The translations under genes and the position numbers were made by a program. Below are positions 1-64,000 of a stretch of DNA of 64,000 nucleotides, piece after piece. Source of the DNA: Escherichia phage vB_EcoM_ESCO45; sequence record OM386661.1; one strand, given 5' to 3'. The number at the start of each line of letters is the position of its first letter. Within the stretch, counting starts at the first letter, position 1. The notes under the pieces are model-generated. The model did not search any database and was not told the origin of the DNA. It was given only the letters and a program-made list of their open reading frames with translations.

Positions 1-10
1 AGTTGAGAAA

Positions 11-7958
<7,948 letters not shown>

Positions 7959-7960
7959 TA

Positions 7961-9109
7961 ATGGCAGTAGGTGAAATTCAAATTAGTGCCTTGCCTCAAG
8001 CAGCCTTACCGATTGACCTTAGTGATATCTTCCATCTTAAACAGGGTATCGAGGATAAGAGATGTACTCTTGAGCAATTACTTGCTCCACACTCAAGCCT
8101 AAGAAATAACCCTCATGGTGTTACTAAGACACAAATTGGTTTAGATAACGTTATTAATGCTCTCCAGTTAGTTGCTGAAAATAACTTATCAGACATTGTT
8201 AGTGTAGCTGAGGCAAGAGCAAATCTACAGATTATGTCTTCAGAAGAGGTTAATAATCTTATTCAACAGCATATTGATGATAAGAGTAACCCACACAACA
8301 CCACTAAGGCACAGGTTGGGTTAAGCAATGTTCAGAACTGGGTGACATCTAACCTTTATAATGAGGATGCAGATAAGTATGCTACAGCAAGAGCAGTAAA
8401 TAACTTGTACAAGGCTGTTCAGGCTTCTTATCCAGTAGGTACTATCCATCTCTCTATGAATCCTGCAAACCCTTCTACATATTTAATTTGTGGAGGTACT
8501 TGGGAGTTAGTTTCAAGAGGAAGAGCACTTGTAGGTTATGATAGTGCTTCTAGGCCAGTTGGTTCAACGTTTGGTTCGCAGACTACTGCACTGACAGTTA
8601 ACAACATTCCTGCACATACTCACTCAGTATACGTCACTGGTGGTGGTCACACACACGGTGCAACGGCATCTATCAGTGCTTTTGACTACGGTACTAAAGG
8701 GACTACAACGTTTGACTATGGAACAAAGACTGTATCTACTTATGACTATGGTAACAGAACAACCAGTGCTGCTGGTTTAACACAAACAACATTCATTAAT
8801 CGTGGTTATGCTGATGGTGGTTGGAGAGGTTTATCAGTTGAGGGGGCAAGCTATGACCCAAGAGCTACGCTGACAACAGCTAACAACCACACTCACTCTG
8901 TAGCAATTGGTGCGCATAATCACACAGTTGAGATTGGTGCTCACAGTCATTCTGTTGCAATTGGCTCCCACAACCACTCAGCAACAGTAACAGTAACCGG
9001 AGCAGGTGAGCATTCGCACTCTGGCACAACTGGCACAACTGGTTCTGGTCAAGCATTTAGCGTTGAACAGCCATCCTTCGTATTGTATGTATGGCAGAGA
9101 ACAGCTTAA
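7961..9109 (+). CDS. tail fibre protein with C-terminal His-x-His repeat tip
   Basis: 382 aa; C-terminal region contains repeated HTHS / AHNHT / AHSHS / SHNHS motifs and FDYGTK repeats, as in metal-binding receptor tips of T4 gp37-type fibres. Confidence 0.6.
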   Translation: MAVGEIQISALPQAALPIDLSDIFHLKQGIEDKRCTLEQLLAPHSSLRNNPHGVTKTQIGLDNVINALQLVAENNLSDIVSVAEARANLQIMSSEEVNNLIQQHIDDKSNPHNTTKAQVGLSNVQNWVTSNLYNEDADKYATARAVNNLYKAVQASYPVGTIHLSMNPANPSTYLICGGTWELVSRGRALVGYDSASRPVGSTFGSQTTALTVNNIPAHTHSVYVTGGGHTHGATASISAFDYGTKGTTTFDYGTKTVSTYDYGNRTTSAAGLTQTTFINRGYADGGWRGLSVEGASYDPRATLTTANNHTHSVAIGAHNHTVEIGAHSHSVAIGSHNHSATVTVTGAGEHSHSGTTGTTGSGQAFSVEQPSFVLYVWQRTA

Positions 9110-9117
9110 TTTCTTTA

Positions 9118-9140
9118 CAGGGGCTGTATAGCCCCTTTTA
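9118..9140 (+). terminator. rho-independent terminator between tail-fibre genes
   Basis: GGGGCT-gtat-AGCCCC followed by TTTTA. Confidence 0.5.
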
Positions 9141-9155
9141 AGAGGAAAATTTATA

Positions 9156-11510
9156 ATGGCAGATTACAAGTTGAGTGAATTAAACTCAATTGATACAATT
9201 CGTTCAGACGACCTTCTTCATGTCAGAGTTAAAAAGAGACCTGAAATGCTGGGTGATGAAGACCGTCGAATGACCTATCAAGACTTCTTAGCATCTTTTA
9301 AACTTGAAAGATTTGTTCAGATTGCTGGTAGCACTATGACGGGTGACTTAGGGATTGTTAAGTTACTTTATGGTGGTAAGGCAGTATTTGACCCAACAGG
9401 CTCTTCTGAGATTACTATTGGGGATGTTTTAAAGACTTTTAAAATTAACGCAAATGGTCTTAAACTAACTATTGCAGATGCTTCAAGGTCGGCAACTGTT
9501 TATCATACTTTGAATAAACCAAGTCCTAATGAACTTGGGATGAGAACTAATGAAGAAAATGATGCAAGATATGCAAGGCTTGCTGTAACAAACACATTCT
9601 CTGGGACTCAAAATATTCTCTCTGACAATGAAGCCCTTATTTTTAAGAATACCACACAAGGGATGCCACTCTATATTCGTGGTCAAGATGCAGATGGCAC
9701 TAACAGATGGTATCTAGGTAATGATAATAGAAACACAGACAACCTTGTTTTAAAAAACGTTAAATCTGGTGCATACGTAGCGATTTTAGCTAACCTAATC
9801 TCTGTGAATAAATCAATTCAAATCACTGGCCAAGTTCAACCTTCGGACTTCTCTAACTTAGATGCTAGATACTTCACTCAGACAGTAGCTAATCAGAGAT
9901 TTGCACAGTTAACTGCTGATAATACTTTTAGTGGCTCTAACACTTTCAACCAACTAAATGTTTTCAAAAAAGATGGTGAAGTAATTAGGCTACAGAATGC
10001 CAATGCTGCACAACCATTGTACATTAAAGCGATTGATAGCACAGGTGCCAACAGATGGTACATTGGTAATAATAATGGAGGTGATAACGTAGCTCTAGAA
10101 AACTACAAAACTAGTGGCAAAATTACTGTAGGGACAAGTGTTGATATCAATAAAACACTAACTGTAACTGGTCAAGTACAACCTTCCGATTGGGCTAACA
10201 TTGACTCTAGATACATTCCAGCAGCTACTTTGAGCAATCTTGCTAAGCTAAGCGATGTAAACACTTTCAGGTCTGCGCAAGTTATCAACCAGAATGGCTC
10301 ACTGTTACGGCTAAAGAACACCACACAAGATAATGAGCTATACATTGCTGGTCATAATGCTGATAATGCGAGAAGATGGTACATTGGTAGCGGGGAAAGA
10401 GACAACCCAACAAGGCTTATTATCCACAACGACAGAACTTTAACTACGATTTATATGCAAGATGATTTCTTGCTGAATAAAACTGTTAGAATTACTGGTC
10501 AAGTTCAACCATCTGATTGGTCTAACTTAGATGCTAGATACTTCACTCAGGCAGCAGCTAATCAGAGATTCATGGTTGCAGGTTCTACAGGAGAAGCTAC
10601 AGAGCAGAATGCAGATGGTGTGGCATGGAACGCTAAAACAGGCTTATATAATGTAACCTCAACAAATGCTGATTACACAGCACTTGTGTTTCAAATGTAT
10701 CAGGGGGTTAACTCTTCTACTGCCTGTGCGCAATTAAAGTTCCAGTATAAGAACGGTGGGATGTGGTACAGAACATCTGTAGATAGTAAAGGCTTTGAAG
10801 CTAAGTGGTCTAAGATTTACACAGAAGCACAGAAGCCAACACCTTCAGAGCTTGGTGCATACACTAAAGCAGAAACTGACCAGAAAATTGCACAGGCAGT
10901 AAGTGACTCTACAGACCTTAACAAAATCTATCCAGTAGGTATTGTAACGTGGTTTAACAGTAATGTTGACCCTAATACAGCACTGCCTGGTCTAACTTGG
11001 ACGTATCTGAACAACGGTGTTGGTAGAACTATCAGAATTGCAGCAGCAAACGGTTCAGATGTTGCTACAACAGGTGGTTCAGATTCTGTTACGTTAGCAG
11101 TTGGAAACTTACCTTCACACACTCATAGTTTCTCTGCGACTACCTCATCGTTTGACTACGGAACAAAAAACACTAACACGACTGGTGCTCACACCCACAC
11201 TGTAAGTGGTTCTGCTGCATCTGCTGGTAACCACAACCACGCTATCTCATGGATTGGTCAGAACTCTACACACTATTCTGGTGGTGGTGGTGGTAAAATC
11301 GGTACAGGACCGGGTTACACTGATTCTGCTGGTGCTCACACCCACACAATCTCTGGTACTGCTGCATCAAATGGTAACCATGCTCACAGTGTTGGTATTG
11401 GTGCTCACACCCATACAGTAAGCGGTAACACTGGCGGTACAGGTTCTGGTTCAGCATTTAGTGTTACTAACCAGTTCTATAAGTTAATGGCTTGGGTAAG
11501 AACTGCTTAA
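9156..11510 (+). CDS. long tail fibre protein with three internal ~115-aa repeats and His-x-His tip
   Basis: 784 aa; three copies of ITGQVQPSD(W/F)(S/A)N(L/I)D(A/S)RY...; C-terminal HTHS/AHTHT/NHNHA/NHAHS repeats homologous to tip of 7961-9109 product. Confidence 0.6.
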   Translation: MADYKLSELNSIDTIRSDDLLHVRVKKRPEMLGDEDRRMTYQDFLASFKLERFVQIAGSTMTGDLGIVKLLYGGKAVFDPTGSSEITIGDVLKTFKINANGLKLTIADASRSATVYHTLNKPSPNELGMRTNEENDARYARLAVTNTFSGTQNILSDNEALIFKNTTQGMPLYIRGQDADGTNRWYLGNDNRNTDNLVLKNVKSGAYVAILANLISVNKSIQITGQVQPSDFSNLDARYFTQTVANQRFAQLTADNTFSGSNTFNQLNVFKKDGEVIRLQNANAAQPLYIKAIDSTGANRWYIGNNNGGDNVALENYKTSGKITVGTSVDINKTLTVTGQVQPSDWANIDSRYIPAATLSNLAKLSDVNTFRSAQVINQNGSLLRLKNTTQDNELYIAGHNADNARRWYIGSGERDNPTRLIIHNDRTLTTIYMQDDFLLNKTVRITGQVQPSDWSNLDARYFTQAAANQRFMVAGSTGEATEQNADGVAWNAKTGLYNVTSTNADYTALVFQMYQGVNSSTACAQLKFQYKNGGMWYRTSVDSKGFEAKWSKIYTEAQKPTPSELGAYTKAETDQKIAQAVSDSTDLNKIYPVGIVTWFNSNVDPNTALPGLTWTYLNNGVGRTIRIAAANGSDVATTGGSDSVTLAVGNLPSHTHSFSATTSSFDYGTKNTNTTGAHTHTVSGSAASAGNHNHAISWIGQNSTHYSGGGGGKIGTGPGYTDSAGAHTHTISGTAASNGNHAHSVGIGAHTHTVSGNTGGTGSGSAFSVTNQFYKLMAWVRTA

Positions 11511-11515
11511 TCCCT

Positions 11516-11544
11516 TGTTGACTGATTGTTAAGATGGTGTTAAT
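11516..11544 (+). promoter_or_regulatory. sigma70-like promoter
   Basis: TTGACT-N17-TAATAT upstream of 11590 gene. Confidence 0.5.
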
Positions 11545-11589
11545 ATTCTTTATGGGTATTCTCACCATCTTGGCTGATGAGGTGATTAA

Positions 11590-11784
11590 ATGCCTACAAT
11601 CCTAGCAATTCTCCTAAAAAATCTAGGTAGCTTCTTCTGGAAGCTCATTTTATCCCTTCTAAGTGAATACATGATTGAGAAAGTGTTCTTTAAGCTTGCA
11701 AGATATCTTGCGAGTAAAACAGACACACCTATTGATGATGAGTTCGTAGACAACTTAGAAAAAGCTTTTAAGGGGGAGGAATAA
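11590..11784 (+). CDS. small hydrophobic protein (possible holin-like)
   Basis: 64 aa, hydrophobic N-terminal half, acidic C-terminus; preceded by sigma70-like promoter at 11516-11544 and RBS GAGGTGA. Confidence 0.35.
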   Translation: MPTILAILLKNLGSFFWKLILSLLSEYMIEKVFFKLARYLASKTDTPIDDEFVDNLEKAFKGEE

Positions 11785-12150
11785 ATGAAGTGGCTAGAGG
11801 AAGCTTTTAAAAACAATATTGGTGCAATTGTAGTTGGTATTTTTAGTGTTATCGGAATGTATACCACCATGCAAGTGTCAAGTGGTAAACAAGAGGTGTC
11901 TGTCAAAACAAAGTTACAACAGTTGGATAATTACACAAGTAGTAACTATTCAGCTATTCGTGATTTACAGTCTGACATGAGACTGCTTCAGTTAGGGATG
12001 GAGAACCAGAAAGTTCAGTTAGAGAATGTTAAGGGTGAAAACGCAAAACTTACCAAAACTCTTGATAAATTCTCTGACAGTGTGAATAATCTGGCTCAAT
12101 CAGTATCAGCCCTCCAAGCTATTACTGAGAAGAATACAGAAGAACACTGA
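11785..12150 (+). CDS. membrane-anchored coiled-coil protein (possible lysis/holin-related)
   Basis: 121 aa, one predicted TM segment (IGAIVVGIFSVIGMYTTMQV) then heptad-like region; strong terminator directly downstream. Confidence 0.3.
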   Translation: MKWLEEAFKNNIGAIVVGIFSVIGMYTTMQVSSGKQEVSVKTKLQQLDNYTSSNYSAIRDLQSDMRLLQLGMENQKVQLENVKGENAKLTKTLDKFSDSVNNLAQSVSALQAITEKNTEEH

Positions 12151-12162
12151 AAATAAAATTTT

Positions 12163-12192
12163 AAGGCTCCTTTTTACGGGAGCCTTTTTTGT
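12163..12192. terminator. bidirectional rho-independent terminator between convergent genes
   Basis: GGCTCC-loop-GGAGCC hairpin followed by TTTTTT on + strand and an A/T-rich run on - strand. Confidence 0.65.
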
Positions 12193-12193
12193 T

Positions 12194-13093
12194 TTACTTA
12201 CCTACTGACAAAGGTGCTTCAATCTTTCCTGCATGTTGGTAGTTGTTAATGCCACCAATAAAATCACTTGCAGTAAGGTGTTTTAGGTCACTTAGTGTGT
12301 TAAGCTGTACACCAATCTCAAAAGTAGGTGCATGAAACTCTTCATTGTTCATCAGTTCATAAACCTGTTTCATATGGTTCTGATAAATCTGAGTATCTCC
12401 GAAGACGCCTATCAAATATCGTGGAGTGTATCCAGTCATCTTACAAAGAACTTCCAGAATAAAACCATAAGATGCAATGTTAAATGGAAGTCCTAAAAAG
12501 GTGTCTACAGAACGTTGATACCATTGTAAGTCAACTTCACCTTCGTTAGTGATATAAATCTGAAACAGAACATGACAAGGTGCTAAAGCCATCGAGTTGG
12601 CTGCAATATCTGCTGCATTCCAAGCATTAACAAGCATGTAACGGTCTGTGATATCACCTTTCATCTTCGTTACTAAGGTCTCTAGTTGGTCTACAACACA
12701 ACCATTATGACCTTCGAAGTTTCTCCACTGAACCCCGTAGATTCTACCACCTGCATCTTCTAGCCAGTCTTGTTCAGAAGAATAGTTAGAGCTTAACCAG
12801 CGTTTAAAATCATCTGACCAGATAGTCCAGCGTTCCCCATCATTTTCACCCCAAGTACGATAACGGAGTTCACCAAGCTTATTCTCACCGTTCAGGAACC
12901 ATAAAGCTTCTCCAATAACTTGCCGTGTAAACACCTGTTTAGATGTTAAGAGTGGGAAACCAGTACGCATATCAAAACGAAATTGTGGTGGAGCAAATGC
13001 AGAGATAACGTCTCCAGTTCGTGTAGTACGCAGTTCGCCAACGGATAAAACATGGTTCAGGATATTTTTGTAACTCAAATCAGCTTGTGACAT
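12194..13093 (-). CDS. td: thymidylate synthase (ThyA family)
   Basis: 299 aa; YGVQWR, DQL, ALAPCH (catalytic Cys), WYQRSVDTFLGLPFNIASY, GDTQIYQNH motifs in ThyA order; Asn in FNIASY indicates dUMP substrate. Confidence 0.8.
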   Translation of the reverse strand: MSQADLSYKNILNHVLSVGELRTTRTGDVISAFAPPQFRFDMRTGFPLLTSKQVFTRQVIGEALWFLNGENKLGELRYRTWGENDGERWTIWSDDFKRWLSSNYSSEQDWLEDAGGRIYGVQWRNFEGHNGCVVDQLETLVTKMKGDITDRYMLVNAWNAADIAANSMALAPCHVLFQIYITNEGEVDLQWYQRSVDTFLGLPFNIASYGFILEVLCKMTGYTPRYLIGVFGDTQIYQNHMKQVYELMNNEEFHAPTFEIGVQLNTLSDLKHLTASDFIGGINNYQHAGKIEAPLSVGK

Positions 13094-13094
13094 A

Positions 13095-13640
13095 TCAAAA
13101 GTGTCCTTTTACTTGTGGAACATAAATCTCAAAGGTTGCTTTACCATCATCTGAGGGTCTTGACTGCACCTTTGCAAATACACGGCTATCATACAGTTTA
13201 TCGAAGAAGTTTTCAAAAGGTAAATGCACAGTGGCCTCTTCAGTAACTTTATGGAAAACTGTATGGAAAACTACATCAGCATACGGCAAAGCATCGACAA
13301 GAACACCTGCACCACCAATTACAAAGACGTCTTCATCAATAGAGCTATCAAGATACTTCAAAAATGCTCCAAAGGACTCTTTACTAGCCTTAGCATACAT
13401 TACATCGTCTTTGTCAAAGTCTATCCCAAAATATGGCACAGAGTTTGTTAAGATAAGATTTTCACGTTCTGGTAAAGGCTTACTACCTAGAGTCTTAAAA
13501 GTCTCATTACCCATAACTACCAAGTTGTCTTTAGTGAGTCTCTTAAACTCTTGCATATCTTGCTTATGTCGAGGCCACGGCATACCAGTTGGAGTACCAA
13601 ACTCCCCATTTTCACCACTTGCAAAGATTAATTTAATCAT
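13095..13640 (-). CDS. frd: dihydrofolate reductase
   Basis: 181 aa; N-terminal IKLIFA...GMPW and VVMGNETFKTLG pattern typical of DHFR; adjacent to td as in many phages. Confidence 0.7.
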   Translation of the reverse strand: MIKLIFASGENGEFGTPTGMPWPRHKQDMQEFKRLTKDNLVVMGNETFKTLGSKPLPERENLILTNSVPYFGIDFDKDDVMYAKASKESFGAFLKYLDSSIDEDVFVIGGAGVLVDALPYADVVFHTVFHKVTEEATVHLPFENFFDKLYDSRVFAKVQSRPSDDGKATFEIYVPQVKGHF

Positions 13641-13897
13641 TTTGTAAACCCTTTCTTAATAAACCAGTTGATAACATTCTTCACAGCTTTATTGCTATGG
13701 TAGATTAAGTGTGGTGTAGGTTGGTATAAACCATAAGCCCAGAAAGCAATGATTTCATTACATCCTGTACACCTTGTACTCTCTTCAGCAATATGACCGT
13801 TGACTATTTCACTTACCTCACCTTGTAAGTCTGTACACCCACAATGCGGACATCGGATAGGTGTTCCGTCAGACTCATAGCAGTGTTCAATTTTCAT
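13637..13897 (-). CDS. small zinc-ribbon protein
   Basis: 86 aa with CPHCGC ... CTGCNE (paired CxxC). Confidence 0.4.
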   Translation of the reverse strand: MKIEHCYESDGTPIRCPHCGCTDLQGEVSEIVNGHIAEESTRCTGCNEIIAFWAYGLYQPTPHLIYHSNKAVKNVINWFIKKGFTK

Positions 13898-14137
13898 CTA
13901 TTTAACCTCAAAAACTGGCTCAAGAACCAATATAAAGTCTACACAGTCATCTTCTTCATCCAGAATACCATCAAAGTTCTTAGGAACGAAGTCGAAGAGG
14001 CTCATAACAAAACCAGCTTCGTCGCCACATGTAACTATTTTAAAAGATGCTTCATTCTCATACTGTGAAGCCATAAGCTTTTTAAGCATCTCTTTAAGGA
14101 AATCTGCATGAGCATCTTGTAAGTAGACATCAATCAT
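13898..14137 (-). CDS. hypothetical acidic protein
   Basis: 79 aa ORF in co-directional array. Confidence 0.35.
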   Translation of the reverse strand: MIDVYLQDAHADFLKEMLKKLMASQYENEASFKIVTCGDEAGFVMSLFDFVPKNFDGILDEEDDCVDFILVLEPVFEVK

Positions 14138-14150
14138 AGTTAATCACCTA

Positions 14151-14510
14151 TTATGGGAACAGGCACTTAATGTCATCGTTTTTGAAAACAAAACTTGTGT
14201 AGTTATGACCGTCAACATCCAGCCAAACAGCCTGAACATCTACACCATCAAGATTCTGGTAAAGCTCTTTGATGAAGTGGTCTTTCACAATCTGACTGCT
14301 AGTGGTTTCCAGCTTAATGTTCGAGATTGCTGAACCTACAGCCATATAACCCATGACACGTTTCTTCTCAGTATGCTTAATCTTACCATCTTTGTAAGCC
14401 ATAATAAGATTGGAGAGAATCTTTACACCATAATACTTTTCAAGGTGAGTAGGCACACCATAAAAGCCTAATGCGAAGTTTTCAGAGTGGATAATGTTTT
14501 CACGTTTCAT
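14151..14510 (-). CDS. hypothetical protein
   Basis: 119 aa ORF. Confidence 0.4.
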   Translation of the reverse strand: MKRENIIHSENFALGFYGVPTHLEKYYGVKILSNLIMAYKDGKIKHTEKKRVMGYMAVGSAISNIKLETTSSQIVKDHFIKELYQNLDGVDVQAVWLDVDGHNYTSFVFKNDDIKCLFP

Positions 14511-14511
14511 A

Positions 14512-14841
14512 TTAGTCTGCCAACCTTAAATTGAAATTAACACCAAATTTTTCACACACTCCCAACATATACTCAAGGGAAACATTCCCAGTGAGGTGGA
14601 TTATGTTGGATACACGAGCCTGAGAGATACCACAAATTTTAGCAACTTGCTCTTGAGAAAGACCTCTGGATTTAATCTCTCTCTTAAAACGATGTGCAAC
14701 GAAATCTCTCATTTCGTCTACATCCATTGGACAAATATAACTCTCCATTTCAGCCTCTCTATCAGCCTCCCAATCATCTTGTGGGGCATAAGGGTCAAAA
14801 ACCTCATTCATCTTTCTTCTTCCGTTTGCGTGAAGTGTCAA
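14512..14841 (-). CDS. HTH (XRE-like) transcriptional regulator
   Basis: 109 aa; C-terminal LSQEQVAKICGISQARVSNI helix-turn-helix signature. Confidence 0.55.
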   Translation of the reverse strand: MTLHANGRRKMNEVFDPYAPQDDWEADREAEMESYICPMDVDEMRDFVAHRFKREIKSRGLSQEQVAKICGISQARVSNIIHLTGNVSLEYMLGVCEKFGVNFNLRLAD

Positions 14842-15016
14842 TTAATGAATCTATGTTTGTAGCCCTAACCTTTTCACGTTCATCGTTAAGATAATCATCA
14901 AGAGCCTTTTCAATCTGTGAATCATCTTGACAGATAACTGTAAAGACTGTAAAGCCGTCTGTATCATCAATTATCTTACCATAACCGCTTCTGGGATGTA
15001 ACTTTTTAAGAGCCAT
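14804..15016 (-). CDS. hypothetical protein
   Basis: 70 aa ORF between secreted-protein gene and HTH gene, overlaps HTH start. Confidence 0.3.
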   Translation of the reverse strand: MALKKLHPRSGYGKIIDDTDGFTVFTVICQDDSQIEKALDDYLNDEREKVRATNIDSLIDTSRKRKKKDE

Positions 15017-15017
15017 A

Positions 15018-15401
15018 TCAAATACCTGTGCAGCTTCTGTTTTCTAAGAAATACTCAACACCATACATAGCTTTTTGCATCAAATCTTCTTTAAACTGGA
15101 TACGGTGGTTGAGCATAGCCTGTACATCAATATCATCATGGTGTTTCTCTTTAATGTTTGCAGATTGCAGGAAATACTCTGCAAGAACACGATACTGGTA
15201 GTCAGTTACCTTATCAGTCATCTCTGTCAAAGACTCTTCAGAGATTGGTTTAAGCAGCTCACCTTTATATAGAGCAACACCTTTTACAATCTGGCAAGTG
15301 TCTTCTGGAACACCTGATAAGTCCACATTGGGAAGTTCTGTTGCATTGACTGGTAAATTCATTGCCATAACCGTTGCAGCAGCTAATAAAATCTTTTTCA
15401 T
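15018..15401 (-). CDS. secreted (periplasmic) protein, unknown function
   Basis: 127 aa; N-terminal Sec signal peptide MKKILLAAATVMAMNLPVNA followed by soluble domain. Confidence 0.5.
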   Translation of the reverse strand: MKKILLAAATVMAMNLPVNATELPNVDLSGVPEDTCQIVKGVALYKGELLKPISEESLTEMTDKVTDYQYRVLAEYFLQSANIKEKHHDDIDVQAMLNHRIQFKEDLMQKAMYGVEYFLENRSCTGI

Positions 15402-15901
15402 AATGACCTCAAAGTTATATTAAATTTTGTATTACGTTGAGTATAAAAATAAGCTATAACACCTGACTTGTCAACAGATTTTATAGCTTATTTGGCAGAT
15501 TTTTTATAAGGCTACTGCCATCCTTCCATACCAAACCTCACCTGACCTCGCCTAACCCTACCTTACCCCACCATACAGCACCTTATTAAAACACCCTGTT
15601 TAAAGACCTTTTAAAAAGGTAAGTCTCATTTTAATGTAGCTGAGACTAACTACCCATACCTCACCCTACCAGACCCTACCAGACCAGACCTTACCCTACC
15701 AGACCCTACCGAACATCACTTAAAAACCCTCTTAGAAGACTCTTAAGTGATGTAATCGAATTTTAATGTAGCTCCGATTAACTACCCATACCTCACCTCA
15801 CCCAACCATACCATGCCTTGCCAGACCGCACCTTACCTCATTAAAAGACCCTCTTAAAAGACCTTTTAAAAAGGAGCCTCCGAAGAGGCTACCTAGTCAA
15901 C
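15402..15901 (-). repeat. structured intergenic region 1: G-depleted C/A-rich tracts alternating with conserved hairpin modules
   Basis: ACCCTACCAGACCCTACC at 15663-15680 and 15693-15710; hairpin AGTCTCA-N12-TGAGACT at 15622-15647; variant hairpin with compensatory changes at 15754-15779; 10-bp inverted repeat CATCACTTAA/TTAAGTGATG at 15714-15752. Confidence 0.7.
15862..15892 (-). terminator. rho-independent terminator (minus strand) after gene 15902-16342
   Basis: AGCCTC-cgaa-GAGGCT hairpin with T5 run on minus strand. Confidence 0.55.
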
Positions 15902-16342
15902 TTAGAAAGGTTTTCTACGTTGCTTGTTAATGTTAGCTTTCATAGCAGCTAAATGGTTTTGCTGTTCAATCAGTCGTGAACGTTCTTGATGACTAAGCGC
16001 CATAGTGTTCACATTCTCAATTGCTTGAGTGGCTTGCTTTAAAGCTCGACCAATCTTACCAGACATTTTGCGTTTTGCAATAGTTGCTTGATGCTTAGGT
16101 TCAACCACACGATAACCAACACCCATTGAAGCAACCAGATAAATCTTCTCTTCTTTAAGAAGCTTTTCAATAAACTTCTCAAGTCGGTTTAGACGTGTAA
16201 GTGCATAAGCCTTCATTTCATCTTCGTACTTAACAATGTCACCTTGATAAGTTGGCTTCACAATACCTAAGAAGGTGTCCATCTCGGAATGTGATACAGT
16301 GTCGCCGTAACTAAACTTTGCTGCTAATGCTTTTGTATTCAT
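15902..16342 (-). CDS. hypothetical protein (cassette gene 2)
   Basis: 146 aa ORF; followed by hairpin-T5 terminator at 15862-15892. Confidence 0.45.
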   Translation of the reverse strand: MNTKALAAKFSYGDTVSHSEMDTFLGIVKPTYQGDIVKYEDEMKAYALTRLNRLEKFIEKLLKEEKIYLVASMGVGYRVVEPKHQATIAKRKMSGKIGRALKQATQAIENVNTMALSHQERSRLIEQQNHLAAMKANINKQRRKPF

Positions 16343-16344
16343 AA

Positions 16345-17351
<1,007 letters not shown>

Positions 17352-18452
17352 TTATTCATAATCTCGTATAACGAGACCAACAGGGAACTGTAAAGAACCC
17401 TTACGAGTCATCTTCTGGAACTGAACCGTTAAAGGCTTCCCGATAAACTCTTCAGGATGCTCAGCAAGATACTGTTTCTTCTCATGAGTAGTCTTCCATG
17501 AGACATCTACAAAGACGTTAGGAAGAGTCTCTACAACGAACTTACCGTGGCCACGTTTATCGGTCTTGACACCAGTCACTTTAAACTCTTCAGTGTGCAT
17601 CTTCTTATGCTTAATCAAGAAGTATGAACGGTGACCACACTCATAGAAGGAGTCTTCAGAGATTGAACGGTACATTGCACCTTCAAACTTAGCTTCAACC
17701 CACTTATCATGGGCTTCATCAAGCTCTTCCCAAGAATTTACACGGATAGTCTGTACAGGAACAACTCTACAGGTATCTCCAAGTTCAACAATGGGTGAGT
17801 TATCAATAACTTCACGACGCTCAGGCCAAGATTTTGAATTGTCACAGATATCATACCAGTAGAATTTAAGAAGGTGACGGTCTGGATTATCAGCATTCTT
17901 AATCATAGACACAATATCTTCTAAGTCCCAACCATGAGCATAAATCTCTCCATCAAAGTCTTCAACTTGTGGATGTAATTTAAGCAACAAAAGCAAATCT
18001 GGGATTAGTTCTGCTGGAACGTTGTAAACAGTATTCTCACGAGAATAAGCTGTGAAACTGACTGAATCAGCATCTCTTGAAATTCTACAACGTACACCAT
18101 CCAGTTTTGGTTGAGCATCAGCAGGGAACTTCAGATACTTTGCATGGCTAACCTTTGCAGCATCATGAGCAAGCTGTACACCTACCTTCTCAGTATTCTG
18201 TGCAGACTCTTTTGTGTAAGCATAACCTTTACGGTCAACTTGCTTTTTATACTTAGCAGCAACTTCAAAGAGAGCTTGCTGTTCAGCATTACGCTCATTC
18301 TTTTTACCGATATTTTTAGGTTCTGCTGTATACTCTTCAAACATCATCTTGCCATTTTCTTTACCGTAGGTTGTAATAACTTTGTCACCTACAGCAGCAC
18401 ATGACCAGACGTTGAAAGAACCATCTTTATTTTGTTTGTATAGTGTTGTCAT
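17352..18452 (-). CDS. ATP-dependent DNA ligase
   Basis: 366 aa; adenylation motif I PKLDGVRCRI (KxDG) and downstream nucleotidyltransferase-like motifs. Confidence 0.8.
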   Translation of the reverse strand: MTTLYKQNKDGSFNVWSCAAVGDKVITTYGKENGKMMFEEYTAEPKNIGKKNERNAEQQALFEVAAKYKKQVDRKGYAYTKESAQNTEKVGVQLAHDAAKVSHAKYLKFPADAQPKLDGVRCRISRDADSVSFTAYSRENTVYNVPAELIPDLLLLLKLHPQVEDFDGEIYAHGWDLEDIVSMIKNADNPDRHLLKFYWYDICDNSKSWPERREVIDNSPIVELGDTCRVVPVQTIRVNSWEELDEAHDKWVEAKFEGAMYRSISEDSFYECGHRSYFLIKHKKMHTEEFKVTGVKTDKRGHGKFVVETLPNVFVDVSWKTTHEKKQYLAEHPEEFIGKPLTVQFQKMTRKGSLQFPVGLVIRDYE

Positions 18453-18655
18453 TTTCTCTTACTACCAATTTCTACGTCGATAACTTGAACATCACCAGCA
18501 ACATCAAACTTATGAATGATGCTTTCCACAGTGTAAGTCCAACCCTCAATGCGAACAAACTCACCTTCTCGTGGGACGATTGGGTTACGTTGAGCTACGG
18601 TTGTAGTGGAGTGAACAACATCATAACGATAGGTATAGTTTACTAGGACTTCCAT
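18449..18655 (-). CDS. hypothetical protein
   Basis: 68 aa ORF, coupled to ligase start. Confidence 0.3.
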   Translation of the reverse strand: MEVLVNYTYRYDVVHSTTTVAQRNPIVPREGEFVRIEGWTYTVESIIHKFDVAGDVQVIDVEIGSKRK

Positions 18656-18664
18656 CGTTTTCCC

Positions 18665-18898
18665 TTAAAAGGATAAGTCAATATTAATACGTTCGCCCTT
18701 AAGGACTCCTGTACGGTCTCTTGCAATCTTGCCGTCAACAATAAGGATATGTGCAGACCTTAAAGCGTCACCATTAAAAGTTTTTACGAACTTACTAGGC
18801 ATCACTACAATGGGCATCTCCTGAATCATCTCTTGAGTATAGCAATTGTCGTGAAGTTGCTGAATAACGTCTGCAAGTGTCATTTTTGATGTCTCCAA
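18665..18898 (-). CDS. small protein, paralog A (shared GxKIAxDxTGxLKGER motif)
   Basis: 77 aa; ...ILIVDGKIARDRTGVLKGERINIDL...; paralogous to 19086-19304 product. Confidence 0.4.
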   Translation of the reverse strand: METSKMTLADVIQQLHDNCYTQEMIQEMPIVVMPSKFVKTFNGDALRSAHILIVDGKIARDRTGVLKGERINIDLSF

Positions 18899-19089
18899 TA
18901 TTCAATATCAATAAGTTCTTGTGCAATACTTTTCAGATTACCTTTCAAGAAAACCTTCTCAGAACCTGAAAGAGATGAATTGTCAATTAACCTGTTCATT
19001 CTCTCAAACAACTTCTGTTTACGGTTCTTGATAGTCTCCTTTGAAGCACCTTTCATCATCGCTGCATGGGTTCTTCCACGGTGGCTCAT
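18880..19089 (-). CDS. hypothetical basic protein
   Basis: 69 aa Lys/Arg-rich ORF between the two paralogs. Confidence 0.3.
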   Translation of the reverse strand: MSHRGRTHAAMMKGASKETIKNRKQKLFERMNRLIDNSSLSGSEKVFLKGNLKSIAQELIDIEYWRHQK

Positions 19090-19304
19090 AGCAAATTCTC
19101 GATGCCTACACGTTCACCTTTTAAGTACCCTGTCTTGTCTTTTGCAATTTTGCCTCCAGCAATAAAGATATCTACTCTACGCAGAAATTCAGGACTTACC
19201 TTCAAATTTCTGGAACCACTGCAAAGAACAATAAACATCCCTTCAATCTCTTTTTGAGAATAACCAGCACATTGCAACTGAACTTCAATCTCTGAAAGTG
19301 TCAT
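19086..19304 (-). CDS. small protein, paralog B (shared GxKIAxDxTGxLKGER motif)
   Basis: 72 aa; ...IFIAGGKIAKDKTGYLKGERVGIENL... Confidence 0.4.
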   Translation of the reverse strand: MTLSEIEVQLQCAGYSQKEIEGMFIVLCSGSRNLKVSPEFLRRVDIFIAGGKIAKDKTGYLKGERVGIENLL

Positions 19305-19355
19305 AAGTCCTCCTATACAAGATATAGTATAAGGTACTCTTCCCTGAGCACCTTG

Positions 19356-19859
19356 TCAACTTAGTTTTGCAAACTCTCCGTGGAGTTTAATAGCAGCTTC
19401 ACAGTAAGCTTTATGGGCTTCTTCAGGTGTGTCAAATAAACCAAGTGATGTCCTTTTACCTCTGCATGTTATAGCTGCCCTCCACTTATTGCAGTCTTTA
19501 AAGTAATATACACCCTTGTAACCTGATTTGTTAGTCGTCTGCTTTACTCTGTTTTGAGCGTTTCCATATTTATCGGCCTCTCTAAGATTAGAAATGTGGT
19601 TATTACTCCTATTACCATCAATGTGGTCTATCATCTTAGTAGGTTTGTAACCATGCTCAAACCACCAAACAAGGTGATGTACTTTTATTACAACACCTTT
19701 GAATTTAAGTACCCTGTAACCATAAGCATCACTTCCTCCGGCAACCTGACCAGCTTTAGCTTGCCTATTCCTGTCATACTTGTTGTAGAAGACCCCTTTG
19801 TCGGGGTCGTAAATAAAATTATCCTTGTAATCTTGAAGTGTTAGTGTACGGCGTACCAT
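19356..19859 (-). CDS. HNH homing endonuclease with AP2-type DNA-binding domain
   Basis: 167 aa; HHLVWWFEHGYKP...IDHIDGNRSNNHISNLR (HNH) followed by YKGVYY...WRAAI...LGLFDTPEEAHKAY (AP2-like). Confidence 0.8.
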   Translation of the reverse strand: MVRRTLTLQDYKDNFIYDPDKGVFYNKYDRNRQAKAGQVAGGSDAYGYRVLKFKGVVIKVHHLVWWFEHGYKPTKMIDHIDGNRSNNHISNLREADKYGNAQNRVKQTTNKSGYKGVYYFKDCNKWRAAITCRGKRTSLGLFDTPEEAHKAYCEAAIKLHGEFAKLS

Positions 19860-22540
19860 GTCTTACCTACCTTACCAGTGCCTGTAACAAGCGTCTTACT
19901 CTTTAATCCAAGATTTTTTGATGCTTGACCATACATTCTATCAATAATCTCCTTAACATCTGGTACATCTTTTGTTGGAACCTCTAAAGAAACTTCGTCG
20001 TGGTAACTACAGACCCATCTAGCACCAATAGCTGGTTTCCTACCATTTAGGACTGTAAGTTTTCGCTCTGTTAACTCTCTGTTAGCCAAGTTAATACCCT
20101 CATTCTGCACCTGCGCCTCACTGCCCATAAGTGTGTAATTCAATAACTTATGTGGAGATTTACACCATAACCACGCTCCAGCAACTTTGATATAACCACC
20201 TTTGGCAATTGCAGAAGTTTTTCCAAAAACCTCTTCAAGTGCTTTCTTAGTTGCTTTGAAGTCCTCCTCTAGTCTATCGAGCAGCTTTTTAATCTTAGGT
20301 AGACGCACAAAGTAAGTTTGTTTAGTCAATGCACCTTCTTCCGTAGATGATGCCTTGATAGTTTTCGCGAACTTCTCATCTCCGGCTCCAAATAACAGGG
20401 CGTAGATGCCATTTTTGCTCTTCTTACGGCCTTTTGTAATCTCGTGAAGAAGTTCCTCATCCTGTGTCTCCCTACAACGAACAATATCTTCTTCTTTGTT
20501 CAGACCAAAGTAAATACTGTTCAGTGTATGTGCATCAGTCCCTGTGTAGACTTCATAGAGGTCATTTTCAGCATCATAACGCAGATACTTGTCAGTTTCT
20601 GGGTTAAGATACTTGTCAAGATGCTTACAGTAGTATCTACCATCATCTTGCTTAGTGAACTCTACTGACTCTTTACCCTCAGTTACCGCTTTAGTGAAGT
20701 CTTCATCACCCATAAAGTTACAAAGAAGAACTAGCTGGGCTGAGTTTTGGTCTACGGAGATGATATCTGTACCATCTTCACAAGTCCACACCTCCCTCAT
20801 AGGTGCTCCATAAACAGCAGCACCAGACGGTACGTTTACAATACCATATTGTGTCATACGTCCAGTTGAAGTACCAAACACCATTGCACCAGCACTAAGG
20901 CGACCATCTGGACGAATCTGGTTCAACCAACCTTTTTCATCATCCTTTGAGTTCTCAATAGTTCTGCGTCGGTGCATCAAAGTATAGTATTTAGCAATCT
21001 TCTGTCCAAGTTCACCTTCAATCGTATCATAAGATGATTCAGTAAGTTTTGGTGAAGTACGGATTAAGCAAGGCTCAAGCAAATCTGTGTATTTCTTCAC
21101 AGACCAGTTATGCTCAATGTACTGGACACCTTCATGTTCAACATAACTCAAACCACACTGCTCAACCATTTCCTGCCACTTAGGATGTTTTGTAATCATC
21201 TTTTTATTGTCTTTGAAACGACAAACTTTGACAGGGCGACCGTCTGAGTCTTTCTTGTAGTTCCAGTCATCTGGAATCCAACCAACTGATTTCAAGTAGT
21301 CTTTAACAACTGCTACCTGAGTCATACGAGAAACTTCAAACTCAATTGGTGTATACGGTGCATCAATCAAACCTGTGTAGCGACTTGACTCAAGTTCAAA
21401 GTGGTTAACAACGTGGCTGTTATAATACTTCACAGTTTTGACTGTTTTTACTGGCTTCCAGTCTTTGCACTTCTTACCAATCTTTGCATTCAACTCGTTG
21501 CAAATTGCACGAGCATCCTTCATTGCTACAAAACCTTCCTTGTACTCTTCACCAGTTACAGAGTTGGTTGGTGTATAGCAATTCCTTTTTTCAATGTTAA
21601 AAATCTTTGTAGTTGGCTTACCAAATGGTTTGATTTCGTATGTCTGCACCTCACCATTACGTACCTGCTGACGATACTTTGTCTTAGGGTACTTGGTAAT
21701 TCTTTTCAGTCCATCTGCATGACCAAATGTTTCAACATACTCATTCCAAGCTTTTGCAAACTCTTCTCCAGTGACTTTACCTTTGGTCTTAATAGTTGGA
21801 GGAAGATGTGGTTCAACTTCTGAAGCAAGCTCATTAGTCAACTTGTCAAGTTCCTTTACATGGAACTCCATAAGCTCTTTATCAGCTTTCCAGCCATTGA
21901 TAGCTTGTTGACTCATCCAGAAAGATGTTTCTTTAGCTCGCATGTAGGTTTCATAAGTGTCTATGCCACACTTCTTAAGCTTGAGATACTCGTTATCAAG
22001 TGCCCGTTTAGTTTTGGCGTTAATACGGATATCATCTACAACACGAGTGAAGATTTCTGCATTCCACACACCCCAATGCTCAATCTCTGGCTTACGAACA
22101 CCAACACGAGCACCCCATGCAGCCAAACCATGAGCACCTTTATAACCCTTTGGAGTTGGCCTATCCATCCACTGAACACGAGACTGGATAAGAGAATCCT
22201 GAAAGAAATTACTCCACGGCTTACATTTTGGATTATCAAAGTTCCATAAATCAGGTGCAATGTGATTGAAAACCCACCAGTCATAACCGAGACCATTATG
22301 GATGCAAAGACGTTTCGCCTTTAACGCAAACTCAACACCTTCACGTAAACCACCTTTAAGGTACTTAGTGTACTTGTGACCGAGGATAGGCTCATCTGTA
22401 AAGACCCATACAGGTGGCTCTTCATCGTCAGATTTATAGTCTGCGAAAGCCATTACGTGCACTTTAGTGAACTCAAGGAGCAAACCATCAGTTTCTGTAT
22501 CGCCAACTAAATGTAAGTTTTTAAAATCTACGTTTTCCAT
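19841..22540 (-). CDS. DNA polymerase, family A, with 3'-5' exonuclease domain
   Basis: Exo I motif VGDTETDG near N-terminus; C-terminal motif C YHDE and ...GKTWYAVH terminus; start set at Met11 (22540) which has RBS GAGGGAG; longest ORF starts 22570. Confidence 0.85.
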   Translation of the reverse strand: MENVDFKNLHLVGDTETDGLLLEFTKVHVMAFADYKSDDEEPPVWVFTDEPILGHKYTKYLKGGLREGVEFALKAKRLCIHNGLGYDWWVFNHIAPDLWNFDNPKCKPWSNFFQDSLIQSRVQWMDRPTPKGYKGAHGLAAWGARVGVRKPEIEHWGVWNAEIFTRVVDDIRINAKTKRALDNEYLKLKKCGIDTYETYMRAKETSFWMSQQAINGWKADKELMEFHVKELDKLTNELASEVEPHLPPTIKTKGKVTGEEFAKAWNEYVETFGHADGLKRITKYPKTKYRQQVRNGEVQTYEIKPFGKPTTKIFNIEKRNCYTPTNSVTGEEYKEGFVAMKDARAICNELNAKIGKKCKDWKPVKTVKTVKYYNSHVVNHFELESSRYTGLIDAPYTPIEFEVSRMTQVAVVKDYLKSVGWIPDDWNYKKDSDGRPVKVCRFKDNKKMITKHPKWQEMVEQCGLSYVEHEGVQYIEHNWSVKKYTDLLEPCLIRTSPKLTESSYDTIEGELGQKIAKYYTLMHRRRTIENSKDDEKGWLNQIRPDGRLSAGAMVFGTSTGRMTQYGIVNVPSGAAVYGAPMREVWTCEDGTDIISVDQNSAQLVLLCNFMGDEDFTKAVTEGKESVEFTKQDDGRYYCKHLDKYLNPETDKYLRYDAENDLYEVYTGTDAHTLNSIYFGLNKEEDIVRCRETQDEELLHEITKGRKKSKNGIYALLFGAGDEKFAKTIKASSTEEGALTKQTYFVRLPKIKKLLDRLEEDFKATKKALEEVFGKTSAIAKGGYIKVAGAWLWCKSPHKLLNYTLMGSEAQVQNEGINLANRELTERKLTVLNGRKPAIGARWVCSYHDEVSLEVPTKDVPDVKEIIDRMYGQASKNLGLKSKTLVTGTGKVGKTWYAVH

Positions 22541-22600
22541 TTTTACTCCCTCTACAATCATTAACCTCATACATTACTGCAAAAAATTATAAAAAGCAAG

Positions 22601-22629
22601 TTGACAATGTACTTGACAAGGTGTTAATC
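22601..22629 (+). promoter_or_regulatory. candidate sigma70-like promoter in divergent control region
   Basis: Tandem TTGACA boxes (22601, 22614); TTGACA-N17-TTAATC; weak -10. Confidence 0.3.
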
Positions 22630-22797
22630 TTTGCGAAGTGGGTTTTTACTTAAAAGGTTACTTAACAGTTTAACTATACAGATACTTTAAAACTCTTAAA
22701 AGATTATTTAATAGCTTTTAAAAAGCTTTAAAGTATAACGTATAGAATACGTTAAGATAAAAGATTAAAACTTAATAGTTACTTAAAAGAGGCTTAC

Positions 22798-23220
22798 ATG
22801 CAGAAAATGTTTGTTCACCCAGACATAGCTGACTTTGTTAGAGCTTTGCAGAAGTTGGAAGAACTTGACATTGCTGCTCAACGGGAATATGCTCACCATC
22901 ACAGGAGAATGGTTGATATACAACATGAAATAGAGTTGTCTGAAAACTATGAAGATGACTTAAAATGCTCTGTATTTGAGCATATGAAAGATGTTGCTAC
23001 AGCGAGACGTAAAGCTAAAGACACAGTTGCTTTACTAGATTCTCTTAAAAAGAGGTTGCAAAGTGGTACAGACCTGTGTAATCTAGCGTCACTGATTAAT
23101 GATGTTGAAACTTCTTGGGATAGGCACTATTATCCACGTTCTGAAAAGACACTTGACTTTTCTTCATCCGAAAACTTAAAATGTTCTAGAAAGAAACTTA
23201 ACCAACTGAGAGAGAAATAA
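22798..23220 (+). CDS. hypothetical protein
   Basis: 140 aa ORF, first gene of + strand block after AT-rich divergent control region. Confidence 0.4.
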   Translation: MQKMFVHPDIADFVRALQKLEELDIAAQREYAHHHRRMVDIQHEIELSENYEDDLKCSVFEHMKDVATARRKAKDTVALLDSLKKRLQSGTDLCNLASLINDVETSWDRHYYPRSEKTLDFSSSENLKCSRKKLNQLREK

Positions 23221-23221
23221 T

Positions 23222-24022
23222 ATGAATATCAATGTAGAAAAGATGCTTGAAGAAAAGGGTATTGACGAAGCGTTCTTAATCAATGCCGTAGAAAGTATGG
23301 CTATGATTCTTCGTGGGAACAACTACACAGAACAGTTTATGCCTGCAAGCTACAATCTGCCTAAAGACAAGTCTGATAACGATGCTTTTGCAGAACAGGT
23401 TAACATGATGTTGACAGACACTACACTTGCTCTGGCATCTATTGCGGTTGGTGTTGATGCACTTGCTGAGTTCATTTTTTATGAAATGCAAAAGAATGAC
23501 TATATCAGGATGTCAGACGAAGATAAGGAACTGCTGCTGACTAAGGACACTGATTTCATTATTGATACGCTTATCTCATCAACGAGTGCTGTTATGGCTG
23601 TTCTTGAGAAGCGTATGGAAGAAAAGCTGTCACGATATGAAAAGCTTGATTGGGGTGTAGAAGAACTAAACCCACGAATCAAAGAGATTATCCAGCAAAC
23701 CAAAGAGTCTTTGGAAGAAGCTGTGGAGAATGACTTTGTAGCTGATATAGAGCCGCTTCAGGTGAAAGTTGCACTGATGATTCCAGCTATCTCTACAATG
23801 ATGAATATCGTTGCACTAATCCAACTTTCACAGGTGATGGGTGTGAGTATGGAGTTCATTGAGGAGATGACTGGTGGTGTTAGTATGCAAGCAATCAATG
23901 ATGTTTTGGTGAACATTGGTGCTTCAATCATTGAAGAGAAACTACGCATTAACTTCGGTGATGATTTTGTGAAGCAACTCTCAGCTATGGCTGAAAAAGA
24001 GTCTGCTGAGCAACTGCACTAA
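23222..24022 (+). CDS. hypothetical protein
   Basis: 266 aa acidic ORF; terminator-like hairpin at 24041-24066. Confidence 0.4.
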   Translation: MNINVEKMLEEKGIDEAFLINAVESMAMILRGNNYTEQFMPASYNLPKDKSDNDAFAEQVNMMLTDTTLALASIAVGVDALAEFIFYEMQKNDYIRMSDEDKELLLTKDTDFIIDTLISSTSAVMAVLEKRMEEKLSRYEKLDWGVEELNPRIKEIIQQTKESLEEAVENDFVADIEPLQVKVALMIPAISTMMNIVALIQLSQVMGVSMEFIEEMTGGVSMQAINDVLVNIGASIIEEKLRINFGDDFVKQLSAMAEKESAEQLH

Positions 24023-24040
24023 GTCTTTATAAATCTTACA

Positions 24041-24066
24041 AGCCTCCTTAGTTGGGGGCTTTTTAG
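24041..24066 (+). terminator. rho-independent terminator
   Basis: AGCCTCC-loop-GGGGGCT followed by TTTTT. Confidence 0.45.
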
Positions 24067-24083
24067 TAATTAAGGGAGATAAA

Positions 24084-24827
24084 ATGAGTAAAATCATTGC
24101 ATTTACTGGAAAGGCACGTTCTGGAAAAGACACCTCATGTTCTATTGTGAAGAACACCTTAGAGGATGAGTATGGCTACAATGTTGAAGTAATGGCCTTT
24201 GCAGACAACCTTAAACTATCTGCATCAAAGATATTTGACTTGACTTGGAATGACCTGTACGGTGAAACTAAAGAGACTCCACAGGTATTTGACTTATCAT
24301 ATCCTGAACTGATGTTTAAAGTTACGGAAGCTATGGAGTTTACCTTCAAAGGTGAACGTTATCACACGGACTTTAAACTTGTGTCGGAATTGACAGGACG
24401 CTTAATCATGGAGCTTAAGAAGGTTGCTAAACCGACTCTATTGACACGTCTGGGGTTTAGCAAAAAGTATAAATTCTCATCAAGACAAATTCAACAGATT
24501 TGGGGCACTGAAGTTATCCGTAAAGTTATGGGTGACAAGTTCTGGGCTAAAGACCTTGAAAAACGAATGGCTCGCTTCTTTGAATCTTGTTCACTTAGAA
24601 ATCAAGAAGGTGTTGTTTTAATCAGTGATTTAAGATTTGACTCTGAAGCTGAGTGGCTGAGTAGATTTGCACACCAAACTATTGAAGTAAAAAGAGACAA
24701 TGTGGGCAAAGTTTCATCACATGTTTCAGAAAATGGCATTTCTACAAAATATGAGCGTGACATTATTCATAATAATGGTACTATTGAAGACCTTGAGAGC
24801 AAGCTAAGAGCTATCCTGAAGATTTAA
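24084..24827 (+). CDS. deoxynucleoside monophosphate kinase
   Basis: 247 aa; N-terminal IIAFTGKARSGKDT P-loop as in T4 gp1 dNMP kinase (FLSGVKRSGKDT); RBS AGGGAG. Confidence 0.65.
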   Translation: MSKIIAFTGKARSGKDTSCSIVKNTLEDEYGYNVEVMAFADNLKLSASKIFDLTWNDLYGETKETPQVFDLSYPELMFKVTEAMEFTFKGERYHTDFKLVSELTGRLIMELKKVAKPTLLTRLGFSKKYKFSSRQIQQIWGTEVIRKVMGDKFWAKDLEKRMARFFESCSLRNQEGVVLISDLRFDSEAEWLSRFAHQTIEVKRDNVGKVSSHVSENGISTKYERDIIHNNGTIEDLESKLRAILKI

Positions 24828-24835
24828 AAGAGAGA

Positions 24836-25036
24836 ATGAAGATGAGAGTAAAAGACAATTTTAAAGTGATTGACCACCGTTTAGTGGAACTCTCATCTCT
24901 TTCCAATGAGGTAATGATTGAACGTCTTAAGAGAGTTGAATCACGAAGGAAAGAGATTGCAGATGAAATTCATGAACTGGACAAGATTGAAAATGGACTG
25001 AAGGTAGAACTACAACGAAGAGGTGCTAATGTCTAA
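24836..25036 (+). CDS. hypothetical small coiled-coil protein
   Basis: 66 aa ORF. Confidence 0.3.
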   Translation: MKMRVKDNFKVIDHRLVELSSLSNEVMIERLKRVESRRKEIADEIHELDKIENGLKVELQRRGANV

Positions 25037-27014
25037 AGGTCGTAAATTGAAAGAGGCTGGTCAGTTTATTGGTCATTGTGCATGTCCACGTTGTGGTTCA
25101 TCAGATGCTGGTTCAATCTATCATCATGATGATGATTCTTATTCGATGACTTGCTTTAGTTGTAACAAAGGTTTCCCAGAGTGGGATTTTGATAAAGGAC
25201 AAATCGTGAGCGCTTATTCTACTGGTTCAGACAATAAAAACCGTACTTTCCGTGGGATGGATTTAGACGATGTGAAAGAAAACCTTGAAGCAATGGACTT
25301 AAAGGACAGGAAGATTCCTGCAAAAGTCCTTGAACGCTTAGGTATCAAGGTTGACATTGACAGTGACGGTGAAATTGATGCGCACTTCTATCCGACTTAC
25401 AAACGTAATGAAGATGGCAAGCTAGAGCATGTTGGCTACCGTGTTCGTCACCGTTACCCAGAAGACCATCCAAAAGAGCACCTACGTGGTAAGTTAAAAG
25501 ACTTTTCAGGTGGTGTTGGAGACATTAAAGGTGAACTGGCAATGTTCGGTTCATGGATTGCTCCAGAAGGCGGTAACCGTCTATTCATCTGGGAAGGTGA
25601 GATGGAATGTGCGACAGCAATCTATATGACTTCTTTGGCGATTAAAGATAAGTCTCGTCGTAAGAATTACTGTCACGTATCTGTTCCATCAGGTGCAAAC
25701 ATTAAGTCTATCAAAGACAACTACCAGTACATCACATCATTTGATGAGATTTACTTGTGCTTTGATAACGATGAAGCAGGTGCTAAAGCCACTAAAGAGG
25801 CTGCTGGTATCCTACCCATTGAGAAGGTTCGTTTATTCCAGTATCCAGAAGGTGTAAAAGACCTTAACGAGTGGTGGACAAAGTTCTATAAAGAGAAAGA
25901 TACAGTTCTGGAAGGATTTAAGCAGCGTATCTACAATGCACCTCGTTACTGCCCTGCTGGTATCAAGAACTTCGCAGATGGTTTTGAGGCAATGAAGAAT
26001 CGTGGTCAGATTCCATTGATTCCTTTCCCAGAATCTTTCGGAGATTTGAACAGGCTGACTTATGGCGGTTATGGTTTAGGTGAGATTACAACTCTGGCAG
26101 CACCATCTTCAGTGGGTAAATCTGCATACACTCGTGAAATGATTTATACTGCTTGGAAAGATACCGATTACAACATTGGTGTAATTCCTGTAGAAGATAC
26201 CTATGAAGAGTTGATGGAGATGCTCTGTGCAATCCACCTGAGCAAGCAGATTTCTGAGATTCCTTATGACGAACGTGATTGGGATGAATTGAAGGAGGCA
26301 CACGCAGAACTGTCTAAAGGTCGTCGTATCCACATCGTTGACCATCAAGGGGCAATTGACCAAGATAACTTGCTGGAATTTGTTGACTATCTTGTTAACA
26401 GTTTAGACTGTAAGATTATTATTCTTGACCCTATTACGTTGGCTCTGTCACGTTCAGATACGGATGAAGAGGAAGTTTTGTCTGAGCTATTGCGTCGTTG
26501 CAAACGCTACCAGTATGCACAGGTAAACGTCTGTCACGTTCGTAAGAGTGCAGGTGGTCAGAAGGCTAACTCTGAAGGTGGAGATATCTCTGAAGAGGAT
26601 ATTAAAGGCTCTGGTGCGTATTTCCAGATTTCTATGAACAACATTCTGTTAATGCGTAACAAGGTTGACCCAGACCCTGTTAAGAAAAACTTGACAAAAA
26701 TCAAGTTAACTAAATGTCGTCGTCACGGTAAGTCAACGGGTATTGCTGGTCATACTTGGTACAATCCAGATACAGGGCGTCTTATCAAAGCATCTGGTTG
26801 CGGAGTTGACATTGACGGTGCAGCAGAAAATATTCGCCAACAGTTTGGCATTGGTGAAGCTGAAGACCATTACGATGACTCTTTGCCACATTATGAGGAT
26901 GAAGTGTTTGACCGTGATACTGGTGAAGTCTATACTGAAGAGCAGCGTCAAAGCTCAACGATTCCACCTGTATTAAGTGAGGATGCAGATGACTGCCCGT
27001 TCGAAACTGAGTGA
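25029..27014 (+). CDS. bifunctional DNA primase-helicase (T7 gp4-like)
   Basis: N-terminal Zn finger CACPRCG...CFSCNKG, TOPRIM-like FDNDEAGAKA, helicase Walker A APSSVGKSAYT and Walker B IIILDP; ATG 25029 preferred over GTG 25023. Confidence 0.8.
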   Translation: MSKGRKLKEAGQFIGHCACPRCGSSDAGSIYHHDDDSYSMTCFSCNKGFPEWDFDKGQIVSAYSTGSDNKNRTFRGMDLDDVKENLEAMDLKDRKIPAKVLERLGIKVDIDSDGEIDAHFYPTYKRNEDGKLEHVGYRVRHRYPEDHPKEHLRGKLKDFSGGVGDIKGELAMFGSWIAPEGGNRLFIWEGEMECATAIYMTSLAIKDKSRRKNYCHVSVPSGANIKSIKDNYQYITSFDEIYLCFDNDEAGAKATKEAAGILPIEKVRLFQYPEGVKDLNEWWTKFYKEKDTVLEGFKQRIYNAPRYCPAGIKNFADGFEAMKNRGQIPLIPFPESFGDLNRLTYGGYGLGEITTLAAPSSVGKSAYTREMIYTAWKDTDYNIGVIPVEDTYEELMEMLCAIHLSKQISEIPYDERDWDELKEAHAELSKGRRIHIVDHQGAIDQDNLLEFVDYLVNSLDCKIIILDPITLALSRSDTDEEEVLSELLRRCKRYQYAQVNVCHVRKSAGGQKANSEGGDISEEDIKGSGAYFQISMNNILLMRNKVDPDPVKKNLTKIKLTKCRRHGKSTGIAGHTWYNPDTGRLIKASGCGVDIDGAAENIRQQFGIGEAEDHYDDSLPHYEDEVFDRDTGEVYTEEQRQSSTIPPVLSEDADDCPFETE

Positions 27015-27084
27015 TAGTTATAAAAGAGAGGGGTTCACACCCTTCTTTGAAGAAAAAAGTTTAAATAAATTTCAGGAAGAGTGT

Positions 27085-27113
27085 TTGACAAAGCTTGATA
27101 GGTTCTATAGAAT
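27085..27113 (+). promoter_or_regulatory. sigma70-like promoter
   Basis: TTGACA-N17-TAGAAT. Confidence 0.55.
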
Positions 27114-27266
27114 GCTCCTCATGAAATGCGATGGGGAAGTTGAGGTAAAAGAAGATTTCCACCAAAGCATGATTACAGTCATTATTTCACTGCATCAGCA
27201 TAACATTAGCTGGCTGTTTATAATGAAAGAAAACGTGTTTGAATATCAAGTATATCGGAGAATATC

Positions 27267-27416
27267 ATGAAACACTCTAAAGCATTTGAAAAAGTTTTTG
27301 GGGATTCCTTAAAAGCCACTGCTGGAAAACCAGCAAAATACTATGAAGAAAAACGTGTAAGAACTGGAAAAACTGCACGTAAAGCAGCTTCTAAAGATAA
27401 GCACAACTTCCAGTAA
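27267..27416 (+). CDS. possible small basic protein (49 aa)
   Basis: Short ORF with RBS GGAG 8 nt upstream, between two consensus-like promoters; below ORF-track size cutoff. Confidence 0.2.
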   Translation: MKHSKAFEKVFGDSLKATAGKPAKYYEEKRVRTGKTARKAASKDKHNFQ

Positions 27417-27423
27417 TTAGTAT

Positions 27424-27452
27424 TTGACAATAGAGTATCAACAAACTAGAAT
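27424..27452 (+). promoter_or_regulatory. sigma70-like promoter upstream of SSB gene
   Basis: TTGACA-N17-TAGAAT, 37 nt upstream of ATG 27489. Confidence 0.6.
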
Positions 27453-27488
27453 TGGTACTCTTCATAAATTGAGATAGAGGTTTAAATA

Positions 27489-28343
27489 ATGTCTAAAGTT
27501 GTTAAAATGAAAGCTCCGGTAGAGAAGTACAACGGTACTGAACGTCAAACTCTGCGTTACCTGCTGAAAGATGTCTGGTTTTATTACTTGAATACTTCAC
27601 CACGTCCGGGGAAAGGTAAGTCTATTGATAAGAAATTCCCAGGCAAAGACTGTAACTACAGCGTATCAATTCTGGCAGAAGACGGTAACAAACTATTTAA
27701 AGAGTTTACTAAGTCTAAGAAGAACCCAGAAGGTTGGGATAAAGTTACTACTGAAGCAGTTGATGCAGATGACTTCGAAGAGAAGTTTGGTTGCAAACCA
27801 CCTTTTGAAGCAGACACTTACCACATCTTGAAAGTAAGTCGTGCAGCAGCTTATAAAGATGGTGCTGTATGGACAGCTAAACAGTCATTCCCTGTAATGC
27901 TGATTGAAGAAGTAAATGGTAAGCGTGTAGCTGTTAAACAGCCGATGAAGAAAATCAAAGCTCAAGCATCTGATAAACATGAAGATGACAAGAACTATGA
28001 TGTAATTCATCCAGATATTGCAGTTGGTAACGGTTCTTTTGGTAGTGTGATTCTTTCTACTCACTTCTACACTTTTGAGAACAATGTTCTGACAAAACCT
28101 ATTCAGGAACAGTTTATCATTGATACTCTTGTACCTTACGCTGGCGGTAACGGTGCTAATGGTGAACCTGAACTGGATGAAGATGAACTGGCTATGCTTG
28201 GTCTTGACGGTGTTGAAGATAACGGTGAAATCACTGAAGAAGACGCAACAGACCACAAACCTTCGAATGATTCTGATGATGATGAAGAAGATTTGCCAGA
28301 CCCAGATGACGAAGAAGATGAAGACTTCGATACAGAAGACTAA
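27489..28343 (+). CDS. single-stranded DNA-binding protein (T7 gp2.5-like, acidic C-terminal tail)
   Basis: 284 aa; strongly acidic C-terminus ...DEEDEDFDTED with terminal aromatic, hallmark of gp2.5-type SSBs; sits between helicase and exonuclease. Confidence 0.5.
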   Translation: MSKVVKMKAPVEKYNGTERQTLRYLLKDVWFYYLNTSPRPGKGKSIDKKFPGKDCNYSVSILAEDGNKLFKEFTKSKKNPEGWDKVTTEAVDADDFEEKFGCKPPFEADTYHILKVSRAAAYKDGAVWTAKQSFPVMLIEEVNGKRVAVKQPMKKIKAQASDKHEDDKNYDVIHPDIAVGNGSFGSVILSTHFYTFENNVLTKPIQEQFIIDTLVPYAGGNGANGEPELDEDELAMLGLDGVEDNGEITEEDATDHKPSNDSDDDEEDLPDPDDEEDEDFDTED

Positions 28344-28360
28344 TCTCTAAAAGTTACTTT

Positions 28361-28390
28361 AAAGCCCTGTACTCAGTATGGGGCTTTTTC
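28361..28390 (+). terminator. rho-independent terminator after SSB gene
   Basis: AAAGCCC-loop-GGGCTTT followed by TTTTC. Confidence 0.45.
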
Positions 28391-28405
28391 ATATGGAGAG
28401 CCATA

Positions 28406-29446
28406 ATGGAGAAGTACACATTAACAAAACTTCCCGATTCAGTTACACATGTTTTTATTGACTCTGACAGTATCGCCTATAAAGGTGCTTGTGTAGTTGA
28501 GAAAGCAAAGTATAAATACGTCAATAAACTCACAGCAGAAGAATCTGAGCCATTTGATAATGCGAAAGATGCTGCAAGATGGTTAGCAGACCAGAGAATC
28601 CTTGTGGAAGAACTTGGCCTGACATTTGATGAAGATGAATGGGAAAGACAGACTTGGAAAGAAGCTAAGAGCGAAAAAGAAGCTATCATGGCTACTCAAC
28701 AGGTTCTTCAGGAATGGCTTAAGGTTGTTGGTAAAGAGAGAACTTGGGTAGGCTATTTAACAGAGAAAGGTGTGCATAAACATAAAGACGTTAAAGGTCT
28801 TGAGCACCAATATCAAGGTAACCGCAAAGATGCTGTCACACCAACACACTTAGTTGCTTGTCGTGAATATCTTTTATCCAGACCAGAGTTCAAACTAATT
28901 CTTGATGGATTTGAAGCCGACTCTATCGTTATTGCTAAAGCTGAAAAGATGGGTAAAAAGGCTGCCTTAATGAGTATTGATAAAGACCTTCGCCAAGCTG
29001 AAGGAACTTACTGCATTGATATGACCTATGAAAAGTCACCTTTGATTTTCATTGCTGATAACAACGTTGGTGAAATTTGGGATTGCCCAATAAAATCAAC
29101 ACCAAAAGCTAAGAAGACAGTTGGTGTAGGTTTTAAATTCCTTTGTTACCAAGCTGTGGCTGGTGATAACGCGGATAATTATTTTGGTTTAAAGGGCGTT
29201 GGTAAGGCTACTGTAATGAAAGCACTTGAAGGTAAAACCACCTACAAAGAGTGTCTTGATGCAATTTATGAGCTTTATGCTAAGAAAGAGTCATACACTT
29301 ATGTCTCGTGGGATGGTCAAACAATCACCAGAACACCTTTAGAGTTAATGCAGCAACACTTTTTCTTAGCTTATCAGGAAAGAAACAAGAAAGACGATTT
29401 CACTTTTAAGAAATATAATTGGGAGCCGTGTATGAATGAAGATTAA
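28406..29446 (+). CDS. 5'-3' exonuclease (FEN / T7 gp6-like)
   Basis: 346 aa; N-terminal VFIDSDSIAY acidic cluster and SIDKDLRQ...WDCPIKS similar to T7 gene 6 exonuclease layout. Confidence 0.55.
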   Translation: MEKYTLTKLPDSVTHVFIDSDSIAYKGACVVEKAKYKYVNKLTAEESEPFDNAKDAARWLADQRILVEELGLTFDEDEWERQTWKEAKSEKEAIMATQQVLQEWLKVVGKERTWVGYLTEKGVHKHKDVKGLEHQYQGNRKDAVTPTHLVACREYLLSRPEFKLILDGFEADSIVIAKAEKMGKKAALMSIDKDLRQAEGTYCIDMTYEKSPLIFIADNNVGEIWDCPIKSTPKAKKTVGVGFKFLCYQAVAGDNADNYFGLKGVGKATVMKALEGKTTYKECLDAIYELYAKKESYTYVSWDGQTITRTPLELMQQHFFLAYQERNKKDDFTFKKYNWEPCMNED

Positions 29447-29933
29447 AGGATTTGGCAATTGCCCTACCTATGGTCATTGGGTATCTTTATGTGGGGAAGT
29501 TGACCCCACTAAACATTTTGGCTTTGTCTATTTAGTACACTGTAAGAAGACTGGACAATATTATATCGGAAAGAAACAGCTTAACAGTGTGACCAAAAGA
29601 AAAGTTGCTGGGAAGACTCGGAAGAAGGTAGTCACTAAGGAAAGTGATTGGCTGACTTACGAGACTTCTTCTGAGTATATTAAAAAAGATATTGAAAGCT
29701 TTGGAAAGGAATCTTTTGACTTTTACATTATTCAGACCTACTACACAAAAGGTGGCCTAGTCTATGGTGAAGCAAACCTTCAACATAAATTCGATGTAAT
29801 GACAAAAAGGATTGACTCTAAGCTCAGACTCTTCTACAATGCCAACATTGCAGCAATTAAGTTTATTACTAAAGAAACTTATGAAGATGCTGAAAAAAGA
29901 ATCCATAAGGTAATGAAAGCAAATTGTGCTTGA
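29436..29933 (+). CDS. GIY-YIG-like nuclease domain protein
   Basis: 165 aa; FGFVYLVHCKKTGQYYIGKK resembles GIY-(10-11 aa)-YIG spacing followed by basic segment. Confidence 0.35.
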   Translation: MKIKGFGNCPTYGHWVSLCGEVDPTKHFGFVYLVHCKKTGQYYIGKKQLNSVTKRKVAGKTRKKVVTKESDWLTYETSSEYIKKDIESFGKESFDFYIIQTYYTKGGLVYGEANLQHKFDVMTKRIDSKLRLFYNANIAAIKFITKETYEDAEKRIHKVMKANCA

Positions 29934-29939
29934 CAACTA

Positions 29940-30203
29940 TTGAGAGAGATTAAAATGTTTAACAAAAGTAAGGCTGTGAGTCATGTAGCGAAAGTTGACA
30001 GCAAGATTGAAGAACTTGAGCGCATCCTTGCAAATGCTAGAGAGTCAATAATTAAAGAAGTTGAAGCTGTTGAATCTCAAATGCAGCACCTAATTCTTAA
30101 ACGTCAAGAGTTACGTGAGCATCTAGAATATATTGAAACACGAGAGCTAAAGGTTAACAAATATTTTAAGGAGTCCAAATGTTTAACTCAAGAGAATCAG
30201 TAA
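29940..30203 (+). CDS. hypothetical coiled-coil protein
   Basis: 87 aa ORF; alternative start ATG at 29955. Confidence 0.35.
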   Translation: MREIKMFNKSKAVSHVAKVDSKIEELERILANARESIIKEVEAVESQMQHLILKRQELREHLEYIETRELKVNKYFKESKCLTQENQ

Positions 30204-30934
30204 AAAACTGGAACCTTCGTTGTGGAAACACTCAAAAGCAACCTTATAGTGATGAGTATTGGGAATCTTTAAAATCTCAATCTCTGTGTATGCTTGAAGA
30301 AGCAAAAGAGCTTGTAAAAGCAATTGAAGAGAAAGACCCCATTGAGACACTGGATGCTCAGGCAGATTTGCAATATGTTCTTGACGGTTTGATTTACCTG
30401 TCACAACATGACCATAGTGGTGCTATGAAAGCTGTTTGCCATAATAACGACCTGAAGTACACAGATGACTATGAAGAGGCTTTAAAACGTCTTGCAGACA
30501 TTGAAAAGCGTACTGGTCAAGAGTGTACTATCAGAATGTCAGTAGTTGATGGTAAAGAGTGGTATGCGATTGTTCGTGCAGCCGATGGGAAGATTATGAA
30601 GCAATCAAATCTCCCTAAAGTACAGCTTGGTGAATACATTGTAGAGCTTGAAAGCCAAGAACTTTTTGTGGTAGTATCTGAGACATGCGTTATCTGCAAA
30701 GGTCTTGTAGGTAGCTTAAAGGATTTGGGTGTAGATGGTTTTGTAGAAGTTAATCCAATTACCTCTAAAGCAGATAAAGACTTCTGTAAAGAGAATGGAC
30801 TATGGATTGCAGATATTGTCTACTATGATGGTGAACAGTTCCATGTAACCTCATACCCGAAACTGAATTATGATGCTAATAACCTGAAGTGCTGGTTAAA
30901 AGGGGTTGGTTATAATGGATTCACAGAACATTAA
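30179..30934 (+). CDS. hypothetical protein (N-terminal region weakly MazG-like)
   Basis: 251 aa; RBS AAGGAG; EEAKELVKAIEEKDPIETLDAQADLQYVLDGL loosely resembles all-alpha NTP pyrophosphohydrolase motif; weak. Confidence 0.35.
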   Translation: MFNSRESVKNWNLRCGNTQKQPYSDEYWESLKSQSLCMLEEAKELVKAIEEKDPIETLDAQADLQYVLDGLIYLSQHDHSGAMKAVCHNNDLKYTDDYEEALKRLADIEKRTGQECTIRMSVVDGKEWYAIVRAADGKIMKQSNLPKVQLGEYIVELESQELFVVVSETCVICKGLVGSLKDLGVDGFVEVNPITSKADKDFCKENGLWIADIVYYDGEQFHVTSYPKLNYDANNLKCWLKGVGYNGFTEH

Positions 30935-31238
30935 TAAAGAGGGTGTGGCTCAGAAGAGCCACTTCTCAAACTACAATATTTCTATGACGGTGTTTATGAA
31001 TGACCCGTTACTTGAAAAGTATGGTGAGACTCCAGATACACTTCTGGATAATGAACAAGTTTTAAAAGCAGTCCTGTACAAATACGGGATTGACATTGAG
31101 AAAGAGTATTCTTTTGAAATCTGCCAACACAGGAATACCTTTGGTAAAGTTGTGATGGCTCCGCTCTTTATGGGTGTAGAAAGGACTGACTATGGTTGGC
31201 TGTATCTGAAAAGAAACTTGGAGAGATACTGTGTCTAA
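30906..31238 (+). CDS. hypothetical protein
   Basis: 110 aa ORF. Confidence 0.3.
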   Translation: MVIMDSQNINKEGVAQKSHFSNYNISMTVFMNDPLLEKYGETPDTLLDNEQVLKAVLYKYGIDIEKEYSFEICQHRNTFGKVVMAPLFMGVERTDYGWLYLKRNLERYCV

Positions 31239-31569
31239 AACAAAAAAGCTATCTTATGATAATATTATCTCAGGTGCTAAGTTAGGTGTTGATAGTATCG
31301 GACAAGATGTTAAGCACGGAGACACAGTTATGTACTGTGATGACCGAAGAGGCAGAAGTGCAATCTTGTTTGGAAGAATTGTTTGCAAGATGCGAGGTAA
31401 TTACGTTGTTGCAGACATGGATGTGAACGCTACACAAAAACTTGAAACACTTAGGGATGATAATACATCATCATGGTTCTCCCTGAATTGTATGCACACC
31501 TCTTCAGTCACAAAAGTAAGTGATAAGTTTTACGATATGTGGCAGAATGAGCAAATTTTCAAGATTTAA
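31231..31569 (+). CDS. hypothetical protein
   Basis: 112 aa ORF followed by terminator 31574-31598. Confidence 0.35.
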   Translation: MSKTKKLSYDNIISGAKLGVDSIGQDVKHGDTVMYCDDRRGRSAILFGRIVCKMRGNYVVADMDVNATQKLETLRDDNTSSWFSLNCMHTSSVTKVSDKFYDMWQNEQIFKI

Positions 31570-31573
31570 ACTA

Positions 31574-31598
31574 GGGAGCCTCTTCGGAGGCTCTTTTC
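31574..31598 (+). terminator. rho-independent terminator upstream of nrdA
   Basis: GAGCCTC-ttcg-GAGGCTC followed by TTTTC. Confidence 0.6.
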
Positions 31599-31615
31599 AT
31601 CTGTAGGATTCGAAA

Positions 31616-33850
31616 ATGATTAAGACAATTAAAAAATCAAACGGTACAGTAGCAAGCTTTGACCCAGAAAGACTGAATAAGTGGGCATCATGGGCAGATA
31701 AACGTGGAATTATCTGGTCAGAAGTTACTATGGAAGCTATGAAACGCGTCTATGAAGGTTGCACTACAAAAGAGATGCACCAAGCCATGATTGATGTTTG
31801 TGTTGACAAACAAACTCAAGAATACTCAGATATGGCTGGGCGGCTACTTTTGGGTATCATCTACAAAGAAGCCTTTGGAGGCTTTACTAAGGTTCCTACG
31901 CTGGTTACCTTCGTTAAAAATATGGAAAGAGCAGGACTTTGGGAGAAGATGGATTATTCACAGGAAGAGCTTGAATACCTGCAAGGTTACATCGTGCACT
32001 CAAAAGATATCTCTTACGGTTATGCAGTCTTGAAACAGTTCAGAGACAAGTACGGTATCCGTGATATTAAAACTGGAAGACTTTTTGAGTCACCACAATT
32101 TATGTTTATAGGTATGGCTATGAAAGCCTTTGAGAAGCAACCAAAGCACCGTAGACTGCAAGATGTTATCAAGCTGTACACTTACCTATCTGACCTGAAG
32201 ATTAACGCTCCTACGCCTTATTTAAACGGTTTAAGAGCCACCAAGTCAGGCTATGCGTCATGCTGTTTGATTAAGGCAAATGATACTGCTGAATCACTTG
32301 GTATTGCTGCAAAGGTTGCTTATGATATGACTACAAAGCAAGCTGGTATCGGTATGCTGATGGAGACTCGCACTATTGGTGATGGTATCCGTCAAAACAC
32401 GATTGAGCACATGGGTAAGCTACCTTATTACAAGCTTGTACGTTCATCTGTAGAGGCAAACAAACAGAAGAGTCGTGGTGGTTCAGCTAATAACTTCTAC
32501 ACTGCTCTAGACCCGCAGATTGAAGATTTACTGCGTTTGAAGCACCCTACAACGGTTCCTTCTAAACGTATTAATGAGATGGACTACTCATTCGGCACAA
32601 ACGATTATTTCTGGCAGTGTGTTCAGTATGATACAGATTGGTTGCTATTCTCTTACAAAGATGCACCAAAACTCTATGACATGTTCTACACAGCATCTGC
32701 TGATGAGTTTGCTATGGCAGTTGGTCACGCAGTACATTCAGGAGTTAAGCACAGACGAGTAAAGGCTCGTGAAATTGCTAAGCTGTTTATTCAACAGCGT
32801 TATGCTACAGGTCGTGTGTATCCATTCTTCACTAACAATGCGAACACACATACACCATTTAAAGAGCCTTTGAAGATGTCAAATCTTTGTATGGAAATTG
32901 TGTTGCCAGTGTATGGTTTTGAGAAAGAGACAGACCTTTACAGAGACGACGCTGTGAAAGAGGATGGTGAGGTGGCTCTTTGCTTCCTAGCTAGTTTGGT
33001 TGCAGGGAGAATTTCAGAAGATGAATACGCTGACGTTGCTTATTATGCTCTTGCAATGGTTGACTCCGTTATTGACCTTATGGATTATCCGTATCCGTCG
33101 ATGCGTAACCATGTACAGAAGCGTCGTTCTGTTGGGATTGGCCTTACAAATGTGGCTCATTACCTTGCGAAGAACTACGTGAACTACTCTTCACGAGCAG
33201 GTAAAACGAAACTTCATGAACTTGCAGAGATGCACTCTTACTATCTGCATGAAGCCTCTCTGAGACTTGCTAAAGAGCGTGGTGTTCCAGAGTACATGAA
33301 GTTCACTAAGTATCCTGAAGGCTGGATTCCTCCAAAGACAGCTAACAAGAAGATTGATGAAAAGCATGATGCAAAACTACGATATGATTGGGATGACTTA
33401 GCACAACGTATCAAAGAGAATGGTGGAATCCGAAACTCTGTATTAGAAGCTTACATGCCTAATGAGAGTTCTTCACTAGCAACTAATACGACAAATGGCT
33501 TGTACCCAATTCGTGACTTTATTTTAACTAAAAAGTCTGCAACTGGTAACGTGCTGTTTATTGTTCCAGATTATGAAGAGTTGAAGTATGTATATGAAAT
33601 TGCTTGGGATATCGACACCTTTGATATGATTGACTGTTATGCAATTGTTCAAAAGTTCACTGGTCAAGCTATTTCTTCAGACTTCTATGTTGACTATGCA
33701 AAGTCTAAAAAGGTATCATTGGCTCAAGCTCTGAAGTACATGATTTATGCCAACTCGGTAGGTATGAAAACCATGTACTACCTTAACAGTCGCATTGGTG
33801 TAGGTAAATCTGCACTGCAAGATGCTTATTGCGAGGGTTGTGGTGTTTAG
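31616..33850 (+). CDS. nrdA: ribonucleotide reductase class Ia large subunit
   Basis: 744 aa; N-terminal ATP-cone, catalytic SNLCMEI motif, C-terminal Cys pair (YCEGCGV). Confidence 0.9.
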   Translation: MIKTIKKSNGTVASFDPERLNKWASWADKRGIIWSEVTMEAMKRVYEGCTTKEMHQAMIDVCVDKQTQEYSDMAGRLLLGIIYKEAFGGFTKVPTLVTFVKNMERAGLWEKMDYSQEELEYLQGYIVHSKDISYGYAVLKQFRDKYGIRDIKTGRLFESPQFMFIGMAMKAFEKQPKHRRLQDVIKLYTYLSDLKINAPTPYLNGLRATKSGYASCCLIKANDTAESLGIAAKVAYDMTTKQAGIGMLMETRTIGDGIRQNTIEHMGKLPYYKLVRSSVEANKQKSRGGSANNFYTALDPQIEDLLRLKHPTTVPSKRINEMDYSFGTNDYFWQCVQYDTDWLLFSYKDAPKLYDMFYTASADEFAMAVGHAVHSGVKHRRVKAREIAKLFIQQRYATGRVYPFFTNNANTHTPFKEPLKMSNLCMEIVLPVYGFEKETDLYRDDAVKEDGEVALCFLASLVAGRISEDEYADVAYYALAMVDSVIDLMDYPYPSMRNHVQKRRSVGIGLTNVAHYLAKNYVNYSSRAGKTKLHELAEMHSYYLHEASLRLAKERGVPEYMKFTKYPEGWIPPKTANKKIDEKHDAKLRYDWDDLAQRIKENGGIRNSVLEAYMPNESSSLATNTTNGLYPIRDFILTKKSATGNVLFIVPDYEELKYVYEIAWDIDTFDMIDCYAIVQKFTGQAISSDFYVDYAKSKKVSLAQALKYMIYANSVGMKTMYYLNSRIGVGKSALQDAYCEGCGV

Positions 33851-33905
33851 TTTTAACAACTATGAGGGTCGTAAAAGACCCTCTAAAAATAACTTTGGAG
33901 AGACC

Positions 33906-34163
33906 ATGAAAGACTTAATAGAAAAACATGAGCGACCTATATACTTGCTTCACAAGCCTCGGAAAACGATGTACTATGTGAGTAGCACAGATATGATGAT
34001 AAAACAAAAAGATGACTCATGGGTTACTGGTATCTCTTACATCTCTACAGCAGATGGTAAAATCTACGCAAGACCTTATGAGATGTTTAACAAAGAAAAT
34101 TGGGAAGTTTTAGACAGAAAACAAGCCTCAGAAATGATAAAGAAAGGAGAAATCACACTATGA
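33906..34163 (+). CDS. hypothetical protein between nrdA and nrdB
   Basis: 85 aa from ATG 33906 (RBS GGAGAG); stop overlaps nrdB start (ATGA). Confidence 0.35.
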   Translation: MKDLIEKHERPIYLLHKPRKTMYYVSSTDMMIKQKDDSWVTGISYISTADGKIYARPYEMFNKENWEVLDRKQASEMIKKGEITL

Positions 34164-35233
34164 TTAACCAGCACCCAATCTTTTTAGGTGGTGAGAGAAA
34201 AACTTTTGACTCACTTAATAAACACTACCCAAAAATCTTTGAACTTTATAAACAACAAAAAGCACAAGACTGGTCAGAAGATGAGTTCCCTTTTGAACAA
34301 TCACGTCTTGATTTTGAGAGTGTCCCAGCATCTATGTCAGGTGTAATGCTTGAGATTCTTAAGTGGCAATGGGAAGCAGACACTCAAGTTGCTAAGAGCT
34401 TGGCATTTGCCTTTGCACCCTTTATCTCTGACGACATCTATGCAACTGCAATTATGAAGCAGTCTGAGATTGAAAACCTACATGCTCTTACTTACTCAGA
34501 GATTGTAAGACAATGTATTAAAAACCCTGAAACAATCTTAGATGAGATTAACCAGAATGTTGCTGTACAAGACCGATTAAAAACTGTGAATCGTGTTCTT
34601 GAAGAATTACTGGATGAAGGTATAAACTATCGTCTGAGTTATGTGCGTGACTCACTTCTGGACAAAGACCCTTTACACTTCCATAAAGTGATTCTGAAAG
34701 GTCTATTTGCAGTGACTGCACTGGAAGGTATATCTTTTATGGCATCCTTTGCATGTACCTTTGCACTTGATGCTCAAGATAAATTTCAGGGTATTGCTCA
34801 AGCTGTCCAGAAAATTATGCTTGACGAAATCCTTCACACTAAAATTGATATTGAAGTTTTAAAAGAAACTTTAAGAGACGATGAGTGGCAGAAAGCTTTT
34901 CAACAAATTCTTCCAGAGATTAAAGTAATCTTAGATGAAGTAGTTGAAAGTGAAGAGAAATGGTCGTATTATATCTTCTCCGAAGGACGTGCTGTAGTTG
35001 GCTTAAATACAAAGCTTCTTCATGAGTGGGTTTACTATAATGCTGCCCCGCTGTATGATATGTTTGGTATTCAAAGAGATTTTGTAGCTCCTAAAGAACC
35101 ACCTTTGAAGTACATGATTAAGAAGATGGAAATTGATAAAGAGCAGAATGCTAATCAGGAGCAACAGAACGGTGCGTACCTATTGAATACTGTTGTAGAC
35201 GATTTGAATAGTGGATTTTTAGAGGTTCCTTAA
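34160..35233 (+). CDS. nrdB: ribonucleotide reductase class Ia small subunit
   Basis: Start at ATG 34160 with RBS AAAGGAGA; contains ferritin-like EGISFMASFA and MLDEILHTK motifs. Confidence 0.85.
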   Translation: MINQHPIFLGGERKTFDSLNKHYPKIFELYKQQKAQDWSEDEFPFEQSRLDFESVPASMSGVMLEILKWQWEADTQVAKSLAFAFAPFISDDIYATAIMKQSEIENLHALTYSEIVRQCIKNPETILDEINQNVAVQDRLKTVNRVLEELLDEGINYRLSYVRDSLLDKDPLHFHKVILKGLFAVTALEGISFMASFACTFALDAQDKFQGIAQAVQKIMLDEILHTKIDIEVLKETLRDDEWQKAFQQILPEIKVILDEVVESEEKWSYYIFSEGRAVVGLNTKLLHEWVYYNAAPLYDMFGIQRDFVAPKEPPLKYMIKKMEIDKEQNANQEQQNGAYLLNTVVDDLNSGFLEVP

Positions 35234-35475
35234 TGACTTATGTAATTTACTCCAAAACTGGATGCCCTCAGTGTGAGACTGCAAAGAATTTTGCAAAAGC
35301 CCGTGGTATTGACCATGTTGTGAGAATGTTAGGGCAGGATTATGAGCTATCAGAACTAATGGATATTGCACAGATGCCAGTTCGTCAGATGCCATTCATC
35401 ATGAAAACTGATGGACAAAACCTAAAACCTGTTGGGACGCTACAGAATTTTATGGCAGAGGTGAATAATGCTTAA
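35233..35475 (+). CDS. glutaredoxin-like protein (NrdH/Grx)
   Basis: 80 aa; redox motif CPQC near N-terminus (YSKTGCPQCETAK). Confidence 0.7.
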   Translation: MTYVIYSKTGCPQCETAKNFAKARGIDHVVRMLGQDYELSELMDIAQMPVRQMPFIMKTDGQNLKPVGTLQNFMAEVNNA

Positions 35476-35674
35476 ACACATTTGGGAAGGTTTGGTTGTT
35501 GATGCACCAGCTATTGTGATTGGTATACTTATTGTTAACCTATTTACTGACTTTGAACAAGGTTCGTTGTTTGGAGCCATGTTACTATGGGTTATCTTTG
35601 AAATATTAGAGATACAGTTAGGTATCACTGAAAAACTAAGAGAACTCTTTGCGAAGTTTTCTAAAAAGATTTAA
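35468..35674 (+). CDS. small membrane protein
   Basis: 68 aa with two hydrophobic helices; terminator at 35681-35704. Confidence 0.35.
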   Translation: MLKHIWEGLVVDAPAIVIGILIVNLFTDFEQGSLFGAMLLWVIFEILEIQLGITEKLRELFAKFSKKI

Positions 35675-35680
35675 AATGAA

Positions 35681-35704
35681 AGGGTCTCTTCGGAGACCTT
35701 TTTA
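35681..35704 (+). terminator. rho-independent terminator between nrd operons
   Basis: GGTCTC-ttcg-GAGACC followed by TTTTT. Confidence 0.6.
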
Positions 35705-35722
35705 GAATGTAAAGGGGCAATA

Positions 35723-37867
35723 ATGAACAAAGTACAGATTATTAAAAAGAATGGCTCACTCGAAGAACCTGATATCAAAAAAGTTTTAACAGCAGTCACA
35801 AAGTCAGCTAACAGAGTTGGTTATAAAGAGCTTCCACCAGATGTTACCCAAGCTCTTGAGTCAGCATTTATGAGGGTTCTGGTAAAATCCACTAAGCAGA
35901 ATAATTTACTCATTTCAGTAAATGATATTCACAGTATTGTTGAGGGTGCTTTGGCAGAAGTCAACCACGAGATTTATGAGTCTTACTCAACATATAGAAA
36001 TTACCGTAAAGAAGTTGCTCAAAATTGGGATGAACTTTACCAGAAGACCAAAGATACACTCTTCTTAGGTGACAGAGAGAATGCTAACTTTGACAGCAGT
36101 TTAATTTCTACAAAAGGCTCAATTATTCGTGGTTATCTGACTAAAGAAATCTTTAAACAGTACCATTTAACACCAGAGGAACTTGAAGCCATTGAAAAAG
36201 GGTTTATCTATATCCATGATTTAAGAGACCTAATTTTTGGTGGTATCAACTGTTGTCTGTTTGACATTGGTAAAGTCCTGAAAGGTGGCTTTGAAATGTC
36301 TGGCATTGAATATTGTGAACCGAAGTCTGTACTGTCAGCCTTACAGGTTATTGGTGACGTAGTTCTTTCAGCAACTGCACAGCAATTTGGTGGTTTTACT
36401 TTAGCAGAGATTGATAAGGTACTTGTGCCGTATGCTAAGAAGTCTCTACGCTATCATGCTGAGAAAGCAGCATCTTATGGTATTCCTAAAGAACATTACC
36501 ACAATTATGTCATGGAACAGCTACAGATTGAACTGACTCAAGGTTTCCAGTCACTTGAAATGAAACTAAATACTGTACCTTGTAGTCGTGGGGATTTTGC
36601 ATTCACAACTTTGACATTCGGGTTACTTGACTCAGATATGTCTAATGAAGATAACCGACTGCAATACATGATTGCGAGCACTCTCCTAGATGTTCGTATG
36701 AATGGACAAGGTAAGAGCAAGAAGCCTGTTGTATTTCCTAAACTGGTTTATATTTATGACCAGAAGAGACACGATGAGAATATCTGTCAAGGACACCTGT
36801 ACAGTAAAGCCATTGAGTGTTGCTCTAAAGCAATGTATCCAGATTTCTTAAGTGTATCTGGTCATGGTGCTGTAGCAGAGGCTTTTGAGCGTTCTGGTAA
36901 GGTTATTTCACCGATGGGTTGCAGAGCCTTCTTATCTCCATATTTTAACGAGAATGGGGAAGAGTTCTACGTTGGTCGTGCTAACATTGGTGCTGTCTCT
37001 TTGAACTTACCAATGATTTATCAGTACACCAAAGAGAATGGTTTAGATTTCTGGAAAGAGCTTGATAAGTACCTAGAGATGATTCGCAGCTTCCACAAGA
37101 AACGTTACGAAATGATTGCTAATATGCCAGCAAGTTCTAACCCTCTTGCATTTACACAAGGTGGTCTGTATAAAGGTACTAAGAAGCCTACTGACAAGGT
37201 TGGTTGGGATATCGTGAAATCTTTCACAGCCTCTTTTGGGGTTACTGCGCTTGATGAGCTATCTGTTCTTGCTGAGGGTAAACGACTCCATGAAGTTGGA
37301 AGCTGTAGTTTTGCATATGATGTTCTGGCATACATTAACATGAAAACTGAAGAGTTTAAGAACGAAGATGGCTTCTTGTATGCGGTATATGGCACTCCAG
37401 CAGAATCACTTTGTGGAACTCAGTTAAAACAGTTCAGAGATATGTTTGGCGTTATTAAAGGTGTCTCTGACAAGGAATACTTTACAAACAGTTTCCATAT
37501 GAATGTTGCAGCAGATATTACACCATTTGAGAAGCAGGACTTAGAAGAACCCTTCTTCCATATCTGTAGAGGCGGCAGAATCCAGTATGTAAGGGTAGCT
37601 AATCCAGAAAACTTATCAGCACTTAAAAGTTGTATTACAAGGGGGATGTTGAAAGGTTTCTATCAGGGACTTAACTTTGACTTAGCAATCTGTGAACATT
37701 GTGGTAACAGACCAAAGGCTGATGTTGAAGAATGTGAGGTTTGTCATTCACACGATATCTCTGTGATTAACAGGGTGTGCGGGTACTTGTCATTCACAAA
37801 AATTAAAGGTCAGTCTCGAATGAATGACGCTAAGATGGCAGAAATTAAGGATAGGGTTTCTATGTAA
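35723..37867 (+). CDS. nrdD: anaerobic ribonucleoside-triphosphate reductase (class III)
   Basis: 714 aa; N-terminal ATP-cone, C-terminal Zn site CEHCGN...CEVCHS and glycyl-radical motif RVCGYLS. Confidence 0.9.
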   Translation: MNKVQIIKKNGSLEEPDIKKVLTAVTKSANRVGYKELPPDVTQALESAFMRVLVKSTKQNNLLISVNDIHSIVEGALAEVNHEIYESYSTYRNYRKEVAQNWDELYQKTKDTLFLGDRENANFDSSLISTKGSIIRGYLTKEIFKQYHLTPEELEAIEKGFIYIHDLRDLIFGGINCCLFDIGKVLKGGFEMSGIEYCEPKSVLSALQVIGDVVLSATAQQFGGFTLAEIDKVLVPYAKKSLRYHAEKAASYGIPKEHYHNYVMEQLQIELTQGFQSLEMKLNTVPCSRGDFAFTTLTFGLLDSDMSNEDNRLQYMIASTLLDVRMNGQGKSKKPVVFPKLVYIYDQKRHDENICQGHLYSKAIECCSKAMYPDFLSVSGHGAVAEAFERSGKVISPMGCRAFLSPYFNENGEEFYVGRANIGAVSLNLPMIYQYTKENGLDFWKELDKYLEMIRSFHKKRYEMIANMPASSNPLAFTQGGLYKGTKKPTDKVGWDIVKSFTASFGVTALDELSVLAEGKRLHEVGSCSFAYDVLAYINMKTEEFKNEDGFLYAVYGTPAESLCGTQLKQFRDMFGVIKGVSDKEYFTNSFHMNVAADITPFEKQDLEEPFFHICRGGRIQYVRVANPENLSALKSCITRGMLKGFYQGLNFDLAICEHCGNRPKADVEECEVCHSHDISVINRVCGYLSFTKIKGQSRMNDAKMAEIKDRVSM

Positions 37868-37931
37868 AACTTGACAAGGTGGTGTGGGTTTTGATAGGCT
37901 TACATCACCTTTTTATTGGTGAGGTAACTAG

Positions 37932-38417
37932 ATGAATTACATGGATATTAGACCATTTGATACAGCTAATGGTGAAGGGGTTCGTGTAAGCCTCTTCGTA
38001 GCTGGTTGTAAGCATCACTGCGAAGGCTGCTTTAACAGGGAGTCTTGGAAGTTTAATGCTGGTAAAGAGTTTACTTATGCAAACCTCTACGGAATCATCC
38101 AACTAATGGGTGATAATGCTGTCAGTGGTTTGTCAATACTTGGTGGAGAACCTCTGGATGATAGAAATGTTCAAGAGGTTACCAATATATGTAAACGTAT
38201 TAAAACTATTTATCCAGAGAAGTCTATATGGCTTTGGACAGGTTTTCAACTACACGAAAAAATTCACCTTGATGTGATGAAATACATTGACGTGGTGATT
38301 GATGGCAAGTATGATTTATCTAAACCAACAACTAAACCATATCGTGGTTCTGATAACCAAATTCTCTGGAGAAAAGAGTATGGATGGCAAGGTGATTGTC
38401 AGTGGAGAGCAGAGTAA
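37932..38417 (+). CDS. nrdG: anaerobic RNR activating enzyme (radical SAM)
   Basis: 161 aa; CKHHCEGC (Cx3Cx2C) radical-SAM cluster motif. Confidence 0.8.
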   Translation: MNYMDIRPFDTANGEGVRVSLFVAGCKHHCEGCFNRESWKFNAGKEFTYANLYGIIQLMGDNAVSGLSILGGEPLDDRNVQEVTNICKRIKTIYPEKSIWLWTGFQLHEKIHLDVMKYIDVVIDGKYDLSKPTTKPYRGSDNQILWRKEYGWQGDCQWRAE

Positions 38418-38540
38418 ATCTCGTTGTAAAGTAGGTTATCGGTAAAGACCACTTTACAATGTTCTACAGAACAAACTTAACCATTGGTCTCACTGAAGGA
38501 GAACTTAAAACATTTGTGAAAAGATTGAGAGAGATATGAA

Positions 38541-38798
38541 ATGGGACTCTGGAATAGTTTTAAATCAAAAGTAAAAGCAGCACTAGCTTCATTAGGTATG
38601 CTCACTGGTGTTGATGTGACTCATCTTATGCAGAACTTTAAGATGGAGGAGAAGCTGGCTAATGAGGTTATGAAAAGTATCTATGTAGGCCGTGATAAAG
38701 GTGGTAAGAAACAAGCCCACCGTCCGTCTGGTGCAGCAGCTATTAAACGAGCAGCTAAGAAAGCTCGTAACCATAAACGTAATAAGAAGGCTAAATAA
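38541..38798 (+). CDS. hypothetical protein with highly basic C-terminus
   Basis: 85 aa; C-terminal KRAAKKARNHKRNKKAK. Confidence 0.3.
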   Translation: MGLWNSFKSKVKAALASLGMLTGVDVTHLMQNFKMEEKLANEVMKSIYVGRDKGGKKQAHRPSGAAAIKRAAKKARNHKRNKKAK

Positions 38799-38800
38799 TC

Positions 38801-39121
38801 ATGGGCAAAGTTTATAACACTCGCAAATTACAGATTTTCGTACTGTGTCAGTTTATGGCTAAAGAATACAATTTCTACTATTGTGGCACAGGTTTTATTA
38901 GCGATGATGATGGCTCATACCTCCCATTCAAAGAAGCTGTAAAGCTCTTTAATGAAGAGGAAAGCTCTAAGAAAGATATTGAAAAGGTTAAGCTAACCTA
39001 TAGCAAGAAAGATAAGAAGATTATCTGCCTAGATAACTTTGTAAAAGTTACTGGAGAAGCAAAAGAGTTTATGGATGAGAGTGAGATTTCATTCACAAGC
39101 ATCTTGAAAGTGGCTCAGTAA
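38801..39121 (+). CDS. hypothetical protein
   Basis: 106 aa ORF. Confidence 0.3.
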   Translation: MGKVYNTRKLQIFVLCQFMAKEYNFYYCGTGFISDDDGSYLPFKEAVKLFNEEESSKKDIEKVKLTYSKKDKKIICLDNFVKVTGEAKEFMDESEISFTSILKVAQ

Positions 39122-39165
39122 ACAGATAGTGGTGTTAAGAAATCTGCCGTTGGTGGTGTACACCT

Positions 39166-39333
39166 ATGTGGGATGGTGATAAGCTGAAAGCTGTAGATGG
39201 CTATGGACTCCAGAGTTTTGCAGATGTACTTGACCACCCAGCTTGTGCTTTACGTTTAGTCTTTAGTGACTCTGAGCAGTTTGGTTACACAACTCTTGGC
39301 GATATTCGAAACAATATTGACAAGCAGCTTTAA
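39166..39333 (+). CDS. possible small protein (55 aa)
   Basis: Short ORF ending 14 nt before terminator 39347-39370; weak RBS; below ORF-track cutoff. Confidence 0.25.
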   Translation: MWDGDKLKAVDGYGLQSFADVLDHPACALRLVFSDSEQFGYTTLGDIRNNIDKQL

Positions 39334-39346
39334 AAGTATATGATAA

Positions 39347-39370
39347 GAGGCTCCTACGGGAGCCTTTTTA
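39347..39370 (+). terminator. rho-independent terminator
   Basis: GGCTCC-tacg-GGAGCC followed by TTTTT. Confidence 0.6.
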
Positions 39371-39386
39371 ATTTCTGGAGAAGACT

Positions 39387-39722
39387 ATGAGAATCAAAGA
39401 AATGAACATTAGCGTTGTCCTAGAAGAACGTTGGGAAAACATTAAGAAGCCTGAAGATGGTAAAAAGTTTCTTAACAAAATTTTAGTAGCAGCTAAAGAA
39501 GAACTGACTGGCAAGATTGCAGCAGCAATCACAATAAAGGTTTGTGTAAAAGGTCTCCCAGACAATCACCAATTTGCTCTTGATGAGTTTAAAGAAAGCT
39601 TCTACAATCCAAACAAACAGATGCTTGAAAGTAACTTTGCAGTATCTACAAGTATCGTCCATGACAGAAGCTTTATCCTTTACAAAAATATGAGAGGTGA
39701 GTCATGCAAGCATATTGGATAG
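39387..39722 (+). CDS. hypothetical protein
   Basis: 111 aa ORF after terminator. Confidence 0.35.
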   Translation: MRIKEMNISVVLEERWENIKKPEDGKKFLNKILVAAKEELTGKIAAAITIKVCVKGLPDNHQFALDEFKESFYNPNKQMLESNFAVSTSIVHDRSFILYKNMRGESCKHIG

Positions 39723-39880
39723 AAATTTTGCTGTCACTTGGTAGCGTAGCAATCTTTGTTTACCTTCTTTGCAATTACTATGCAGAGCACAAGAAATGTT
39801 ACTACTGTAATGGAGAAGGCTATACAAGAGCAGGTTGTTGCCCTATGTGTGGCGGCTCTGGTAAAATGTTTAATAAGTAA
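39704..39880 (+). CDS. small membrane-anchored DnaJ-type zinc-finger protein (58 aa)
   Basis: Not in ORF track (<60 aa). RBS GAGGTGA; N-terminal TM helix WIEILLSLGSVAIFVYLL then CYYCNGEG and CPMCGGSG (two CxxCxGxG repeats). Confidence 0.4.
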   Translation: MQAYWIEILLSLGSVAIFVYLLCNYYAEHKKCYYCNGEGYTRAGCCPMCGGSGKMFNK

Positions 39881-39908
39881 TTTAACAGTAAACTAAGAGG
39901 GAAATATT

Positions 39909-42275
39909 ATGCGCATGGTAAACGACCACGCAGAAGTGATTAAGAGTTCAACTTCTTTGGAGACATCTCAAGCACAGATTATAATGACACCTGAAATGTT
40001 CAGTCTCCTGAGTTCTGATGTATATACCTTTAAAGAAAGAGCAGTGATTCGTGAACTATCGTGTAATGCAGTAGATGCTCAGAAAGAAGTTGGAAAAGAG
40101 AACATCCCATTCCATGTGCATTTACCTACTCGATTTGAGCCTTACTTTGAAGTCCGTGACTTTGGAACTGGTTTAACCCATGACAAAGTAATGAATTTGT
40201 ATCTGAACTATGGGGCTTCTACGAAGAATGATTCTAATGACTACATTGGTGCAATGGGTATCGGCTCAAAGTCACCGTTTGCGATTGCTCAGTCATTCAC
40301 AGTGTCTAGCTATGTTGATGGTGTTGTTAATAAATACTCTGTTTACCTTGAGAATGATATCCCTCAAGTAACTAAGCTTACTACTAACCAAACAAATGAA
40401 CCTAATGGATTAGCTGTACGTGTGGCTGTTGCTGACCATCGTATTTCAAAGTTCTTTGAAGAGGCTGGTCACGTATACTCATACTTTGCTGTAAAACCAG
40501 AAAGTAATATTGTATATGATGACGTGTTAGCAGATATGAACGTCATTGCCCGTGAAGAAGGTGTTTATGATGCCATGATTCATAAGCAAAGCTGGCGTTC
40601 CAGTATTAACAGAACAGGGTTTAATGTGGTGATGGGTAATATTGCCTATCCAGTTAATATGGAAGCATTACTTGGCGATGATTTCTTCAAGGTCTTGCCA
40701 GAATTTTTCCGTAGAAGTGTAGACCTTGTAAACATCTACATGCCTATTGGTTCAGTTGCTATTGCAGCTTCTCGTGAAGCATTGCAGATGAATGATACGA
40801 CAAAAAATGTTATCATTGAGGCTACTAAAAAGATAACTGAAGCAATTACAAGGGACGTTATTAAGGGGGTTAATAGCCAACCTACACTTATGGATGCTGC
40901 ACAGGCTTATGCAGAGCTACGCTTGAACTCACGAGAAATGTTTAATGCTGTGTGTCCAAAGCTAGAGTGGGGAGGTGTTAAGCTTGACTCTCTGGAAAAA
41001 GAATTGTTAAACATTCGTCGTGGAATTATCTACGCAGAAGATGGCTCAGTCATCTATGAACGTGACGGCAAAGGTAATATTAAGGTTGATAAGAACGGAA
41101 ACAACATCCCTAAAGTAGATTATCTTTATAGCCCAGTTGCTTATGTTAAGTTTAACTCTTTAGAGAGTAAGATTCGTGCAACAGCACTTTCCTACACTCA
41201 AGAGGCAAGTATGTTCAATATCTTTGGTGCAATGCGTAAAAGCCAAGTTGAACAGTTTTTGTTTGTTATTAATGACCGTCGCAATAAAAACGGTACTGAG
41301 AAGACTGTAGGACGCAATCAAATCTTGCGTGGTGCATGTCGAGACTACGCCAACGAGTCAAATCTGTTTCACAGATACAATGGTATTGTGTTTGTATTCT
41401 CGACTGAAAAAGAGTTAGATGATTTAATCAATCTACACAAACTTGATAAAAGCTTGTTAAAGATTGTGAAAATGTCTGATAAGGAACACCATTACCAGCG
41501 TAAAGAAGCTGTAAGAGGTGTTGTAAAACTCTGGAAAGCAGTTCCGGCAGAAGGTGTAGCCTCCTACAAAGAGGTGTCAGAAGACTTAGACACAATTGAG
41601 GAGCCTCAGCTTTACATTAAGGCAGTTGGTGACACAGTTGATGGTGAATGTTTTTGCTCATCTCCAGAAGATGTAGCTAAGTCAGTTGCTAATGTTACAG
41701 GGAAGACAGTCTATGTTTTCCGAAAAGCAAATTGGAAAAAGATACCAGAAGGCTGGATTGAAGTAGATGAGAAGCTCTTGAACGACAGCTTAACTGATGT
41801 TCATTGGATTAATCATAACAGGTATATGACACGCATCTACATGAATGGTGTTCTTGACCTTACAAGCAGTTGGATTATTGCCAGAAACTTTACATTCAAT
41901 AACAGGAAGATTTCTCGTGGTTATTGCTATTCACGAGATACTAACAAAACTATCTTCCTAGAAGGTAATGAGGATGCTGTAGAGGCAATTTTCGGTAAAA
42001 TCCAGTATGTTGCTGCACCATTTGCATACACTTACACTATTAGTGTCTTGCAAACTCTGAAAGGGTGTCTTGACAATAACACAAAGCTTTACAAGAAAAT
42101 CAGGAAAGCTGGTGACCGTATGGTTATTAAGGTGACAAACTACCTTTCAAAAAGAAAACAAGAAAATTTCTTGCTTTCCCATTTAGATTGGAATAAAGTG
42201 TCACCTATTGAAGTGAGTAAGCTCTTAGGCTTTGATGTGAAGTGTGTTCCAGAAGGTACAACACTTTACGATTAA
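39909..42275 (+). CDS. rIIA: rIIA-like protein (GHKL-type ATPase N-terminal domain)
   Basis: 788 aa; Bergerat-fold motifs IRELSCNAVDAQ (N box), DFGTGLT (G1), GAMGIGSKSPF (G2); size and pairing with downstream rIIB-like gene. Confidence 0.55.
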   Translation: MRMVNDHAEVIKSSTSLETSQAQIIMTPEMFSLLSSDVYTFKERAVIRELSCNAVDAQKEVGKENIPFHVHLPTRFEPYFEVRDFGTGLTHDKVMNLYLNYGASTKNDSNDYIGAMGIGSKSPFAIAQSFTVSSYVDGVVNKYSVYLENDIPQVTKLTTNQTNEPNGLAVRVAVADHRISKFFEEAGHVYSYFAVKPESNIVYDDVLADMNVIAREEGVYDAMIHKQSWRSSINRTGFNVVMGNIAYPVNMEALLGDDFFKVLPEFFRRSVDLVNIYMPIGSVAIAASREALQMNDTTKNVIIEATKKITEAITRDVIKGVNSQPTLMDAAQAYAELRLNSREMFNAVCPKLEWGGVKLDSLEKELLNIRRGIIYAEDGSVIYERDGKGNIKVDKNGNNIPKVDYLYSPVAYVKFNSLESKIRATALSYTQEASMFNIFGAMRKSQVEQFLFVINDRRNKNGTEKTVGRNQILRGACRDYANESNLFHRYNGIVFVFSTEKELDDLINLHKLDKSLLKIVKMSDKEHHYQRKEAVRGVVKLWKAVPAEGVASYKEVSEDLDTIEEPQLYIKAVGDTVDGECFCSSPEDVAKSVANVTGKTVYVFRKANWKKIPEGWIEVDEKLLNDSLTDVHWINHNRYMTRIYMNGVLDLTSSWIIARNFTFNNRKISRGYCYSRDTNKTIFLEGNEDAVEAIFGKIQYVAAPFAYTYTISVLQTLKGCLDNNTKLYKKIRKAGDRMVIKVTNYLSKRKQENFLLSHLDWNKVSPIEVSKLLGFDVKCVPEGTTLYD

Positions 42276-42280
42276 AGTGC

Positions 42281-42310
42281 TTGACAAGGGGCTTTGAAGC
42301 CCCTTAGAAT
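42281..42310 (+). promoter_or_regulatory. sigma70-like promoter with hairpin embedded in spacer (upstream of rIIB-like gene)
   Basis: TTGACA-N18-TAGAAT; spacer contains inverted repeat AAGGGGCTT/AAGCCCCTT. Confidence 0.45.
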
Positions 42311-42355
42311 AGCCTCACAAAATGAGTTATTAACTAAAAAAGAGAGAGTAATAAG

Positions 42356-43465
42356 ATGACTACTAAAACTAAAGCACAGATTGACGCAGAAATTTACAAA
42401 CTGGTTAAAGAGGGCAAGCTGACTAAAACAGCTATTGCACAGAAATTTAACACCTCAACCCGTTCAGTCGGTCGTGCTGTAGAGCGTCATGAAGCAACCT
42501 TAAAAGGGAATAAAAAGGCAACTTCTACACCAGCTACGAAGACTTTAAAGCAAGTTGCTAAGACCTTTAAAAAGAAAGCTGATAAGCCAGTTAAAAAGGC
42601 TGTTAAAGAGGATGTACAGAAAGCTCCGGTAAATAAACTGCATGAAGCTATGCAGAATGGCAACCAGATTGAGTACATGATTACCGGCGACTCTGTTATC
42701 ATGATTTTCGGTGCAGACTCTGAAATCGTTGAATCTACCCATCCGAACTACAAAGAAATCGTGATGGCTGTTATATCCGGTGAATATAAGAAAGCTTTCG
42801 AACTGATGAACATTCGTAAGTCTATCGAAAACTTCACTCAGGGTGCTATCACCATCAAAGGTGACAAGTTATTCTATGGTGCTGTTGAGATGCGTTCTAC
42901 TCTGGTTGACCGTATTCTTCACATGATGAAGACTGGAGATAAAGGTTTTGAACGACTTGTAATGTTCTTTGAAAAACTGATGGAAAACCCATCTAAAGAC
43001 TCTGTAGAACAACTTTGGGGCTTCGTATCCCACCTTGATGTTGAAATTGATGAAGAAGGTTACATCATTGGTTGGAAGAAAGTATCTACTCGTGAAGGTA
43101 AGCTGGTTGACTCCCGCACCTGCAAAGTACCTAATGATTTGGGTAACATTGTAGAAATGCCACGTTGGATGGTTGATAATGACCGTAACGTGACTTGCTC
43201 TCAAGGTCTTCACGTTGGTGCTTGGGATTATGTTCGTTACTTCTCAGGCGATACAATTCTGAAGGTTCGTGTCCATCCACGAGATGTTGTGTCCGTACCA
43301 ACTGATTACAACGATATGAAGATGCGTTCATCACGTTATGAAGTTGCAGCAATCGTTGATAATCAACGTAAAGTGCTGAAAGAATGGGATGGTAAGACTG
43401 AAGCTTTGCATGTCATCGTTGGCACTGCTGGTGAACTTATCTCTCAGCGTAAACGTGAAATCTAA
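42356..43465 (+). CDS. rIIB: rIIB-like protein
   Basis: 369 aa immediately after rIIA-like gene; C-terminal half resembles rIIB as recalled (GDKLFYGAVEMRS..., CSQGLHVG..., VHPRDVVSVPTDYNDMKMR); not database-verified. Confidence 0.45.
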   Translation: MTTKTKAQIDAEIYKLVKEGKLTKTAIAQKFNTSTRSVGRAVERHEATLKGNKKATSTPATKTLKQVAKTFKKKADKPVKKAVKEDVQKAPVNKLHEAMQNGNQIEYMITGDSVIMIFGADSEIVESTHPNYKEIVMAVISGEYKKAFELMNIRKSIENFTQGAITIKGDKLFYGAVEMRSTLVDRILHMMKTGDKGFERLVMFFEKLMENPSKDSVEQLWGFVSHLDVEIDEEGYIIGWKKVSTREGKLVDSRTCKVPNDLGNIVEMPRWMVDNDRNVTCSQGLHVGAWDYVRYFSGDTILKVRVHPRDVVSVPTDYNDMKMRSSRYEVAAIVDNQRKVLKEWDGKTEALHVIVGTAGELISQRKREI

Positions 43466-43480
43466 TAAGTAATTTCTTAA

Positions 43481-43507
43481 AAGGCTGCTTCGGCGGCCTT
43501 TTTTATT
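43481..43507 (+). terminator. rho-independent terminator after rIIB-like gene
   Basis: AAGGCTGC-ttcg-GCGGCCTT followed by TTTTTATTT. Confidence 0.55.
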
Positions 43508-43534
43508 TGTATTTTGTGCAGAGTGCTGTATAAT
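43506..43534 (+). promoter_or_regulatory. sigma70-like promoter upstream of SLT gene
   Basis: perfect -10 TATAAT at 43529-43534 with TG two nt upstream; weak -35 TTTGTA. Confidence 0.4.
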
Positions 43535-43565
43535 TGTTGTTACGATAAACTAAACAGGAGAACCA

Positions 43566-44114
43566 ATGAAGAAATTGATTCTAGGTTTGTGCTTAATGTT
43601 TATAGCACACTTATCTTATGCAGTTGACTGCCCAGAGCTATCAATTAGTCAAAAAGTAAACATGTTAAAAGCTTACCAGTATGGTGAGAATAACATGGGT
43701 AAAGGTTGGGGTATCACTCTAGCTGCTATAGCCTTACAAGAGTCAGAGTTAGGTCTGAAGGTAGAGAATAAAAAGACACACGATTATGGTATTTTCCAGA
43801 ATCACTTGAAGACTGTTGTAAAGCGTAACAAAATTAGTCCTAATGTGGCTAAAAAGAAACTTTTAAAAGACTTTAACTATGCTGCGAAGGAAACTCACAA
43901 AGAGCTTGAGTTTTGGACAAAGGTACATGGTCAGCCAAAGTCAAAGAAGACTTTACAAAAAGTTTTAGCATCTTATAATGCTGGTTATTCGTACAGAATC
44001 CCTAAAGCTAAGAAGTATTCTCAAGATGTCTATAACAATATGAGAGTTATTGCTCAATGTGAATTTGCAACAAACATTTCTAAGGTAAATCATGAAAAAA
44101 TTAAGAAAGTCTGA
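43566..44114 (+). CDS. secreted lytic transglycosylase (SLT domain) with signal peptide
   Basis: 182 aa; signal peptide MKKLILGLCLMFIAHLSYA; SLT motifs ALQESELG (catalytic Glu), YGIFQ, SYNAGYSY. Confidence 0.55.
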   Translation: MKKLILGLCLMFIAHLSYAVDCPELSISQKVNMLKAYQYGENNMGKGWGITLAAIALQESELGLKVENKKTHDYGIFQNHLKTVVKRNKISPNVAKKKLLKDFNYAAKETHKELEFWTKVHGQPKSKKTLQKVLASYNAGYSYRIPKAKKYSQDVYNNMRVIAQCEFATNISKVNHEKIKKV

Positions 44115-44787
44115 TGAAGTCTTGTGTCATGCTTATGACTTACATCCTCATGAGTTAGGTATTGATTCCTTTGCATGGACTCCAGAACAGTGCAGGGATT
44201 TTGAAGACACTGCGAGAGAAGTTGTATGTTCACTTGAAGAGTTCCACACATCAGAGCCAATTGTGAATGTTGTAGATAAAGAGACTGGACAAACTATAGG
44301 CGTAAGCCGTGATAGCTTAGTCATAGTCAATAAAGACCTTGTAGAAAAAGGGAATCTCATCTTAGCAGATATTGATGGTATTCTTACAAATTTTAATCAC
44401 GAAGATTGTTCAACGGAGTTGACTGATGGGTCATTTTCACAGTACACTAATCTTCTTGATTCTGTAAGAGCAAAACCAACGTATGTTTTCAATATCATTA
44501 ATGCAATTGCTAATCATGCTGCTGTTGGACTCTTGACAGCCAGAGGTGAATCTCAGAGAATACCTACTGAGATGTTTTTAAGGCATAACATAGAGCATGA
44601 CTACATGCTTTTTATGCGTGGTTTTGGGGCTAACTCTATAAGTGCAGAAAGTTTGAAAGTGAGGATGATTCAGTCTTGCATTCTGCCTTACTTTAATATA
44701 GTATGTTTTATAGAAGATACAGAGAAGAATGTGCAGAAGGTGAACAGAATCCTTCCACACATCAAAACCATGTTAGTTAAACATTGA
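44092..44787 (+). CDS. HAD-superfamily-like hydrolase (putative phosphatase)
   Basis: 231 aa; LILADIDGIL resembles HAD motif I (DxDG); later motifs uncertain. Confidence 0.3.
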   Translation: MKKLRKSDEVLCHAYDLHPHELGIDSFAWTPEQCRDFEDTAREVVCSLEEFHTSEPIVNVVDKETGQTIGVSRDSLVIVNKDLVEKGNLILADIDGILTNFNHEDCSTELTDGSFSQYTNLLDSVRAKPTYVFNIINAIANHAAVGLLTARGESQRIPTEMFLRHNIEHDYMLFMRGFGANSISAESLKVRMIQSCILPYFNIVCFIEDTEKNVQKVNRILPHIKTMLVKH

Positions 44788-44797
44788 GAGAAAACTT

Positions 44798-45262
44798 ATG
44801 AACAACATTATCACGGTAGCACTGGACGTTACGGCAAACAAATCTGAAGTGGTTCGTAACATTATCAAGAACAACTTTGAGGGTAAAATCTTCCGCGCTG
44901 TCAATGTAAAAGCAGACGGTAACATCCGGGAGTATCGTGCTCTCTTAAATGTTAAAAAACATGTAAAAGGTGCTGGTTCAACGACTGCACACAAAGAAAA
45001 CCTGATGACTATCTATGATATGGGTAAGGCTTCAGAGTTAGGTGCTGAAGGTATCGTTAAAGAAGGTGCTCCGTATCGCTCTTTCAATCTGGAAACTGCT
45101 CTTATGCTTTCCTTTACAAGTGGTTCTAAAACAATCACTTATCTCTTTACTGATGCTGCAACGGTATCTGCTATTAAGGATAGCACTGTCAAAGCTGGCG
45201 TAGTTGCTGCTGCAAAAGCTTCTTCGATGGCTGCAAATATCCTTGCTAAAGTCCTCGGTTAA
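44798..45262 (+). CDS. hypothetical protein
   Basis: 154 aa ORF followed by strong terminator 45273-45296. Confidence 0.4.
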   Translation: MNNIITVALDVTANKSEVVRNIIKNNFEGKIFRAVNVKADGNIREYRALLNVKKHVKGAGSTTAHKENLMTIYDMGKASELGAEGIVKEGAPYRSFNLETALMLSFTSGSKTITYLFTDAATVSAIKDSTVKAGVVAAAKASSMAANILAKVLG

Positions 45263-45272
45263 GGTTAAGATA

Positions 45273-45296
45273 CAGGCTCCTTCGGGAGCCTTTTTA
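45273..45296 (+). terminator. rho-independent terminator upstream of dam
   Basis: GGCTCC-ttcg-GGAGCC followed by TTTTT. Confidence 0.65.
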
Positions 45297-45312
45297 AATT
45301 CAAGGAGTGCTA

Positions 45313-46197
45313 ATGAAACCAATGTTTAAGTATCTTGGTGGTAAAACAAGAATACTGAAAGAATATGAGCGTTTAGGTGTCTTTCCAGACAACTGTGAAA
45401 ACTTCTATGACCTGTTTTCAGGTGGTGGCTCAGTAGCTATCTGGGCTTATGATAAGTACCCAGAGGCAAAAATATTTATTAATGAAATAAACAAACATAT
45501 CATAGAACTTTACATAACCTTCAGGGATGATTACGACAAATTCATGGAAGAATTTCGACACTTGGCAAAAAGGTACTTAGCATTACCTATGCAGGAAGAG
45601 TACACTATGAAGGGGCAACGCCATAACCGATTACGTTATAAGATGTACTACAGTGTAAGAGATGAGCTTCTCACTCTTGGTGAATCTGGTGTCTATGACT
45701 ACAGATACTATGCCAGACAGTTTTTCCTTCAGAAACTAAGTTTTGGTGGTGTATGGCAGACAACTAAAGAGATGAAAGGGCACTATGCAACACCTTGCGG
45801 CTATTTGATGGAAGAAGAAGTTTTCTTTACAAAGACTGAAGAAGCACTAAAGGAGTTCTATAACTTCATCACTGATGAGAGGGTTGTCCTTAGCAGTAAT
45901 TCTTATGATATGGTTGATATAAAGCATGGAGAAGGGACAGTCATTTACTGTGACCCACCATATATAAACACCAACCAGAAATATGGCGCAAAGTTTGACG
46001 TTTCAATGTCTGTGAAATTGTGCAAAGACATATCTGATTGGGGGGAGTTAGGCTCTAAGGTGCTGATGTCAAACTCTCAGTGGGACGGATGGTCAAACCT
46101 AATTCCTGAAAATTTTCACTTGACAGAGGTTAATCATTCATACACAATACACGCACAGGGAAGCAAAGGTATTAACGAAGTAATTATCCACAACTAA
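45313..46197 (+). CDS. dam: DNA N6-adenine methyltransferase (Dam-like)
   Basis: KYLGGK motif near N-terminus, FSGGGSV SAM-binding loop, catalytic DPPY; start at ATG 45313 with RBS AAGGAG (track start 45307 is GTG). Confidence 0.75.
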   Translation: MKPMFKYLGGKTRILKEYERLGVFPDNCENFYDLFSGGGSVAIWAYDKYPEAKIFINEINKHIIELYITFRDDYDKFMEEFRHLAKRYLALPMQEEYTMKGQRHNRLRYKMYYSVRDELLTLGESGVYDYRYYARQFFLQKLSFGGVWQTTKEMKGHYATPCGYLMEEEVFFTKTEEALKEFYNFITDERVVLSSNSYDMVDIKHGEGTVIYCDPPYINTNQKYGAKFDVSMSVKLCKDISDWGELGSKVLMSNSQWDGWSNLIPENFHLTEVNHSYTIHAQGSKGINEVIIHN

Positions 46198-46208
46198 GGT
46201 ATAAAGTT

Positions 46209-47021
46209 ATGTCAAGTAGCATCAATGTAGCACTGAACGGTAAAGTTGTTAAAATGCACACTAAGATTATCAGTGTTGAGGATTTCCTTAACGAGAGACG
46301 CTACAAAGAAAATCCTCGTCAGCGAAATACACTGAAACGTCTGAAGAGTAAGCACCTCAATGGTGCTGTATCACCAGACCAAACAGTAGTCCATGTAGCT
46401 AAGTTTGGCAGTTCACTGTTTATTATTGATGGACACTCACGCCGAGAGGCATGGAAGGTAGGCAACCTGACACGACCAGAGAACCTGATTGCAGTTATAT
46501 ACCATGTGAACTCTATATTGGATGTCACAGACTTGTATACCCATTTTGACTCTGAATTAGCAAGAGAGAAGCCTTCTGAAGTTTATTACGGGAATATGAA
46601 GATGATTTCTTTCAATCCAGAATCAGAACTGATGAAAGCATCTTGGGCTACTGCCATTAAGTATGTTGCTGCATACTATGGTGTGCAACAGGTATCTAAC
46701 ACCGAAACAGTTAAATACCTTAATGATTTTAAGAATGAGTTGGAACAAATTGATTCTCTTGAAGTACAGCTTAAAGGTGTAGTAAACGCAAAACGCAAAT
46801 ACTCTTCTGGTATCCGTGCAGCAATGCTAATAACATTACGCCTATATGGTGATGCTGCATTCTCCTTTTGGGAGGATTATAACGATTACTGTGAAGGTAT
46901 GTCTAACAAATATGTTACAGAGTTATACCAACTAGCATTACAAGCTGGTCGCGGAGCACAGGCTGATAAGCTGTTGATGAATCAAGCAATTTCACTTGTC
47001 AACTATTACAGTCAAGAGTAA
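46209..47021 (+). CDS. ParB-like nuclease domain protein
   Basis: 270 aa; FIIDGHSRREAW resembles ParB/DUF262 DGxxR catalytic loop; directly downstream of Dam gene. Confidence 0.4.
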   Translation: MSSSINVALNGKVVKMHTKIISVEDFLNERRYKENPRQRNTLKRLKSKHLNGAVSPDQTVVHVAKFGSSLFIIDGHSRREAWKVGNLTRPENLIAVIYHVNSILDVTDLYTHFDSELAREKPSEVYYGNMKMISFNPESELMKASWATAIKYVAAYYGVQQVSNTETVKYLNDFKNELEQIDSLEVQLKGVVNAKRKYSSGIRAAMLITLRLYGDAAFSFWEDYNDYCEGMSNKYVTELYQLALQAGRGAQADKLLMNQAISLVNYYSQE

Positions 47022-47040
47022 TATACAGGCTCCTTCTGGA
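47016..47040 (+). terminator. rho-independent terminator after ParB-like gene
   Basis: GGCTCC-ttct-GGAGCC followed by TTTTCC. Confidence 0.55.
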
Positions 47041-47067
47041 GCCTTTTCCATTTTAGGAGATTGTTAA

Positions 47068-47415
47068 ATGACATTTAAAGAGTTCTGTCAAGCTACTTTC
47101 ATAATTGTTTTCTTAGTTGGGGCAGGTGTCTGGGGAGGATACTCTTACAGAGACTATCAAGTTGCTGAAGCTGAGCTAAACAATGAAAAGCTCATAAGTG
47201 TTGCTAAAGATGCTTATCAGGAAGGGTTAGCCACACTGAGCACCAATTACAAAAATGATTTGAAAGATGTGCTTGCTAAGAATAAGCATACAAAAGAGGT
47301 ACTAACATATGAAAAAACTAAGCCAGAGTTTTATAATGTTTGTGTTACTGATAACTATGTCAGGGTGTTCAACGAACAAAGTGAGCAGTACATTCAAAAA
47401 CTCCCAAGTAAGTGA
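47068..47415 (+). CDS. i-spanin (inner-membrane spanin subunit)
   Basis: 115 aa type-II membrane topology: N-terminal TM (FIIVFLVGAGVWGGY) then coiled-coil periplasmic domain; o-spanin gene embedded in +1 frame at 3' end. Confidence 0.45.
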   Translation: MTFKEFCQATFIIVFLVGAGVWGGYSYRDYQVAEAELNNEKLISVAKDAYQEGLATLSTNYKNDLKDVLAKNKHTKEVLTYEKTKPEFYNVCVTDNYVRVFNEQSEQYIQKLPSK

Positions 47416-47578
47416 GAGTGATAAGTACACTCAAGAAGAATCACGGTATATCATCAAAGGTAACACAGGCAGTGATGTAGCAGCAGCACTTGAGTTCTAT
47501 CGTGACGGCTTTTACCAGTGCACAATCAAAGCTAACAACCTTATTGACATGATTTTATTAGGGAATAAGCAGCAATGA
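47309..47578 (+). CDS. o-spanin (outer-membrane lipoprotein spanin subunit)
   Basis: 89 aa; lipoprotein signal with lipobox ITMSGC; starts inside i-spanin gene in a different frame; RBS AAAGAGGT. Confidence 0.45.
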   Translation: MKKLSQSFIMFVLLITMSGCSTNKVSSTFKNSQVSESDKYTQEESRYIIKGNTGSDVAAALEFYRDGFYQCTIKANNLIDMILLGNKQQ

Positions 47579-47844
47579 CAGAGAATCAAGATACTTTCTA
47601 TGTAGAGGGTTACTTACTGTTACCACGACCAAAAGAAACTTATATGCGAATTGATTTCTCACCAACCATTATGGATAATGTGATGTGCCATATCTTTATG
47701 CAAGGTGTCACAGCACAGCTTAAGCATGTTGGTAAAGAGTGCAAAATAAAGGTTGACACTCATCCAGAAATCAAAGAAAATCACTACACATGGTTCTTAC
47801 CAGACTCTAAAGAAATCTTAGCAGTTCTTAAAACGAGGAAGTAA
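47575..47844 (+). CDS. hypothetical protein
   Basis: 89 aa ORF, ATGA overlap with upstream gene. Confidence 0.35.
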   Translation: MTENQDTFYVEGYLLLPRPKETYMRIDFSPTIMDNVMCHIFMQGVTAQLKHVGKECKIKVDTHPEIKENHYTWFLPDSKEILAVLKTRK

Positions 47845-47846
47845 CT

Positions 47847-48170
47847 ATGCAGATTAATGGAAGAGACTTTGTAGCCGTTTACTACGAGAAAGATAAAGAG
47901 GTTGGTGTAGCACAAGTAACTTATGGCAATGGTAAGTGGCTATATGGGACAATTGCAGTAGTCGGAACAAGAAGTGATACAAAAACCTTTAAAGATTGTG
48001 TTGACCTTCTTGAAGAATCCATCAAGAATCATTGGTGTCTGATATGGATGACTGCCAACGAAGTGATAGAACGTTTCAAAAAGATTGATATCAACATTGA
48101 CAGCATTGAGCATGTTGATTTATATGAACTAACCGAAAAGGTAAGCTATGAAAGCTCTAGAGGTAATTGA
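47847..48170 (+). CDS. hypothetical protein
   Basis: 107 aa ORF. Confidence 0.35.
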   Translation: MQINGRDFVAVYYEKDKEVGVAQVTYGNGKWLYGTIAVVGTRSDTKTFKDCVDLLEESIKNHWCLIWMTANEVIERFKKIDINIDSIEHVDLYELTEKVSYESSRGN

Positions 48171-48375
48171 TAAAGACACTGGAGAAGTCACGTCAGCATG
48201 TGTTTTCGTGAGTCACGACACAGTGATACCCTTTTACAGCCTTGACAGTTTTAGTTTTACAGGGACAACTCCAGAGGAATACTTTGAAGACCTCACCTTT
48301 GCCAGAATCTCTATAGACACATTCTATAAATGCTTCTATGATGAAGGTAAAGAGTTACGAGAAACCGAACTATAA
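48148..48375 (+). CDS. hypothetical protein
   Basis: 75 aa ORF. Confidence 0.3.
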   Translation: MKALEVIDKDTGEVTSACVFVSHDTVIPFYSLDSFSFTGTTPEEYFEDLTFARISIDTFYKCFYDEGKELRETEL

Positions 48376-48387
48376 GGTGTATATTAT

Positions 48388-48588
48388 ATGGCTGACTTCT
48401 GCAAAGACTGTTCTATCGAAATGTTTGGACGTGATACAGGTGACTTAAAAGGTCTTATCACTGAAGATGACTTTAAAGCTGGTTATGCAATGCCAGTAAT
48501 CTGTGAAGGCTGTGGGTGCATCTGGGTAGACCACGAAGGGCAACGTGTAAAGCCTTCAGAAGATAAAGAATCTTGGGAGAGGTGTTAA
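48388..48588 (+). CDS. small zinc-ribbon protein
   Basis: 66 aa; CKDC ... CEGCGC pairs. Confidence 0.35.
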   Translation: MADFCKDCSIEMFGRDTGDLKGLITEDDFKAGYAMPVICEGCGCIWVDHEGQRVKPSEDKESWERC

Positions 48589-49374
48589 ATGGGTATTGTA
48601 AAAATCATCAATGGTGATATCTTTGACGCCTTTGATAAAGGTAAGTTTGACATCATTGGTCACGGTTGCAACTGTATGAATTTAATGGGTGCAGGTATCG
48701 CTGACAAGATTTCTAAACTTTACCCAAAAGCATATGAGACCGATACAGAAGTTTACATCTATGCAGGTGGTACAGGTCACAAACCCTGTGAAAATTTACT
48801 GGGTAATTTCTCTGTAGCACGTTTAAAACAAGGTCGTATAGCTAACCTTTACACTCAGCTTAAGACTGGTAAAGACGCCCGATACAGTGCTTTAGAGTCA
48901 TCTTTGAAGCAACTTAACAGATACTGTGAAGTTAACCAGTTGAAGAAAGTTGGTTTACCTATGATTGGTGCAGGTATCGGTGGACTTGACCCTCAAGCTG
49001 TCACAGTTATCATCAATCAGGTTATGAAGAGCGTAGATGTTTATCTGTATGTCTACGAGACAGAGATGTGCAACAAGTTACACTCAGGTTGGAAAAACTA
49101 CTGTGAACCAGAATACTTTGCAGGTGTAGTTGTGTCCACAGATAATGCAGTTACCCTCTTCAGACGAAGAAAAGGTAAGATACATCAAAGTAACCCTCCG
49201 GTTGAAAAGATGTCTCTAAGTAACGCTCTAGTTACCCACCTGTCGAAGAGCAATCACAGAATTGCTGTGACATTTGGTAGTGATGCCGATGCTTACATTT
49301 ATGCAAGAACTGATGAGGATATCAAGACGGTTTTCTCTTCACCAGAAGTTACCTTCTTAGACGCAAAGAGCTAA
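48589..49374 (+). CDS. macro-domain-like (ADP-ribose binding/processing) protein
   Basis: 261 aa; N-terminal INGDIFDA...DIIGHGCNCMNLMGAGIADKI resembles macro-domain Gly-rich ADP-ribose binding loop; C-terminal ~100 aa extension of unknown function. Confidence 0.45.
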   Translation: MGIVKIINGDIFDAFDKGKFDIIGHGCNCMNLMGAGIADKISKLYPKAYETDTEVYIYAGGTGHKPCENLLGNFSVARLKQGRIANLYTQLKTGKDARYSALESSLKQLNRYCEVNQLKKVGLPMIGAGIGGLDPQAVTVIINQVMKSVDVYLYVYETEMCNKLHSGWKNYCEPEYFAGVVVSTDNAVTLFRRRKGKIHQSNPPVEKMSLSNALVTHLSKSNHRIAVTFGSDADAYIYARTDEDIKTVFSSPEVTFLDAKS

Positions 49375-49443
49375 GAAACTCTGTAGAATATTCACAATAG
49401 ACTAAGCCTTTCTTATCTGGTAAATTTTTCAGGTAAGGGGGCT

Positions 49444-49625
49444 TTTTCATTTCAGAATTGTGCAGGCATATTTCTATAGAGAAACCTGTAGAGAAAATCT
49501 TGAACTCCAAAGAGAAAATTCATTTTCAAACTGTGCAGGTAATCTCCAAAGAGCTTTTTCATTTTCAAAACGTGCAGAGAAAAATCAGGTCGGGCAAGAA
49601 AAATCATTTTAGAATTGTGCAGGTA
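49444..49625. repeat. iteron-like direct repeat array (4 copies of ~20-bp unit TTCATTTTCARAAYTGTGCAGG)
   Basis: Copies at ~49446, 49519, 49558, 49604; copies 2 and 3 are parts of a 39-bp tandem duplication beginning CTCCAAAGAG (49505-49543 / 49544-49582). Confidence 0.6.
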
Positions 49626-49801
49626 GGCGGGTCTAGGCGGGGATGTCGCCATTTCTCACAATGCTACCACATCCAAAAAGAAAAGTCAACAGAAAAATTT
49701 GTAGCGGATTGAAAAATAATTCTTGACTATAGTTCTGTTTTGTGGTATTCGCGTGCGCCCGTTTCATTACATTTTTGCCAAAAATATTTTTAAAATTTTT
49801 A

Positions 49802-49830
49802 TTGACTATTTGAACGGGGTTATCTAGTAT
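49802..49830 (+). promoter_or_regulatory. sigma70-like promoter upstream of small-gene cluster
   Basis: TTGACT-N17-TAGTAT; second candidate TTGACT at 49723. Confidence 0.5.
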
Positions 49831-49883
49831 TTGCATCAGACAGGGCGACAAGCCCAATAGCCTTAAACTAGGAGAATCTAAAA

Positions 49884-50090
49884 ATGCTATACGGTCGTGA
49901 ATTGATGGTCACAACTAACGTCAACACAAATGCAAAACGTTTTTACATGCAAATTTGCGGCGCATGGTCTAGAATATCAGAATCTGACTATTGCAATTAT
50001 GTAGAAACGGCTATAGACTCTAATTGCTACCTTACAAGAAACACAAGAAAGCACATAAGACAGACAGCAGTTTACTACTACGAAATCTAA
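49884..50090 (+). CDS. hypothetical small protein
   Basis: 68 aa; preceded by promoter 49802-49830 and conserved RBS context CTAGGAGA. Confidence 0.4.
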   Translation: MLYGRELMVTTNVNTNAKRFYMQICGAWSRISESDYCNYVETAIDSNCYLTRNTRKHIRQTAVYYYEI

Positions 50091-50092
50091 TA

Positions 50093-50178
50093 AAGTGCTT
50101 TACAAGGTGCTTATAGTTCGATAAAGTAAGCACCAGATAAAGAGCTTTATCACTAAACCTAAACTGGAGAACTTAAAA
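50093..50178 (+). promoter_or_regulatory. repeated promoter/stem-loop/RBS cassette, family A copy 1
   Basis: AAAGTGCTTTACAAGGTGCTTATAGTTCGATAAAGTAAGCACCAGATAAAGAGCTTTATCAC...GGAGA...ATG; contains TTTACA-N17-TAAAGT, hairpin GGTGCTTA/TAAGCACC and palindrome GATAAAGAGCTTTATC. Confidence 0.55.
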
Positions 50179-50559
50179 ATGGCATATCGTGCACCTAAAT
50201 TCATCAATAAAGAAAATTTCCGTAATGCACTGGAGAAGTCACTTGGTGAGAATTTTACAGGTCAGATTATTGTTGTTCACGCATACAATTTCAAGTATGA
50301 TATCAACGGGAACAGAATCAATCATTACACGGCAACAATGTTAGATGGCGCGCTTTCAAGTGAAAAAGCCGTACTAAATGCACTTGCAGGACGTGGTAAA
50401 AATCTGATAAGATGCGACAAAAGACGCTATCAGGGCGGCGCATATGGTTATGATGATGCTGTTTATCATCTTGAAAATATGGGCTATCAAGTAGAAAAAG
50501 CTGGAGTCTCTCAAATCATCGGGAGCGATGGCTATGTAACTATCTTCAAAAATAACTGA
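50179..50559 (+). CDS. hypothetical small protein
   Basis: 126 aa; preceded by family-A cassette. Confidence 0.45.
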   Translation: MAYRAPKFINKENFRNALEKSLGENFTGQIIVVHAYNFKYDINGNRINHYTATMLDGALSSEKAVLNALAGRGKNLIRCDKRRYQGGAYGYDDAVYHLENMGYQVEKAGVSQIIGSDGYVTIFKNN

Positions 50560-50561
50560 TA

Positions 50562-50647
50562 AAGTGCTTTACAAGGTGCTTATAGTTCGATATAGTAAGC
50601 ACCAGATAAAGAGCTTTATCACTAAACCCTAGACTGGAGATTCAAAA
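50562..50647 (+). promoter_or_regulatory. family A cassette copy 2
   Basis: Near-identical to copy 1 (one substitution ATAAAG to ATATAG). Confidence 0.55.
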
Positions 50648-51160
50648 ATGAAAACTATAGACGCAACCTTTGAAGTTGTAAAAGAAAAATTTTCAATCAT
50701 TTATGAAGCTGTTACTTGGTATGAACCAAGTCATGCCCTTGAAAATTGGGAGTTTACAGATGACCATCAAGGCGGTGTGACTATTAAAAATCCTAACTAT
50801 CGAGGCAATGAATTTAAATATGCAATCCCTTTACATTACAGCTTGAAACAGCTTTCAAGTGACTATGCAAAACAAGGCCGGGAAAATCCATCCCGTGAGG
50901 CTTACATGAGCTTACAGGAAGAGCTAAAAAGGGATTTAGAGGCTTCAGATTATTACCTATCTGCAAAAGTTGTAGACGCAAACGGGAAAACGGTTTTAGA
51001 TAGTTTTTCTATTGGTTACGCTTTCGATTGGAGCTATAGCGACGGCGTTGATTTAGAAGATAGACTAAAAGAGGAGGTGAGCAATTCAGGCGCAGAATCT
51101 GAAGTTATGGAACAACTAGAAGCCTTAAAAGATTCAGTGATGAATATCTTTAAAAATTAA
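50648..51160 (+). CDS. hypothetical small protein
   Basis: 170 aa; preceded by family-A cassette. Confidence 0.45.
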   Translation: MKTIDATFEVVKEKFSIIYEAVTWYEPSHALENWEFTDDHQGGVTIKNPNYRGNEFKYAIPLHYSLKQLSSDYAKQGRENPSREAYMSLQEELKRDLEASDYYLSAKVVDANGKTVLDSFSIGYAFDWSYSDGVDLEDRLKEEVSNSGAESEVMEQLEALKDSVMNIFKN

Positions 51161-51176
51161 ATTAAGAGGAAACACC

Positions 51177-51509
51177 ATGTTAATGATGGGAATCACTGCA
51201 ATCATCGCCATTATAGCACTTTATAAGGCTTACAGCGCCTATAATTTAGCAGATAAGGCAATTACACAACAGGTTAATAATAGCCTTGTAGAAAGCTTTC
51301 TGGAGCGTTTAAGCGATGAGCAAATAAAGAGGCTAGAGATGAGTTTCAGATTTAAAGCGAAAACTTATCAGATTAGTGACATTTTCAAAGATGACTATCA
51401 ACTGATTGATGATTATAACTCTCTACTAAATGCTTTGAATATCAGTGACTTAAAAGACTACTACGCTGTAATTGCTCAAGAAATGAGCAAACGAAAAAAT
51501 TTCTCTTGA
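51177..51509 (+). CDS. hypothetical membrane-anchored protein
   Basis: 110 aa; N-terminal TM MLMMGITAIIAIIALY. Confidence 0.4.
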   Translation: MLMMGITAIIAIIALYKAYSAYNLADKAITQQVNNSLVESFLERLSDEQIKRLEMSFRFKAKTYQISDIFKDDYQLIDDYNSLLNALNISDLKDYYAVIAQEMSKRKNFS

Positions 51510-51598
51510 ATTTGGTTTTTAAAACAAGTAAATTACTAATCAACGGGGAGGGCATGACCTCCCCACTAAATAAAACCCTTAAACTAGGAGATTCAAAA
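51510..51598 (+). promoter_or_regulatory. repeated promoter/stem-loop/RBS cassette, family B copy 1
   Basis: TTGAAT-N17-TAAATT then CAACGGGGAGGGCATGACCTCCCCACTAAATAAAACCCTTAAACTAGGAGATTCAAAAATG; hairpin GGGGAGG/CCTCCCC. Confidence 0.55.
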
Positions 51599-51871
51599 AT
51601 GTATACTACTAACAACGGGCGAACCCTAAATGTAACCCTACGCCACTATGTGAACGGCATAATGCACTTTGAGGATTTACAAGCGGAACAACATATTCTG
51701 GATTGGCAAGTAGCAGGACTGCAAAAAACTACTACCGGATATGGGAAAAAGATACCAACGAGCTGGAAAGTACACTATAAAGGACGTTTGCGCAGAATTT
51801 ATCAGGATGTATATAGCAATAGCGCATCAAGTTACATCATGGTGAAAGGTAAAAAGCTGCATTTAGTGTAA
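51599..51871 (+). CDS. hypothetical small protein
   Basis: Start moved to ATG 51599 after family-B cassette RBS; track ORF 51506 begins with TTG inside the repeat. Confidence 0.4.
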   Translation: MYTTNNGRTLNVTLRHYVNGIMHFEDLQAEQHILDWQVAGLQKTTTGYGKKIPTSWKVHYKGRLRRIYQDVYSNSASSYIMVKGKKLHLV

Positions 51872-51957
51872 AGTGCTTTACAAGGTGCTTACAGTTCGAT
51901 AAAGTAAGCACCAGATAAAGAGCTTTATCAAATAACCCTAAACTGGAGAACTTAAAA
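51871..51957 (+). promoter_or_regulatory. family A cassette copy 3
   Basis: Same module, CTTACAGTTCG variant. Confidence 0.55.
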
Positions 51958-52362
51958 ATGGCTATTAATAACCGTGAGTTATTAATCTTAAAAGCACGTT
52001 TGACCATTAATCGAATTAATGTGATGACATCAGCAGCACCAGATGAAACCTTATATAATATTATTGGGAAGATTCAAAGTGCTATCTTAGACGTTGAAAG
52101 CGTAAAAACCTCACTGATTGACGTTGCAGCGGGTATCACGCTAGACGGCGCACAATATGAAATGGCTGACATGTTGGGCAAATCTAAGGTAATGAATAAA
52201 GAACTTGATTTAAAAATATTCAGATTCGCCGTGAAAGTATGGTTATCCATCGAGTATGATGCCAATTATGCAATCGCTGATTTTTTCGCCACTTGGTTAC
52301 AACGTAATTTAACAAGTCATGTTTTTCGTGATGTATGTGATGCAATTTATGCAGAACTATAA
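51958..52362 (+). CDS. hypothetical small protein
   Basis: 134 aa; preceded by family-A cassette. Confidence 0.45.
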   Translation: MAINNRELLILKARLTINRINVMTSAAPDETLYNIIGKIQSAILDVESVKTSLIDVAAGITLDGAQYEMADMLGKSKVMNKELDLKIFRFAVKVWLSIEYDANYAIADFFATWLQRNLTSHVFRDVCDAIYAEL

Positions 52363-52368
52363 AAAAAT

Positions 52369-52464
52369 TTGTTGACACCGGTTTTTAAAACAAGTAAATT
52401 ACTAATCAACGGGGAGGGCATGACCTCCCCACTAAATAAAACCCTTAAACTAGGAGATTCAAAA
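52369..52464 (+). promoter_or_regulatory. family B cassette copy 2
   Basis: TTGACA-N17-TAAATT + GGGGAGGGCATGACCTCCCC hairpin + RBS. Confidence 0.55.
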
Positions 52465-52662
52465 ATGGCTATTATTAACGGTTTAAACATTGAGACTACT
52501 CACATCAAAGACATTAAAGCCGGTGATATAGTCCTTTCCCACGGCGTAGAAAAAACCGTCACCGAAAAAGATATCAAGGAGGATTCATTCATGGGTCGGA
52601 CCCTCTTTGGTGATTCCTATTGCTTAGGCTATCTTGCTGTTTTAAAAGTTGTAAAAAAATAA
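52465..52662 (+). CDS. hypothetical small protein
   Basis: 65 aa from ATG 52465 after family-B cassette; track start 52369 is TTG inside the repeat. Confidence 0.35.
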   Translation: MAIINGLNIETTHIKDIKAGDIVLSHGVEKTVTEKDIKEDSFMGRTLFGDSYCLGYLAVLKVVKK

Positions 52663-52667
52663 CTGAT

Positions 52668-52756
52668 AAAGTGCTTTACAAGGTGCTTATAGTTCGATAA
52701 AGTAAGCACCAGATAAAGAGCTTTATCACTCAATCCTTAAACTAGGAGATTCAAAA
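52668..52756 (+). promoter_or_regulatory. family A cassette copy 4
   Basis: Same module as copy 1. Confidence 0.55.
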
Positions 52757-53299
52757 ATGAAATGCTTTCACGGTACTACTCAAGAAAATTTTATCAACCT
52801 GATTAATAACGGCGATAAGCCATCAGGTGCATGGAATTGCTCGGACATGGACGGCAATTTTTACGTGTATCCAGAAAATAAAATCTATGGCGACGATGAG
52901 CAAGAAATAATATCTGAAGGTATCCATCAGGCGTTAGGCAATGCCGCTATAACCGCAGCTTTCCAGATGAAAACCCAAAATCTTGTTATCTTGGAACTCG
53001 ATATTCCAGAAGATGACCTAAATGATGATTATTCTTGCGATAATATGTCTGGCGCAGCAAGTTTTACAGAGTATTTTGATATAAGCTGGATTAAAAAAGT
53101 TTACATCACTGAATTTAATGCTATGTTTTCACCTTTTTGTCTTCCTTCACTGGATAACCCGAATTTAAACTATATTGAGGAGCCTCTTGAACTTCTCGCT
53201 AAAAGTATTCAGCAGGCGGACAGTATTCAGGTTTTTTGTGACATCATGGACACACTGACAGAAAACATTGTAGAAAGAGATTTAAAGAGCTTTTTCTAG
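52757..53299 (+). CDS. hypothetical acidic protein
   Basis: 180 aa; preceded by family-A cassette. Confidence 0.45.
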   Translation: MKCFHGTTQENFINLINNGDKPSGAWNCSDMDGNFYVYPENKIYGDDEQEIISEGIHQALGNAAITAAFQMKTQNLVILELDIPEDDLNDDYSCDNMSGAASFTEYFDISWIKKVYITEFNAMFSPFCLPSLDNPNLNYIEEPLELLAKSIQQADSIQVFCDIMDTLTENIVERDLKSFF

Positions 53300-53467
53300 A
53301 AACCTATACAATCACCTTATAAACACTATTTAGCACCTTGTAGGTGCTTCTAGAGTGCTTTAATTATGCTTACAACCGTTTACCTCATCCTTTCCACCTG
53401 TAATGGGGGGGGTATTTATGTGACTTTAAGATAAAATCATCATTAAAAAAGACTAGACAAGCCAGAT

Positions 53468-53548
53468 AAAAATCTGTAAATTATCAATCAACGGGGAGGG
53501 TATAACCTCCCCACTAAATAAAACCCTTAAACTAGGAGATTCAAAAAA
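53468..53548 (+). promoter_or_regulatory. family B cassette copy 3
   Basis: TAGACA-N17-TAAATT + GGGGAGGGTATAACCTCCCC hairpin + RBS. Confidence 0.5.
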
Positions 53549-53890
53549 ATGGCTTATGTAACCGTAGTTACCGATAAAGAGGATTCATCTTGGTCAACTC
53601 AAGTAAGTGACAAGATGACACCTATGCAGTGCCTAAAATACTTTGAGCAATGGAATAAAGGCGAGGATGTAAGTCCCTTCCAAGTAATGCAAATTATACA
53701 TGTGGACAATGAAGGCAATAAAACGGTTTTAAATAGTGAGTACTATGCAAACCGATTTGAAACGAGATGTAAAACGATGAAGCTTCTACGTGAATCCGGC
53801 TATTCTCATATCGCCGCGTTAATTTGGGATGACTTGCTAAAAAGTCAACGTATCAGCTACGTAAAACCTGAAAAAATATTTATAAGCTAA
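53549..53890 (+). CDS. hypothetical small protein
   Basis: 113 aa; preceded by family-B cassette. Confidence 0.45.
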   Translation: MAYVTVVTDKEDSSWSTQVSDKMTPMQCLKYFEQWNKGEDVSPFQVMQIIHVDNEGNKTVLNSEYYANRFETRCKTMKLLRESGYSHIAALIWDDLLKSQRISYVKPEKIFIS

Positions 53891-53923
53891 TCAATAACTT
53901 ACAAAAAACTTTCAAAAAAGTAT

Positions 53924-53952
53924 TGACAACGCCCCTTGACATTGATAATGTT
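53924..53952 (+). promoter_or_regulatory. sigma70-like promoter
   Basis: TTGACA-N17-TAATGT; second TTGACA 7 nt downstream. Confidence 0.4.
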
Positions 53953-54019
53953 GTTCGAGGGGGTTTATCTAAAAGGGATTAACTTAAAAGATTTCTTTAT
54001 AGATAAACTTAAAAAATTA

Positions 54020-54111
54020 CTTGCAATCAGATATCAAACCAAGTAAATTACTAACCAACGGGAGGGATGACCTCCCCACTACATAAAACCCTTAAACTAG
54101 GAGATTCAAAA
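54020..54111 (+). promoter_or_regulatory. family B cassette copy 4
   Basis: TTGCAA-N17-TAAATT + GGGAGGGATGACCTCCCC hairpin + RBS. Confidence 0.5.
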
Positions 54112-54642
54112 ATGAATAAATTCAAAGCTATCAATTATATTCGTTCAAATGCTGTAATGTCTAAACCTGTCAAAGATACATATGAATTTCGCTGCAATGG
54201 TGTACATTTTGCAACTATCACTAAATCAGGAAAAGGTGCTTATTATGTCCATCGTCGTAATGTTGCAACCGTTGTAGTCTCTCATTTCATGCAAGCTGTC
54301 GCAAAATTATTACCGTTATTCTTAGGGATTTACTTAGATGAGTGCAAAAACGTTCGCAACCACGTTAAAAACCTTCTAAACGGTTATAAAATGGCTTACG
54401 AACGTTCAATCAAGTCATTGAACAAATTTTATAAAGCACCTGTAAATACTGTTTCAATGGCTTACAATGTAAATGGTGAGCTGGTTAGTCTCTTTGAAGT
54501 GGAAGAAATTGAACTATATAACTCACGCCCTAAAGGTTACTCTAAAACATTGGGAGAGGGTTTATCTTTCAATATCAAGAATTTAGAAAAAACTTTAAAA
54601 GATATTGAAAAGGATATCGATGAGATAATCAAAAATCTGTAA
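54112..54642 (+). CDS. hypothetical protein
   Basis: 176 aa from ATG 54112 after family-B cassette (track start 54067 lies in the stem-loop). Confidence 0.45.
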   Translation: MNKFKAINYIRSNAVMSKPVKDTYEFRCNGVHFATITKSGKGAYYVHRRNVATVVVSHFMQAVAKLLPLFLGIYLDECKNVRNHVKNLLNGYKMAYERSIKSLNKFYKAPVNTVSMAYNVNGELVSLFEVEEIELYNSRPKGYSKTLGEGLSFNIKNLEKTLKDIEKDIDEIIKNL

Positions 54643-54695
54643 ATTGTCAATCAACGGGGAGGGTATGACCTCCCCACTAAATAAAACCCTATTGA
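54633..54695 (+). promoter_or_regulatory. orphan family B stem-loop copy (no downstream gene)
   Basis: TAAATTGTCAATCAACGGGGAGGGTATGACCTCCCCACTAAATAAAACCCT without following RBS/ATG. Confidence 0.5.
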
Positions 54696-56400
54696 TTCGA
54701 TAGAGTCTATCCCATAGGTGCTTTTTTACGTCTATCAAATCCTTATGCAATCCCTTTCCCTCACCTTTCTAGAATCTCCCCACTGATTCAATAGAGTTTA
54801 TCTCATACCTTAAAAAGCAATAACTCTATAGCTTACCCTATAGCCTTTTATCAAATCAACTTAAATATAAGCCCATAACCCGAGAGGGAAGGGCAACCCT
54901 TTAAACGCCCTATAACGCCCTATAACAGCATTATCAATATAACTTAAGGGATTGCATTACCTCACCTTAAAAAGCACTTTATAAGGCTTTACAGAGCCTT
55001 AAAAGAATCTTTTAAGGGTATAAGCTTATAGGCTGACTAGTATCATGTGAACTGCTAAAAAGTGCTTGATAGTGTCTTAAAAGTATGTTATAGGTGCTAT
55101 AAAGTTACTCAAAAGCTACTCAAAAGTTACTCAAAAGTTACGTAAATGCTAGCCCCCTTAACATTTTCTTAACAATTTCTTAACAAATCCTACATAGTTA
55201 TACTTTCAAGACACTTGTTAACAACTTGTTAGACCCTTGTTAAATCTCTGTTAAGACCACGTAAAAGCTATGTAAAAGCCTTTGGCATAGCCTTAAAAGC
55301 ACTGTAAAGCACTATAAAGAGCTATTCATACATTTGAGGGGCAAATACTAGGGAGAGACTAAAAAGAGCCTATACAGAGCTATAGAGAGCTTTTAAAAGG
55401 TATGTTTAAGGTATCACTAAGAAAGGAAAGGGAACGATAAGAAAAGAGTAGTGACCATGTTAATAGCTTGTTAAAAAGGTTAAATACTTGTTAGGAACTT
55501 GTTAATTATCTAATTGGTATTGTTACCAATCCCTAACAAAATAACCCTTTAAAATTAACTTGTTAGCTCTTGTTAATCATCTGTTAAACCTCTGTAAAGC
55601 CTATGTATCACTTGTTAGAGACTTGTTACCCTCTTGTTAAAACTATTAAGAATCTGTTAAGACCTTTGGAGAGATGTTAAGAGCTTGAGAGAGTTGTTAA
55701 GAGTTTGTTAATGATATTTTAAAATTTTGCAAAGGGGATGTTACAGAGCTGTTAAGGGCTACCAAACAGATATACATCCTAATCAGATATTTTTCAGTTC
55801 CTTCAAAGACCCTAAAAAATGACTTGACAGTCCTATTTTATAAAAAAATTAAAATTCTGAATAATTACCTATACAGTCTTTCTAAAATACAGGCATAAAC
55901 AGGCTTATAAGATACCTTGTTAGTACCGTGTTAGGCCTTGTGAGATAAGGTCTGTAAAGATATTCCTGTTAAGTTTGTTAAAACAGTCTATATAGAGGCT
56001 TAGTAGTGCCTAGTGAACACCTATAGAGAGTGTCATAGCTAACATAGAGATTAAGAGGTGTATAGGAGCTTCTAAGAGGGTATAGAGGGATGGTTAAGGT
56101 GATTGTATAGGTTATTAAGAAGGCTTGTTAGAAGAGTGTTTAGAGGGCTTGTTAGAGGGCTTGTTAGAAGGGTTATACAGAGGGGCTACTAAGACCACTA
56201 GATAGTTACTAAGATACTATATAATACTATATAACTATATAGAGAGTAAGATTAAGAAGGTTGTTAAGAAGGATAGATATTTTATTCACATATGATGGTG
56301 ACCCAGAGGTTGGGACAACCGATAAAATTTTATAAAAATTATAAATTTCGTAAATTTTACTCAATAAAAAGCCCCCAATTAAGGAGGCTCTTAAGATATT
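54643..56400. repeat. 1.75-kb ORF-free repeat-dense region (TTGTTA-core degenerate repeats and short tandem repeats)
   Basis: No ORF of 60 aa or more in any frame; many CTTGTTA(A/G), TGTTAAG copies (55200-55700); tandem CTCAAAAGYTAC x3 (~55096-55135), GGGCTTGTTAGA x3 (~56108-56160), CGCCCTATAA x2 (54907-54925), ACTATATA x3 (~56205-56235). Confidence 0.7.
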
Positions 56401-57006
56401 TTAAATCAGACTTTCTAAAACTGTCTTCAATGATGACTTGGTTGTCTGATAAAAATGAGTAAATCCACCATTGATATCGAATATCTGCATCATAACAGCA
56501 TCTCCCTTGATTGGATACACTCGGATATCATAGTGAAACCCATTAAAGACAGCAGAACCATTACAGAGTGCACTAAAATCATCAATTGAGATATACTCTT
56601 CATGCCCTGTGATTTTTATACAGACACCCTTACTTGGTCTCTTAGGATTGATATCTTCCATCACAGACATACTCTGTCCACCAAGAGACACCATAGTGAC
56701 CACTTTACGGTTCTTCTGTTTAAAGTACATTTTAACTTTCTGTAAAGTGTCTTCATAGAACGGATAAGACTTCTCTACAAAGATTCCTTCAAGTGGCTCT
56801 TTACCATTCCTAACTTCTCTGATATGTCGTACTGAGAAGATAAGCTGCTCTAGTATGTCAAGGCTTTCTTTGGATAATGCTTCTCGAATATCACTCCAGT
56901 CAAGGACTAGGTAGTTACCTTCAACTTCTTTTAAGTTATCTTTTTCCATAGCTATCACACCATTATCGTAAAACTTGGTAGTCTGGTACTGCAAACTTGT
57001 TGTCAT
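56401..57006 (-). CDS. hypothetical protein
   Basis: 201 aa; last gene of minus block before repeat-dense non-coding region. Confidence 0.4.
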   Translation of the reverse strand: MTTSLQYQTTKFYDNGVIAMEKDNLKEVEGNYLVLDWSDIREALSKESLDILEQLIFSVRHIREVRNGKEPLEGIFVEKSYPFYEDTLQKVKMYFKQKNRKVVTMVSLGGQSMSVMEDINPKRPSKGVCIKITGHEEYISIDDFSALCNGSAVFNGFHYDIRVYPIKGDAVMMQIFDINGGFTHFYQTTKSSLKTVLESLI

Positions 57007-57373
57007 TGTTTTTAATGAGGTCTTCTTCTGTTACTAAGAATGTAAGACCGCACAAGTGTGTATAGCGGCTATCATATTCAAATATTTTAAGTAAGTATTT
57101 ACCATCATGATAGACAGACTCTACTACACCTTTTGCAACAATCTTTCCAGTCTTGAAGTCTTTAAGACGGTATACATTACCAACTTTAGGGACTGTTTTC
57201 ACTTCAGGTTCTTTTAGATTCTCACCAGCTTCTGAGCATTCCCAAATAAAACAATGTACAAGAACCTTAGCAGCATGTCTTGAGCAATTCAGCTTATCAC
57301 AAATGTCATTGTACATTTCATCTTTAGTTGAGTTGTCAAGCATTGCTTTTTGAACGACTTCATGAATCTTCAT
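56963..57373 (-). CDS. hypothetical protein
   Basis: 136 aa ORF. Confidence 0.35.
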   Translation of the reverse strand: MKIHEVVQKAMLDNSTKDEMYNDICDKLNCSRHAAKVLVHCFIWECSEAGENLKEPEVKTVPKVGNVYRLKDFKTGKIVAKGVVESVYHDGKYLLKIFEYDSRYTHLCGLTFLVTEEDLIKNNDNKFAVPDYQVLR

Positions 57374-57426
57374 ATTCGCTACCTTCTAAGTTTCTACAAA
57401 GGGGCTATCAAGTAACCCCTAAGTTA

Positions 57427-57651
57427 TTACTCAGACTTTTCAGTCTTCTTATCGGATTTCTTACTAGTCTTCTTCTCAGCTTTCTGTTCAGGTTCCTTCT
57501 CAGGAGTTGCCTTGATAACCATATCAAGAAGCTCTGATAAGTCACTCTTCAGCAAAGTAACAGGCTGCTCATTGTAGAAGTTTTTGTCAAGATAAACTTT
57601 AAACTCTTCTATAGAAGGAAATCCAAAAATTGGTACAGGTGTCTTAATCAT
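57427..57651 (-). CDS. hypothetical protein with Lys-rich C-terminal tail
   Basis: 74 aa ORF. Confidence 0.3.
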   Translation of the reverse strand: MIKTPVPIFGFPSIEEFKVYLDKNFYNEQPVTLLKSDLSELLDMVIKATPEKEPEQKAEKKTSKKSDKKTEKSE

Positions 57652-57727
57652 TACTTAGTCTCTCCATAGGCATCTTTTAAGATTGCCTTGTTAATCATTT
57701 CAGCGATTGCAAAACGAACATATAAAG

Positions 57728-58261
57728 CTATAATTGTAGGTTGCATTCTTTACTTACCTCTTCAAGTTTAACCTCAGAGTCCTTAAGTCGTTTCTTATGA
57801 ACTCTGAACCTCATTAGTGAGATGATGATACCAGCTAAAGGAACAACATACAAGTACCAGATATCATGTAGCTTTGCAGTAATCTGTGTAATTGTCAAAT
57901 CTTGAGCTATGCAGCTAATTACTGATACTGTCAGTAACATTGCTAAGAAGAACGCCAGTACCATAACAATACTTAGGCAACCTCTGGCACGGTGTTCATG
58001 CTTAATGCACTTATTCTTTTCGTCAACAAGCCTGTTGTAGTCATTTGTAAAGTCTCTGTAGAAAGCTTTCAGGTATTCTTGAGTGTAGCCTTCAAAGCAA
58101 CCTGTACCATACCAATAATCACCACCAAAATGTGCTATGATACCGGTATCTCCATTCGGTTTTGTTACTCTTAGGGAGACATGATGACCAGTCTTCTGGT
58201 AATCTATTTTGTATCTTTCTTCGTAAATCATTTTCCAAACCCTCTCAATCGTTTGTTCCAT
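57728..58261 (-). CDS. membrane protein (soluble N-domain, two C-terminal TM helices)
   Basis: 177 aa; TM segments LSIVMVLAFFLAMLLTVSVISCI and YLYVVPLAGIIISLM. Confidence 0.4.
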   Translation of the reverse strand: MEQTIERVWKMIYEERYKIDYQKTGHHVSLRVTKPNGDTGIIAHFGGDYWYGTGCFEGYTQEYLKAFYRDFTNDYNRLVDEKNKCIKHEHRARGCLSIVMVLAFFLAMLLTVSVISCIAQDLTITQITAKLHDIWYLYVVPLAGIIISLMRFRVHKKRLKDSEVKLEEVSKECNLQL

Positions 58262-58446
58262 TCAAGGTCAACAAGCCTATGTAGGACTTTACCTCTAGGT
58301 GTTACACCTTTTAAATCTGCATCATAGCAATGGTAAAAGTCACATTCAGCGTGTCTACCATAGCATTTTCTGATATTCTGGCTTCTGCGATACTGTTCTA
58401 ACAAGGACAGTTTGTAGTAATCTTCAACTGTAGTTAATTTTTTCAT
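58228..58446 (-). CDS. hypothetical protein
   Basis: 72 aa Cys/His-containing ORF. Confidence 0.3.
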   Translation of the reverse strand: MKKLTTVEDYYKLSLLEQYRRSQNIRKCYGRHAECDFYHCYDADLKGVTPRGKVLHRLVDLEWNKRLRGFGK

Positions 58447-59027
58447 TCTTTCACCATAGCATTTCTGAACTGGCGTTGTGTTTCTCTTGTAATTTCGTTT
58501 GGGGTAAACCCTGCTTTTAGCATATCTCTGAAAAGAACTTCTAAGTGGTTCCTCTCAATGATGTAAATGGCATTCTGAATAGCTGTTTTACGCTCCTTCA
58601 GGTCACTACTAAGCTCTTCGCACTTGCTTGTAAGTTCTGTGTCAACTTTCTTATAGACTGGCATAACATGTGCGTAACAACCTTTATTGGTCTCTATGAA
58701 GAATTTAAAAGATTCCTCAGAGTCCTTTAAAGCAATCCCTATAAAGTTTTTGTAAGCACCTGTGAAAGATAAGGACTCAATCTCAGCGGTTGAGTATACA
58801 ATCCCTGCACACAGTCTTGCAGGAGAACTGAATGTGTGGTTTGGTGTTGTGTCAAAGTCTAAGTTCTTCAGTGGTCGAAAATAAACTGTTCCATTGTGTG
58901 AGATGTGTGTTACAACAGCCTCAACACTCTTTGAAGGATTCTGTTTAACATACAAAATAATTTTATCGTGTTCTTTCACTTTAGCCATATCTATTCTCCA
59001 GAAACTAAAAAGGGAACTATCTCTCAA
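58443..59027 (-). CDS. hypothetical protein
   Basis: 194 aa ORF. Confidence 0.4.
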   Translation of the reverse strand: MRDSSLFSFWRIDMAKVKEHDKIILYVKQNPSKSVEAVVTHISHNGTVYFRPLKNLDFDTTPNHTFSSPARLCAGIVYSTAEIESLSFTGAYKNFIGIALKDSEESFKFFIETNKGCYAHVMPVYKKVDTELTSKCEELSSDLKERKTAIQNAIYIIERNHLEVLFRDMLKAGFTPNEITRETQRQFRNAMVKE

Positions 59028-59060
59028 TAGCTCCCATCATAATCAGTTTTGTATACTCGG

Positions 59061-59642
59061 TCAAGAGTATTTTTTAGGCAGTAATGCACTGCGCTTGTTA
59101 CTCTCTTCACTCAATAGTGCAATGAAATCGTCACTTTTACCCTTCCACGGACTAAATGTGGGGATGTGTTCTCTGATAGCATCAATCACTGTTTTAAGTG
59201 CTGTGTTCTTCATCCACCAATCAGAATCTGCTGATGCTACCACGTAGTATCCACCGTCATCAGTTAAAATTGGCTCTGAAATACATGGTGAAATCAAAGT
59301 GGTGATGATTGAACCGTTATTCATGTAATATGTGCGTTTCATAACCTTTTCAAGAAGCTTGTGAAGGTCACCAAATAGTGTTACAAGTTCTTTGTGGTCA
59401 ATATCTTTTTCGAGGCTTGCTCGATACTTCAATAGTGCAGCATCAACCTCTCTGTCATTAAACTTGAAATATTGAACTTCTTCCACAAGGCAAACACTGA
59501 TATTGTTAACATTCATAGTCAACTTGCAAACTTTTGCAGGAGAGTTGATACTTGGTTGAAAAAGTGCAATACACCCTTCAATATTTCCAAAATGTTGTAC
59601 CAGTGTTACTTGTGGAATGATATCCTGTTGCTCTTCGGACAT
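59061..59642 (-). CDS. hypothetical protein
   Basis: 193 aa ORF. Confidence 0.4.
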   Translation of the reverse strand: MSEEQQDIIPQVTLVQHFGNIEGCIALFQPSINSPAKVCKLTMNVNNISVCLVEEVQYFKFNDREVDAALLKYRASLEKDIDHKELVTLFGDLHKLLEKVMKRTYYMNNGSIITTLISPCISEPILTDDGGYYVVASADSDWWMKNTALKTVIDAIREHIPTFSPWKGKSDDFIALLSEESNKRSALLPKKYS

Positions 59643-59986
59643 TACAGTTTCCTCATTAAATACTTTTTAAGTTGTGTGTTAGGTTTCTCAAAAACTTCTA
59701 TAGAAGATATCTTAACAGATTCACCACGCATACCAGTATGTTTGAATATGTAATACTCTAACATTCCTATGTCCTTTGCTGGTAAGTCATGCTTGACATA
59801 CACCGTCACAGAGTCTTCAAATTCAACAACCTTTGTACCACCTTTGTAGTTAAACTCTTTAGGGTGTTCGTAGTTGTCTATGTCATACATTAAAAAGAGC
59901 CTTTTACGTTGTAAGTCAAGCTTATTTGTTAAAGACTCTTTGATATCTGAGAAGTTTTTGTACACTGTGACATGGAGCTTACTCAT
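59642..59986 (-). CDS. hypothetical protein
   Basis: 114 aa ORF. Confidence 0.4.
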   Translation of the reverse strand: MSKLHVTVYKNFSDIKESLTNKLDLQRKRLFLMYDIDNYEHPKEFNYKGGTKVVEFEDSVTVYVKHDLPAKDIGMLEYYIFKHTGMRGESVKISSIEVFEKPNTQLKKYLMRKL

Positions 59987-60272
59987 CGTTAAACTCTCTG
60001 ACGAAGAAATAGTTGACTTTGTTATTACCTACCATAAGGTCAAAGCAGGTATTCTCAAAAGGTTTGTTGTAGGCATCGTATGAAACATATGGGTCAGCTA
60101 CTTGCTTAGTGCTTAACTTCTTACTTGATGGGTTTAAGAGGCCACCATATAGCTTCTTGATAGCCTCTTCTACAACAGACCAGATAATTTCGTCAGTAAT
60201 TTCTTCGTACAGGTCAAGTTCACGCTCTAGTGAGAAGTCACAAATAGGGAAAATAACCTGTACTTTACTCAT
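59979..60272 (-). CDS. hypothetical protein
   Basis: 97 aa ORF. Confidence 0.35.
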   Translation of the reverse strand: MSKVQVIFPICDFSLERELDLYEEITDEIIWSVVEEAIKKLYGGLLNPSSKKLSTKQVADPYVSYDAYNKPFENTCFDLMVGNNKVNYFFVREFNDE

Positions 60273-60667
60273 TAGCGAATGACCTGTGTGACTTGAATTG
60301 CTTCAGTTACAGACAAATCCCCTACTTTATCTTCTGTGATAAAGGTGAAGGTGAGTTCAACAGGTTCTTGCTCTTCTTGCTCAACTGGAACACCATTAAG
60401 CTCATCAAAGATTGATTGAGTAGTCCAGTCTTCTCCACCATCTGGGTAGTGGATTGCGTAAAGAGGGAACTCTAAATTATACCAAGCAAAAACAGGGCAA
60501 CCATCTGCATCATCTCGACATCTGTGGAGATATGTGTTTGTACCTTCGAAGTGCAGATGGAGATTACCATTCTTCTCAAATAGAATAGCATCTCGCAGGT
60601 CTAATTCTTCATTTTCGCTGTAACGGCTAACATCGACTTTAACTTTAATCTGACTGATATTATTCAT
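60272..60667 (-). CDS. hypothetical protein
   Basis: 131 aa ORF. Confidence 0.4.
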   Translation of the reverse strand: MNNISQIKVKVDVSRYSENEELDLRDAILFEKNGNLHLHFEGTNTYLHRCRDDADGCPVFAWYNLEFPLYAIHYPDGGEDWTTQSIFDELNGVPVEQEEQEPVELTFTFITEDKVGDLSVTEAIQVTQVIR

Positions 60668-61058
60668 AAAAACCTCTCTCTGCTAGTTTTATCTTTTCTT
60701 TGAGTGTTTCACAACGCTCTATGTGATATTTTGCTTCACACTCGTGGGTTGCTAACTCTCTTTCAAGTAGAGTTTTATAATAACCTGACAATTGCTCTGC
60801 TGTCAATGGGTGTTCAGAAATAATATCTAATCCACTCTCTCCAAGAGGGTTGAACCGACCGTACTCATCTACTTTGTAAATCTCGAACCTGAAAAACCCA
60901 TTTTTAGCACGGGTAATAGGTGATAGTTCAGCTAACTCTACAGTGAACTTTGTACAAACCTCATCACCACTTACTACAATCTGGCTGCCAATAATCCTCA
61001 CCATTGAACCATCACGAGTGTACTTAAAAGTTCCAAAGTCACTAGCCCAAAGTTTCAT
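60660..61058 (-). CDS. hypothetical protein
   Basis: 132 aa ORF. Confidence 0.4.
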   Translation of the reverse strand: MKLWASDFGTFKYTRDGSMVRIIGSQIVVSGDEVCTKFTVELAELSPITRAKNGFFRFEIYKVDEYGRFNPLGESGLDIISEHPLTAEQLSGYYKTLLERELATHECEAKYHIERCETLKEKIKLAERGFYE

Positions 61059-61075
61059 AGTTTTCTCCTTAGAAA

Positions 61076-61098
61076 ATAAAAAGGCTCCCGAAGGAGCC
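61076..61098 (-). terminator. rho-independent terminator (minus strand) after endolysin gene
   Basis: GGCTCC-ttcg-GGAGCC on minus strand followed by TTTTATTTT. Confidence 0.55.
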
Positions 61099-61108
61099 TA
61101 TGAAGATA

Positions 61109-61573
61109 TTACTTTGGGTATACACTGTCAAGATAAATGTCAGCTTCCATTCTACGTCTGTTTTTCAGTCCGTTTGAAGTGACCTTCTTACCTTTGACTG
61201 TAACCTTGTTCCACCACTGCATAGCTTCTGCACAACCGACCTTATTACCAGCATTGTGGCGCTTGATAAACGTAGAGTCCTGCATAGCCGTGATACCAAT
61301 GTTGTATGTTTCACTTACAAGTGCGTCAAACTCATTCTGAGAAGTTGGAACCTTGATGGCTTTGTTAACTGCTGCAACGAACTTTTCAACATCTTCGAGA
61401 AGATACTGTTCAGCTTGTCCAGCGGTAATCTTCATACCCATCTTAACAGGTTTGCCAGAAATACGGATTGTTCCGTACCCAATTGTGGGGATTCCAGCAG
61501 AATCTTCGTAAGCCTCTAGCTTAAGACCTTCAAAGAACTTAATAGCTTCTAAGCCTTTTCTTGAGAGTTGCAT
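61109..61573 (-). CDS. endolysin, T4-lysozyme-like muramidase (GH24)
   Basis: 154 aa; FEGLKLEAYEDSAGIPTIGYG matches GH24 lysozyme catalytic region; minus-strand terminator at 61076-61098. Confidence 0.75.
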   Translation of the reverse strand: MQLSRKGLEAIKFFEGLKLEAYEDSAGIPTIGYGTIRISGKPVKMGMKITAGQAEQYLLEDVEKFVAAVNKAIKVPTSQNEFDALVSETYNIGITAMQDSTFIKRHNAGNKVGCAEAMQWWNKVTVKGKKVTSNGLKNRRRMEADIYLDSVYPK

Positions 61574-62706
61574 TATGCCTCCCCTGCTGGGTTAACTGTA
61601 ACTGCTGCTGCATCAGATGTTACAGAGCCACCTGCACCAGTAACTACACAGGTGTAGCTTCCTGTATCAGCAGCGGTTGCATCTTCTTTGGTGTAAGTTG
61701 CAGCAGTTGCATCGAGGATGTCTTCCTCACCTTTCTTCCACTGGTAGCCTGTTGCACCAGTTGCCACAACACTCAGCGTTAAGGTATCACCTTCAGTGAT
61801 TTCTTGATTGGTTGGCTGCTGAGTGATTACCGGAAGTGCATTCACAGTAACTGTTGCAGCATCAGATTCCACAGAACCACCTGCACCTGTTACAACGCAA
61901 GTGTATGAACCTGCATCTGCTGGAAGCGCACCAGACTTGCTATAGGTAGCCTCTGTAGCCGAAGGAATGTCAGAGCCATCTTTCTTCCACTGATAGCCTG
62001 TTGCACCTGTTGCAGTCACTTCCAAGTTAATGTTTCCACCCTCATTGATGGTCTGGCTAGAAGGTTGCTGTGTAATCACAGGCAGTGCGTTGACAGTAAC
62101 TGTTGCCGCATCTGAGGTAACACTTGTACCAGCCTCTCCAGACACAACACAAGTATAAGAACCAGCATCAGCAGTGGTTGCACTTTCTTTGGTGTAAGTT
62201 GCAGATGTGGCACTAGTGATATCCTCACCATCCTTTTTCCATTGATATCCAGTGGCATTCGTTGCAACAACACTTAGGGTAAGCGTACCACCTTCATTTA
62301 CTGTTTGATTGGTTGGCTGCTGAGTGATTACTGGTGGCTTGATAGCATCCTTCAACTTAGCATTCAGCATTGAGAATGGTTTAACTCTTGCCAACCATTC
62401 ACAATAAACCGTATCAACATCTTTATCATTGATAATTGCATATTGTAGGTCCATGAAGAAGTCAGAAGTCCTCATTTGAGCACCGATGCTGTAAAGTAAC
62501 TCATCACTAAATGGAACTTTGTAGTCTGGCTCGTAGTCAAACTCCTCAACTTCTGCAATATCAGCTTCAGGCCAATATGAGCTATAGGTAAGCGGTAAAA
62601 TAGCCTCCTGATATGTTCTAAAATCATATCTCTTACCAGCCTTTACATTTGCAACGAAGCCATTCACAAACTCTTTGAAGTCTGGGTAAGTCTTTGCTTT
62701 AATCAT
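61573..62706 (-). CDS. Ig-like domain repeat protein (three tandem Ig-like modules)
   Basis: 377 aa; three ~85-aa repeats (PVITQQP(T/S)NQ...GATGYQWKKDG...GSYTCVV...TVTVNALPVITQQP) typical of Ig-like/Big modules; N-terminal ~120 aa paralogous to 62699-63073 product. Confidence 0.6.
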   Translation of the reverse strand: MIKAKTYPDFKEFVNGFVANVKAGKRYDFRTYQEAILPLTYSSYWPEADIAEVEEFDYEPDYKVPFSDELLYSIGAQMRTSDFFMDLQYAIINDKDVDTVYCEWLARVKPFSMLNAKLKDAIKPPVITQQPTNQTVNEGGTLTLSVVATNATGYQWKKDGEDITSATSATYTKESATTADAGSYTCVVSGEAGTSVTSDAATVTVNALPVITQQPSSQTINEGGNINLEVTATGATGYQWKKDGSDIPSATEATYSKSGALPADAGSYTCVVTGAGGSVESDAATVTVNALPVITQQPTNQEITEGDTLTLSVVATGATGYQWKKGEEDILDATAATYTKEDATAADTGSYTCVVTGAGGSVTSDAAAVTVNPAGEA

Positions 62707-63073
62707 TTCTTTCAGCCTCTAAATGTGCGTTTAGTCTAAAATAACCTTTGTGATGCGGAGATACATCACCAACAACAATACCTTTAACCTCATAACCTTC
62801 ACCAATTACATACTGGATATCCATAAGAAATCTTCCAAGACCAACAATATGGAACATTGGATATAATAGATTCTCAGAGTCTGGAATATTGATTTCAGGA
62901 TTGTAGGTACACTGTTCGCTTGTTGGTGTGATTTCTTCTTCAGGCCATTTATCGAGCCTCCATGTCAAAGGTGTTGGGATAACATCATTAAGGTTGTACC
63001 TTTCACCATTTTTCACGGAATTGATATAGGTTTGTAGGAAGCAATAAAAGTCTTTTGCACTCTTAGCTTTCAT
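62699..63073 (-). CDS. hypothetical protein, paralog of N-domain of Ig-like protein
   Basis: 124 aa; shared pattern AK(S/T)xxDFxxFxxxxxxxVKxGxRY...FMDLQY(A/V)I. Confidence 0.45.
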   Translation of the reverse strand: MKAKSAKDFYCFLQTYINSVKNGERYNLNDVIPTPLTWRLDKWPEEEITPTSEQCTYNPEINIPDSENLLYPMFHIVGLGRFLMDIQYVIGEGYEVKGIVVGDVSPHHKGYFRLNAHLEAERND

Positions 63074-63120
63074 TAAATACCCTTATAAATAGTTAAAGGG
63101 GCATTAGCCCCTATTCACAC

Positions 63121-63711
63121 TTAAGTTTTGGTCTTAAGTAGGTTCTTAAGTTTTTTAAGATTCATACTCTCATCAAACTTAAAACCAAATCCATTGACAT
63201 AATCAATGAACTCGGATTTCTTACTGAGTGACAATGCGTAACTCATATCAAAGTTCTTACTTGTTTCTGCGTCTGGACTAGAGTTCACATCAAATGAAAT
63301 TTTTGTAGGTTCTTGCTTACTTTTTCTCATATTATCAACCAACAAACATGTATAGTTTGCTGGATAGAAGTTTACACTACCATCAACGTAGCTGTACTTA
63401 TTATTATGGATAAGGTTGGAAAATACCTTAAGAAATGTTTCTGAGTCGTGGCAAACAAGTTTGAATTGGCTGCTCTCTCCAAGCGCAACTAATGAGTACG
63501 GACTTTCACTATCAAAGTTATAATTTGGATTCGATGTCGTCACTGTTATACGCATCAAGTTATTAGCAATAGTCTTCTGTTTAAAAGAAGTTGGAACATA
63601 GTGAAGACCTCTACAGCACTGATTAACTAACTCTTTCAATAGGTCATTTGCATACGGTGAATTAATTGATACAGAGCCATCACTATTGTAATTAAAACTT
63701 ACTGTTAACAT
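63121..63711 (-). CDS. hypothetical protein
   Basis: 196 aa ORF. Confidence 0.4.
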   Translation of the reverse strand: MLTVSFNYNSDGSVSINSPYANDLLKELVNQCCRGLHYVPTSFKQKTIANNLMRITVTTSNPNYNFDSESPYSLVALGESSQFKLVCHDSETFLKVFSNLIHNNKYSYVDGSVNFYPANYTCLLVDNMRKSKQEPTKISFDVNSSPDAETSKNFDMSYALSLSKKSEFIDYVNGFGFKFDESMNLKKLKNLLKTKT

Positions 63712-63938
63712 TTTTCAGTTCTCCTGCGGTTTATAATTTTGCTGCAATAGAGAAACGAAGTAAACTCACTGGAAGAAACCATTAAGTGTTGTTCACTAGA
63801 TTGAGCCATTGCCCTGAAATACATTCCAGTCAAAGCATCATAGTGACTATTCTTTCCAATTGAGGTTATATAGCCATGACTCTTTGCAGTTTGATATAAA
63901 TCTATAATATCTGCGATTTCTAATTGGGAACTACACAT
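63705..63938 (-). CDS. hypothetical protein
   Basis: 77 aa ORF. Confidence 0.3.
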   Translation of the reverse strand: MCSSQLEIADIIDLYQTAKSHGYITSIGKNSHYDALTGMYFRAMAQSSEQHLMVSSSEFTSFLYCSKIINRRRTEKC

Positions 63939-64000
63939 AGATAATCCTCTTGTCTTCTGTAATTTTGAAAGAACAGGTACAGACCAATTTCAGAGGATGA

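Follow-up and report, generated by a model that had tools for sequence, protein, structure and literature searches.

The closest described systems are the paired tail fibres of Felix O1-type phages and their relatives. T4 gp37 adhesin-like C-termini on both fibres were first reported, by sequence, for gp74 and gp75 of vB_EcoM_VpaE1, a phage with an LPS-core carbohydrate as its receptor and a specificity for truncated cores of the E. coli B type (Viruses 2015, PMC4690856). In Bas63 (Escherichia phage JohannRWettstein), cryo-EM together with AlphaFold 3 revealed a tip composed of collar, needle and head on both fibres, which carry seven and six His-x-His (HxH) motifs; in the shaft of the long fibre, beta domains are repeated with helix-and-turn linkers between them (Sci Adv 2025, PMC12609058). 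The LPS core is required by VpaE1 as well as by Bas63. The two fibres of the Shigella phage Sf14 (Mooglevirus), gp52 and gp53, comprise 391 and 792 aa and measure ~430 and 630 angstroms, respectively, and the phage encodes no Mu-type chaperone (Commun Biol 2025, PMC11821841). The tip of T4 gp37 itself holds seven irons, requires H929 and H931, and binds LPS and OmpC. The two-fibre architecture with HxH tips is therefore already known, from sequence since 2015 and from cryo-EM since 2025, and since recognizing it at the present locus re-derives the literature on the genus from raw sequence, the tip finding adds little. In contrast, the reassortment of fibre alleles and the co-occurrence of head alleles described below are new relative to that literature.

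The window, i.e., the whole stretch of 64,000 nucleotides that was analyzed, comes from a Felixounavirus, a Felix O1-like myovirus of E. coli. The nearest relative by nucleotide sequence is phage ESCO56 (98.5% identity), and the long-fibre protein is 100% identical to that of vB_EcoM_ESCO45. Two open reading frames were confirmed, both on the + strand as are all features described below: the short tail fibre gene (7961..9109, 382 aa; phrog_2097 tail fibre, E 1e-126) and the long tail fibre gene (9156..11510, 784 aa; phrog_4277, 1326 bits). They are the orthologues of Bas63 gp26 and gp27, with which they share the genus, the gene order and the lengths of 382 and 784 aa at identities of 97.4 and 74.3%, respectively. 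Sf14 belongs to another genus but likewise has two fibres combining Mu-like and T4 gp37-like elements; the fibres of Sf17, which is related to Sf14, share 66.5 and 52.6% identity with the present ones and carry nine and four HxH. Genes for baseplate J and wedge proteins precede both fibre genes, as does a gene for a 100-aa protein (7656..7958; phrog_4141, E 2e-61) that is syntenic with bas63_0025 and matches Bas63 gp25 in gene order and length. Bas63 gp25 is the long-fibre platform, reported as a homologue of T4 gp9 (PMC12609058), and the 100-aa protein probably has the same role. Two open reading frames downstream of the long fibre encode small membrane-type proteins.

Our reading, to which we assign a probability of roughly 0.88, is that the two genes encode two homotrimeric Felixounavirus tail fibres with T4 gp37-type tips, and that the modules of the long fibre are reshuffled between phages. 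By analogy with T4 and with the published structures of Bas63 and Sf14, the conserved N-terminus would fix each fibre to the baseplate, and the tip would consist of a collar, a long six-stranded needle and a small head, with each chain running down, turning and coming back up. The HxH of both strands would face the trimer axis, where each of the three chains could supply two histidines per site; metal ions (iron in T4), coordinated octahedrally and stacked in a column, would staple the needle. The hypervariable head would then touch the surface of the host, where the lipopolysaccharide core is its most likely partner. In the shaft of the long fibre, three gp37_trimer units precede a single Mu fibre S-like domain, and all four pair a variable, beta-rich body with a conserved linker of helix and turn. 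Among related phages, bodies and head come in discrete alleles, which are reshuffled by homologous recombination within the invariant sequences of linkers, collar and needle.

The long fibre starts with a putative baseplate-binding region and a first linker (KPSPNELG...DARY; residues 1-140, 9156..9575), delimited by conservation: this part is 96-100% identical in Felixounavirus relatives and forms a single type among 120 homologues. The three tandem repeats that had been noticed earlier in the sequence are indeed present as three PF20744 gp37_trimer units of 109-114 aa. PF20744 matches the whole protein in three stretches (E 5e-63, 209.6 bits), and each unit scanned alone reaches 43.6-69.6 bits (E 3e-11 to 2e-19) against a cut-off of 21.7. 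Among themselves, the units are 38-48% identical in pairs over ~100 aa (z 30-38 relative to shuffles), with profile-profile probabilities of 99.4-99.9% and DNA periods of 342 and 327 nt. However, the motif ITGQVQPSD does not begin the repeats as the earlier note had it; TGQVQPSD, at residues 224, 338 and 447, closes each unit (about 135-248, 249-362 and 363-472). The preceding residues are I, V and I, so that the full motif stands in copies 1 and 3 while the middle copy reads VTGQ.

Repeat unit 1 (9576..9905; PF20744 E 3e-11) comprises body 1 (residues 141-222) and linker 1 (223-250, ITGQVQPSDF..DARYF), and was modelled with six strands at a pLDDT of ~70. Repeat unit 2 (9906..10241; E 2e-19) comprises body 2 (251-336) and linker 2 (337-362). 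Body 3 (363-445) and linker 3 (446-472) make up repeat unit 3 (10242..10571; E 3e-13), and the DNA of linker 3 is 86% identical to that of linker 1 over 97 nt. After the third TGQVQPSD follows a domain that is not homologous to the repeat units, the Mu fibre S-like gp37_C domain PF12604 (body 473-551) with linker 4 (552-588, KPTPSELG), located at 10572..10919. It matches PF12604 with E 3e-20 and 67-72.5 bits against a gathering cut-off of 22.5, and residues 471-578 match residues 323-426 of Mu tail fibre S (8JU3) with E 2.2e-17. In contrast to Mu S, the domain lies mid-shaft and is followed by a T4-type tip; no gene for a Mu U-type chaperone was found after the long-fibre gene among the open reading frames of the window. 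The motif of the first linker occurs again at residues 552-579. While the Bas63 paper describes five beta-helix domains, sequence homology in the present fibre delimits, after an N-terminal region of unrelated sequence, three gp37_trimer units and a single Mu S-like domain. AlphaFold2 monomer models predict the long-fibre bodies as beta domains (pLDDT 70-85) with helices between them. A Foldseek search with the long-fibre model placed the Mu fibre 8JU3 at the top (E 2e-6) and also retrieved the T4 gp34 rod (4UXG, 5NXF) and T7 gp17. The matches to the gp34 rod have probabilities of 0.98-0.99 over ~430 columns, with TM-scores of 0.10-0.18 and an rmsd of ~24 angstroms for this low-confidence monomer model, and phmmer against PDB sequences found no gp34 match for the long fibre.

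The authors of the Bas63 study left open why the shaft repeats vary so much, and recombination is not mentioned in their paper (PMC12609058). To this question the pattern among the 120 long-fibre homologues speaks directly. The five variable modules fall into 11-17 discrete types each, namely 13 for body 1, 16 for body 2, 14 for body 3, 17 for the Mu S-like domain and 11 for the head, while the conserved segments mostly show one or two types (a single one for linker 1, up to six for linker 3). The first option raised in the Bas63 paper (PMC12609058) is mutational drift of tolerant beta domains, which would require neither recombination nor selection. The bodies are structurally simple repeats, and the linkers may just be under more constraint, as would suit drift. 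We nevertheless consider this explanation improbable, because module types are less than ~50% identical to one another and form no continuum, and because the modules assort independently: 79 combinations occur in the 120 proteins, and the four-gamete test is violated by 10 of 10 module pairs. Furthermore, within one and the same pair of phages, DNA identity can reach 95-100% in one module and be ~50% in its neighbour. Bas63 differs in allele from the present long fibre at three modules, body 1, body 2 and gp37_C (37-46% identity), and DNA identity to it jumps at the linkers, for example from ~95% to ~45% and back to ~93%. Alleles of body 1 and body 3 even exchange positions, whereas those of body 2 are specific to theirs. 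The long-fibre alleles are thus reassorted like cassettes between phages, at the invariant linkers.

That shaft variation consists of recombined old alleles and not of simple drift points to selection on the shaft. A tentative extension of the reassortment reading, which we regard as possible but rather doubtful, is that the shaft is not a mere spacer but that its four bodies (three gp37_trimer and one Mu S-like) form, together with the head, a combinatorial cassette array. Each body might contact surface glycans laterally or be a target of host defence, which would account for the reassortment, even between positions 1 and 3. The heads of the two fibres may add to this picture, as both head alleles occur together in 41 of the 43 Felixounavirus records that have the short-fibre head allele. 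Since they do so although the intervening DNA is freely shuffled, infection might require both fibres to match the same host surface.

The short fibre begins with an N-terminal part and a helical shaft (residues 1-152, 7961..8416) that is 88-100% identical among Felixounavirus relatives, contains predicted helices at 68-106 and 143-156 of the monomer model, and would bind the baseplate as described for Bas63 (PMC12609058). Its collar (153-214, 8417..8602) is of the gp10/gp12/gp37 type and matches PF21939 Gp10_C (E 9.5e-18; 65.9 bits against a cut-off of 27) as well as the T4 gp10 structures 2FKK and 5HX2, with a pLDDT of 70-84 in the AlphaFold2 monomer. It could be argued that the 382-aa protein is a T4 gp10-type baseplate protein that anchors the fibres and is not itself a receptor-binding fibre: Gp10_C is its sole above-threshold Pfam match, the best Foldseek matches of its monomer model are the gp10 chains of T4 and KP1, and its relative in H112 is annotated as 'baseplate wedge subunit and tail pin'. 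This is very unlikely, as the gp10-like part is limited to the collar, whose fold is common to T4 gp10, gp11, gp12 and gp37, whereas residues 146-352 match the gp37 needle (E 2.5e-13). Moreover, the 97%-identical protein of Bas63 is a 430-angstrom fibre by cryo-EM (PMC12609058), and the hypervariable distal segment varies in step with the host used for isolation.

Beyond the collar, a descending needle strand (215-268, 8603..8764) has two HxH, at 219 and 230, together with three (F/Y)DYG repeats, and aligns to T4 gp37 from residue 883 onward in 2XGF. The ascending strand (308-356, 8882..9028) carries HxH at 310, 319, 328, 337 and 351; its IGAHxHxV units are encoded by a 27-nt tandem DNA repeat. 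The C-terminal strand (357-382, 9029..9109; pLDDT 75-84 in the AlphaFold2 monomer) ends in VWQRTA, aligns with the corresponding end of T4 gp37 (IVRLA), and is predicted to run back to the collar as in T4. The long fibre has the same order of parts. Its collar (589-649, 10920..11102) scores 23-25 bits with PF21939, below the 27-bit cut-off, can be aligned to the collars of the short fibre and of T4 via a YPVG motif, and is conserved at 97-100% in Felixounavirus relatives and at 67% in Sf17 (Mooglevirus). The descending strand (650-697, 11103..11246) contains HxH at 655, 679 and 693, and the ascending strand contains HxH at 728, 742 and 751 (726-760); together with the conserved C-terminal strand (761-784, ending in AWVRTA), the latter spans 11331..11510, a part in which the PF03335 Phage_fiber repeat is matched. 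The FDYGTK repeats ascribed earlier to both fibres hold for the short one, with two copies and a degenerate YDYGNR, but the long fibre has a single copy, in its descending strand.

The common C-terminal module on both fibres was confirmed by BLASTP, with 32% identity over 233 aa (E 1e-13) under composition adjustment and 34% over 230 aa (E 3.6e-30) without it. The earlier note had taken the shared tips as a hint of domain exchange. Exchange does take place between phages, but nothing points to a recent one from gene to gene, since the long tip resembles T4 gp37 (105 bits; 44% over 144 aa) no less than it does the short tip (98 bits). Recent copying within this lineage by gene conversion or domain exchange is hardly credible, although short DNA matches of 22-58 nt with 72-91% identity link the genes at conserved motifs. 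These matches are restricted to the codons of invariant motifs, the proteins are just 34% identical at the tip, and the needles differ in length and histidine layout, with two HxH down and five up in the short fibre versus three down and three up in the long one.

Kinship of both tips with that of T4 gp37 is directly apparent from phmmer matches to 2XGF (long fibre 650-763, E 8.1e-17; short fibre as above), with homology in the collar, needle and C-terminal strand and with shared FDYGTK and IGAHxHxV motifs. T4 gp37 has HxH at 883, 915, 929, 966, 980, 989 and 998. The long fibre is in register with six of these seven sites (His 883, 915, 929, 966, 980 and 989), its spacing being nearly identical, 24/14 and 14/9 compared with 32/14 and 14/9/9 in T4; its needle is one layer shorter and has no equivalent of 998. 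In the short fibre, 4-5 of the seven HxH are in register; equivalents of 915 and 929 are missing and sites 230 and 319 are extra. Since the short fibre lacks these two distal descending HxH, which T4 and most short-fibre relatives retain, its distal needle and head may differ structurally. Bas63 has HHxH where the long fibre, lacking the extra histidine, reads NHNH at 692-695. The six HxH are kept in 118 of the 120 long-fibre homologues. The assignment of a T4 gp37-type HxH needle to both fibres is accordingly supported, and metal binding and trimer geometry would follow from T4, Bas63 and Sf14. That the HxH richness reflects composition or chance low complexity with no metal-binding role has next to no likelihood: although Gly, Ser, Thr and His abound in the region and composition-adjusted BLAST lowers the score, the HxH counts (seven and six) exceed all 5000 shuffles (mean 1.0 and 0.35, maximum 6 and 4 for the short and long fibre, respectively), most needle histidines are invariant or nearly so in homologues down to ~30-40% identity and align with the iron ligands of 2XGF, and Ala in place of the equivalent T4 histidines abolishes function.

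In alignments with the fibre tips of relatives, variability is maximal exactly at the position of the T4 head domain, with conservation minima at residues 261-320 of the short and 681-740 of the long fibre, each flanked by conserved histidine-bearing strands and the C-terminus. Comparison of alleles delimits the heads, as in T4 at the presumed hairpin turn, to residues 269-307 (8765..8881) and 698-725 (11247..11330), respectively; these mid-module turns, and not the C-termini, are the predicted receptor contacts. The short-fibre head is 100% identical within its allele and 10-26% identical to relatives with other alleles, and 45 phage records contain its allele, almost all of them with K-12-type isolation hosts. 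The long-fibre head shows 14-32% identity to other alleles, and its own allele occurs in 41 phage records. Because the two heads are unrelated in sequence, two receptor specificities, one per fibre tip, are plausible. VpaE1, given its specificity for B-type truncated cores, presumably carries other head alleles. The AlphaFold2 monomers have a pLDDT below 40 in the long-fibre tip and below 50 in the short-fibre head, and Foldseek with the short-fibre monomer model, whose tip is of low confidence, gave weak gp10 matches only and did not retrieve 2XGF.

Differences from T4 extend beyond the needle. The head sequences are unrelated, and the tip here is part of a fibre made of one protein, while the T4 fibre consists of four. 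No homologue of the gp38 chaperone was found among the open reading frames of the window at E values up to 10 (64 kb of a genome of ~82-85 kb), and folding may thus differ from T4. Dependence on chaperones (gp38 and gp57A in T4) is an accessory trait and not a trait of the fold.

The comparison with T4 can be carried over residue by residue, indicating which six or seven histidine pairs should hold metal and where the heads probably sit. Such a map is useful for host-range engineering of Felix O1-type phages, which are used in diagnostics and biocontrol of Salmonella and E. coli, and the allele survey supplies defined, naturally validated junctions for module swaps.

Between the two fibre genes lies a GC-rich hairpin (GGGGCT-GTAT-AGCCCC, 9120..9139) that is followed by TTTT and a ribosome-binding site and appears terminator-like. 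It falls under the T-run threshold of the terminator-finding tool, and a rho-independent terminator is annotated at the equivalent position in wV8 and AYO145A.

The two tail fibre genes lie next to each other on the plus strand, the short fibre as a 382-aa ORF at 7961-9109 and the long fibre as a 784-aa ORF at 9156-11510, where an earlier note on this DNA had placed them. Upstream of the fibres, genes for a Baseplate_J wedge protein, a 285-aa wedge protein, and a 100-aa protein were found. At the DNA level, 238 phage records match the window, nearly all of them Felix O1-like (Ounavirinae), and the identity to Escherichia phage vB_EcoM_ESCO56 is 98.5%. The long-fibre protein shows 100% identity to the vB_EcoM_ESCO45 tail fibre. 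The window genes correspond one to one, in order and in length, to gp23-gp27 of phage Bas63, the short fibre being the orthologue of gp26 (97.4% identity) and the long fibre that of gp27 (74.3%).

The earlier note had claimed that the two fibres end with homologous modules rich in His-x-His motifs and similar to the T4 gp37 tip. Both fibres indeed share a C-terminal module, for which BLASTP gave E 1e-13 when adjusted for composition (32% identity over 233 aa) and E 3.6e-30 when not (34% over 230 aa). The tips contain seven (short fibre) and six (long fibre) His-x-His motifs, while ∼1.0 and 0.35, respectively, are expected, and the observed numbers were never reached in 5000 shuffles. The short fibre has two copies of the motif FDYGTK and a third, degenerate one, and the long fibre has a single copy. 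Both fibres directly matched the sequence of the crystallized receptor-binding tip of T4 gp37 (2XGF), with E-values of 8e-17 for residues 650-763 of the long fibre and 2.5e-13 for residues 146-352 of the short fibre; in the same kind of search, sequence against structures, the short fibre also matched the T4 gp10 collar. The only other window ORFs with two to three His-x-His motifs are one of 91 aa on the minus strand (∼36941, reverse-complement coordinates) and one of 730 aa on the plus strand (∼35675), both of which may be chance occurrences.

The limits of the T4 tip domains were taken from PMC6957217. T4 gp37 has seven His-x-His motifs, at 883, 915, and 929 on the descending and at 966, 980, 989, and 998 on the ascending strand. 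Those of the long fibre (655, 679, and 693; 728, 742, and 751) line up, at near-equal spacing, with the first six sites of T4. Compared with T4, the long fibre lacks one nine-residue ascending layer and one eight-residue descending DxGTK unit, and its needle is therefore predicted to be one layer shorter. The short fibre equals T4 in the total number of motifs but differs in their layout, two of them being on the descending (219 and 230) and five on the ascending strand (310-351). Missing from it are two distal descending motifs present in most short-fibre relatives; the consensus of these relatives has nine, a number found in 51 of 70 homologues. The long-fibre tips of wV8 and Sf17 have only four motifs. 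In T4, one iron is bound per motif by three chains. Folding depends on all seven irons, H929 and H931 are essential residues, and LPS and OmpC are contacted through a small tip subdomain that lies between the two strands (PMC6957217).

Alignment with the tips of related phages shows that identity falls to 10-30% exactly between the descending and the ascending His strands (residues 261-320 of the short and 681-740 of the long fibre), while the collar, the proximal needle, and the last 25 residues of both fibres are 73-100% identical within the genus. A conservation dip flanked by maintained strands is the pattern that would be expected of a hairpin needle carrying a receptor-binding head at its turn. 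The C-termini (...VWQRTA in the short and ...AWVRTA in the long fibre) align with that of T4 gp37, which packs back at the collar (PMC6957217). As far as sequence comparison can establish them, the homology to the T4 tip, the conserved His pairs in register with it, and the location of the hypervariable heads are firm. By analogy, both tips would form trimeric needles that bind metal, and their heads would bind the LPS core.

Structure prediction with AlphaFold2 was performed on monomers. The long-fibre model, built on a 45-sequence alignment, has a mean pLDDT of 48.8 with values below 40 in the tip, and is usable for the shaft bodies only; the four bodies were modelled as five- to six-stranded beta domains (pLDDT 70-85) with short helices at the linkers between them. 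Foldseek related this model to the phage Mu fibre (8JU3), to the T4 gp34 rod (4UXG/5NXF; probability 0.98-0.99, with TM-scores of only 0.1-0.2), and, over 67 residues, to T7 gp17. These model-based matches agree with the Bas63 and Sf14 papers. The short-fibre model (52 sequences) has a mean pLDDT of 62.2, with 75-87 in the collar and proximal needle and below 50 in the head, and a Foldseek search of the PDB with it yielded weak gp10 matches only and did not retrieve 2XGF. The predicted inward orientation of the His pairs in the needle rests on the homology to 2XGF and on the published Bas63 trimer models fitted to cryo-EM density.

The earlier note's observation is thus confirmed and its interpretation supported, and both belong to known biology, since three papers already state the fibre-tip finding. 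The work on VpaE1 in 2015 pointed out that both Felix O1-type fibres are similar to the T4 gp37 adhesin in their C-terminal regions and showed the receptor to be a carbohydrate in the LPS core (PMC4690856). The 2025 study of Shigella phage Sf14 described two fibres, ∼430 and 630 angstroms long, with some parts resembling Mu and others T4 gp37, and no chaperone of the Mu type (PMC11821841). For Bas63, also in 2025, a collar, a needle with His-x-His motifs (seven and six), and a head were reported on both fibres, together with a long fibre of repeated beta domains separated by helix-and-turn motifs as in the T4 gp34 rod and with variability in the tips and in repeat domains 2-5 (PMC12609058). 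The PhageMaP preprint on Bas63 essentiality contains nothing on the fibres. Two modest additions may merit follow-up, namely a cassette-like reassortment of shaft modules and a linkage of the two head alleles.

Three tandem repeats had been noticed in the long fibre. A self-BLAST of the long fibre gave no off-diagonal matches at E 1e-3, and the repeats therefore required profile methods and pairwise alignment with shuffles. PF20744 matches in three stretches (E 5e-63; 3e-11 to 2e-19 for the segments alone), the profile-profile probability is 99.4-99.9%, the pairwise identity is 38-48% with z-scores of 30-38, and the DNA periods are 342 and 327 nt. The units comprise residues ∼135-248, 249-362, and 363-472. 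The motif TGQVQPSD is present three times, at residues 224, 338, and 447, and it ends each unit instead of beginning it, as the earlier note had assumed: in the PF20744 model, positions 1-65 form a beta-rich body and positions 66-95 the TGQVQPSD..DARYF linker. The domain after the third motif is distinct from the units; it belongs to PF12604 and matches the Mu fibre S structure 8JU3 (E 2e-17). Linkers of another type, KP(S/T)P(N/S)ELG, are present at 113-140 after the N-terminal region and at 552-588 after the Mu-like domain. Residues 30-108 were considered as a further repeat and rejected, as they have no detectable homology to the units (profile probability below 3%); consequently, the "five repeats" described for Bas63 are a matter of structure and are not detectable in sequence. 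These comparisons demonstrate three tandem units and a Mu-like domain in the shaft. A few long fibres, among them those of phage momo (homologue P0077, 843 aa) and wV8 (locus L004, 2266-4812, 848 aa), are ∼60 aa longer than the usual 781-787 and keep three linker motifs. In Salmonella phage Si3 (locus L006, 2445-4788), the annotation splits the gene into ORFs of 453 and 311 aa at the expected linker 3, perhaps because of a frameshift or an error in sequencing, and in the Kolesnikvirus Erwinia phage phiEa21-4 (locus L009, 4894-7146) the equivalent consists of two separate genes, gp70 and gp71.

The shared tips had been taken to suggest domain exchange. This holds between phages, but not as recent copying between the two fibre genes, whose tips are only 34% identical. 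The long-fibre tip matches T4 gp37 with 44% identity over 144 aa and 105 bits, compared with 98 bits against the short-fibre tip; by these scores, the two tips of the ESCO45 genome are old relatives and not recent copies. For exchange among phages, 120 long-fibre homologues (70-100% overall identity) were cut into fifteen segments. The variable modules fall into discrete types (13 for body 1, 16 for body 2, 14 for body 3, 17 for the Mu-like domain, and 11 for the head), occurring in 79 distinct five-module combinations. Most conserved segments, i.e., the N-terminus, collar, C-terminus, needle strands, and most linkers, have one or two types, the exceptions being the ascending needle strand with four and linker 3 with six. 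The four-gamete test is violated by all module pairs, and the modules are weakly associated with each other (adjusted mutual information 0.17-0.36). At the DNA level, identity changes abruptly along the gene. The ekra long-fibre gene is 85-100% identical except for a block of 52-65% comprising linker 2 and body 3. Against Bas63, identity alternates between 92-97% (N-terminus), 40-58% (body 1), 90-95% (linker 1), 47-50% (body 2), 73-87% (body 3), 32-53% (Mu-like domain), and 92-97% (collar).

This module pattern argues against simple drift and, as far as sequences can tell, demonstrates modular recombination of the long fibre among phages. To account for shaft variability, the Bas63 paper proposes mutational tolerance, host recognition, or targeting by defence as possibilities, and does not mention recombination (PMC12609058). 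Of the 43 body alleles, 10 have their closest relative at a different position (71-75% identity), and all such cases link positions 1 and 3, while body 2 alleles are position-specific. Linkers 1 and 3 form a 97-nt direct repeat of 86% identity (9805-9901 and 10474-10570), 669 nt apart and in frame, which fits the exchange between positions 1 and 3 and through which two repeat units could be lost or duplicated. When a Salmonella Felixounavirus was evolved experimentally, residues 497 and 534 of its gp37-like fibre were substituted. If these numbers refer to the long fibre, both residues would lie in the Mu-like body; we regard this as a lead only.

The head alleles of the short (8723-8920) and the long fibre (11214-11363) were also compared among phages. 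The short-fibre allele is found in 45 phage records, comprising 43 of Felixounavirus and two of distant Hafnia phages, and the long-fibre allele in 41, all 41 of which are among the 45 according to the accession lists. With independent alleles, chance would give ∼8 shared records among the roughly 230 related ones. The Felixounaviruses adrianh and mistaenkt carry the short-fibre allele without the long-fibre one. Shared ancestry and isolation bias could also link the alleles, and nearly all isolation hosts of the phages sharing them are K-12, DH5-alpha, or C strains, i.e., K-12-type rough. Since the DNA between the heads is freely reshuffled, the association suggests, as a lead only, that the two heads are fitted to one and the same host surface.

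A GC-rich hairpin (GGGGCT-GTAT-AGCCCC followed by TTTT) is located between the fibre genes at 9120-9139, right before the long-fibre ribosome-binding site. It was spotted by reading the sequence and was not flagged by the terminator scan; in wV8 and AYO145A, a rho-independent terminator is annotated at the same spot. The hairpin may attenuate read-through into the long-fibre gene.

In T4, lambda, and Mu, a tail-fibre chaperone is encoded 3' of the fibre, whereas none is found at this position here, and no homologue of a T4 gp38-like chaperone was detected among all window ORFs. Instead, the long fibre is directly followed by ORFs of 64 aa (11590-11784) and 121 aa (11785-12150) with hydrophobic N-terminal segments, matching only PHROGs of unknown function (phrog_402 and phrog_4038). 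Both are small membrane-type proteins, and the 121-aa ORF is annotated as a holin in some relatives. A bidirectional terminator-like hairpin is located at 12163-12186. Just 3' of the fibre module, thymidylate synthase (299 aa) and dihydrofolate reductase (181 aa) are encoded convergently on the minus strand at 12194-13640, a placement likewise found in Bas63 and wV8.

Follow-up and report, generated by a model that had tools for sequence, protein, structure and literature searches.

Thymidylate synthases (TS) and T4 dCMP hydroxymethylase both bind the 3'-OH of the nucleotide through His207 and Tyr209 (E. coli ThyA numbering, used below for aligned positions), and in TS the C-terminus covers the active site (PMC5175136); Asn177 of TS specifies uracil over cytosine (PMC8670742). 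R127 of E. coli TS, the fourth of the arginines that bind the dUMP phosphate, is highly substitutable and experimentally dispensable; the R127A variant keeps an intermediate activity (PMC11026382). The characterised TS of Vibrio parahaemolyticus has glycine at position 127, to which its authors tie a raised Km for dUMP and which they presented in 2018 as the first natural case, unique to a Vibrio-related clade (PMC6005164). In SPO1, ViI and M6-type phages, ThyA homologues make hydroxymethyl-dUMP (PMC8989533), and hydroxymethylation yields tetrahydrofolate, leaving dihydrofolate reductase (DHFR) unneeded (PMC5175136).

The window analysed here, the whole stretch of 64,000 nucleotides from Escherichia phage vB_EcoM_ESCO45 (OM386661.1), encodes a ThyA homologue that has neither R127 nor His207. 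With a probability of about 0.9, this gene, td, encodes the phage's own folate-dependent thymidylate synthase (ThyA/Td type, EC 2.1.1.45), next to frd, in a phage whose DNA contains thymine. The gene has been annotated as a thymidylate synthase since the genome papers of Felix O1 and wV8, and all tests agree with that annotation. We infer the reaction product and the kinetic effects of the substitutions from the family membership, residue pattern, predicted fold, gene context and purifying selection established below.

The td-frd operon

The window belongs to Felixounavirus, with 95-98% identity to ESCO50, wV8 and VpaE1. Felixounavirus counterparts of the gene are annotated td and directly follow frd; the td annotation is present in wV8 and in more than 200 Felixounavirus records, with one ThyA-family gene per genome. 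The plus-strand frame of the td interval contains many stops, and the coding strand, left unstated in the earlier description from the letters alone, is the minus strand (Table 1). The frd gene lies directly upstream of td and abuts it translationally, with the junction TGA-T-ATG, and the two genes are co-transcribed as one operon. A stem-loop is likely to act as a bidirectional terminator closing both this operon and the convergent tail-fibre/holin operon; the wV8 annotation places a Rho-independent terminator at the matching position. A deoxynucleotide monophosphate (dNMP) kinase, encoded outside the td-frd operon, presumably performs the next step, from dTMP to dTDP, and supplies pathway context.

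Table 1. Coordinates of the td-frd locus, of codons in td and of a pathway-related gene in the window
Feature	Position	Strand	Basis
td/thyA thymidylate synthase CDS	12194..13093 (stop codon included)	-	ORF, 299 aa + TAA; PF00303, TIGR03284, PHROG 160
Cys173-His174 codons (catalytic C146/H147; PCH in 'APCHVLF')	12572..12577	-	Both invariant in 269 homologues
Asn205 codon (N177, uracil over cytosine; in 'LPFNIASY')	12479..12481	-	Alignment; role from PMC8670742
Arg151-Tyr152 codons CGT TAC (R126-R127)	12638..12643	-	'DITDRYMLV' versus E. coli 'DPDSRRIIV'
Gln235 codon CAG (H207, dUMP 3'-OH ligand)	12389..12391	-	'GDTQIYQNH' versus E. coli 'GDTHLYSNH'
Gly298-Lys299 codons (two-residue extension past canonical TS C-terminus)	12197..12202	-	'...IEAPLSVGK*' versus '...IKAPVAI*'
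frd dihydrofolate reductase CDS, 181 aa	13095..13640	-	PF00186, 81 bits; PHROG 316; wV8 annotation frd
G+C-rich stem-loop with T-runs on both sides/strands	12163..12186	.	Terminator scan positive on both strands
Deoxynucleotide monophosphate kinase	24084..24827	+	PF21448 DNMK, 77.9 bits; annotated in wV8 and ESCO50

The preliminary description of this DNA had taken the adjacent DHFR as an argument for ordinary thymidylate synthesis, and the abutting frd upholds it: a neighbouring DHFR gene would be the expected genomic correlate of an enzyme that produces dTMP and dihydrofolate. Abutting frd-td pairs also occur in Kolesnikvirus and T5-type phages. Among homologues with tyrosine at position 127 (the Tyr127 clade, described below), linkage to DHFR is frequent and not universal: the gene is adjacent in Kolesnikvirus and lies 2.3 kb upstream for clade member P0033, and no DHFR was detected within 4 kb of members P0041 and P0024. 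A 119-aa ORF three genes upstream of frd, whose ESCO50 counterpart is named 'nucleoside triphosphate hydrolase', was considered as a dTTP-excluding enzyme and rejected, the name being unsupported by Pfam and PHROGs.

Affiliation with thymidylate synthases

Profile searches place the td protein among thymidylate synthases: it scores 246.4 bits against PF00303 (cut-off 24.3) and 203.6 bits against the thymidylate-synthase equivalog TIGR03284 (cut-off 108.35). It does not score above the cut-offs of the more restricted NF00249x subfamily models, in keeping with a phage clade that has diverged. Only thymidylate synthases are found among its best sequence matches in the PDB, the strongest at E = 5.5e-49. 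TS is an obligate dimer; an AlphaFold2 (AF2) model of the monomer, made with no ligand, has a pLDDT of 95.9 and a pTM of 0.94; the top 50 PDB matches of this model in Foldseek are likewise all thymidylate synthases, and it superimposes on E. coli TS with a TM score of 0.94-0.95 and an rmsd of about 2.0 Å.

A profile built from the E. coli, T4 and T5-type synthases gives 222 bits, versus 58 bits for a hydroxymethylase profile. BLASTP identities are 32-44% to TS over almost the full length and 21-29% to hydroxymethylases over partial alignments, and the match to T4 gp42 is not significant (E = 0.33). The td genes of wV8 and the window differ by 46 synonymous and 2 nonsynonymous codons; the gene is under strong purifying selection.

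Active site of the td protein

Residues were numbered against an E. coli ThyA reference identical to the PDB 1AOB sequence, and their frequencies were counted over 269 homologues. The catalytic set (Cys173, His174, Glu62, Tyr119 and Asp197) is complete, each residue being invariant or nearly so in the homologues. In the phosphate site the essential arginines R25, R151 and R194 are present, as is S195 (R21, R126, R166 and S167), and the folate site retains K52 (K48), W92 (W80) and the equivalents of L143 and F176. In E. coli numbering, the residues retained are R21, K48, E58, W80, Y94, R126, L143, C146, H147, Q165, R166, S167, D169, F176, N177, Y209 and H212, together with the C-terminal motif I-x-A-P-L-S-V.

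Four differences from canonical TS accompany this conserved core. Tyr152 replaces R127, the fourth dUMP-phosphate arginine, next to the retained Arg151; position 127 is the most variable of the four phosphate arginines, being arginine in 206 of the 269 homologues (and tyrosine in 52), versus 262-267 of 269 at the other three. Gln235 replaces His207, next to the retained Tyr237 (Y209); position 207 is histidine in 247 homologues and glutamine in 20, every glutamine case being a close relative of the query. The C-terminal carboxylate of TS helps to close the active site, and in the td protein the lid motif IEAPLSV is followed by an extra GK. Finally, the small-domain insert (residues about 93-116) is longer than in canonical TS. 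From the letters alone, the preliminary description had recognised a ThyA-family enzyme with the catalytic cysteine (PCH) and the uracil-specifying asparagine (FNIASY), and had set DRY and DTQIY of this protein against SRR and DTHLY of E. coli; each of these observations is borne out by the alignment, at Cys173 and Asn205 and against E. coli ThyA, and the C-terminal extension is a further difference absent from that description.

The same residues bear on which nucleotide is bound. Gln235 occupies a ribose-contacting position, and both ribose and base specificity vary within the superfamily (PMC5175136), so that dCMP, CMP or UMP might be considered as the substrate, by analogy with T4 gp42, the Xp12 dCMP methylase or MilA. 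Such a reading has next to no probability: Asn205 (N177) specifies uracil where cytosine-specific enzymes have aspartate, and S167 and R126 are conserved here where MilA has alanine and lysine to accept ribonucleotides (PMC5175136). On N177, S167 and R126, specificity for dCMP or ribonucleotides is rejected, and with it the dCMP hydroxymethylase mentioned in the preliminary description, which Asn at 177 excludes.

Substitutions as a lineage signature

Eighteen protein clusters share 60% identity or more with the query; Gln207 is found in all of them and Tyr127 in 17, the exception (P0016) having an aberrant local sequence and C-terminus. Tyr127 reaches relatives of about 45% identity and is accompanied in nearly all clade members by a C-terminal extension of one or two residues. 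A change from arginine to tyrosine takes two nucleotide changes, whichever arginine codon is the starting point. Given this conservation in the clusters, the reach of Tyr127 to about 45% identity, the two-nucleotide change and the 46:2 codon ratio, the Tyr127 and Gln207 substitutions are not errors or chance. Tyr127 with the longer tail defines a clade found mostly on Ounavirinae-sized contigs, and Gln207 marks its inner branch; the three features are a lineage signature and no sign of changed chemistry.

Tyr152, at the dispensable R127' position, probably has one of two effects: a higher Km for dUMP, or a bond from its hydroxyl to the phosphate. Glutamine at position 207 is able to hydrogen-bond, and Gln235 would take over from His207 in binding the dUMP 3'-OH; searches of the literature gave no mutant data on the change from His207 to Gln, and we regard the replacement as presumably harmless. 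Since His207 and Tyr209 are common to TS and T4 dCMP hydroxymethylase, they have no role in deciding between methyl and hydroxymethyl transfer.

With two substrate-contacting residues changed, td might instead be a weakened or non-catalytic ThyA relic, whose activity was largely abolished by loss of the phosphate arginine and the ribose ligand and which now serves a different purpose, such as partnering Frd or contributing to structure or regulation. The R127A variant of E. coli TS falls clearly short of wild-type activity, and laboratory growth of the related phage Bas63 does not depend on segments that carry many of its metabolic genes (PMC11482910), although the essentiality of td itself is not reported in the text of that knockout screen. 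A relic is nevertheless improbable: no catalytic residue has been lost, nor any of the remaining three phosphate arginines, selection against amino acid change is strong, the active-site signature is conserved across the clade to about 45% identity, the td-frd pairing is kept in distant relatives, and the Vibrio TS works without the matching arginine.

Comparison with dUMP hydroxymethylases

A different view of the same substitutions is that the altered C-terminus, together with Tyr127 and Gln207, opens the site and lets water, in place of hydride, capture the exocyclic methylene; the protein would then be a dUMP hydroxymethylase, or a leaky synthase with 5-hmdUMP as part of its output, and the DNA would carry 5-hydroxymethyldeoxyuridine (5hmdU) or a derivative. 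ThyA homologues of SPO1, ViI and M6-type phages perform such chemistry (PMC8989533), and the C-terminus that covers the TS active site (PMC5175136) is two residues longer in the td protein. The preliminary description had raised a dUMP hydroxymethylase as a low-probability possibility and had proposed an alignment against characterised hydroxymethylases. This alignment lends the idea something at position 127: SPO1 gp29 (annotated as a dUMP hydroxymethylase) and the ViI-like enzyme have R-Q at positions 126-127 and thus also do without the second arginine, a partial coincidence with R-Y here. At position 207 it speaks against the idea, as SPO1 gp29 and the ViI-like and PaMx11-like homologues retain His207 and Tyr209, unlike the td protein; Gln207 is therefore not the mark of a hydroxymethylase.

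The positions that separate the two groups lie elsewhere. In our own alignment of four sequences, which is not a published diagnostic, SPO1 gp29 and the ViI-like and PaMx11-like homologues have phenylalanine at W80, asparagine at H147 and asparagine at Q165 and are missing the TS C-terminal motif, whereas the td protein has W, H and Q at the same sites and keeps the lid. The profile scores given above point in the same direction, as does the passing of the TS equivalog cut-off.

Gene context agrees. DHFR, unneeded for hydroxymethylation, lies directly upstream of td; for two hydroxymethylase homologues the flanks were examined, and the annotation shows no DHFR for about 1.5 kb around either gene. 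No enzymes that remove dTTP or dTMP, dCMP deaminase, 5hmdU DNA kinase or transferases are annotated in the ESCO50 and wV8 stretches that together span the window, about 22 kb of the genome lying outside it, and the window contains no recognisable gene of this kind. When proteins encoded in the SPO1, ViI-like and PaMx11-like regions are compared with the window, the sole matches apart from the ThyA homologues are to a homing endonuclease and an exonuclease. A MazG-like ORF is located at 30179..30934. The low rating given to the hydroxymethylase was appropriate; we consider such an enzyme very improbable.

Modification state of the phage DNA

For the virion DNA of Felix O1-like phages, the searchable literature offers restriction digests only, with no base composition or LC-MS data, and it contains no enzyme assay of any Felixounavirus Td. 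The DNA of VpaE1, a felixounavirus 95.6% identical to the window, was cut by six restriction enzymes and was judged unmodified by its authors (PMC4690856), and Bas63 was described as 'remarkably sensitive' to restriction-modification systems (PMC8594841). However, SP8 DNA fully substituted with 5hmdU is refractory to only 8.3% of type II enzymes, and EcoRV and RsaI are among those that cut it (PMC7653180); because most enzymes cut such DNA, the VpaE1 digests carry less weight and are compatible with plain 5hmdU. Bas63 forms no plaques on an EcoRV strain and has 0 EcoRI sites (BASEL supplement), which makes its EcoRI result uninformative; EcoRV, for its part, cuts 5hmdU DNA too.

A further observation comes from the window itself, in which GAATTC occurs 0 times versus 19.6 expected, and GATC 0 times versus 182 expected. 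EcoRI is fully blocked by 5hmdU DNA (PMC7653180), so that a phage with 5hmdU would gain nothing by avoiding GAATTC. The complete avoidance of this site argues, indirectly, against 5hmdU, although it could be inherited.

Predicted pathway and its implications

As a thymidylate synthase, the td protein would follow established TS chemistry: Cys173 would attack C6 of dUMP, the methylene of 5,10-CH2-H4folate would be transferred to C5 under a C-terminal lid that is kept, though one or two residues longer, and hydride from the cofactor would yield dTMP and dihydrofolate. The neighbouring Frd would re-reduce the dihydrofolate, and the remaining steps of an ordinary dTTP pathway would fall to the phage dNMP kinase and ribonucleotide reductases.

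The Tyr127 clade is a second, much larger natural example of TS without the fourth phosphate-binding arginine, the first being the Vibrio clade (PMC6005164). A practical rule suggests itself: W80, H147, Q165 and the C-terminal lid separate synthases from hydroxymethylases, and positions 127 and 207 do not. Felix O1 is a classic phage of diagnostics and biocontrol, and modified DNA would have gone unnoticed in it if td made hydroxymethyl-dUMP, which is unlikely on the evidence. It is a very long shot that the Tyr127 clade, with tyrosine for R127', a lid longer by one or two residues and, in Felixounavirus, Gln207, releases some 5-hydroxymethyl-dUMP or differs in its sensitivity to inhibitors or substrate; if it did release the product, ordinary digests and sequencing would have missed a small amount of modified thymine in the DNA of Felix O1-like phages.

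Comparison with known systems

The DNA of phage T5 is canonical. The td protein resembles T4 Td (PDB 1TIS), T5-type Td and E. coli ThyA (PDB 1AOB) in fold, in catalytic and folate residues and in the lid motif, and shares the frd-td pair with the T5-type phages; it differs from canonical ThyA-type TS by Tyr for R127, Gln for H207, a C-terminus longer by two residues and the longer insert at about 93-116. T5 was considered as a Tyr127 type and rejected, since it has RR, DTH and a normal C-terminus.

T4 gp42 dCMP hydroxymethylase (PDB 1B49), of the same superfamily, has both arginines (RR) and the His and Tyr that bind the 3'-OH; unlike the query, it has Asp instead of Asn177 and is without the TS C-terminal lid. 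SPO1 gp29 and the ViI-like Kuttervirus and PaMx11-like enzymes have in common with the td protein the Cys nucleophile, Asn177, R126, R166/S167/D169 and the H207/Y209 region; unlike the query, they have F at 80, N at 147, N at 165 and other C-terminal domains without the TS lid.

The TS of Vibrio parahaemolyticus and its VAAP clade (PMC6005164) likewise works without the fourth phosphate arginine; it has Gly there rather than Tyr, is a cellular and not a phage enzyme, and has no reported Gln207 or C-terminal extension. Closest are the Ounavirinae-type synthases, from Kolesnikvirus (for example Erwinia phage FIfi106, in which frd lies directly upstream of td) and from metagenomic relatives on contigs of 54-90 kb, which belong to the same clade and share Tyr at 127 and the ending ...APLSVG; most keep His207, and Gln appears only in the inner branch, whose members share 60% identity or more with the query, and in the outlier P0122.

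Thymidylate synthase and dihydrofolate reductase genes

The ThyA-family gene of vB_EcoM_ESCO45 is very probably (about 0.9) the td gene of Felixounavirus, encoding an ordinary dTMP-forming thymidylate synthase (TS) partnered with the adjacent Frd. The ORF has the boundaries originally reported for it and reads on the minus strand; stop codons fill the opposite strand there. More than 200 Felixounavirus genomes (Felix O1-like myoviruses) are 95-98% identical to the region (ESCO50, 97.9%; VpaE1-type, 95.6%; wV8, 95.1%); each has one ThyA-family gene, the names td and frd are those of Felixounavirus records, and the Felix O1 genome paper counts both as nucleotide-metabolism genes of that phage (PMC3185647). 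Purifying selection on td is strong: compared with its wV8 counterpart, 46 codons differ synonymously and 2 nonsynonymously.

TS oxidises its folate cofactor to dihydrofolate, whereas hydroxymethylases give back tetrahydrofolate (PMC5175136); thus the synthase needs dihydrofolate reductase (DHFR) and hydroxymethylases do not. The argument for ordinary dTMP synthesis that the preliminary description drew from the neighbouring DHFR gene therefore holds, as a PF00186 gene abuts td. The frd-td pair also occurs in Kolesnikvirus and T5-type phages, and no DHFR annotation was found within ~1.5 kb of ViI-like and PaMx11-like hydroxymethylase homologues. DHFR linkage is not universal across the wider Tyr127 clade (relatives with Tyr in place of R127, E. 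coli ThyA numbering).

Features of the td region and other features of the window
Feature	Coordinates	Strand	Basis or remark
td ORF, 299 codons + stop	12194..13093	minus	ORF reading
frd (DHFR gene), 181 aa	13095..13640	minus	directly upstream of td; PF00186; TGA-T-ATG junction
Stem-loop	12163..12186		likely terminator of td/frd operon and convergent tail-fibre/holin operon
Tail-fibre protein	7961-9109	plus	ends ...WQRTA
Tail-fibre protein	9156-11510	plus	ends ...WVRTA
wV8 gp89 homologue	13898-14137	minus	PHROG 4422, 171 aa shortened to 79 aa
119-aa ORF near frd	14151-14510	minus	PHROG 4116, function unassigned
165-aa ORF	29436-29933	plus	Pfam SegE GIY-YIG homing-endonuclease match, E = 6.9e-28
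251-aa ORF	30179-30934	plus	PF01503, E = 1.2e-5; upstream of nrdA

Other products of the window are a dNMP kinase, ribonucleotide reductases of both the aerobic and the anaerobic type, and a MazG-like pyrophosphohydrolase. The last is the 251-aa ORF, with a MazG/PRA-PH-type all-alpha NTP pyrophosphohydrolase domain; it could be a source of dUMP or a means of cleaning the nucleotide pool. The ESCO50 and wV8 annotations that together cover the window show no enzyme that deaminates dCMP or removes dTMP or dTTP, and no 5hmdU kinase or transferase. When proteins encoded at the SPO1, ViI-like and PaMx11-like hydroxymethylase loci were compared with the window, the matches, ThyA homologues aside, were limited to a homing endonuclease and an exonuclease.

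Judged by their domain matches, two product names in ESCO50, the closest GenBank record, look wrong: 'nucleoside triphosphate hydrolase' for the 119-aa ORF, which has no Pfam match, and 'NAD synthetase' for the 165-aa ORF. The wV8 gp89 homologue has cleanly lost 92 codons (276 bp) in frame mid-protein, with both ends intact, and this deletion accounts for the two-piece megablast matches. The two tail-fibre proteins have similar endings and C-terminal His-x-His arrays in common (HTHS, HNHS, HSHS), reminiscent of the tips with which long tail fibres of the T4 type bind metal.

Synthase and hydroxymethylase residues

The ESCO45 protein scores 246 bits against Pfam Thymidylat_synt and passes the NCBIfam equivalog TIGR03284 for TS (203.6 bits; cut-off 108.35), and its top PDB sequence matches are TS throughout. 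An AlphaFold2 model (125 homologues as input; mean pLDDT 95.9) has TS as 50 of its 50 best Foldseek matches in PDB, and superimposes on E. coli TS with TM 0.94-0.95 and rmsd ~2.0 Å. Alignment with E. coli ThyA, which like the T4 Td and T4 gp42 references was confirmed identical to its PDB chain (1AOB, 1TIS and 1B49, respectively), bears out the motifs first noticed: the catalytic Cys of PCH (Cys173/His174 = C146/H147); the uracil-specifying Asn (Asn205 = N177, in LPFNIASY); DRY instead of SRR, with Arg151 (R126) retained and Tyr152 replacing R127; and DTQIY instead of DTHLY, with Gln235 replacing H207 and Tyr237 (Y209) retained. A third deviation, absent from the preliminary description, is an end (IEAPLSVGK) two residues longer than the canonical IKAPVAI.

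The possibility, given low probability in the preliminary description, that the enzyme is a dUMP or dCMP hydroxymethylase was examined by aligning the protein and these references with SPO1 gp29, taken as a dUMP hydroxymethylase by annotation, and homologues from ViI-like Kuttervirus, PaMx11-like Pseudomonas phage and Agathobaculum phage. In the SPO1, ViI-like and PaMx11-like enzymes W80 is Phe, H147 is Asn (PCN versus PCH), Q165 is Asn and the TS C-terminal lid motif is missing; the ESCO45 protein is in the synthase state at all four places, and also retains R21, K48, E58, Y94, R126, L143, R166, S167, D169, F176, N177 and Y209. In BLASTP it shares 32-44% identity with the synthases of T5-type phages, T4 and E. 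coli over nearly full length but 21-29% with hydroxymethylases in partial alignments, and it scores 222 bits with a small synthase profile versus 58 bits with a hydroxymethylase profile. These comparisons speak against a dUMP hydroxymethylase, and a dCMP enzyme is ruled out by Asn at 177. H207 and Y209 contact the nucleotide 3'-OH in TS and T4 dCMP hydroxymethylase alike (PMC5175136), and because hydroxymethylases retain both, the Gln at 207 is no hydroxymethylase mark; the sole partial coincidence is the Gln at 127 of the SPO1 and ViI-like enzymes. Hydroxymethylation is very unlikely; what probability it keeps comes in part from the alteration of the C-terminal lid, the element that shields the reactive intermediate.

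Restriction sites and base modification

VpaE1 DNA was cut by six of six restriction enzymes, from which its authors inferred no modified nucleotides (PMC4690856); EcoRV and SpeI have been used to digest DNA of UAB_Phi87; and in vivo, restriction-modification systems find Bas63 'remarkably sensitive' (PMC8594841). Such results rule out bulky hypermodification, yet they would be compatible with plain 5hmdU, since only 8.3% of 204 enzymes were resisted by the fully 5hmdU-substituted SP8 DNA, which EcoRV and RsaI cut (PMC7653180). Neither GAATTC (19.6 ± 4.2 expected) nor GATC (182 ± 13 expected) occurs in the window; of the 64 six-base palindromes, 25 in all are missing, CTGCAG (Markov expectation 22.7), ATGCAT (15.6) and CAGCTG (13.2) among them; the same avoidance is reported for Felix O1-like phages (PMC4690856). 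Because 5hmdU completely blocks EcoRI (PMC7653180), nothing would drive a phage whose DNA carries 5hmdU to eliminate GAATTC; the absence of this site argues indirectly against 5hmdU and against a hydroxymethylase, although the avoidance could be inherited. Such extreme avoidance fits DNA protected by losing sites and not by modifying bases.

The substitutions as lineage signatures

Among 269 homologues from two database searches, Arg is found at 21 in 262, at 126 in 266 and at 166 in 267, but at 127 in only 206 (Tyr in 52), so that 127 varies most among the four arginines that bind the phosphate; position 207 is His in 247 and Gln in 20. The Tyr127 sequences are the protein's own neighbourhood, reaching down to ~45% identity, and those whose contigs were checked are mostly on 54-90 kb contigs and include Erwinia Kolesnikvirus phages that bear names; P0041 comes from a contig of 176 kb. 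Nearly all end in ...APLSVG or in that sequence plus one residue, 1-2 residues beyond the canonical end. Gln207 is confined to an inner branch of 60% identity or more and to P0122, an outlier. This distribution indicates that the deviations are lineage signatures.

Tyr127 and the ...APLSVG end nearly always occur together (homologue clusters P0013-P0041 and P0121-P0124; locus L007:2501-3433). At the clade edge, P0126 and P0162 have RR with a VG tail and P0056 has RY without the extension; as these have one feature alone, the link may stem from common descent and not from any structural need. The close relative P0016 (Shigella phage vB_SflM_004 TS), with Q-N at 126/127 and the end ...FEVS instead of ...APLSVGK, does not look like a real variant; a local frameshift or an error of sequencing seems to have entered its record.

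Tyr152 would most likely weaken one of the four phosphate contacts, or re-make it via its hydroxyl; Gln235 most likely stands in for His as 3'-OH ligand, Gln being presumably able to replace His in this hydrogen bond; and the longer tail would move its terminal carboxylate one or two residues further on. A relic that is weakened or has lost catalysis is very unlikely, and altered substrate specificity extremely so. Tolerance at 127 is supported by the intermediate activity that E. coli R127A retains (PMC11026382), by 1990 work as cited in PMC4304848, by active L. casei R179 mutants as cited in PMC6005164 and by the natural Gly of a Vibrio TS described below. The literature search found no report on the effect of His207 to Gln, and it turned up neither an assay of a Felixounavirus Td nor a nucleoside analysis of virion DNA.

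The td product as a dTMP-forming synthase is an ordinary finding, annotated already; the only small addition is that the Tyr127 clade supplies a second natural example, and a larger one, of a TS without the fourth phosphate arginine. The characterised Vibrio parahaemolyticus TS has a natural Gly at 127, to which its authors tie a raised Km for dUMP (PMC6005164).

Follow-up and report, generated by a model that had tools for sequence, protein, structure and literature searches.

Spackle (gp61.3) of phage T4 is an early, periplasmic protein whose mature form, a helical bundle of 75 amino acids (aa) with a Cys29-Cys81 disulfide, is an inhibitor of gp5, the tail lysozyme of superinfecting phage (PMC7677548). 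The RI protein of T4 is also small, periplasmic and mostly helical, has two cysteines, and carries a signal-anchor-release (SAR) domain instead of a canonical A-x-A signal peptide; its phage has rII genes. Receptor blockers of the T5 Llp and Cor type are lipoproteins, and the XRE/Cro-C1 regulators include HigA2, HipB, PezA, and the controllers of restriction-modification systems. The locus described here belongs to the Felix O1-like phages, virulent myoviruses with hosts in Escherichia, Salmonella, and Shigella that are widely used for Salmonella typing, in biocontrol, and in therapy cocktails. The temporal regulation of Felix O1 is stated to be unknown (PMC3185647, Whichard et al.). A search of the Felixounavirus literature on a regulator, a signal peptide, or superinfection retrieved nothing on these genes, and no paper was found on Felix O1-like phages in mixed infection.

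The window, the whole 64-kb stretch of DNA that was analyzed, is a Felixounavirus (Felix O1-like) genome. Its nucleotide identity to many Felixounavirus genomes is 94 to 98%, as measured on a 2.3-kb stretch around the exported-protein and regulator genes, where about 100 such genomes matched. The minus strand carries every gene from 12194 to 16947. In annotated relatives, the order runs from DNA ligase through two optional genes and a repeat region to a 127-aa hypothetical protein, a 70-aa hypothetical protein, a “transcriptional regulator,” hypothetical proteins of 119, 171, and 86 aa, dihydrofolate reductase, and thymidylate synthase. The same gene order is found in Felixounavirus, Mooglevirus, Suspvirus, and one metagenomic relative. 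The 127-aa gene (15018..15401), the 70-aa gene (orf70; 14804..15016), and the gene of a helix-turn-helix (HTH) protein (14512..14811), all on the minus strand, are the counterparts of Felix O1 ORF87, ORF86, and ORF85, respectively, and are the first three members of a conserved nine-gene Ounavirinae operon.

The genes of this operon share one strand and either overlap or are spaced by 1 to 13 nt. The junction of genes 1 and 2 reads TGA-T-ATG, and at the junction of genes 2 and 3 the stop of the 70-aa gene overlaps the start of the HTH gene by 8 nt (ATGAATGA). Next in line is a 119-aa gene to which no function is assigned (orf119; 14151..14510, minus strand; Felix O1 ORF84, phrog_4116). The operon also includes the dihydrofolate reductase gene (13095..13640, minus strand) and ends with the thymidylate synthase gene (12194..13093, minus strand). 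It is closed by a bidirectional intrinsic-terminator-like hairpin (12163..12186), which is t79/t80 in Felix O1 (PMC3185647 Table 2). Another intrinsic-terminator-like hairpin (15875..15890, minus strand) closes the upstream orf200-orf146 unit and sets it apart from the repeat region and the operon. The base composition of the locus is unremarkable. The sequence-only reading had placed the exported protein next to the regulator and treated the two as a pair or module. This view lacks support because another gene, that of the 70-aa protein, separates them and they are merely collinear members of a longer operon. Both occur in the same approximately 260 phage records, but these genomes are collinear throughout, so that shared occurrence is uninformative about a functional link. 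The HTH protein is tied to the exported protein by operon membership only.

A sigma70-type promoter-like site precedes the operon on the minus strand (15446..15474). It consists of TTGACA (15474-15469), a 17-nt spacer, and TATTTT (15451-15446), with 10 of 12 matches; Felix O1, phiSUSP1, and the metagenomic relative L006 have the same arrangement ahead of their orthologous genes. The −35 hexamer is surrounded by an inverted repeat (15447..15493) with 19-nt arms and a 9-nt loop, which as minus-strand RNA gives a hairpin followed by a U-run (−17.8 kcal/mol, z = −4.6). L006 keeps the arms, its changes being G-U compatible, and changes in the arms that are compensatory or G-U compatible suggest an RNA hairpin. 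An Rfam scan of 13000-17500 returned a single match, at chance level. The inverted repeats enclose the −35 element in the Felix type and the −10 element in the Moogle type, and their sequences are unrelated (Felix AAATAAGCTATAA... versus Moogle CCTGACGGG..., CTTAGTGGG...), whereas the recognition helix of the HTH protein, ISQ[AS]RVSNI, is conserved across genera. Since the repeats differ completely between genera while the helix that would read them does not, they are unlikely to be operators of the operon's own HTH protein, and this candidate role is not favored.

The 127-aa gene starts with ATG, stops at 15018-15020, and has a Shine-Dalgarno sequence, GAGG (15410-15407), 6 nt ahead of the start codon. 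Its product matches phrog_4332 over the full length (E 2e-65). The gene is present in about 260 phage records, and those examined call it no more than “hypothetical protein” or “Phage protein” and do not mention export. The transcript of Felix O1 ORF87 was detected by reverse transcription-PCR (RT-PCR) (PMC3185647 Table 3, Whichard et al.). It peaked at 25 min and was placed in the “middle” class, not the immediate-early one, together with those of ORFs 80, 83, 84, and 88-90 (PMC3185647). ORF85 and ORF86 are absent from the RT-PCR table, and no product of ORF85, ORF86, or ORF87 was found among the Felix O1 virion proteins (PMC3185647).

The first 20 codons (15342..15401, minus strand; MKKILLAAATVMAMNLPVNA) encode a predicted signal peptide composed of MKK (n-region), ILLAAATVMAM (h-region), and NLPVNA/TE (c-region), with a predicted signal peptidase I (SPase I) cut after VNA, that is, after residue 20; the mature chain would then begin with TELPNV. 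The prediction comes from an n/h/c plus −3/−1 rule of our own, which looks for a positive n-region, an uncharged hydrophobic h-region of about 8 to 15 residues, and small residues at −3 and −1. This crude rule, which is not SignalP, selected 1% of shuffled proteins and, of the 125 ATG ORFs with 60 or more aa in the 64-kb window, 3. The other two ORFs selected encode an o-spanin lipoprotein and a 182-aa exported, SLT-like protein (43566-44114). All 28 distinct homologues were selected as well, though the sequence of the signal peptide diverges (VNA/TE, AAA/MK, AYA/DM, and ASA/NI around the cut), and among 32 homologues MKK and the alanine at −1 are invariant. In the AlphaFold model, residues 1 to 20 are unstructured (pLDDT <50). 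As the sequence-only reading had proposed, the 127-aa protein is very probably exported to the periplasm by way of a Sec/SPase I signal peptide.

No twin-arginine motif is present. A lipoprotein of the T5 Llp or Cor receptor-blocker type was considered and rejected, as the lipobox [LVI][ASTVI][GAS]C does not occur and the Felix-type signal peptide contains no cysteine. Mooglevirus alleles have a cysteine (C7) inside the h-region, which is preceded by L and is not lipobox-like. One Shigella phage protein (P0007) is a natural chimera in which a Felix-type signal peptide and a Moogle-type mature domain are joined exactly at the junction.

The mature domain (15021..15341, minus strand; 107 aa, pI 4.7) is predicted to form a three-helix bundle with helices at residues 31-45, 55-86, and 93-121. 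The AlphaFold2 model, computed from a 32-sequence alignment, has a mean pLDDT of 84.8 and a pTM of 0.75; residues 21-127 are folded confidently, with a pLDDT of >90 over most of 31-127. Invariant positions include C36, C124, the loop GELxKP (47-52), D63, D67, Y70, Y76, D90, G114, F118, and R122, and P0034, the most distant relative, still has both C36 and C124. An invariant cysteine pair in an exported protein suggests a periplasmic disulfide, and the mature protein probably contains a C36-C124 bond. Structure prediction had been proposed as a way to learn more about this protein. It delivered a confident three-helix bundle but no fold relative, and such a bundle is a generic fold that gives little guide to function.

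Searches with the exported protein found no match in PADLOC, Pfam, or NCBIfam, and phmmer and profile searches of the PDB sequences returned nothing below an E value of 0.1. An exhaustive phmmer search of 1.84 billion representatives gave six matches. Five are members of the family, one of them a 57-aa fragment, and the sixth is a 2097-aa protein matched in six short stretches (E 1.7e-5). The best Foldseek match in the PDB had an E value of 0.41, with generic helical bundles among the matches listed (best 50), and in BFVD the family's own Sf13 member was all that Foldseek retrieved. The exported protein is without a sequence, profile, or fold relative outside the Ounavirinae. The earlier statement that no domain could be assigned by eye holds for this protein in Pfam, NCBIfam, PDB, and Foldseek searches as well.

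The make-up of the exported protein is nonetheless close to that of T4 Spackle. The two share a small precursor, a cleavable N-terminal export signal and an acidic compact helical bundle (both predicted here), a cysteine pair near both ends of the mature chain, expression before the late genes, and a gene located among genes of DNA metabolism. They differ in the length of the mature chain, which is 107 aa here and 75 aa in Spackle. An hhalign comparison of the 32-sequence profile with T4 Spackle gave a probability of 13%, with only the signal peptides aligned; Spackle is also not among the matches listed (best 50) in the Foldseek search of the PDB. With T4 RI the hhalign probability was 0.2%, and membership in either family was rejected on these profile comparisons. 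A Spackle-type target is not evident in the phage, since a Pfam search (E <= 0.01) of five tail and baseplate proteins (tape measure, Dit-like, plug, hub, and spike) found no lysozyme, SLT, peptidase, or peptidoglycan-hydrolase domain. For the exported protein, the actual mechanism of Spackle lacks support. The hub protein has zero Pfam matches of any kind and could contain a cryptic domain.

Within the genus, the genes of the locus are conserved. A set of 27 Felixounavirus genomes gave dN/dS values of 0.027 (orf119), 0.036 (orf70), 0.059 (HTH gene), and 0.075 (exported protein; mature part alone, 0.05), and the exported protein and the HTH protein are products of real genes under purifying selection. 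In the exported protein, the replacements seen within the genus are concentrated in the signal peptide, in residues 42-46, where helix 1 ends, and in residues 87-97, the loop between helices 2 and 3. Between genera, the identity of the exported protein is only 30 to 35%, versus 52 to 63% for orf70, 60 to 77% for the HTH protein, and 60 to 71% for orf119; the same comparisons give 54 to 72% for dihydrofolate reductase and 89 to 96% for the ligase. Against the whole genome of Suspvirus EP1, the exported protein is, at 35%, the second most diverged of 95 shared ORFs (median, 74%). Together with other small genes without an assigned function, it ranks in the most variable decile of the genome, and its alleles fall into at least five classes. 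This divergence is not mirrored in the entry apparatus of the phage, as the tape measure and baseplate proteins compared are 80 to 91% identical between the same two genomes; the long tail fiber is at 51% and orf64 and orf121 are at 89 to 93%.

In phiSUSP1, the ligase, orf200, orf146, and the promoter are 96 to 99% identical to those of the window, and identity falls to 32% from the start codon of the exported protein onward. Judged from such alignments, alleles of the exported protein move by recombination, also between genera with different hosts. Constraint within a lineage combined with replacement between lineages is the pattern to be expected of an accessory protein facing a variable partner, and the fast divergence of the exported protein would fit a gene that faces hosts or competitors.

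The reading that accounts best for these observations, with a probability of roughly 0.35, is that the exported protein binds, in the periplasm, a variable target of the envelope or of superinfection and that the HTH protein is independent of it, the two being linked by the operon only. The operon would be read on the minus strand from the host-type, sigma70-like promoter (15474-15446) to the terminator (12186-12163), and its first gene would yield a 127-aa precursor that is exported by Sec and cut by signal peptidase I after VNA(20). What cleavage would set free in the periplasm of the infected cell is an acidic three-helix bundle of 12 kDa, probably held together by the C36-C124 disulfide, and this bundle may bind or inhibit, stoichiometrically, a variable target on the envelope side. 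Candidates for this target are a step on which superinfecting phages rely and an envelope factor of the host or of a prophage. Such a scheme would follow the logic of T4 Spackle without homology to it, and for a small, exported, non-enzymatic bundle a periplasmic binder that blocks an envelope step seems the most economical reading, with about one chance in three. The likeness to superinfection-exclusion or envelope-modulation modules that was suggested earlier thus survives in part: a phage-encoded, very probably exported, fast-diverging protein of Spackle-like make-up fits it, whereas a module of regulator and effector does not. A bolder version, which we regard as doubtful, would have the 127-aa protein found a periplasmic effector family restricted to the Ounavirinae and unrelated to Spackle, RI, or Llp. 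Its members would block competitors or disarm envelope defence, the allele classes would reflect an arms race, and orf70 and the HTH protein would together regulate the temporal programme of Felix O1.

The variability of the exported protein could also be explained if it served the producing phage against its host, by neutralizing a periplasmic or membrane factor of the host or of a prophage, with the HTH protein in the role of an Aca-type repressor. Factors envisaged are a protease, a nuclease, an envelope-stress sensor, or a membrane-acting abortive-infection or exclusion protein. The layout is like that of an anti-defence operon, as a fast-evolving small gene, among the most variable decile of the genome, heads an operon with a consensus −35 promoter and is followed by a far more conserved HTH gene, and recombination appears to swap its alleles between genera that infect different hosts. 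We nevertheless consider this unlikely. The protein has no match in PADLOC, Pfam, or NCBIfam, and the anti-defence proteins known to us act in the cytoplasm. The promoter repeats differ between genera while the recognition helix is conserved, which argues against Aca-like autorepression through these repeats.

A role in the timing of lysis appears more unlikely still. The exported protein would here be an RI-like periplasmic antiholin or lysis-inhibition sensor that binds the periplasmic domain of the holin and delays lysis, for instance on superinfection. Like T4 RI it is small, has two cysteines, and is predicted to be mostly helical and periplasmic, and homologues of rIIA and rIIB exist in Felix O1-like phages. 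The holin of Felix O1 is not defined, gp79 being one candidate (PMC3185647). The gp79 orthologue in the window, orf121 (11785-12150), shows a single hydrophobic segment at its N-terminal end, a topology within reach of a periplasmic partner; in Pfam it gave a weak coiled-coil-type match in its C-terminal part only. Against this stand the hhalign probability with RI and the conserved A-x-A site in place of a SAR domain. Co-evolution with a candidate holin is not seen, as orf121 and orf64 are 81 to 93% identical, with orf121 at 82 to 93%, where the exported protein is 30 to 35% identical, and no literature report of lysis inhibition in the Felix O1-like group was found.

Returning to the reading of an exported binder and an independent regulator, the second and third genes of the operon have features of their own. 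The 70-aa gene matches phrog_4473 over its full length (E 2e-45), a family without functional annotation, as is phrog_4332. Its product is predicted to consist of a small beta-beta-beta-alpha domain (pLDDT of ∼80) and a conserved, basic tail (..NIDSLIDTSRKRKKKDE) predicted to be disordered; the whole AlphaFold model is of moderate confidence (pLDDT 68), and Foldseek found no fold match for it. Neither orf70, upstream of the HTH gene, nor orf119, downstream, matched a toxin family in Pfam, NCBIfam, or PADLOC.

The longest ORF of the HTH gene begins at TTG 14841, but ATG 14811 is most likely the true start, giving a protein of 99 aa. The sequence MNEVFDPYAP, which begins with that methionine, is conserved across genera (four lineages); the 10 codons that a TTG start would add are not. 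The gene upstream of the HTH gene ends, in the most distant relative, before the conserved methionine. The HTH_3 (Cro/C1-type) DNA-binding domain (14533..14685, minus strand) covers residues 53-103 of the 109-aa reading, which are 43-93 of the 99-aa protein. It matches Pfam HTH_3 (PF01381) at 37.1 bits against a cut-off of 23 (E 3.1e-9), which bears out the earlier assignment to the XRE-like regulators, and the protein matches phrog_1373, “transcriptional regulator,” over its full length (E 3.8e-26). The C-terminal 50 to 55 residues are thus those of XRE/Cro-C1 regulators, above the gathering score. To these the phage protein adds a conserved acidic N-terminal extension of 42 aa (14686..14811, minus strand; MNEVFDPYAPQDDWEADREAEMESY...), which hardly varies across three genera and to which no family is assigned. 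Among solved sequences, antitoxins and controllers of the XRE type come closest, with HigA2 (E 1e-3) followed by 2a6c, HipB, PezA, and C.BclI; a designed repeat protein that was the top solved match is an artefact of repetitive sequence. The score against Pfam HTH_37 was 27.2, with a cut-off of 27, the NCBIfam antitoxin models scored far below their cut-offs, and no recognizable toxin or restriction-modification partner is encoded at the locus.

The 8-nt ATGAATGA overlap implies that translation of orf70 and the HTH gene is coupled, and the coupling, together with the complementary charges of the two proteins, makes a complex between them plausible. In the preferred reading, the 99-aa HTH protein would be an independent DNA-binding regulator of phage (or host) transcription that is translationally coupled to the 70-aa gene. 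It is quite improbable that orf70 and the HTH protein are instead a two-protein unit of their own, toxin-antitoxin-like or of the partner-switch kind and functionally unrelated to the exported protein: the gene order is that of HigB/HigA, the overlap implies coupling, the conserved basic disordered tail of orf70 stands opposite the conserved acidic extension of the HTH protein, which scores at the HTH_37 cut-off and, besides the designed protein, has antitoxin HigA2 as its best solved match, but orf70 has neither a toxin-family nor a fold match and a model pLDDT of 68, and the likeness of XRE HTH domains to antitoxins is generic.

These genes were already known, in that they are clustered in PHROG and have long been deposited as hypothetical proteins, and the 127-aa gene is an ordinary accessory gene that had not previously been characterized. 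As it stands, the finding adds little beyond better annotation. New are the probable export, the predicted disulfide-stapled three-helix bundle with its cysteine pair, the hypervariability, the corrected start of the HTH gene, the intervening third gene, and the structure of the operon. Should the exported protein exclude other phages or act on the envelope, this would bear on the design of phage cocktails, and the protein would be a second, non-homologous periplasmic effector of the Spackle-like kind. If the HTH protein controls the switch from early to middle expression, this would fill a stated gap in the biology of Felix O1.

Two labels in the GenBank record of phage JLBYU32, “heme-degrading enzyme-like” for orf70 and “nucleoside triphosphate hydrolase” for orf119, were rejected, as neither has support in Pfam or NCBIfam. 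The sole signal related to these labels is a DUF406 match with an E value of 0.017, below its cut-off. For orf121, a role as i-spanin was likewise ruled out, as the true overlapping spanin pair sits elsewhere in the window, at 47068-47578.

The gene for the exported protein is flanked by sharp recombination breakpoints, located at 15399-15440 in the window, at 2440-2500 in L004 (the locus of a relative) and in the protein P0007 (the homologue from a Shigella phage). Phage phiSUSP1 is nearly identical to the window upstream through the promoter, whereas its exported protein is only 32% identical. Shigella phage vB_SflM_004 carries a chimera, in which a Felix-type signal peptide is joined to a Moogle-type mature domain. 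The first 60 nucleotides of the gene (15342-15401) show a synonymous divergence of 0.015, compared with 0.23 in the remainder of the gene. Amino acid replacements are frequent in this same segment, with a dN/dS of approximately 2 over few sites. This pattern may reflect either a constraint acting on the 5' end of the mRNA or recent sweeps.

Four other open reading frames (ORFs) have diverged from Suspvirus phage EP1 as much as the exported protein, with identities in the range of 30 to 43%. These are located at 58443-59027 and 18665-18898 on the minus strand and at 26977-27270 and 23222-24022 on the plus strand, and together they form the hypervariable accessory set of the ESCO45 genome. Within the operon headed by the exported-protein gene, the 79-amino-acid ORF at 13898-14137 (minus strand) is an in-frame shortened form, with approximately 276 nucleotides missing, of a 171-amino-acid gene that is present at full length in Felix O1 (ORF83), bumzen, and Mushroom.

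The structured repeat region (15531-15874) contains three copies of a unit of approximately 89 nucleotides, spaced by 133 and 122 nucleotides. Every unit contains a small palindrome and a tract that is GGT rich on the transcribed strand, which by eye appears to be phased about every six bases. The region is an optional insert, because it accompanies orf146 and orf200 in vB_EcoM_ESCO45, bumzen, and phiSUSP1, persists only as a remnant in Felix O1, and is absent in Mooglevirus.

Both sigma70-like promoters near the locus are enclosed by inverted repeats able to form hairpins. At the first (15447-15493; promoter at 15474), the −35 element lies in the loop of a hairpin of −17.8 kcal/mol (z = −4.6) that is followed by a U-run. 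At the second (17300-17344), downstream of the ligase gene, the arms TGGTGAGTA and TACTCACCA enclose the −10 element of TTGACA-16-TATACT at 17344. It is this −10-enclosing type that is found immediately upstream of the exported-protein gene in Mooglevirus, where comparison of Mordin with ESh22 shows covariation of the hairpin arms. These hairpins may represent the overlap of a terminator with a promoter, or a site of RNA processing.

A Sec signal peptide (MKKLILGLCLMFIAHLSYA|VD) is also predicted for another protein, encoded at 43566-44114 (plus strand). This 182-amino-acid protein belongs to phrog_600 (unknown function), is 80% identical to its EP1 counterpart, and matches the Pfam SLT (lytic transglycosylase) family below threshold (E value of 0.001; 19.1 bits against a cutoff of 21.3). 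An overlapping spanin pair at 47068-47578 (plus strand) comprises a 115-amino-acid, i-spanin-like protein with an N-terminal membrane segment and, embedded out of frame, an 89-amino-acid lipoprotein with an MS-G-C lipobox-like motif and a weak match to phrog_456 (“Rz-like spanin”). Two small membrane proteins, orf64 and orf121, follow the tail fiber genes (11590-12150, plus strand). The former has a hydrophobic N terminus and belongs to phrog_402; the latter has a single, N-terminal hydrophobic segment and a C-terminal part with only a weak coiled-coil-type Pfam match. Some records label orf121 “holin”; according to PMC3185647, no holin has yet been defined for Felix O1.

Felixounavirus-like DNA, including the exported-protein locus (95% protein identity), also occurs in GU169904 (Staphylococcus phage SA1) and in two Campylobacter phage records, most likely reflecting contamination or chimeric assembly rather than true host range.

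What the first reader, a model, noticed from the sequence alone, without database searches (positions are those of the whole stretch)
18665..19304. Pair of small paralogous proteins with a conserved GxKIAxDxTGxLKGER motif between ligase and HNH endonuclease genes
The products of 19086-19304 (72 aa) and 18665-18898 (77 aa) share ...(A/V)(G/D)GKIA(K/R)D(K/R)TG(Y/V)LKGER(V/I).I(E/D)... and similar length, separated by a small basic ORF. Duplicated small proteins in a replication/recombination neighbourhood with no obvious family assignment are good candidates for an uncharacterised accessory function such as a polymerase or nuclease cofactor or an anti-defence factor.
Basis: seen in the sequence. 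Interest (0 to 1): 0.45.

Follow-up and report, generated by a model that had tools for sequence, protein, structure and literature searches.

The report
Two copies of an uncharacterised phage protein
Two intact but diverged copies of a small protein found almost only in Felix O1-like phages sit between the DNA polymerase and DNA ligase genes. The family is real, conserved and transcribed, but it is already catalogued as "unknown function" and nothing here reveals what it does.

Summary
The window is a Felix O1-like phage, probably vB_EcoM_ESCO45. They are 41% identical (E 5e-16), and both match PHROG 4230 ("unknown function") over their full length.

An exhaustive profile search of 1.84 billion protein representatives found only 13 clusters, all small proteins apart from one doubtful hit. 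So these are not fragments of a larger gene.

Of 251 phage records, about 186 carry B only, about 31 carry A only (Mooglevirus) and about 34 carry both. A and B are interchangeable cassette variants that occupy the same slot. The A-basic-B layout is consistent with recombination through shared flanks, though the direction of change is unresolved.

Each type occurs alone in many phages, and Erwinia Ounavirinae have neither. This argues against an obligate heterodimer or an essential replisome cofactor. Function is unknown. My low-confidence guess is a host-directed binding protein that uses the invariant KD(K/R)TGxLKGE loop. This is an ordinary uncharacterised phage accessory family.

The parts
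19086..19304 (-). Paralog A, 72 aa, the 'A-type' member of PHROG 4230. It is the first gene after the conserved intergenic element.
   Evidence: ORF. PHROG 4230 match E 3.6e-35. 100% identical to ESCO45_00051. AlphaFold pLDDT 89.8. dN/dS about 0.11. Present or absent as a clean cassette relative to Felix O1.
18665..18883 (-). Paralog B, 72 aa from ATG 18883, the 'B-type' member of PHROG 4230 and the orthologue of Felix O1 ORF93.
   Evidence: ORF, start revised. PHROG 4230 match E 1.7e-40. 100% identical to ESCO45_00049. AlphaFold pLDDT 92.0 with the same secondary structure as A. dN/dS about 0.15. Felix O1 ORF93 is transcribed, with peak signal at 25 min (PMC3185647 Table 3).
18880..19089 (-). 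Basic 69-aa ORF (PHROG 5180, unknown function) between A and B. It overlaps both neighbours by ATGA and is shared by A-carrying and B-carrying lineages, so it is a likely crossover anchor.
   Evidence: pI 10.3. Present in the layouts basic-B, A-basic-X and A-basic-B, but absent from many B-only phages.
19305..19355 (-). Conserved 51-nt intergenic element with a strong GGAGG ribosome-binding site. It contains TTGACA-N22-TATACT. It is the upstream anchor of the cassette slot.
   Evidence: Sequence. It is 90-100% identical in phages that carry different cassettes on either side. The sigma-70 scan does not call it a promoter because the spacer is 22 nt.
18449..18655 (-). Context: a 68-aa ORF (PHROG 4427, unknown function) whose end overlaps the ligase start by ATGA.
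   Evidence: Detected in all Felix, Moogle and Susp-like loci examined.
19356..19859 (-). Context: an HNH/AP2-type homing endonuclease that overlaps the 3' end of Pol.
   Evidence: PF13392 HNH_3; a weak AP2 hit on the homologue. Its presence and type vary between relatives.
17352..18452 (-). Context: the ATP-dependent DNA ligase, the downstream boundary of the variable small-gene region.

Best explanation
WHAT IT IS (shown, confidence about 0.95). These are two intact, purifying-selected copies of one small phage-specific protein family, PHROG 4230. The family has a compact N-terminal helical hairpin followed by a three-stranded beta unit that ends in an invariant loop, K-D-(K/R)-T-G-x-L-K-G-E. 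It is restricted to Felix O1-, Moogle- and Susp-like Ounavirinae, a few uncultured relatives, and probably phiEco32 gp100.

HOW THE PAIR AROSE (inferred, about 0.6). A-type and B-type are alternative variants of the same slot, the first gene after a conserved intergenic element downstream of Pol or HNH. A Moogle-like layout (A-basic-X) and a Felix-like layout (basic-B) recombined through the shared intergenic element and the basic ORF, producing A-basic-B.

HOW IT WORKS (inferred, about 0.3). Each copy acts alone as a small stoichiometric binding protein made in the same transcription period as the replication genes. It docks through the invariant, positively charged loop onto a conserved target in the enterobacterial host, most plausibly a nucleic-acid-handling or defence protein. 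The variable N-terminal and middle surfaces set the specificity. On this view, a phage carrying both types covers two target variants.
For: Real genes: full-length 41% identity, E 5e-16. PHROG 4230 matches at E 1e-35 to 1e-40. dN/dS is 0.11 for A and 0.15 for B across relatives. ATGA overlaps with neighbouring genes and a GGAGG ribosome-binding site. Felix O1 ORF93 is transcribed with Pol and ligase at 25 min. AlphaFold models are confident and share the same secondary structure, pLDDT 89.8 and 92.0.

Not fragments: only 13 representative clusters were found among 1.84 billion. Intact members are 66-85 aa and shorter ones look truncated or frameshifted; one 1484-aa repeat protein is a doubtful match. 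There is no similarity to the phage's own primase-helicase or to any other ORF in the window.

Cassette origin: gene A is a clean presence/absence difference relative to Felix O1, with 98-100% identical flanks. It is 84-94% identical to the Mooglevirus Sf13 gene in 50-nt bins. Four layouts are seen: B, basic-B, A-basic-X and A-basic-B. Of 251 records, about 186 have B only, about 31 have A only and about 34 have both.

Each works alone: single-type genomes are the majority.

Host-directed rather than replisome-specific: the family is absent from Erwinia phage phiEa104 even though its ligase is 63% identical and it has an orthologous Pol. A probable remote relative in the unrelated E. coli podophage phiEco32 lies in a cluster of small genes, not next to that phage's Pol or ligase (Foldseek probability 0.91 and TM 0.57; in-genome HMM E 0.0086; P0158 against gp100 E 1e-4; gene map).
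Against: No experiment or homology links the family to any function or partner. Position is conserved: even relatives with only 41-43% identical ligase keep the order Pol, x, member, ligase. Co-transcription with Pol and ligase fits a replication or repair role equally well. Within each type the protein is highly conserved (81-97%), unlike many arms-race proteins. The phiEco32 link is weak. Direction of change is not settled: A-basic-B could be ancestral, with later losses. The models are monomers only, and complexes could not be predicted.
Confidence: 0.35

Rival explanations
1. Replication or repair accessory factor. The protein binds the phage DNA polymerase, ligase, primase-helicase or DNA itself, for example through the basic loop and the N-terminal helical hairpin, and improves replication or nick sealing. 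The two copies are redundant or specialised isoforms.
For: It always lies between Pol and ligase, including in distant relatives. It is linked by ATGA overlaps to its neighbours, in a gene run that ends with the ligase. Felix O1 ORF93 peaks with ORF88 (ligase) and ORF96 (Pol). It is present in all 251 Felix, Moogle and Susp-like records that matched. The loop carries four or five K/R residues.
Against: It is absent from Erwinia phage phiEa104 (Kolesnikvirus), which has orthologous Pol, ligase and helicase. The A/B type does not co-vary with the Pol C-terminus type or the ligase. The net charge is about neutral (pI 7.8 and 6.0). The probable phiEco32 relative is not beside that phage's replication genes. 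There is no match to any known DNA-binding or clamp-like family.
Confidence: 0.25
2. Small regulator of phage gene expression. It would act as a transcription or translation factor on the middle operon it heads, or on host RNA polymerase, with the N-terminal helix-turn-helix-like hairpin as the nucleic-acid- or polymerase-binding part.
For: It is the first gene after a highly conserved intergenic element carrying promoter-like hexamers. According to the Felix O1 genome paper, the phage encodes no RNA polymerase or known sigma-modifying factor, and how its timing is controlled is unknown (PMC3185647). There are very weak PHROG hits of family members to 'transcriptional regulator/repressor' families (E 0.1-0.3).
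Confidence: 0.1
3. Passenger of homing-endonuclease traffic. The genes persist and shuffle mainly because they lie in the co-conversion tract of the adjacent HNH endonuclease, with little function of their own. Alternatively they are decaying remnants of a larger gene such as a DnaB/RecA-type ATPase.
Confidence: 0.04

Closest known systems
PHROG 4230 (unknown function), e.g. Felix O1 ORF93 / NP_944952.2, JH2 gp60 and gp62, Moogle gp37, ESCO45_00049 and ESCO45_00051
   Same: Full-length HMM matches for both copies. The window proteins are 100% identical to the ESCO45 proteins. They occupy the same genomic slot between Pol and ligase.
   Different: Nothing differs; the window genes are members. 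The family has no described function. I found no description of its split into A and B types, or of their co-occurrence in about 34 genomes, in the papers I searched.
phiEco32 gp100 (phi32_100, 73 aa; BFVD B0FIR2) and the related EP335 protein
   Same: Similar predicted fold (Foldseek probability 0.91, TM 0.57). The alignment is collinear, with a TLS..V N-terminus and a hhIIDGhhhK(D/S)R(T/H)G strand-loop.
   Different: Only about 20-30% identical, with borderline statistics. It lacks the LKGE part of the loop and ends right after the G. It sits in a podophage, in a different genomic context. Its function is also unknown.
Small accessory proteins interspersed among T7 replication genes (gp1.2, gp5.5, gp5.7, gp5.9). 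This is an analogy from general knowledge and was not tested here.
   Same: Proteins of under 100 aa encoded between the polymerase, ligase and nuclease genes, expressed with them, and dispensable for the core replisome. The T7 examples act by binding host proteins (dGTPase, H-NS, sigma-S, RecBCD).
   Different: No sequence or structural similarity was detected to any solved structure. The target here is unknown.
C-terminal strand-loop of RecA-fold or DnaB-family helicases (hhhhKxRxGxxG)

Membership tests
PHROG 4230 (phage protein family of unknown function) | Significant full-length match to the family HMM | tested here: met
   A: E 3.6e-35, residues 1-72 on profile 1-72. B: E 1.7e-40, residues 1-70 on profile 1-70. 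Distant members P0151-P0158 also match.
PHROG 4230 (phage protein family of unknown function) | Small stand-alone protein (about 66-85 aa) carrying the conserved D-(K/R)-T-G-x-L-x-G loop | tested here: met
   Alignments. Invariant residues are L10, I25, I46, D56, T58, G59, L61 and G63.
DnaB/RecA-fold helicase (fragment or derivative) | Sequence match to DnaB_C, RecA, KaiC or AAA_25 profiles, or to the phage's own primase-helicase | tested here: not met
   No Pfam hit at E up to 1. hhalign against the window helicase (25023-27014) gives probability 0.1%. HMM scan of all window ORFs finds only A and B.
DnaB/RecA-fold helicase (fragment or derivative) | Significant structural superposition on the RecA core | tested here: not met
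HAD / P-type ATPase phosphorylation motif (DKTG) | DKTGT motif within a HAD-type Rossmann domain | tested here: not met
SAP / HeH / Rho_N helix-extended-helix DNA-binding motifs | Profile match of the N-terminal 25 residues | tested here: not met
   No Pfam family at E up to 1. The only PDB sequence hit is a de novo designed helical protein at E 0.26. The resemblance is by eye only.
Known anti-phage defence components (PADLOC) and NCBIfam named families | HMM match | tested here: not met
   No family for A. For B only sub-threshold noise.
Known anti-defence proteins (anti-CRISPR, anti-restriction, anti-CBASS and others) | Homology to a characterised inhibitor, or experimental inhibition | not testable with these tools
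   No anti-defence library is available. PDB sequence and fold searches, which include many solved inhibitors, gave nothing significant.

The most novel reading that the evidence does not exclude
PHROG 4230 could be a previously unrecognised small-protein fold that acts as a host-directed inhibitor in enterobacteria, for example of a DNA-metabolism enzyme or an anti-phage defence protein. It would bind through the invariant KD(K/R)TGxLKGE loop. A-type and B-type would be two specificity variants that some phages stack to widen their reach, and phiEco32 gp100 would be a distant member.
Probability: 0.2. Interest if true: 0.55.

Novelty: new member of a known kind. Interest (0 to 1): 0.25.

Why it matters
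Felix O1-like phages are used for Salmonella typing, biocontrol and therapy, and most of their small genes have no known function. This family is present in every Felix, Moogle and Susp-like genome that matched (251 records). It is under clear selection and has no structural relative in the PDB, so it is a clean, tractable target for deletion and pull-down experiments. The A-only, B-only and A+B phages provide a ready-made comparison for any host-range or defence-evasion phenotype. As it stands, though, it is one of thousands of uncharacterised phage accessory families. Nothing found here points to an unusual mechanism.

Tried and rejected
1. Fragment-of-a-larger-gene idea. Rejected on the exhaustive profile search, the window-wide HMM scan and hhalign against the phage helicase.
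3. Obligate partnership with the basic ORF. Rejected because many B-only phages lack the basic ORF.
4. The idea that the 75- and 83-aa genes upstream of distant members (L003, L004) are a second, cryptic paralog. hhalign probability was 0.3%. They are instead homologous by eye to phiEa104 P104_00890.
5. Link between A and the HNH gene. Rejected because A occurs both with and without HNH.
6. A-linker-B fusion for a heterodimer model.
7. AFDB50 fold search. The library was unavailable.
8. tblastn of the distant member P0153 against the phage records. No match.
9. Third protein search, using a profile that included phiEco32 gp100. 169 hits were reported, but only the top 120 were listed, and all of those were close relatives.
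10. Literature searches for functional data on this family in Felix O1-like phages. They yielded only the Felix O1 RT-PCR timing.

Full report
**Where the window comes from.** The stretch 17300-20000 is 98% identical to Escherichia phage vB_EcoM_ESCO56 and 92-95% identical to Felix O1 and its relatives. Proteins A and B are 100% identical to ESCO45_00051 and ESCO45_00049. The window is therefore a Felix O1-like myophage (Ounavirinae), probably vB_EcoM_ESCO45. All genes discussed here are on the minus strand, in this order:
- DNA polymerase A, 19841-22570
- HNH/AP2 homing endonuclease, 19356-19859
- 51-nt intergenic element
- A, 19086-19304
- basic ORF, 18880-19089
- B, 18665-18883
- 68-aa ORF, 18449-18655
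- ATP-dependent ligase, 17352-18452

**Checking the observation.** Both ORFs exist as described. ATG 18883 is the better start. It gives 72 aa and the same MTL N-terminus as A, it overlaps the stop of the basic ORF by ATGA (sequence), and it matches the 219-nt annotation in ESCO56.

A and B align without gaps over 69 residues at 41% identity, E 5e-16. Both match PHROG 4230 over their full length (E 3.6e-35 and 1.7e-40). The similarity is far beyond chance and covers the whole protein, not only the motif. An HMM built from the family finds no third copy among all ORFs of the window.

**Are they real genes?**
- Pairwise Nei-Gojobori dN/dS across relatives has a median of 0.11 for A-type and 0.15 for B-type.
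- A has a GGAGG ribosome-binding site. The pairs A/basic, basic/B and 68-aa ORF/ligase each overlap by ATGA.
- In the Felix O1 genome paper, RT-PCR shows ORF93 (the B orthologue) transcribed with peak signal at 25 min. ORF88 (ligase), ORF89, ORF90 and ORF96 (Pol) peak at the same time (PMC3185647, Table 3).
- AlphaFold2 gives confident models with the same secondary structure. A has pLDDT 89.8 and pTM 0.77; B has pLDDT 92.0 and pTM 0.78. The elements are helices 3-12 and 17-21, strand 25-28, helix 38-43 and a hairpin of strands 46-49 and 52-56, followed by the conserved loop.
- The last 5-6 residues are modelled with low confidence. They co-vary with whichever gene cassette lies downstream.

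**Are they pieces of something larger?** No. A profile search that read all 1.84 billion representative proteins found 13 clusters at E up to 1e-3. The intact members are 66-85 aa, the shorter ones look truncated or frameshifted, and one 1484-aa repeat protein matches only through a short repeated motif and is probably chance. Pfam, NCBIfam, PADLOC and PDB sequence searches give nothing.

Foldseek against predicted viral structures finds a Felix O1-like orthologue and, weakly, phiEco32 B0FIR2 (probability 0.91, TM 0.57). I matched B0FIR2 to phi32_100 by its length of 73 aa. The best in-genome HMM hit in phiEco32 is phi32_100 (E 0.0086). It aligns collinearly with the family, and with the divergent member P0158 at E 1e-4. 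It is a probable remote relative, also of unknown function, and it lies in a cluster of small genes away from that phage's Pol and ligase.

**Distribution and layouts.** tblastn with A finds the family in 251 phage records, nearly all from E. coli, Salmonella, Shigella or Citrobacter phages of the Felix, Moogle or Susp type.
- 186 records have a best match below 60% identity to A, so they carry B-type only.
- 65 records have an A-type copy.
- There are 285 matching places in the 251 records, so about 34 genomes carry both types and about 31 carry A only.

Mapping reference proteins onto 38 loci shows four layouts after Pol (with or without HNH) and the intergenic element:
- B
- basic-B (Felix O1 itself)
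- A-basic-X, where X is an unrelated protein (Mooglevirus)
- A-basic-B (this window, ESCO56 and UAB_Phi87)

Divergent members from metagenomes keep the order Pol, x, member, ligase. Erwinia phage phiEa104 (Kolesnikvirus, same subfamily) has a ligase 63% identical and an orthologous Pol. It has no detectable member in the 82 kb of its genome that I scanned.

**How the pair arose.** Relative to Felix O1, gene A is a clean presence/absence difference, lying exactly between the ribosome-binding site and the ATG of the basic ORF. The flanks are 98-100% identical. In 50-nt bins, A itself is 84-94% identical to the Mooglevirus Sf13 gene and 92-98% identical to the UAB_Phi87 gene. The upstream intergenic element stays 90-100% identical even where the neighbouring cassettes differ. 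The 3' junction TTGCTATGA is shared between A and Felix O1-type B genes.

The simplest reading is as follows. A and B are alternative variants of one slot, and recombination between an A-basic-X genome and a basic-B genome, through the shared intergenic element and basic ORF, produced A-basic-B. An ancestral duplication followed by repeated losses is not excluded. Single-copy distant relatives argue only that one copy is the older state.

**What it does.** Nothing here establishes a function. Three points constrain it.
1. Each type is sufficient alone, because most genomes have one. An obligate A-B heterodimer is therefore excluded.
2. The basic ORF is absent from many B-only phages, so it is not an obligate partner.
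3. Three observations weigh against an essential replisome cofactor and lean toward a host-directed role. The family is absent from Erwinia Ounavirinae that have the same replication enzymes. The A/B type does not co-vary with the Pol C-terminus type or the ligase. A probable relative sits in an unrelated E. coli podophage.

The invariant residues outside the hydrophobic core cluster in the loop D56-x-T58-G59-x-L61-K62-G63-E64, which is flanked by four or five K/R residues. Overall charge is about neutral (pI 7.8 and 6.0). This argues against both a DNA mimic and a classical basic DNA binder.

My best guess, at roughly 0.3, is a small stoichiometric binding protein. The conserved loop would contact a conserved enterobacterial target, and the variable N-terminal and middle surfaces, which are where A and B differ, would tune specificity. 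A replication or repair accessory role (about 0.25) is the main rival. It is favoured by the conserved position and the co-transcription with Pol and ligase.

**Comparison with what is known, and verdict.** The genes are members of PHROG 4230 and are already deposited as hypothetical proteins. By analogy only, they resemble the small accessory proteins scattered among T7 replication genes (general knowledge, not tested here). I found no mention of the A/B split or the cassette history in the papers I searched, but this is ordinary phage mosaicism. The lack of any fold match is mildly interesting.

The functional reading is reasonable but unproven, and interest is low to moderate.

Noticed in passing
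window 19356-19859 and 19841-20140 (HNH gene and the 3' end of Pol); loci L001-L038: The HNH/AP2 gene overlaps the Pol stop region by 19 nt. Across 38 related loci, the last 100 aa of Pol are 98-100% identical to the window only where the Felix O1-type HNH (95-99% identical) is present. Elsewhere they are 65-71% identical, although the ligase stays 91-99% identical. This looks like a homing endonuclease travelling with a recoded target or co-conversion tract at the end of Pol.
   Followed up: partly
window 19305-19355 (minus strand): The 51-nt intergenic element, TTGACA-N22-TATACT followed by GGAGG, is 90-100% conserved in phages that carry different cassettes on both sides. The 22-nt spacer is not canonical for sigma-70, and the promoter scan does not call it. 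A canonical TTGACA-N16-TATACT lies just downstream of the ligase at 17344-17317.
   Followed up: partly
window 18665-18685; loci L002, L014-L038: The last 4-6 residues of B-type proteins fall into classes..ILELL..IDLSF, and shorter forms such as ..IDI or ..INF. These classes track which gene follows: an ORF92-like gene, the 68-aa ORF directly, or other cassettes. Cassette junctions therefore lie inside the 3' end of the gene. A's 3' end shares TTGCTATGA with Felix O1-type B.
   Followed up: partly
window 18880-19089 and 18449-18655: Two further small conserved ORFs of unknown function. One is a basic 69-aa protein (PHROG 5180, pI 10.3), present in only some relatives. The other is a 68-aa protein, probably beta-rich judging from its sequence (PHROG 4427), found in all Felix, Moogle and Susp-like loci examined, whose end overlaps the ligase start by ATGA.
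   Followed up: partly
L002 (Felix O1) 3628-4453: Felix O1 carries three small genes in this region that the window lacks: ORF89 (72 aa, with CxC and CxxC cysteine pairs that look like a zinc ribbon), ORF91 (lipoprotein-like; its homologue in another locus hits DUF4884) and ORF92 (48 aa). The Pol-ligase interval is therefore a hotspot of cassette gain and loss.
   Followed up: no
L003 4774-5001, L004 576-827, L043 5146-5412: In distant relatives the gene just upstream of the family member is a different 75-83-aa protein. By eye it has a homologue directly after Pol in Erwinia phage phiEa104 (P104_00890), a phage that lacks the PHROG 4230 member itself.
   Followed up: partly
protein P0159 (1484 aa, from the representative library): A long repeat protein has six copies of VVLVCNGIIAQDVNGHLD that weakly match the family's strand-loop motif (E 1.9e-4). 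This is probably chance or a composition effect.
   Followed up: no
phage records GU169904.1, MG065668.1 and MG065644.1: Records labelled Staphylococcus phage SA1 and Campylobacter phages A126 and A147 contain E. coli-phage-like sequence. SA1 and A126 match this Felix O1-like region; A147 shows only a 28% ligase match of the kind seen in other large E. coli phages. These may be mislabelled or chimeric database entries.
   Followed up: no
window 15902-16947: Two ORFs downstream of the ligase, 146 aa and 200 aa, have no Pfam match.
   Followed up: no
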